UHGV virus genome: UHGV-1480788
Length of the DNA stretch: 29,922 nucleotides
Source: a virus
Direction: 5' to 3' (one strand)
The notes below the pieces were generated by a model that was not told where the DNA came from, did no database searches, and saw only the letters and a program-made list of their open reading frames with translations. The first letter of the stretch is position 1; each line of letters starts with the position of its first letter. Below are positions 1-29,922 of this stretch, piece after piece. Both the position numbers and the translations under genes were made by a program.

Positions 1-10585: not shown

Positions 10586-10745
10586 TGTCAGCCGCCTTAC
10601 GACCTCGCTTACTGGTCGGTTTCAATTCATCAACTGAGGCAACAAAGCCCAACCTTTCGAAAAACTGGAAGTCTTTTTCTGCGATAACGGCCTGTACATG
10701 CCCGGATTCGTTATCTGCGGCAAGGAATACACTCATCCGATCCAT
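10560..10745 (-). CDS. Small hypothetical protein (61 aa) between coat and gp4-like genes
   Basis: ATG preceded by AAGGA; overlaps the gp4-like start by 26 nt; P22-like phages carry a small ORF here. Confidence 0.45.
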   Translation of the reverse strand: MDRMSVFLAADNESGHVQAVIAEKDFQFFERLGFVASVDELKPTSKRGRKAADNGNSTDKG

Positions 10746-10761
10746 ATTGTTTCCTTAAAAC

Positions 10762-10785
10762 ATAAAAGGGGCGTAAGCCCCTTGT
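10762..10785 (-). terminator. Partial terminator hairpin after coat gene (stem AAGGGGC/GCCCCTT, GTAA-type loop, U-rich tail)
   Basis: 7-bp stem read in sequence; on the minus strand it is followed by TTATGTTTT; lies between coat stop and the next gene. Confidence 0.45.
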
Positions 10786-10787
10786 TA

Positions 10788-12059
10788 TTACGGATTACCG
10801 AAGAACTGACCGCCCATGTGAGGGTTAAAGCACACATATGCAGGCAGTAAGTCGAAGCGCATTTTTTGCACGTTGGCATCGCCATCTGCGTATTTATGTA
10901 CGCGGATGGAGAAACCTTCATATGTTGCAACAGCAGAATCAATACTGTGCAGTTTCGGCAGTGGGATAGAGCCAAGTCCACAGAAGAACTTGTTATAGAA
11001 CAGGTTTGGCTTCATTGTCTGGCTAGCAGTGCCTACTACAGATACGGCATCGCCTGCCTCTACCTGACGACTTACAGAGTTGTACTGCGGGTTTGTAGTG
11101 TCATAAATCGGAACACCAGAAAGCGTAACCGTCACATCGCCACTGCTGTCTGAATTAGCATCAGCAGTAACCGTTGCAGTGAAGCTAATTGGTGTGGCTC
11201 CGTTATACAACGCCTGTTTGGTCTGCTGTTGCAGCCAGTAGGTATTGGTGAATTTGACCTGATCACCAGCTTTCAGAAAACCTGTAACGCTGGCTGTCGC
11301 TCCGGTCAATGTTACAGTGAACTGGTATGAGTCTTTAACTGCGTTATAGGTAACAGTTGGCTGTGTTTTGACTGTCAGTGTTCCGCCAAATGCCCCCTGC
11401 GTACGAGAGGCAAGCCCATTAGACATCAGTGCGCGAATGCCGCCAAAATTGGTTGGGATCTGTGCGTTCTCCCATGCAGTACGAACCAATTGATCTGAAG
11501 CATGCAAACCAGTCTGCGCATCAGCAAGTCGCTGTGCAGACCATGGATCCATTACAGCATAGTTTTCACCTTCATTAACGCCGAGGTCTTTCAGGAAAGA
11601 TGCCGTCTGCGCAACATCAGACCATTTGGTGATTGGAGTATTGGGGCTACCAAGTGACAACGCACCGTTATTCATCATGAAGTGAGCAAGCTCTGTTTCA
11701 AGGTCGGTAACGATTCGCTGGCGAACCGGCGCGAGAATTTCTTCCAGCTGGTTAAGCTTGATCGCTTCCTCCAGTTGCTGATATTCAACAGCAACAGTGA
11801 TGTAGTTACCTACACGCCCCGTAGCTTTACCTGAGATCAGGTTGTTTTTATTTTGCCCTGAAATATCACCAGTGGGAGTACGGAGGGATGAGAATTGATG
11901 CGGACGTTTAAAGCTAACGCTATCGCCAGTGCTGGAGTTGATTTCACCTGCCAGCAACTGACGGTCTACGGTTTTCGCCAGAACTAAATCTGACATAAAA
12001 CCCGGAAGGAATTTTTTCAGAACGATTTGACTGACGTTACTGTCGAGATTGTTAGGCAT
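10788..12059 (-). CDS. Major capsid (coat) protein, Sf6/P22 type
   Basis: 423 aa (the Sf6 coat length as I recall it); follows the scaffold gene; ATG start. Confidence 0.9.
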   Translation of the reverse strand: MPNNLDSNVSQIVLKKFLPGFMSDLVLAKTVDRQLLAGEINSSTGDSVSFKRPHQFSSLRTPTGDISGQNKNNLISGKATGRVGNYITVAVEYQQLEEAIKLNQLEEILAPVRQRIVTDLETELAHFMMNNGALSLGSPNTPITKWSDVAQTASFLKDLGVNEGENYAVMDPWSAQRLADAQTGLHASDQLVRTAWENAQIPTNFGGIRALMSNGLASRTQGAFGGTLTVKTQPTVTYNAVKDSYQFTVTLTGATASVTGFLKAGDQVKFTNTYWLQQQTKQALYNGATPISFTATVTADANSDSSGDVTVTLSGVPIYDTTNPQYNSVSRQVEAGDAVSVVGTASQTMKPNLFYNKFFCGLGSIPLPKLHSIDSAVATYEGFSIRVHKYADGDANVQKMRFDLLPAYVCFNPHMGGQFFGNP

Positions 12060-12070
12060 TTATCTTTTCC

Positions 12071-12955
12071 TTATTCGATTTTTGCGCCGGGGCATAATTT
12101 GTTGAATTCGTCTTGTTTCGCATCAGCACCGCCACCACGTACTTCCGGCTCTGGCTTGATGGCTTTCTTTGGTTTTGGAGCAAGGCTTACCTGTTTGCTA
12201 ATCTGCCCCAAGAGGAATGCTGCGCGAATTGGATCTGTCTCAGCGGCTACACGCTGGCGTAATTGCTGGCTCTTACCTAAGCCATAGGCGAGTAGTTCAG
12301 AGCCTTCGTCTGCACAGTGAATGATGATTTCCTGCTGAATTGGTGGTAGCTCACTAAGAACAATGGCTTCCATTTCCTGATAATCTTTCACAGGAAGTTT
12401 GGCTGCCCGTTGTTTATGCGCTTCTACCCTTTGCTGGAAACGCTGCTGGTATTCCTGTTGCTGACGTAGTTTTTGTTGCTGCTGCTGTTCGACACGGCCT
12501 TTTTTCTCATGCCAATCAGTCAATGCCTGTTCAAACGCCTGTTCGTCATAATCACACGACTCAAGAGTCGGTTTTGGTGGAATAGCGTCTGGTTGTGGTT
12601 GCTGATGTTCCGCTGGCTTGGCTAATGCTTCCTCAAGCTGGCGGCGCAACTCACGGTTTTCTTTCTGTGTTTCTTTGAAGCCTTTGCGAAGATCTTTCAC
12701 CCATTGCGGTGCAGGTTGCCCGTCAATGTGATCATCATCGTCAGCGTTAAGCTGAATTTCTTCATCACCAATACGCAAGGCGTAATCTTCTGGTGTCTCT
12801 TCGGTTTTTTCAGGCTCAGTTGCCACCTCTTTACCGTTGTCATCCTGGCTTTCATTCTCAGGCTGTGACTCTGTTTGGATGATGGTTTCTTCTGCATTTT
12901 CCTGTGTTTCAGACAGGTCAATAACCTGACCGTCGATGATCAGTTCGTTTTCCAT
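12071..12955 (-). CDS. Scaffolding protein
   Basis: 294 aa, highly acidic N-terminus, Gln/Glu-rich coiled-coil-like middle, basic C-terminus; between portal and coat. Confidence 0.75.
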   Translation of the reverse strand: MENELIIDGQVIDLSETQENAEETIIQTESQPENESQDDNGKEVATEPEKTEETPEDYALRIGDEEIQLNADDDDHIDGQPAPQWVKDLRKGFKETQKENRELRRQLEEALAKPAEHQQPQPDAIPPKPTLESCDYDEQAFEQALTDWHEKKGRVEQQQQQKLRQQQEYQQRFQQRVEAHKQRAAKLPVKDYQEMEAIVLSELPPIQQEIIIHCADEGSELLAYGLGKSQQLRQRVAAETDPIRAAFLLGQISKQVSLAPKPKKAIKPEPEVRGGGADAKQDEFNKLCPGAKIE

Positions 12956-12968
12956 TGATTACTCCTGG

Positions 12969-15095
12969 TTAACTCGGCATTAAGTCTGCCGGTGACTGTG
13001 GTGGTGACTGGAATTGCTGTTGTTGTGACTCGGCGACATCTTTCAGAAGGCGTATTGCCTCCATCACTGCTTTGTCATCGATGTTTCTGGCTTGAGCCAG
13101 TTTATAGACAGTGTTTGCCTGACTCTCCATCGCATCCTGCTGGGCAGTAAATGCTTTGATTTGAGTTTGAGCAGTTTCGTTAGTTGCTTTTTGCGCTTCT
13201 GCCTGCGCTGCTACCATTTGCGCCTGAGCGAGAACCATTTCAGGATTTGGCTGGCTTTGTGCTGCCATTTGCGCCTGTTGAACAATCTGCTTCTCTTTCT
13301 CATTGCGTGGTTTTGCAATACCAGATATCAGCAGTTGGTTTCGGTTGTACTCTTTGAAGTCATCAAGGCCTTCGCCATCGATATTGTCCAGAATAATACC
13401 CTGAATTGCCGGGCGCATTGGGTCTGTTGGAAGCATAGAGCTAAGGACATTTGTCAGTACAGAAACCGTTGCATCACGTCGTGCTGTGTAGCTTGGTCCA
13501 ACATCAACCGTCACATCGTATCGACCGACAGAAAGGTCATTTAACGCAACAACAGCCCCTGTTTGCCTGTCAACAACCTGTGCGCTCAGGACAGCGATAT
13601 CATCACTTCCATCTTCGTTAACGATGCGCACTTCACGCTCTGAACCGTACACTTCACGCGCCATTGACAGCCATACTTCACCAGCGCGTTTAAGACTTTT
13701 CGCCATATTGTCCAGATAGATAAACGAAGCCATATCTGCTCTGTTCATCAAGTTGTTAACCGTTTCCTGAGCAATATTACTTGGCATCTGCTGCATGGCC
13801 TGACTGCCGCCTGTAACCTCCTGAATATCAGCACTGGTTTGCTGTAGTAATGCAGCCAATGCCTGATTCATAACCGCAGGCTGTGTATATCCTGCCGGGG
13901 TAGCTCCAGCGATAATGTTGCCAGATTTATCTCTCACTTCGCGCAACGGCAAGAACGCTGGGCGTTTCTTGTTACGAGCCTCCCAGTGCTTCTCAAGTCC
14001 ACGAATTTGCTCCATGCCAACTATAGGGATCTGACCGGGGTCTTGCGCTGCAGTATCAGCCAGCATTGATACCTGAAGGTTATACAAACGCTGTGGATCC
14101 ATTGCTTTTGCAATATGTCCTTCGACACGCTCAATGTCATCAATGAACCAGCGTTTTCCATAAACCGGGATGAGGGGGATATGCTCACCAGGAATACGTC
14201 GAGGTTTCTCAAGGAAACCATCACCATCCACTACGGATACATACACACGACGGCGCTTCACTGAGCGCCTTGCCACTTCCTGAAATCCAGTTATTTCCAG
14301 TTCATCTTCAATATCTTCAACCTGATCACTGTCGTATGTTGCAATCTCTCCAGTGATTGGATGTCGATAACTGATGACGTCAACAGACTCTTTACGAACT
14401 TCGTAATACTTCGCTATGTAAATAACATCTGCATCAAACCAGTCATATTCCCAACTAGTCATAGACGTTACATCCAGAGAAGCAGGAGGTTTCTTTCCGT
14501 ATTCAGCCTCATATTTTTCAGGTGACAACGAATACATGCAGAACGCCCACAACGCGTCAGATTTGTCGTACTTCTTAGCGTCAGGGTCAAACCACACAGA
14601 GCGCGACGGGTCGTATATTGGTTCAATAGCAATACGCTGACGATCGTCCATGGGGTCGTATTCATTGACCAGCATCGACGTCAAACGGAAGCAACCGAAA
14701 CCACCAGTAGCAGCGTCGTCAAATGCATTATCGCAAGCCTCACCGCCATCAGTTTCTTCGTAGTCAGCACGGAACAGACCATTTAATTTATTGGCTAACT
14801 CTTCGCTTGCCTCTCTGTCACCAGGACGAAACTTAACAGTGATTCTGTTATTGCGGTATTCTGCAATGATGCGGTTAAGTTCAGTTGCTACCTTATTGAT
14901 TTCAAACTTAGGATACTTCTCGAACTGCTCATCAAGCTTAGTTCCAGCCGCCGTTGCTCCTTCCCATTGACCTCCGGGGACACGAGCAAACCTAGTAGCT
15001 TCAATGCACTTTTCGCGCACTTCCTGCTGTGGAGAATAGGCGCGGTCAAACCTGAGCATGATCCGCTCATGTTTTTTCTCTAATGTCTCTGCCAT
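12969..15095 (-). CDS. Portal protein
   Basis: About 708 aa; directly after large terminase; track start 15104 is TTG, ATG at 15095 used. Confidence 0.9.
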   Translation of the reverse strand: MAETLEKKHERIMLRFDRAYSPQQEVREKCIEATRFARVPGGQWEGATAAGTKLDEQFEKYPKFEINKVATELNRIIAEYRNNRITVKFRPGDREASEELANKLNGLFRADYEETDGGEACDNAFDDAATGGFGCFRLTSMLVNEYDPMDDRQRIAIEPIYDPSRSVWFDPDAKKYDKSDALWAFCMYSLSPEKYEAEYGKKPPASLDVTSMTSWEYDWFDADVIYIAKYYEVRKESVDVISYRHPITGEIATYDSDQVEDIEDELEITGFQEVARRSVKRRRVYVSVVDGDGFLEKPRRIPGEHIPLIPVYGKRWFIDDIERVEGHIAKAMDPQRLYNLQVSMLADTAAQDPGQIPIVGMEQIRGLEKHWEARNKKRPAFLPLREVRDKSGNIIAGATPAGYTQPAVMNQALAALLQQTSADIQEVTGGSQAMQQMPSNIAQETVNNLMNRADMASFIYLDNMAKSLKRAGEVWLSMAREVYGSEREVRIVNEDGSDDIAVLSAQVVDRQTGAVVALNDLSVGRYDVTVDVGPSYTARRDATVSVLTNVLSSMLPTDPMRPAIQGIILDNIDGEGLDDFKEYNRNQLLISGIAKPRNEKEKQIVQQAQMAAQSQPNPEMVLAQAQMVAAQAEAQKATNETAQTQIKAFTAQQDAMESQANTVYKLAQARNIDDKAVMEAIRLLKDVAESQQQQFQSPPQSPADLMPS

Positions 15096-15097
15096 GT

Positions 15098-16510
15098 TTA
15101 CCAACCGGAGGATGAGGGAACGTATATTTCAGTTTCTTCGCGGACCAATGCCGGGCAATGCATACACATCATCAGCGCATCAGCCAGGTTAGGAGATGGA
15201 ATACCGAGCTTCTGCTTCATTTCGACCTTAGTCATAAGCTCCAGCTTCCCGTTGTTATTGAATTTGCGCTGAATCTGCGTCAGTTCTGCAAACAGCTTCT
15301 CCAGCATCTTCTCGCCTATCGCTTCTTTATCGAAGCTCAGCATGTCGTCGGGGTCTGCATACTCACCGTGGACAACCGCCCGATATGTCAGATACAGCCT
15401 GTCAGCCAGCGCGTAATAGAATTGTGCTCGCTTATTGCGGAACACATCGCCAATAGTGCGAACGTTGTCGCCCTGTACGACTTCATCAGCCCATGCTCCG
15501 GCCTGATACGGAGCATCTTCATCGAATGGCGATTCGCTGCCCTTGAACATCGTGGCGGTGATTTTCTTGCCGGAGAACGCTTCAGTTGTCTGTCTGCGTA
15601 GCCCGGCACCAACACCATCACCATCCCACAGGTAATGGTCAGCGCCGTCTTCAATCGCCAGCGAAGTAGCCCAGTCAGCACCCTCGTTGATGTCCATCAG
15701 CAGGCCTTCGGCAATGCGCTTAACAACCGAACCGTGACGCGATGCATAACCTTTAGCATCTGGCCCTGTATCTGATGGGTCATGCGCAGAGACAACAGCG
15801 CCTTTCGCTTTCCATCCGAGTTTCTTGTGCGCATCGGTTGCGGCTTCAAGCCATTCACGTTTGATGATTGCCATATCACTTGCGCTTACTGGCTCACCAA
15901 GCCAGATGTGACGATACAGTGTCGGGTTTCTGCGTTTACACTCTTCCATCTCCAGACGGAGAACTTCAGGAAAATGCGGGTTGTCGGTGTAGTTCACCGT
16001 CAGCAGGCAAATATCATCGGGAGGATTTACGACGAATCGCTGATAGGTATCGTCGAGGATGTTCTTAGGGTTAAAGCTCACCCATATTTCGGAAAACGGC
16101 TTGCGGATGGTTGGTATCAGGATATCCCATGATTCCTTCGTTACCGCCTCCGCTTCTTCCACCCAGCAGATATCAATACCTTCTAGCGATTTAATCTTCG
16201 TCGGGTTGTTTTTGATGCCGTAGAACATGAACTCAGCATTCGTTCCGAGATGACGAATCATGGAACGCTGAATTTCAAACTCAGCCGAATACCCTTCACG
16301 CTCGATGGTATCTTCAAGCAACCGGATTACCGAATCGCTGATACTGTTTTGCAGTTCACGAGCGCAAAGAATACGCACAGGCTGCCGACGTGCCGCCTCA
16401 ACAAGCAGCCTCGCAATTGCCCATGATTTACCGCTACCTCGACCGCCTTTGGCGACTTTGTAGCGATGCGCCTCAATGAACGGTTCAAAGATAGGATTAA
16501 TCGAGGTCAT
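15098..16510 (-). CDS. Terminase large subunit
   Basis: 470 aa; Walker A KGGRGSGKS near N-terminus; acidic nuclease-type C-terminal half; synteny. Confidence 0.9.
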   Translation of the reverse strand: MTSINPIFEPFIEAHRYKVAKGGRGSGKSWAIARLLVEAARRQPVRILCARELQNSISDSVIRLLEDTIEREGYSAEFEIQRSMIRHLGTNAEFMFYGIKNNPTKIKSLEGIDICWVEEAEAVTKESWDILIPTIRKPFSEIWVSFNPKNILDDTYQRFVVNPPDDICLLTVNYTDNPHFPEVLRLEMEECKRRNPTLYRHIWLGEPVSASDMAIIKREWLEAATDAHKKLGWKAKGAVVSAHDPSDTGPDAKGYASRHGSVVKRIAEGLLMDINEGADWATSLAIEDGADHYLWDGDGVGAGLRRQTTEAFSGKKITATMFKGSESPFDEDAPYQAGAWADEVVQGDNVRTIGDVFRNKRAQFYYALADRLYLTYRAVVHGEYADPDDMLSFDKEAIGEKMLEKLFAELTQIQRKFNNNGKLELMTKVEMKQKLGIPSPNLADALMMCMHCPALVREETEIYVPSSSGW

Positions 16511-17034
16511 TTTCCGAATAGAGTGCTCATCGGTGATGTTTCAATCTGGATTGCGCCGCCGTCTTTGCCGGTTAGCTCGTGAGAAGCTTGTTCTTTAAAC
16601 GCCTGAACGGAAACATGCTTACCAAGAAGTTCGAGATTTTTGACCTTATCAGGCCATTTGATTTTCTTCAGAAGTGCGGTGCTATCTGCAGATACCATCT
16701 CCACGACATCCATTCCTGATAGCGTTGTGCGCCATACCTTAGGCCAGTCTTTAATTGGTTTTAGCTCACCGTTTTGCAGGAGAATGTCGAGCACATCCAT
16801 CTGATCGATTTCAATAAGGCGATTAAGCACATATTCTGCATTAATACCAACAAGATCATTGCGTTGCGCTTTCAGTTCGGCGATTCTGAATTGGATGTCA
16901 GGTTTTGACATGTTTTCGGATGCGGTACGGTTAGCTGTCTTTGCGCTGTACCCCGCCCGAATAGCCGCTTGCGTGGCATTTAAATCGATGAGGTACTCGC
17001 GACAGAACATTTCTTGTTTGTCGGTGAGTGCCAT
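16507..17034 (-). CDS. Terminase small subunit (HTH type)
   Basis: 175 aa; N-terminus MALTDKQEMFCREYLIDLNATQAAIRAGYS is the classic small-terminase HTH motif; overlaps the TerL start. Confidence 0.8.
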   Translation of the reverse strand: MALTDKQEMFCREYLIDLNATQAAIRAGYSAKTANRTASENMSKPDIQFRIAELKAQRNDLVGINAEYVLNRLIEIDQMDVLDILLQNGELKPIKDWPKVWRTTLSGMDVVEMVSADSTALLKKIKWPDKVKNLELLGKHVSVQAFKEQASHELTGKDGGAIQIETSPMSTLFGK

Positions 17035-17060
17035 TTTTTACTTCCCATAAGGAGATTGTT

Positions 17061-17243
17061 ATGAACGATGACTTTAAAACAGGTGACATTGTTAAACTGA
17101 AATCAGGCGGACCTGACATGACTATCAGGTCATTTTCATCTACCCACGGTAACTCTTTTCTTTGTCAATGGTTTGCTGGCAAGAAGCTTGAGCAAGGATA
17201 TTTCAAACCGGAATCTCTTGAGCGCGTTACCCCAAAGCCATAG
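17061..17243 (+). CDS. Small protein of the DUF2158/YodC-like type (60 aa)
   Basis: Strong RBS AAGGAG at 17049-17054; motif GDIVKLKSGGPDMTI resembles YodC-family small proteins (from memory, unverified); antisense to the late operon. Confidence 0.6.
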   Translation: MNDDFKTGDIVKLKSGGPDMTIRSFSSTHGNSFLCQWFAGKKLEQGYFKPESLERVTPKP

Positions 17244-17287
17244 TCCCAAACACACCAACCTTAACTCTTGATGATATTTCATCATGG

Positions 17288-17527
17288 ATGATGTCCGTTT
17301 TATCAACAGATGGTTGCCTTTATCAGCAGGATGTTGTGGATTATCTCGTTAAACAACATAACGAGCAGCACCTCAAAGAAAATGCGGATGGCAACCAAGC
17401 GCTATCAACAAAAGTGATTAATAAATTCAGGGTTGATAGCGGTGAAAGTGTTGTTTGGGTTAAGCCAGATAAGTACTGGCGTTTCCGTGTGCCTGAAGAC
17501 GAAAACGGTCGTGAAGCTCGCGGTTAA
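17288..17527 (+). CDS. Hypothetical protein (79 aa)
   Basis: ORF only; no clear SD; same strand as and 44 bp downstream of the DUF2158-like gene; no homolog recognised. Confidence 0.4.
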   Translation: MMSVLSTDGCLYQQDVVDYLVKQHNEQHLKENADGNQALSTKVINKFRVDSGESVVWVKPDKYWRFRVPEDENGREARG

Positions 17528-17540
17528 ACTAATCAACGAT

Positions 17541-17566
17541 AAAAGGCAGCATGTTGAGTGCTGCCA
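17541..17566. terminator. Hairpin between convergent genes (stem GGCAGC/GCTGCC, 9-nt loop)
   Basis: 6-bp stem; U-tract follows on the minus strand (TTTTATCGTT), weaker on plus. Confidence 0.35.
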
Positions 17567-17602
17567 TATTCATCTCACTTATTTGTTATTTCAGGTTGAG
17601 CA

Positions 17603-17845
17603 TCATGCTCCGGTAGTGAACAGGTCTAACGCTTCCTTCGATTTACGCACCGCTTCGATAGTGCGGGTCGTGATATCTGAATTAGCGCCGCCTGACTGGA
17701 AGTGAATTTTGAATAGCTCAAGCTTCAGCTCGTCAGTGCCAATGAATTGAAATGCTTCTTCTGCGGCTGCGTTCTGGTTCATGACCAGTTTGTAAATCTC
17801 TAACTGGAATTTCTGTTCTTCAGTCATGGGAATAATCTCTGCCAT
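17603..17845 (-). CDS. Hypothetical protein (80 aa)
   Basis: Start moved to second ATG (17845), which has GGAG 8 nt upstream; no homolog recognised. Confidence 0.5.
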   Translation of the reverse strand: MAEIIPMTEEQKFQLEIYKLVMNQNAAAEEAFQFIGTDELKLELFKIHFQSGGANSDITTRTIEAVRKSKEALDLFTTGA

Positions 17846-17948
17846 TGTTGGCTCCATTTATCCGTTAAAAGGGATATCAGTTAAGTTATCCCGTGTAGGG
17901 TATAAGCCATTATCAAAGCCACTCTGTAGGGAGTGGCTTTTGTAATAA

Positions 17949-18329
17949 CTACTGTTCGCTTAGCTTCTGCTTCAGCAAGTAACCTTCGAGCATCCAGATT
18001 TTGTTTACAGCATTTTGCCGGGCAATCTTCCGACCAATTTCTGCATCAAAGTTTTCCGGGCTTGCACAGGCACTCTCTCCGGTGACGGTGAAGCCATTCT
18101 TCAGCACCAGTACGCAGAAAGTGAGCAACTTCAATGGTGATAAATCACGATCGCCTTCTTCTGGTTTTTCCCTGCCACAATATTCGTTGCTGGAAATGGC
18201 ACCATTACGTCCATCATAAGCAGTAAAGTAATGCTCGCTTTTAATCACGTCTTCGATGTGCTGCGGAGTGATTCTCGGAGCGGTTTTGCCTTTCTCAACG
18301 ATTTCTTTTTCGATTTGCTGGTCGTTCAT
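17949..18329 (-). CDS. Phage protein, possibly N4 gp49 / Sf6 gp66 family
   Basis: 126 aa; position between lysis genes and terS matches Sf6 gene 66; family call from memory of motif style, unverified. Confidence 0.5.
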   Translation of the reverse strand: MNDQQIEKEIVEKGKTAPRITPQHIEDVIKSEHYFTAYDGRNGAISSNEYCGREKPEEGDRDLSPLKLLTFCVLVLKNGFTVTGESACASPENFDAEIGRKIARQNAVNKIWMLEGYLLKQKLSEQ

Positions 18330-18708
18330 AATTATGACCCTGTGGAGTGGTTGCTTGATTAGGATGTCTTTCCATCAGTCCGCCACCACAAAGAATCTTT
18401 TTTTGCCATAAGGCAGGAGGTTCATCTTTCAGTGGCTGCCAGTGTTATTTCCCCACTTACTGGCTTGGGTTGTTTCGCTGTACTGCCGTAACTGGTTACC
18501 CAGAATAGATTCCGGTTTCATTATCAAGCCCACCAGTAGATAGGCTTTGTAATGAACTGGCTCTTATCTCAACGCAGCCCCTTACCGCGCGCCAGATGCT
18601 CAATATCAAGCATCAGCAATGAGATGTTTAATCTGGATTCACCCCAGAAGTGATCACCACCCTGTCTACAGAGCCAGATGTGAAGGATGATGAGTAAAAT
18701 TATCGCTA

Positions 18709-19176
18709 TCATCGAAGGCATTGCGTCCTGATGTATTCCTGAAGCGTTCTCAGTGCTGTTTGGTCGCGGATAATTCCGTCCCGGACACCGAGAACGTTTC
18801 GTCCAGCAACTGGAGAGAGTTCGACGGTGGCATCATTGCCCATGCCGGAGGCGCTGGAGGTTTCGGCTGAGGATGGCACAGGGCATTTTCCTTTGACGAG
18901 CACCCTGCCACCATTATCAAGCTTGCGCCGAAGAGCATCATTTTTAGCTTTCGCATCAGCTAACTCCTTCGTGTATTTAGCATCGAGTGCATCAGCAGAA
19001 CGCTGGCGCTGCTGCATGTCAGTAATGGTGGCGGTCGCCTGCTTCAGCTCACTGACTTTTTTATCGCGCTGTTCTTTGTAGGCGATTGCATTATCACGGT
19101 AATGATTAACAGCCCATGACAGGCAAACGATGATGCAGATAACCAGAGCGGAGATAATCGCGGTTACTCTGCTCAT
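18709..19176 (-). CDS. Rz: Inner-membrane spanin Rz
   Basis: N-terminus [30 protein letters not shown].. matches lambda Rz from memory; overlaps R stop. Confidence 0.9.
18750..18956 (-). CDS. Rz1: Outer-membrane lipoprotein spanin Rz1 (embedded in Rz, +1 frame)
   Basis: [19 protein letters not shown] lipobox and Pro-rich [11 protein letters not shown], as in lambda Rz1. Confidence 0.85.
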
Positions 19177-19649
19177 ACCTCAATCTCTCTGACCGTTCCG
19201 CCTGCTTCTTTGAATTTTGCAATCAGGCTGTCAGCCTTATGCTCGAACTGACCATAACCAGCGCCCGGCAGTGAAGCCCAGATATTGCTGCAACGGTCGA
19301 TTGCCTGACGGATATCACCGCGATCAATCATCGGCAAAGCGCCACGCTCCTTAATCTGCTGCAATGCCACAGCGTCCTGGCTTTTGGGAGAGAAGTCTTT
19401 CAGGCCAAGTTGCTTGCGGTAGGCATCCCACCAACGTGAAAGAAGCTGGTAACGTCCGGCTGCTGTTGATTTGAGTTTGGGGTTTAGCGTGACAAGTTTG
19501 CGAGGGTGATCGGAGTAATCAGTAAATAGCTCTCCGCCAACAATGACGTCATAACCATGATTTCTGGTTTTCTGACGTCCGTTATCTGTCCCCTCTGACC
19601 ACGCCAGCATATCGAGGAACGCCTTACGTTGATTATTGATTTCCACCAT
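19173..19649 (-). CDS. R: Endolysin R (lytic transglycosylase)
   Basis: 158 aa; matches lambda R as I recall it over almost the full length ([39 protein letters not shown]...). Confidence 0.95.
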
Positions 19650-19956
19650 CTTCTACTCCGGCTTTTTTAGCAGCGAAGCGTTTGATAAGCGAACCAATCG
19701 AGTCAGTACCGATGTAGCCGATGAACACGCTCGTTATATAAGCGAGATTGCTACTTAGTCCGGCGAAGTCGAGAAGGTCACGAATGAACCAGGCGATAAT
19801 GGCGCACATCGTTGCGTCGATTACTGTTTTTGTAAACGCACCGCCATTATATCTGCCGCGAAGGTACGCCATTGCAAACGCAAGGATTGCCCCGATGCCT
19901 TGTTCCTTTGCCGCGAGAATGGCGGCTAACAGGTCATGTTTTTCTGGCATCTTCAT
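19633..19956 (-). CDS. S: Holin/antiholin S (dual-start MKM)
   Basis: 107 aa; matches lambda S107 from memory, including the Met1-Lys2-Met3 dual start. Confidence 0.95.
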
Positions 19957-20246
19957 GTCTTACCCCCAATAAGGGGATTTGCTCTATTTAATTAGGAATA
20001 AGGTCGATTACTGATAGAACAAATCCAGGCTACTGTGTTTAGTAATCAGATTTGTTCGTGACCGATATGCACGGGCAAAACGGCAGGAGGTTGTTAGCGC
20101 AGCCTCTTGCCACCCGCTTTCACGAAGCCAGCCATTGCGCTGGTTTTCTTTTATGCAAAGCACACCGCACCGTAGCCACAGCGGATAAGGTGATTATTTT
20201 TGTCTGTCTGGTATTTGGTTTGATGTGCTTTCAGAAAGGCCGTGCT

Positions 20247-20285
20247 TAAAACGCAAAAAGCCCCGAGCTATTAACTCAGGGCTTT
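20247..20285 (-). terminator. tR'-like intrinsic terminator (11-bp stem with one G-U, 7-nt loop, U-tract)
   Basis: Minus-strand RNA AAAGCCCUGAG-UUAAUAG-CUCGGGGCUUU followed by UUGCGUUUU; only about 27-65 nt downstream of the predicted pR' start. Confidence 0.6.
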
Positions 20286-20318
20286 ATTTAACGAGTGCAT
20301 TTATCCATCGTTGGGTCA

Positions 20319-20347
20319 AATTTACCCAACTTTATTCAAAAAGTCAA
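20319..20347 (-). promoter_or_regulatory. Late promoter pR' (-35 TTGACT, 17-bp spacer, -10 TAAATT) with presumed overlapping qut site
   Basis: Minus-strand sequence TTGACTTTTTGAATAAAGTTGGGTAAATT closely resembles my recollection of lambda pR'; lies about 45 bp downstream of Q stop. Confidence 0.6.
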
Positions 20348-20389
20348 TATTATGCCGTTAATATGTTGCCATCCGTGGCAATCATGCTG

Positions 20390-21013
20390 CTAACGTGTGA
20401 CCGCATTCAAAATGTTGTCTGTGATTGACTCTTCCTTGTGACATTGCACCACCAGAGCGTCATACAGCGGCTTAACAGTGCGTGACCAGGTGGGTTGAGT
20501 AAGGTTTGGGATTAGCATCGTTACAGCGCGATATGCGGCGCTTGCTGGCATTCTTGAATAGCCGACACCTTTGCATCTTCCGCACTCTTTCTCAACAACT
20601 CTCCCCCACTGCTCCGTTTTGGCTATATCAACCGCACGGCCTGTACCGTGGCAATCTCTGCATCTTGCACCCGGCGTCGCGGCACTACGGCAATAATCCG
20701 CATAAGCGAATGTTGCGAGCACTTGCAGTACCTTTGCCTTAGTATTTCCTTCAAGCTTTGCCACACCACGGTATTTCCCCGATACCTTGTGTGCAAATTG
20801 CATCAGATAGTTGATAGCCTTTTGTTTGTCGTTCTGGCTGAGTTCGTGCTTACCACAGAATGCAGCCATTCCGAATCCGGCTTGTGATTGCGCCATCCCC
20901 ATAGCAGCCATCACATCAGTACCGGAAAGAGAGTCAGAAGCCGTAGCCCGTGGTGAGTCGCTCATCATCGGGCTTTTTGGCGAATGAAATTTAGCTACAC
21001 TTTCGAGTCTCAT
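20390..21013 (-). CDS. Q: Late-gene antiterminator Q
   Basis: 207 aa; matches lambda Q from memory over almost the full length (MRLESVAKFHSPKSPMMSDSPRATASDSLSGTDVMAAMGMAQSQAGFGMAAFCGKHELSQNDKQKAINYL...). Confidence 0.95.
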   Translation of the reverse strand: MRLESVAKFHSPKSPMMSDSPRATASDSLSGTDVMAAMGMAQSQAGFGMAAFCGKHELSQNDKQKAINYLMQFAHKVSGKYRGVAKLEGNTKAKVLQVLATFAYADYCRSAATPGARCRDCHGTGRAVDIAKTEQWGRVVEKECGRCKGVGYSRMPASAAYRAVTMLIPNLTQPTWSRTVKPLYDALVVQCHKEESITDNILNAVTR

Positions 21014-21198
21014 GGTCTACCCCTCTTGCCCTGTTTGACCATCAGGACGCCGTTAACTATTACGTGACGCTCACCTTTGCTGTCTCGGTTGTACTTGAGC
21101 ACTGTTCCTCTTGCACAGGAAAGCATCCTCGCCACTTCGGTCTGATTGCCTCGTGTCTGGATAAGAAGCTCTGGTATCGTTTGAATTGTGGCGTTCAT
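21010..21198 (-). CDS. ninH: NinH-like protein
   Basis: 62 aa; ..IPELLIQTRGNQTEVARMLSCARGTVLKYNRDSKGERHVIVNGVLMV.. resembles lambda NinH (..GNQTEVARRL.CSRGTVRKY..). Confidence 0.8.
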   Translation of the reverse strand: MNATIQTIPELLIQTRGNQTEVARMLSCARGTVLKYNRDSKGERHVIVNGVLMVKQGKRGRP

Positions 21199-21557
21199 AC
21201 GTTCTCCAGTTCGGTGATTTTTATTCCAAGCCTTCCGCCTGGTACTTTCACGCCACGAATTACGCGAATGTCATCGAATTGCTCGTCATCTTCCGCAAAT
21301 CCGGCGTGGATAAGGGAGTCGAGTAAACCCTTCAGGATGTTGTCGAGGTCGCGGCGGCGGAAGTCTGGAACGTCTGCGATGACTTTGATGCGGAGTCGTG
21401 ATTTGGTGAAAATGTCTAACTTGAGTTGGCGGATGATTTGCTGAACGTCTTTTCGGTATTTCTGGCCTTTATCGCTTATGTAATATTGGCTTCCCCGTCT
21501 TCGCCAGTAGGTATTCACCGACGGCGGGTAAGGAAGCACAAACTGATATTCGTTCAT
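21195..21557 (-). CDS. rusA: Holliday-junction resolvase RusA
   Basis: 120 aa; motifs LPYPPSVNTYWRR, DVPDFRRRDLDNILKGLLDSL, GGRLGIKITE are RusA hallmarks. Confidence 0.85.
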   Translation of the reverse strand: MNEYQFVLPYPPSVNTYWRRRGSQYYISDKGQKYRKDVQQIIRQLKLDIFTKSRLRIKVIADVPDFRRRDLDNILKGLLDSLIHAGFAEDDEQFDDIRVIRGVKVPGGRLGIKITELENV

Positions 21558-21844
21558 GGCTTAATCTTCCCCTCCTTCAGCAGTATCGCCTGCGTCCTGA
21601 TCACGCCTTCGAGGTGGTAAAGTCTGGCGTCTTTGTTGTCGAGAATCATTGTGCGTCGGTCGATCTCCGCGTGGCAGTCACTACAAGCCCATGCGCCGAT
21701 CAGGTCGTCAGGCTTCATTCCCGTTCCGCAAATTCCAGCCATCCGGTAATGTGCCAGAACTGTAGTTTCAGGATTACCATTGCATACGCCGTAAATACGT
21801 ACCTGGCATTCTCTGTTGCGCGCTTCTTTGCGTAGGTTAGCCAT
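21554..21844 (-). CDS. DUF1364 (YbcO-like) Cys-rich protein
   Basis: 96 aa with Cys/His cluster (CQVRIYGVCNG..CSDCH); position upstream of rusA as in the DLP12 ybcO-rusA arrangement. Confidence 0.6.
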   Translation of the reverse strand: MANLRKEARNRECQVRIYGVCNGNPETTVLAHYRMAGICGTGMKPDDLIGAWACSDCHAEIDRRTMILDNKDARLYHLEGVIRTQAILLKEGKIKP

Positions 21845-22566
21845 TAAGCAGCCTCCCCTGTTACTTTCAGCATTCCGTTATCGAGCAGCTTTCTGGTCAG
21901 CCACTGTTGGCCACGCCCGGTGATTTTTGTGGTGAACGATATCTGTATTCCGTGATTTGTATTGACCGCTGTTTCTTTCACTGTGAAATAGCCGCGATCC
22001 ATATATTCCTGCATTGGCACATTGCGCCGGGAACCTGAAGCAATAAGGATTTTGTGATCGCGCATCCACGCAAACAGTTTGTTTGGACCAATTCCAACAA
22101 CCTTTGCAAAGTTTCCAATCAAAATTCCGCTGGCCTCGCCAACGCGATCGGCAAACTCAACTTTAGGTGCGGCAATTGCGAGCTGGTTTTCCAGTTGCAT
22201 TTTCTTCTCGGCAAGATCAGCAGCAAGGCGCAACGCTTCCGGTAGCGTTTTGGGGATATTAACCGCAGCTTCTTCAAGCTCTCGCCAGCGGTCAACAAGG
22301 CGAGCGGTGAATTCCGGCGACAACTGGGCAACAACAACAATACTATCTCGCTTACCTTGTTCACCTTCGAAGACGTAATGCTCGTACTGAACATTGAACC
22401 CTAAGTTATTGATTCTTTCGGAAACCTCAATTTGAGGAAGCCGGATAACACCATTTTTAGCCAGCGTTTCGATGGTACGTTTCACATTGTCATGACGCTT
22501 ACCCACCAACTCAGCGATTTCAATGCTTGTCATTTTGATGGCATTGCCATTTATTAACTCATTCAT
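21844..22566 (-). CDS. Rha-N / KilAC-domain DNA-binding protein (Roi/antirepressor-like)
   Basis: N-terminus ..MTSIEIAELVGKRHDNVKRTIETL.. is Rha/AntA-like; C-terminal ..NFAKVVGIGPNKLFAWMRDHKIL.. is KilAC-like; 240 aa. Confidence 0.6.
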   Translation of the reverse strand: MNELINGNAIKMTSIEIAELVGKRHDNVKRTIETLAKNGVIRLPQIEVSERINNLGFNVQYEHYVFEGEQGKRDSIVVVAQLSPEFTARLVDRWRELEEAAVNIPKTLPEALRLAADLAEKKMQLENQLAIAAPKVEFADRVGEASGILIGNFAKVVGIGPNKLFAWMRDHKILIASGSRRNVPMQEYMDRGYFTVKETAVNTNHGIQISFTTKITGRGQQWLTRKLLDNGMLKVTGEAA

Positions 22567-22735
22567 CGTCTTCTTCCTCGTACATTGAGCTATTCGGATC
22601 GCTCATCAGTTCTGCGCAGCAATCTGAGCACACGTGAACTTCCAGCACATGCAGCTTCTGACCGCAGTTAGCGCACGTTAAAGCCCGCTCGACGCTTTCT
22701 TTCTGGTATTGAATGGATTGGGATGGGCTAAGCAT
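22559..22735 (-). CDS. ninF: NinF-like protein
   Basis: [58 protein letters not shown] matches lambda NinF from memory; ORF extends upstream to 22789 but the NinF-aligned ATG is at 22735. Confidence 0.8.
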   Translation of the reverse strand: MLSPSQSIQYQKESVERALTCANCGQKLHVLEVHVCSDCCAELMSDPNSSMYEEEDDE

Positions 22736-23135
22736 GGCTTTCACCATTAAAAAGTCGCTTGTAAGCATCAATGTCTCGTTTTGCTTCACCGAGCTTTCGT
22801 CTTAATTCCATGTTTTCTGATTCAAGCTTTTCCATGTCTTGCTGGTATCGATCGCGGTGTTCTTTCCATGCTTTTCGATACGCCTTCATGTATGTCGTAT
22901 TGGCCTTTCTCTTTGCCTGACGAACTGCATGGTGGTTTTTCACAAACCAGTCAGGGTCGTTAAATGCTGCTCTGGCGCATGTATACCAATAATTTGTTGC
23001 CTCCCTGTTTAGCCAATAAATACTGATAAATGGCAACCGGATAGACACCATTTTTCGTTGTGACTCTTTCTCGCCAAACATGTGGCCTTTTTTGATGCTA
23101 AGGCCAAATCCAGGTTGAATTAAAAGCATTGTCAT
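22728..23135 (-). CDS. Hypothetical protein (135 aa) with basic, coiled-coil-like C-terminus
   Basis: Start ATG overlaps NinE stop (ATGA) and has GAGGA upstream; the ORF-track extension to 23171 would overlap NinE; no homolog recognised. Confidence 0.5.
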
Positions 23136-23308
23136 TTCCTCGCACGATGTCTTAGCCACCGGATATCCCACAGGTGAGCCGTGTAGTTGAAGGTTTTTAC
23201 GTCAGATTCTTTTGGGATTGGCTTGCGTTTATTTCTGGAGCGTTTCGTTGGAAGGTATTTGCAGTTTTCGCAGATGATGTCGGTGATACTTCGTCGCTGT
23301 CGTCTCAT
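23132..23308 (-). CDS. ninE: NinE-like protein (58 aa, below the ORF-track size cutoff)
   Basis: Hand translation [58 protein letters not shown] matches lambda NinE from memory; AGGAGG RBS; start overlaps NinB stop (ATGA). Confidence 0.8.
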
Positions 23309-23715
23309 TCGTACCTCCTGTCGGTAAATCTGACACCCTGACCAATAGCCCAGGCTGTTGTGTACTCGATAAGACTTGTCATACGCTTCACACTCATCTG
23401 CGCGCTGCTTTCGCGAATGTTGACGTATTCGCCTTCAAGCCCGGGCAAAACATCAGCTTCCTGCTTTGTTGCCACTGCATGACCGCTGATCAACAAAACC
23501 TTCCATTGTTCTGGTTTTAACCATTTGCCGCACCATTGAACCTGACGTGCGATATCCGCCAGCATCGCGTGAAATTTTGCGTTCTGGTCAAGGTTGCGCT
23601 TGTAGTCAATAATGCGGATGGTGACTGGCTTGTCTTTATCGAGTGGTGTTGCGAGGATGGCGTTGATTGCAGCTTGCTGTTGTTGCTTACTTCGGAGGAA
23701 GATTGTCTGCTTCAT
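23305..23715 (-). CDS. ninB: NinB (phage Orf-family recombination mediator)
   Basis: 136 aa; ..[32 protein letters not shown].. resembles lambda NinB (..SLDQNRKLWACLGDVSRQVEWHGRWLDAESWK..). Confidence 0.85.
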
Positions 23716-23717
23716 CG

Positions 23718-24032
23718 TTACTCCTTTACTTTGACTCCAGCAGCGCGGATGTTTTCCTCATAAGCATCCATTCCATCACCGAAGCCATTGGAATAATCAA
23801 CAGTAAACCCTTTGGCTAATGCTTCTCTGCTGTCGATAAACTTTGGCGCGGTTATTTCAATATCTGCTCGCGATGCCTGCCATAAAGTCCACCACTCATT
23901 TAAGGAGTGACGAATATCCATGCTTGAAAATGCGAAGTACCTATCACCATTTCTTGCCTCGGTTATCATCTCGAATGGTAATCTCAATTTTTTGGCAACG
24001 TATTCCTCAAACTTCTTTCTTGATTCGTCCAT
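23718..24032 (-). CDS. Hypothetical protein (104 aa)
   Basis: ATG start; tightly packed upstream of ninB; no homolog recognised. Confidence 0.5.
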   Translation of the reverse strand: MDESRKKFEEYVAKKLRLPFEMITEARNGDRYFAFSSMDIRHSLNEWWTLWQASRADIEITAPKFIDSREALAKGFTVDYSNGFGDGMDAYEENIRAAGVKVKE

Positions 24033-24046
24033 ATCAATCCCCGTTA

Positions 24047-24244
24047 TTACAGGTTAATTTTCACCCAACCCTTCCCACGCACATTTGCAACAAGCCCTTT
24101 CTTTCTCAGGTATTGCATACGGCGATCGATGGTTTCGATATACATTCCATTGCTCCGCCATTTAAGCCAGATATCAAAAACAGGTGTTGGTCTTTCACTC
24201 AGCATTGAAAGAATGTTTTGATCTAATTTTTCGTACTTGCTCAC
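24047..24244 (-). CDS. Hypothetical small basic protein (65 aa), possible winged-helix
   Basis: GTG start overlapping the upstream stop (GTGA) with a GAGAGAGGG stretch upstream; K/R-rich C-terminus; no homolog recognised. Confidence 0.45.
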   Translation of the reverse strand: MSKYEKLDQNILSMLSERPTPVFDIWLKWRSNGMYIETIDRRMQYLRKKGLVANVRGKGWVKINL

Positions 24245-24567
24245 AAATACCCTCTCTCACTTAATCGCGCCCACGCTTCGTTAAACTCTTCTCGGGTTGC
24301 GCCGGATTTTCTTTCTTCAAACATCATGCATTCGCTGATGTCTCCCCATGACTTTGGTCGCTTTTCAGCGAACAGATCATCCCATTCGAATACCCAGCGG
24401 CCTGATTTTCGGTAGTGGTAAATGGTCAGCCATGTTGTGCTGTTCGCTGGATACCCATAGAGAACTTCGACTTTTTGATCACGGTCTTTATGCTTTTTCA
24501 GCAGGATAAAGCCAGCAACCAGCGAAGCTCCGGAAAGAATGATGATTGGAATTTGCCAGTCAGCCAC
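24241..24567 (-). CDS. Hypothetical membrane-anchored protein (108 aa)
   Basis: GTG start; N-terminal hydrophobic helix (IPIIILSGASLVAGFILL) followed by a charged/Trp-rich domain; no homolog recognised. Confidence 0.5.
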   Translation of the reverse strand: MADWQIPIIILSGASLVAGFILLKKHKDRDQKVEVLYGYPANSTTWLTIYHYRKSGRWVFEWDDLFAEKRPKSWGDISECMMFEERKSGATREEFNEAWARLSERGYL

Positions 24568-24642
24568 ACTTCCCTCTCCCCCAAATAAAAAGGCCTGCGA
24601 TTACCAGCAGGCCTGTTACAAGCTCACTGATGTAGATGGTCA

Positions 24643-26082
24643 TCAGAATCCTCCTTTCTTCTTGGACTGCGGTTCCTCGCGTTCACGGCGGCGCATTTCA
24701 GCAGACTGTTGGTCTGTGTCATAAATAGCGCCATTTGCCTGTATGCAATACACCGTGCCGGTATTGCCATGACGATTGAGGCGAAGGATTAGTTCGGTTT
24801 CACCAGGAGGAACGCTGTCATCAAAAGCACCTTCCCGATGGATCCCAACCCAATAATCGCAATCCTGTTCAATCTGCCCTGTATCTCGCGAGTCACTTGG
24901 TAATGGGCGTTTATTGGTTCGGCTTTCCAATGCGCGGTTAAGCTGCGTCAGAAGCACAACAACGCAATCAAGCTCTTTGGCAAGGTTCTTCAGTCCTTTG
25001 GTGATCATGCCGTAAGCAAGGTCGTTGCGATCGGCCTTTTCAGCGGTCATTAGTGTCAGGTAATCGACCAGAATCATGCCAACACATCCTTTTTCTCGCT
25101 TGATTCGACGGCTTTCGCTGACGATTTGAGCCAGAGATAATCCCGGCGTGTCGTCGATGTAAAGCATGTCGATTTCACTCAAGCGATTGGCTGTTTCGAT
25201 CGCCCTGTTGAAGTCACCATCGTAATCACCCTGATAGCCGTCATCAGCGTCATTTGTCGCCGGAAGGTAAAAAATATTCGGGTTAACACCAGACTTCTGC
25301 CCTACCAGTTTTTCCAGTATCTGGTCACCTGGCATTTCAAGGCTGAACATCAGAGCGGGCTTTTTCTCATGCACTGCGCAGTTGATTGCCATCTGGCTGT
25401 ATAGCGTCGTTTTCCCCATCTTAGGGCGAGCGCCAATGACAAACAGAGAACCTTTCACCAGACCTTTCGGTGACAGCATCCTGTCCAGCGATGGGATCCC
25501 TGTGCTCATTCCTCGCTGTTCGCCTGACGGGTCAAATCGCTTCTCAAGGTCGCTAACCCAGTCTTCCATGACCTCACCAAATGAGCGAAGGCCGCGACGC
25601 GATCCGGTTTTTGCATGGTCTGTCAGTTGCGTGAAAATCGCCTGAATAGCTTCGTACTTCTGCGTTGCAGTCATTCCGTTGCGGGAATAGAGCAATTCCG
25701 TCGCTTCAGTCATGCGGTTGATGGCGTAGCGTTCCATTGCGGTTTCACGAACCTGCATTGCATAGGCAACGATGTTTGCTGCGCTTGGCGTGTTCTTTGC
25801 GATCTCAGCGATATAAGCAAAACCGCCAACAGACACCGTTAACGATTTACGCTCCAGTTCATCGAAAAGCGTCAGGCCATCTACTGGCTTTTGCTCCCGG
25901 TGCATTCTGGTTATTTCTTCGAAAAGGATTTTGTGTGGTCGGCTGTAAAATGAATCGGGCTTCAGCATCGCCAGAACTTTCTGGACGCGCTCACTGCTGT
26001 CATCATCCAGAAGCAATCCACCAATCACCGCCTGCTCTGCCTCGATGCTATGGGGCGGCGCATAAAAATTATCGGTCATCAT
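24643..26082 (-). CDS. Replicative DNA helicase, DnaB family
   Basis: Conserved DnaB N-terminus (PPHSIEAEQAVIGGLLLD), Walker A GARPKMGKT, helicase motifs; track start 26094 is GTG, ATG 26082 with GAGGG upstream used. Confidence 0.9.
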   Translation of the reverse strand: MMTDNFYAPPHSIEAEQAVIGGLLLDDDSSERVQKVLAMLKPDSFYSRPHKILFEEITRMHREQKPVDGLTLFDELERKSLTVSVGGFAYIAEIAKNTPSAANIVAYAMQVRETAMERYAINRMTEATELLYSRNGMTATQKYEAIQAIFTQLTDHAKTGSRRGLRSFGEVMEDWVSDLEKRFDPSGEQRGMSTGIPSLDRMLSPKGLVKGSLFVIGARPKMGKTTLYSQMAINCAVHEKKPALMFSLEMPGDQILEKLVGQKSGVNPNIFYLPATNDADDGYQGDYDGDFNRAIETANRLSEIDMLYIDDTPGLSLAQIVSESRRIKREKGCVGMILVDYLTLMTAEKADRNDLAYGMITKGLKNLAKELDCVVVLLTQLNRALESRTNKRPLPSDSRDTGQIEQDCDYWVGIHREGAFDDSVPPGETELILRLNRHGNTGTVYCIQANGAIYDTDQQSAEMRRREREEPQSKKKGGF

Positions 26083-26959
26083 GTTCACCCTCACGAACTT
26101 TCAGGTAGGTATTGTCGTTAAGCAGGAAATCAAATCCCTTTTTGTGCCAGACGGTTCCGCGTTGATGGTTTGGGCGTTCTTCGAACATCCATCGGCAATT
26201 TTCGCCTACGTAGCTCAAATAATTTCTCCAGTCCTGCATCGTGAACCCATGCCCGTCAAGCTGGCGGGTTATCACTCCGGCTTTGCGCCAGAACGTTCGG
26301 ATCTGGTTTTTACGCTTGTCATTCAGTGCGCGGATTCTTGGCGCTTCAGGAAGGATTTCGTGGTAAGCATCGACAACATCCTGACAGCTAACGGAAGGTT
26401 TTTTCTTGTCAGACTTTTTGTCTGCTGTGGCACTCTCTAATACGTCAGTATTAGAGATATTATTTATATTATTGTTTATGGACAACCGTTGGACAACCGT
26501 TGGACAATCTCCGCTGAGAGCCGCGCCATTACTGGTGTTTGCGTTGGACAACCGTTGGACAACCGTTGGACAATTTTTTGCCTGAAAATCGTCATATTTA
26601 ACGATTGTAAACAGGCTAAATTTCTTCCCCATCGAGCAAATATTAAGCATACCTTTCGACTCAAAAGTCCGTAATAAGCTCCGAACTTTGTTGTCGGGGA
26701 TGAATGTTTCTCTGACCAGCGACGGGCGTCCAGTTATCATCTGACCGCGATCAACAGTTATCGGACCGATATCCGTATTGACGACAGTAGATTCGTGATT
26801 AGCCTTGAGGATTAAGTGAAGCCAAAGATGTACTGCCTGAGAGTCCTTATAGAGCCTGCTGTCCATAAACTGGCGGTGTATAGAGACATACCCCATACTG
26901 GATGCCTCCTGATGTTGTACAGGGTTATGCCTGTAATCAGCTAACTTAACGACGCCCAT
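26069..26959 (-). CDS. Replication initiator, lambda O / P22 gp18-like
   Basis: Origin iterons lie inside the gene and encode the repeated peptide CPTVVQRLSN; AGGAG RBS; stop overlaps helicase start; immediately followed by the helicase as in lambdoid replication modules. Confidence 0.8.
   Translation of the reverse strand: MGVVKLADYRHNPVQHQEASSMGYVSIHRQFMDSRLYKDSQAVHLWLHLILKANHESTVVNTDIGPITVDRGQMITGRPSLVRETFIPDNKVRSLLRTFESKGMLNICSMGKKFSLFTIVKYDDFQAKNCPTVVQRLSNANTSNGAALSGDCPTVVQRLSINNNINNISNTDVLESATADKKSDKKKPSVSCQDVVDAYHEILPEAPRIRALNDKRKNQIRTFWRKAGVITRQLDGHGFTMQDWRNYLSYVGENCRWMFEERPNHQRGTVWHKKGFDFLLNDNTYLKVREGEHDDR
26479..26577. repeat. Origin iterons: two clusters of three 11-bp direct repeats (TGGACAACCGT; third copy of each degenerate) followed by an AT-rich tract
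   Basis: Clusters read directly at 26479-26510 and 26545-26577; 11-bp periodicity; AT-rich 26573-26600. Confidence 0.75.
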
Positions 26960-27002
26960 GTTTCACTCCTGCTTTGGCTAGTCTGTAAACACCAACAAGG
27001 CG

Positions 27003-27107
27003 CTATGCGAACGCCCTGTTATTTGCTGCGGCTACCACTAATCCCTCAGGTGAATCAGGGTGTCGAATCTCTTCTTTTTCCTGGTATTTCTTACGACGTT
27101 TTGTCAT
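27003..27107 (-). CDS. Possible small basic protein (34 aa) between cII and the initiator gene
   Basis: Hand-translated MTKRRKKYQEKEEIRHPDSPEGLVVAAANNRAFA; AGGAG 6 nt upstream of the ATG; too short to judge. Confidence 0.3.
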   Translation of the reverse strand: MTKRRKKYQEKEEIRHPDSPEGLVVAAANNRAFA

Positions 27108-27141
27108 AATTACTCCTGTGGATTGATCCAGTCTTTCTACA

Positions 27142-27420
27142 TCAGGCCTCGAAGAATTCGCCGTTCTTCGGGGCTTTTTCTTTTGTCAGCATTCTGGCTA
27201 CTTTCTTAGCCAGTTCCGCCAACTCCTCGTCTTCAACACCCCATTCAAGAACAGCCAGAAGCATTCCCATTTTTGGGATGAAGCTGTCTTTCCATCGCGA
27301 AATTTGCGATTCATTAATCCCTAACGCGTCGGCAACCTTTCGCTGACCACGTACAGCAATTCGATTCAGGATGTTGCTTGTAATTGCATTCGCTTTCTTG
27401 CGAGTACTTGTAAGTTGCAT
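27142..27420 (-). CDS. cII: Transcriptional activator CII
   Basis: ..SQISRWK..IPK..MLLAVLEWGV.. matches lambda CII; leader AAGGAAATACTTACAT-ATG matches the lambda cII leader as I recall it. Confidence 0.85.
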   Translation of the reverse strand: MQLTSTRKKANAITSNILNRIAVRGQRKVADALGINESQISRWKDSFIPKMGMLLAVLEWGVEDEELAELAKKVARMLTKEKAPKNGEFFEA

Positions 27421-27477
27421 ATGTAAGTATTTCCTTAACTAATAAGAAGTTATGCGCATCAACTTATGCGCGTTGTA

Positions 27478-27522
27478 TTCCCGCATTTCGGCGGGAATGA
27501 TGACCATGACTGTTAAAGAGCG
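27478..27522 (-). promoter_or_regulatory. nutR: boxA (CGCTCTTTAAC) plus boxB hairpin (UUCCCGC-CGAAAU-GCGGGAA)
   Basis: boxA close to the consensus CGCTCTTTA; 7-bp stem hairpin 14 nt downstream; located 6 nt after cro stop; identical boxA/boxB recur at nutL. Confidence 0.65.
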
Positions 27523-27528
27523 GTGTTA

Positions 27529-27723
27529 CTATTTGTTTTTCTTGTTGCTTGGGAAAGGACGAACTTCCTCTCCAATCACACTGCCATCAGGCTTTACCGT
27601 AACCATGATGTTACGGCCTGCCAGAATGGCCTTGCTGATAGCGCACTGGATTACACCAAAGTCACTGGCTGCTTTAGCCTGTCCATGGATTTTGGCGTAA
27701 TCGGCAAGTGTCATTCGAATCAT
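27529..27723 (-). CDS. cro: Cro repressor
   Basis: ..[35 protein letters not shown]...DGSV..EEV.PFPSNKK aligns with lambda Cro; track start 27729 is GTG, ATG 27723 with GGAG upstream used. Confidence 0.85.
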
Positions 27724-27752
27724 ATGCACTCTCCGTTATTAACCATGAACAA

Positions 27753-27823
27753 AGAATACTACAGGTATTCAAAGCAATCAATACTCAGGGTATTTTTAGT
27801 TTAAGTACCTTAGCTATTAGAAT
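27753..27823. promoter_or_regulatory. OR region: operators AATACTACAGGTATT (27755-27769), AATACTCAGGGTATT (27780-27794), weaker AGTACCTTAGCTATT (27804-27818); divergent pR and pRM
   Basis: Palindromic 15-mers AATAC-N5-GTATT spaced 25 bp; pR -35 TTGATT / -10 TATTCT overlaps sites 1-2; pRM -10 TAGAAT ends 7 nt before the cI ATG, implying a near-leaderless cI mRNA. Confidence 0.6.
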
Positions 27824-27829
27824 TAAGCT

Positions 27830-28546
27830 ATGGAAAATAAAAAATCACTGACGACAGAACAGCTGGAAGACGCTAAGCGTCTTAAGGCTTTGTATGAGTC
27901 AAAAAAGAAAGAATTGGGAATAACCCAATACTCAATCGCTGATGAACTGGGTATCACCCAAGGAGCGGTAGGGCATTATCTTAATGGCAGAAACGCGCTA
28001 AACGTTGATGTTGCATCTGGTTTTGCACGATTGTTGCAAGTCTCAATTGCTGATTTTAGCCAGTCAATTGCTGCCAAGGTTGCAGAACAGGCAGAAAGCC
28101 TTAAGAGCGATGCCAACGTAAGGTATGCAGGGGAATACAGAGCAGGAAAGAGGTATCCGGTGTTAAGCAGTATCCAGGCTGGCTCGTGGTGTGAAGCATG
28201 CGAACCATACACCATTAAAGACATAGATGTTTGGCTTGAGTCTGACGCGCATATTCAAGGTAATGCGTTCTGGCTTAAAGTGGAAGGTGATTCAATGACG
28301 GCACCGGTTGGGTTAAGCATCCCAGAGGGAACATTCGTTCTTTTCGATACCGGAAGGGAGGCGATCAACGGCAGCTTGGTCATAGCAAAACTTTCTGACT
28401 CTAACGAAGCAACATTCAAGAAGCTGATAATCGACGGCGGAAATAAATACCTCAAGGGACTTAATCCTGCATGGCCTCTCGTGCCAATCAATGGAAACTG
28501 CAAGATTATAGGCGTTGCAATTGAGACAAAACTAAGGCTGGTTTGA
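27830..28546 (+). CDS. cI: CI repressor (HTH N-terminal domain, LexA/S24-type autocleaving C-terminal domain)
   Basis: N-terminus LTTEQLEDAKRLKALYESKKKELG resembles lambda CI; C-terminus FWL.VEGDSMTAP.GLSIPEG....ATFKKL...G.K.LK.LNP..P...INGNCKIIGV matches P22 C2 / lambda CI. Confidence 0.9.
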   Translation: MENKKSLTTEQLEDAKRLKALYESKKKELGITQYSIADELGITQGAVGHYLNGRNALNVDVASGFARLLQVSIADFSQSIAAKVAEQAESLKSDANVRYAGEYRAGKRYPVLSSIQAGSWCEACEPYTIKDIDVWLESDAHIQGNAFWLKVEGDSMTAPVGLSIPEGTFVLFDTGREAINGSLVIAKLSDSNEATFKKLIIDGGNKYLKGLNPAWPLVPINGNCKIIGVAIETKLRLV

Positions 28547-28563
28547 TCACGCAAGGGGAGATT

Positions 28564-28932
28564 ATGGTTGGAACCGCTATAGCAAGCTTTTTTGGGATGT
28601 TGGCAATCTCGACAATTTACGGCTTAGCGCATGCTTTTATTGCGAAATCTCTATCAGAAAAAATAAGCCAGGCTTGGGCGCATAGATCAGCTCGTTTCAT
28701 GATTCTAGTGATCATAGCAATACAATGGATATCTGCATTTATCCTCTATGGTTCAAGCTTATACCTGTTGTATCAAGGCGCGACATTTACGCCTTACACC
28801 AGTGATTACGGAACGCTATACGATGGTAGTGAAGACATCTCTATGGCTTGGATCGTCTTTGGTTTATCTATGGCCGTGTCTGTTGTAGCAGACATCATTA
28901 AGGTAATTCTCGTCTTAACCTTCGCTGACTAA
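28564..28932 (+). CDS. Small integral membrane protein (3 predicted TM helices), cI-coupled, unknown function (rexAB/sieB slot)
   Basis: ATG 17 nt after cI stop with AAGGGGAG upstream; three hydrophobic stretches of about 20-25 aa; no homolog recognised. Confidence 0.65.
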   Translation: MVGTAIASFFGMLAISTIYGLAHAFIAKSLSEKISQAWAHRSARFMILVIIAIQWISAFILYGSSLYLLYQGATFTPYTSDYGTLYDGSEDISMAWIVFGLSMAVSVVADIIKVILVLTFAD

Positions 28933-29063
28933 CCCATAATCCCGGCAGCAATAGCTATCGGGATCCACTTCACATATCCCGCATAAAAAACACTGAACAA
29001 GCAGACACCGAAAAAATAAATATCCTTTGTATTCATTTGCTTATCATTATTTCACCAAAAATA

Positions 29064-29105
29064 AATACCTTGGGTATTTACACAATAAAATACCTACAGT
29101 ATTCT
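29064..29105 (+). promoter_or_regulatory. OL/pL: operators AATACCTTGGGTATT (29064-29078) and AATACCTACAGTATT (29089-29103); pL -35 TTTACA / -10 TATTCT
   Basis: Same AATAC-N5-GTATT motif and 25-bp spacing as OR; promoter elements overlap the operators and point toward N. Confidence 0.55.
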
Positions 29106-29151
29106 TTAGCCATCAGCAGGACGCTGGAAGCCAAACGGAACAGATTGGCAG

Positions 29152-29192
29152 GCTCTTTAACATTGATGGGATTGTCCCGCCGAAATGCGGGA
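29152..29192 (+). promoter_or_regulatory. nutL: boxA (GCTCTTTAACA) plus boxB hairpin identical to nutR
   Basis: TCCCGCCGAAATGCGGGA at 29175-29192 is the exact inverted copy of the nutR boxB at 27478-27497. Confidence 0.65.
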
Positions 29193-29505
29193 ACCAAAGA
29201 GTAGTTGGCTTTGGGGTGACGTGAAGTGCAGCTGCACGACGGCAACCGGAAGATAAGCACCCGGCGCGTCACCGCCAAAGTCAATTCCATAGGCGTTATG
29301 CAGCCGCCACCATATTCAAGAAAGCTGCACAAGAGGTAGGAGGATTTATGTGAATACTTACATTCAATTGAGAGATTAATTAAATAGAACTGATCGAGCA
29401 GAGTCCATAAAGGCTCATAAATGCTCTTCCATCCCCGTCTAATTGGCGGGGAAGGAAACCACTTTGTAATAAAAAAATTCCAAAGTTGTTTCATCGGAGG
29501 TCAAC

Positions 29506-29805
29506 ATGACAGTAGTCATTACATATCTGGCTGACGATAACGCCAGAAATCGCCGCAGAGCACGCAGACAGGCTCAACGTGAACAGGCAATGCAAGAGCA
29601 GCGACTGGCGCGAAAAATTGCGCTAAAGCTCTCTGGTTGCGTCAGAGCAGACAAAGCATCATCACTTGGCAGCCTTCTCTGCAAGAAGGCAGATGAAGTC
29701 GAGCGTAAACAGAACCGTATTTACTACCGCAAGCCACGCAGTGAAATGGGTGTGACTTGTGTTGGTCGCCAGAAAATGAAATTAGGCAGCAAACCACTTA
29801 TTTGA
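29506..29805 (+). CDS. N: Antiterminator N (arginine-rich motif)
   Basis: ARM NARNRRRARRQAQREQ near N-terminus; C-terminus ..NRIYYRKPRSEMGVTCVGRQKMKLGSKPLI aligns with lambda N C-terminus (..RTWYSKPGERGITCSGRQKIKGKSIPLI); GGAGG RBS. Confidence 0.8.
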   Translation: MTVVITYLADDNARNRRRARRQAQREQAMQEQRLARKIALKLSGCVRADKASSLGSLLCKKADEVERKQNRIYYRKPRSEMGVTCVGRQKMKLGSKPLI

Positions 29806-29813
29806 GGTGAGAT

Positions 29814-29900
29814 ATGGAAGAAGAATTTGAAGAGTTCGAAGAGCATCCGCAGGATGTGATGGAACAGTACCAGGACTATCCGTATGACTACGACTATTGA
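29814..29900 (+). CDS. Possible acidic micro-protein (28 aa, MEEEFEEFEEHPQDVMEQYQDYPYDYDY)
   Basis: GAGGTGA RBS 6 nt upstream; starts 9 nt after N stop; extreme acidic/aromatic composition. Confidence 0.35.
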   Translation: MEEEFEEFEEHPQDVMEQYQDYPYDYDY

Positions 29901-29922
29901 TACAAATCAATGGTGTGGACAA

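Follow-up and report, generated by a model that had tools for sequence, protein, structure and literature searches.

On its sequence, the open reading frame (ORF) immediately behind the cI repressor gene of the viral genome UHGV-1480788 (29,922 nt, all of which was analysed and is called the window here) is hkaS of phage HK620 and not a new gene. Comparative analysis showed it to be a real, selected protein-coding gene, which is best read as an accessory (moron-type) gene in the cI-OL cargo slot of HK620-type immunity regions, and the position in this slot makes it a reasonable candidate exclusion gene. HkaS of the window shares 96.7% amino acid identity with HK620 HkaS (AAK28867) and matches phrog_6534 (PHROG 6534, "unknown function") over its full length (residues 1-122 of 122, E 5.9e-78). 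The HK620 record of 2001 already carried the layout cI-hkaS-tIMM-OL, with hkaS labelled "unknown", and in that phage, as in the window, hkaS follows cI after 17 nt and precedes the same operators. The window allele is set apart from that of HK620 by a slightly stronger Shine-Dalgarno sequence (GGAG vs GGCG) and by a unique G55W substitution, residue 55 being W in the window only and G in the other E. coli-clade alleles.

The mechanically called ORF spans 28543..28932 (+), with a TTG start and 129 aa, and the hkaS coding sequence within it runs from an ATG at 28564 to 28932 (+), giving 122 aa plus stop. The ATG start is supported by the diverged homologues, which are 121-122 aa long and all start at the equivalent Met. 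The TGA stop of cI lies at 28544-28546, leaving a spacer of 17 nt (28547-28563) in which a purine-rich Shine-Dalgarno sequence, AAGGGGAG, can be read at 28553-28560 (+); at the equivalent place, relatives have AAGGGGCG, AAAGGA or AAGGAC. The first-pass annotation had described a 122-aa ORF 17 nt past the cI stop, on the same strand, with its own Shine-Dalgarno sequence and with no terminator in between, and each of these points held: the coordinates 28564..28932 were confirmed, and the site search found neither terminator-like nor promoter-like sites in the cI-hkaS interval, the sole sigma-70-like site in 27400-29600 being pL (29077-29105). The gap is 17-20 nt in every hkaS-carrying locus examined, and in the window as in its relatives the gene directly follows a lambdoid cI and precedes OL/pL and N. 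Its position just upstream of OL/pL, also proposed earlier, amounts to 85 nt from the end of hkaS to the nearest of the three exact OL operator sites. The layout (same strand, 17-nt gap, neither promoter nor terminator between) is compatible with hkaS being part of the cI transcription unit. The GC content of hkaS (0.42 vs 0.45 for cI) differs so slightly as to be uninformative. The elements surrounding the gene are as follows.

27754..27819, no strand assigned: OR1-OR2-OR3 operator cluster between cro and cI (27754-70, 27779-95 and 27803-19; pattern matches, with the equivalents annotated OR1-3 in HK620)
27830..28546, + strand: cI repressor of the HK620 immunity type, 238 aa (HTH_3 plus Peptidase_S24, Pfam E 1.5e-9 and 5e-24; 99% identical to HK620 cI)
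28939..28964, + strand: hairpin AUCCCGG.CAGC-AAUA-GCU.AUCGGGAU just past the hkaS stop, with no U-run (RNA fold)
29018..29034, + strand: third OL operator-like site (exact consensus match, kept in all diverged loci)
29063..29104, + strand: OL2 (29063-79) and OL1 (29088-104), overlapping pL (29077-29105, TTTACA-17-TATTCT)

Exact matches to AAATAYCNNNNGTATTY on the OL side occur at 29018-29034, 29063-79 and 29088-104, and the operator pattern at up to 2 mismatches is found 10 times in the window vs 2.1 expected. The OR1-OR2-OR3 cluster presumably holds pR and pRM. At the equivalent of 29018-29034, the HK620 record has tIMM over the stretch and places OL3 23 bp further on. The hairpin at 28939-28964 is a possible transcript-end or stability element, and a hairpin of different sequence is found at the equivalent place in diverged loci (L003, L007 and L008); Rfam gave no match in 27000-29922. 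Two further candidates in this region were rejected. An operator-like site inside hkaS (28718-28734, 2 mismatches) was attributed to chance, since about 2 such sites are expected per window and it is not conserved in L008, L003 or L007. A 35-aa hydrophobic minus-strand ORF (28929..29036), considered as a small toxin or partner, is absent from the diverged loci; L008 keeps only its C-terminal part, which coincides with the conserved hairpin DNA, and 3 of the 4 substitutions that separate its close relatives change the amino acid, one of them V to D.

That hkaS encodes a protein was established from its pattern of change. The gene is under purifying selection (dN/dS ~0.15), the values between diverged copies being 0.15-0.2 at saturating dS, and it is intact in 63 of 63 loci whose cI is at least 87% identical, with no disrupted copy. 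Its dS equals that of cI (0.68 vs 0.73). Across 65 E. coli-clade loci, pN/pS at equal pS is 0.45 for hkaS vs 0.07 for cI, and at the protein level HkaS changes ~5-7 times faster than its neighbour cI, a contrast which fits either an arms race or relaxed constraint. The relatively high non-synonymous polymorphism is also what would be expected if hkaS were a non-functional frame, hydrophobic and kept merely through its place in the 3' untranslated region of cI. We regard such an artefact as barely credible: it is contradicted by the selection at saturating dS, by the frame, length and start kept at 52% identity together with 34 invariant residues and a conserved Shine-Dalgarno sequence, by the lack of disrupted copies among the 63 loci, and by the confident AlphaFold2 model obtained from a 7-sequence alignment.

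HkaS is predicted to be a three-pass inner-membrane protein with its N-terminus out and its C-terminus in. Three hydrophobic helices had been noticed in the first pass, and both methods recovered them: hydropathy gives three segments (residues 3-27, 45-70 and 95-119), and the AlphaFold2 model consists of three long helices (mean pLDDT 92.3). Loop 1 holds 4 K/R and 1 acidic residue, and loop 2 holds 4 D/E and no K/R. The predicted segments are as follows.

28570..28644, + strand: TM1, residues 3-27, sequence-variable (hydropathy; AF2 helix 2-29; alignment A3)
28645..28695, + strand: predicted cytoplasmic loop, residues 28-44, with 4 K/R (charge count; invariant columns)
28696..28773, + strand: TM2, residues 45-70, with invariant polar Q54 and a Y67/L69/Y70 end (hydropathy, AF2, alignment)
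28774..28845, + strand: predicted periplasmic loop, residues 71-94, acidic, with 4 D/E and no K/R (charges, AF2, alignment)
28846..28920, + strand: TM3, residues 95-119, with the invariant intramembrane pair D110/K113 (hydropathy; alignment)

Aligning the diverged homologues left 34 residues invariant, of which Q54, S106, D110 and K113 are polar or charged and lie inside helices. The loop of residues 28-44 bears the conserved motif K33-x2-Q36-x-W38-x-H40-x2-A43-R44, which runs on into F45 at the start of TM2, and the C-terminus after TM3 is the invariant L118-T-F-A-D122. The periplasmic loop forms a short beta-hairpin in the AF2 model and is sequence-variable, like TM1 and residues 57-66. The prediction puts the best-conserved parts (loop 28-45, D110/K113 and the C-terminal LTFAD) on the cytoplasmic side.

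The genes downstream of cI relatives were surveyed and 10 cargo proteins were sampled against PADLOC models. The slot behind related cI genes holds RexA (detected at L014), BstA, PDC-S42, PDC-M63A, PDC-M03A and an NYN protein, and six of the 10 sampled proteins matched PADLOC models. Behind a 69%-identical cI of Lonsdalea (L017) lies a BstA homologue (BstA model match 1e-115). The cI-N interval has been described as a mosaic hotspot holding rexAB and bstA (PMC8585504). The location argument thus proved stronger than the first-pass annotation could know; its placement of the ORF in the slot that holds rexA-rexB in lambda agrees with the lambda genome, where rexAB lies downstream of cI, and its statement that other lambdoid phages carry sieB here was wrong, as in lambda, P22, HK620 and HK140 the gene sieB is on the other side of N. 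P22 has no gene at all in the slot. About half of the surveyed cargo has no known defence role, e.g. MscS-like and DUF1275 membrane proteins, and the slot also carries several single-helix peptides of 43-50 aa.

At L038 the cI ahead of hkaS shows 26% identity in its DNA-binding domain and 88% in its C-terminal domain, and L013, L014 and L156, with cI C-terminal domains 87-90% identical, carry cargo other than hkaS. hkaS thus behaves as exchangeable cargo of a recognised hotspot of defence genes, found also behind a cI with an unrelated DNA-binding domain while similar cIs carry other genes. Its carriers differ in virion (HK620, a Lederbergvirus; HK140, of the Hendrixvirinae; HK630; and Stx2c phages), the gene moving with the immunity module, and the replication, N and lysis modules beside it vary freely. 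These observations bear on whether HkaS serves the prophage itself, tuning its own lysogeny, induction or lysis, for instance through FtsH/HflKC (CII/CIII) or as an anti-holin-like brake. Such an internal role agrees with co-inheritance with cI at equal dS, with the presence of hkaS in every locus whose cI is at least 87% identical, and with the conserved cytoplasm-facing surface. We nevertheless think it very unlikely, because the hkaS-cI domain pairings vary in both directions, so that neither half of cI requires hkaS, because the adjoining modules vary freely, and because P22 does with an empty slot.

The remote homology search that had been proposed as a check in the first pass returned no similarity of HkaS to any defence family. 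PADLOC 2.0 matched 0 families at E<=10, BstA included; Pfam and NCBIfam gave no match at E<=1, colicin and microcin immunity families included; PHROGs gave none except 6534; and no specific fold match was found. An exhaustive profile search of 1.84 billion representative proteins revealed no remote relatives outside the family itself, which is tiny (2 representatives). Direct profile comparison detected no similarity to RexB, SieA or SieB. In the literature consulted, no paper on hkaS was found, its name bringing up nothing but the acronym of a fungal herbarium; the gene goes unmentioned in the papers on SieA, Tai, co-transfer and SNIPE, and no exclusion, abortive-infection or toxicity phenotype of HkaS was documented.

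Lambda RexB, a small polytopic inner-membrane protein, is likewise encoded in the slot between cI and OL and presumably shares a transcript with cI. RexB has four helices. It differs further in its length of 144 aa and its dependence on the RexA sensor, whereas HkaS has 122 aa, three helices and no partner gene; the first-pass annotation was right that the protein is shorter than RexB and has no RexA partner. No rexA sensor gene adjoins hkaS, and there is no room for a partner, with only 17 nt upstream to cI and 85 nt downstream to the first operator. Homology to RexB was not detected (hhalign probability 0.7%; no Pfam, PHROG or PADLOC RexB match). HkaS could still be a triggered pore, a RexB- or holin-like oligomer closed in the healthy lysogen and opened when a superinfecting phage disturbs the membrane or provides a trigger, with collapse of the membrane potential and abortive infection. 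Class I holins have three helices with the N-terminus out and the C-terminus in. The predicted topology of HkaS matches theirs, Q54, S106, D110 and K113 inside the helices would suit a pore or an oligomer interface, the conserved cytoplasmic face would suit sensing from inside, and the position is that of rexAB. We consider this reading unlikely, since HkaS has neither a RexA-like sensor nor a cytoplasmic domain, matches no holin family in Pfam or PHROGs, and ends in ...TFAD without the charged tail of holins, and since constitutive, high expression of a pore-former would endanger the lysogen. As for a class I holin of the lambda S type, the topology is compatible, but the C-terminus amounts to only 3 residues (FAD), and hkaS is far from the apparent lysis cluster (ORFs 18709-19956, placed by ORF order only).

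Four other systems were compared. P22 SieA (types A-C) is, as we propose for HkaS, a prophage-expressed polytopic inner-membrane protein acting alone, but in P22-like prophages its gene is found between 16, an ejection-protein gene, and 9, and it has the motif FxRYPxEAxxFNK, whereas hkaS lies behind cI in phages of several virion types. The motif is absent from HkaS, the hhalign probability is 0.3%, and in the 16-tailspike interval of the window (2371-3226), where sieA would be expected, an Mnt-like gene and a lipoprotein gene are found instead. HK97 gp15 and T4 Imm, likewise small and located in the inner membrane, prevent genome entry without needing a partner; both differ from hkaS in genomic position, and HkaS matches no PHROG other than its own. 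SieB/Esc gave an hhalign probability of 0.05%, and hkaS does not share its position left of N. BstA of the Salmonella prophage BTP1 has a synteny identical to that of hkaS, immediately downstream of cI, but acts in abortive infection as a soluble protein of ~300 aa that associates with DNA and has an aba element for self-immunity, whereas HkaS is a 122-aa membrane protein. BstA shares the cI promoter (PMC8585504), SieA is an inner-membrane protein of a diverse and fast-evolving family that blocks DNA delivery on its own (PMC10883804), and HK97 gp15 is cited in PMC13190303.

That HkaS has an anti-phage role of any kind appears somewhat probable. Within this, we tentatively propose an exclusion protein blocking genome entry, a possibility which falls short of an even chance. 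Judging from the gene layout, both cI transcripts, that of maintenance (pRM) and that of establishment (pRE), would serve for the translation of HkaS, which would hence be made constitutively in lysogens. It would insert in the inner membrane with its N-terminus out and its C-terminus in and, alone or with a host membrane protein, would exclude superinfecting phages by blocking infection early and at the membrane, most probably where the incoming genome has to cross the inner membrane, in the manner of the small polytopic proteins P22 SieA, HK97 gp15 and T4 Imm. We favour an entry block over a triggered pore of the RexB type, since a sensor partner is lacking and no more than about 20 residues of HkaS are cytoplasmic.

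Some observations run against an entry block. The conserved parts of HkaS face the cytoplasm, which is not the obvious pattern for a blocker meeting phage parts from outside. SieA and gp15 go together with the virion modules against which they give protection, whereas hkaS is found in phages of different virions. HkaS has no similarity to exclusion or defence proteins. It is conceivable, though decidedly improbable, that HkaS is a self-sufficient anti-phage protein without relatives, either a sensor-free minimal abortive-infection pore or an entry blocker that relies on a conserved inner-membrane protein of the host and is therefore independent of the virion type of its carrier; its working parts would then be the conserved cytoplasmic face and the intramembrane D110/K113.

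Salmonella, Enterobacter, Hafnia and Buttiauxella have HkaS homologues with identities down to 52%, and the position of the gene is the same in every case. hkaS is present in 146 of 5,426 complete E. coli genomes, the immunity module carrying it thus being found in ~2.7% of them, and the module also occurs in Stx2c-converting phages, in EHEC O145 and O111 strains, and in Salmonella, Enterobacter and Hafnia. Such spread over commensal, EHEC and Salmonella prophages could point to a lysogenic-conversion factor unrelated to phages, which would modulate a transporter or confer tolerance to a bacteriocin, an antimicrobial peptide or envelope stress, with a benefit in the gut. The immunity proteins of pore-forming colicins are among the three-helix proteins of 110-115 aa, and the MscS-like, DUF1275 and single-helix cargo of the slot does not look like defence either. 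Conversion of this kind seems doubtful to us, as no colicin or microcin immunity family or other Pfam/NCBIfam family was matched, and as strict confinement to prophage immunity regions and a tiny, fast-evolving family are more typical of genes of phage-phage conflict.

If HkaS is not a defence protein, hkaS would be one more uncharacterised moron, an ordinary finding. If HkaS does exclude phages, it would be a convenient model, being small and encoded by phages that grow on K-12 (HK630 and mEpX2). A single-gene membrane determinant of very small size would then join the known prophage defences, and would help to explain which phages can superinfect hkaS lysogens, with a bearing on the spread of Stx phages and on host range in phage therapy.

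The window is a P22-like (Lederbergvirus-type) prophage or phage segment whose nearest relatives are phages Gally, vB_EcoP-683R2 and HK620. A lambdoid control region lies at its right end:

24643-26094, minus strand, P/DnaB-like gene
26069-26959, minus strand, O gene
27142-27420, minus strand, cII
27529-27729, minus strand, cro
27754-27819, OR sites
27830-28546, plus strand, cI (stop 28544-28546)
28564-28932, plus strand, hkaS ORF (ATG at 28564), 122 aa
29018-29105, plus strand, OL/pL
29506-29805, plus strand, N

The first-pass annotation had described a 122-aa ORF 17 nt past the cI stop on the same strand, with a ribosome-binding site, no intervening terminator and OL/pL just downstream, and each of these features was recovered. 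The 17-nt spacer includes AAGGGGAG. A consensus scan detected nothing resembling a promoter or terminator from cI to hkaS, and its only sigma-70-like hit within 27400-29600 was pL (29077-29105). The operator consensus AAATAYCNNNNGTATTY is matched exactly at three places, 29018-34, 29063-79 and 29088-104; at up to 2 mismatches, 10 matches were found against 2.1 expected. At position 28559, in the hkaS Shine-Dalgarno sequence, the window has A for C (GGAG vs GGCG).

Every diverged locus retains the consensus site at 29018-29034. In the HK620 record, tIMM covers this stretch and OL3 is set 23 bp beyond it, where the sequence is unlike the operators (window 29018-29057); the published OL3 and tIMM assignment of HK620 may need revision. 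The operator-like AGATATCCATTGTATTG within hkaS codons 52-57 (28718-28734, minus strand, 2 mismatches) is probably a chance match, since about two such matches are expected per window and diverged hkaS genes do not keep it. A 35-aa hydrophobic ORF (MNTKDIYFFGVCLFSVFYAGYVKWIPIAIAAGIMG; 28929-29036, minus strand), convergent with hkaS and overlapping its stop and post-stop hairpin, is probably not a gene; it occurs in HK620 and HK140, is absent from the diverged loci, and its substitutions among close relatives are mostly non-synonymous. The distance from the hkaS stop to the N start is 574 nt in the window and 368 nt in HK620. HK140 shares the additional ~200 bp, which fall between nutL and N (about 29220-29500), and its annotation places a 41-aa hypothetical protein inside them; a 138-aa minus-strand ORF overlapping this stretch (29078-29494) looks spurious.

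The cro-cI-hkaS-OL segment shares 98-99% DNA identity with the immunity region of coliphage HK620, and is also carried by HK630, HK140, mEpX2, HZ41, HF4s, vB_EcoP-611R6, phi296/phi367 and two Stx2c-converting phages. In record AF335538 of HK620, annotated in 2001, the gene already bears the name hkaS, product "unknown", in the layout cI - hkaS - tIMM - OL3/2/1 - pL - nutL - N. The gene, its position and the idea of exclusion genes in the slot between the cI stop and the OL operators are all on record. HkaS aligns over its whole length with PHROG 6534, of unknown function (E 6e-78), and has no match in Pfam, NCBIfam or PADLOC. All database names across its cluster are "hypothetical protein", and our literature search found no publication mentioning hkaS; its reach did not extend to Brenes & Laub 2025, who reportedly screened E. 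coli prophage DNA for protection from temperate phages and may already have tested hkaS. A word-indexed search of 5.8 billion proteins returned 12 clusters, and an exhaustive profile search of 1.84 billion representatives two matches, one a fragment, with hosts in E. coli, Salmonella, Enterobacter, Hafnia and Buttiauxella. Of 5,426 complete E. coli genomes, 146 carry the cI-hkaS module, in each case with both genes. The recovered loci all have hkaS starting 17-20 nt past the cI stop, with operators and an N gene after it; the surrounding replication, nin and early-left genes vary. The family is tiny and tied to its position behind cI.

To compare the two genes, rates were calculated between the window and a diverged Hafnia-type copy. 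The dS values were the same (0.73 for cI, 0.68 for hkaS), so the two have been co-inherited; dN was 0.020 for cI and 0.100 for hkaS (dN/dS 0.03 and 0.15). Within the 65 E. coli-clade loci synonymous diversity was equal, and pN/pS was 0.07 for cI and 0.45 for hkaS. hkaS is under purifying selection, yet has undergone about 5x more amino-acid change than cI. An intact ORF of 121-122 aa was found in 63/63 loci with cI at least 87% identical and downstream sequence present. That hkaS is a non-functional ORF is contradicted by these selection data and is very improbable; it is a real gene, evolving fast.

The first gene past the cI stop was read in 160 loci encoding relatives of the window cI. In Buttiauxella (L038), hkaS lies 20 nt behind a cI with a 26%-identical DNA-binding domain and an 88%-identical C-terminal domain, and is not bound to one immunity specificity. 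A clear recombination joint lies within this cI, between its two domains (L038:3001-4040, uncultured Buttiauxella). Conversely, a cI with a similar C-terminal domain can do without hkaS: that domain is 87-90% identical in Lelliottia, in Siccibacter and in L156, an IMG/VR contig, and 80% identical in Tatumella (L016), all of which lack the gene. The idea that HkaS serves its own prophage, in lysogeny, induction or lysis, is weakened by this decoupling from either cI domain and by P22, which has no gene in the slot; we regard it as quite unlikely. Ten cargo proteins were sampled: RexA (L014, PADLOC E 2e-110), BstA (L017, 1e-115), PDC-S42 (L021), PDC-M63A/DUF6932 (L028), HipA-like PDC-M03A (L058), an NYN protein (L019), a DUF1275 membrane protein (L016:3832-4614), an MscS-like channel (L035:3885-5114), an unrelated 122-aa three-helix protein with a zinc ribbon (Ewingella, L085:3491-3859) and one without a match (L024). 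Cargo at L018, L025 and L055 consists of 43-50-aa single-helix peptides. Membrane cargo is common, with several unrelated membrane proteins among it. What occupies the slot is exchangeable and in large part defensive, in agreement with the literature. Lambda has rexA-rexB in the same slot, as the first-pass annotation stated; its placement of sieB there was wrong, as sieB lies beyond N in lambda, P22, HK620 and HK140.

The three hydrophobic helices noticed earlier were borne out (residues 3-27, 45-70 and 95-119). AlphaFold2, run on a seven-sequence alignment, gave three long helices and a short amphipathic one (31-38), and placed a small beta-hairpin within the second loop (mean pLDDT 92.3). 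Because the first loop is basic (4 K/R) and the second acidic (4 D/E, no K/R), the positive-inside rule predicts N-terminus out and C-terminus in. Alignment of eight diverged sequences revealed 34 invariant positions grouped in four places:

basic loop and TM2 start: K33, Q36, W38, H40, A43, R44, F45
polar within helices: Q54, S106, D110, K113
TM2 exit: Y67, L69, Y70, T74
C-terminus: L118-T-F-A-D122

The sequence varies in TM1, at residues 57-66 and in the acidic loop. On the predicted topology, the conserved surface would face the cytoplasm and the variable loop the periplasm. Residue 55 (28726-28728) is a unique W in the window, G in 64/64 other E. coli-clade copies and V, A or I in diverged copies.

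Profile comparisons of HkaS with lambda RexB, P22 SieA and P22 SieB gave probabilities all <1%, and a PHROG scan indicated no superinfection-exclusion, holin or Imm-type family. HkaS resembles RexB in position and small polytopic membrane character only; it lacks homology, has three helices rather than four and, as noticed at first pass, has no RexA partner. A RexB-like or holin-like triggered pore causing abortive infection is a reading we consider unlikely. Like SieA, HK97 gp15 and T4 Imm, HkaS is a small membrane protein without a partner, but it is unrelated to them and has no link to a virion module. An anti-phage role is suggested, and our tentative preference is that HkaS, presumably expressed from cI transcripts in lysogens, may be a stand-alone inner-membrane exclusion protein that would stop superinfection at an early step at the membrane, most likely the entry of the genome. 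This is proposed because only ~20 residues are cytoplasmic and no sensor partner is present, because the small, single polytopic exclusion proteins that have been characterised act at entry, and because constitutive high expression is compatible with a blocker that is passive. Against an entry block stand the predicted cytoplasmic position of the conserved face and the spread of hkaS, which follows the immunity module across podoviruses, siphoviruses and Stx phages. A lysogenic-conversion membrane protein unrelated to phages is a further, rather doubtful alternative.

P22 carries sieA-mnt between tailspike and gene 16, and the window has two genes there:

369-2330, minus strand, tailspike gene
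2371-3226, plus strand, the two genes
3317-5314, minus strand, gene-16-like ejection gene

One is Mnt/Arc-like (99 aa). The product of the other (161-173 aa) starts MKKSLLIIPLLLVGC, has a lipoprotein signal with lipobox, matches phrog_6067 (unknown function) and shows no similarity to P22 SieA; it is a candidate second prophage-expressed envelope moron.

What is new here is evidence that hkaS forms an orphan family that is under selection and evolves fast, that it acts like exchangeable cargo rather than part of the immunity switch, and that the closest counterparts by position, behind cI relatives, are RexA, BstA and candidate defence genes. The finding would not surprise a specialist. hkaS is best filed, as uncharacterised, among the cI-cotranscribed prophage accessory/exclusion genes, and is a sensible candidate for wet-lab work, for which hkaS-carrying phages growing on K-12 exist.
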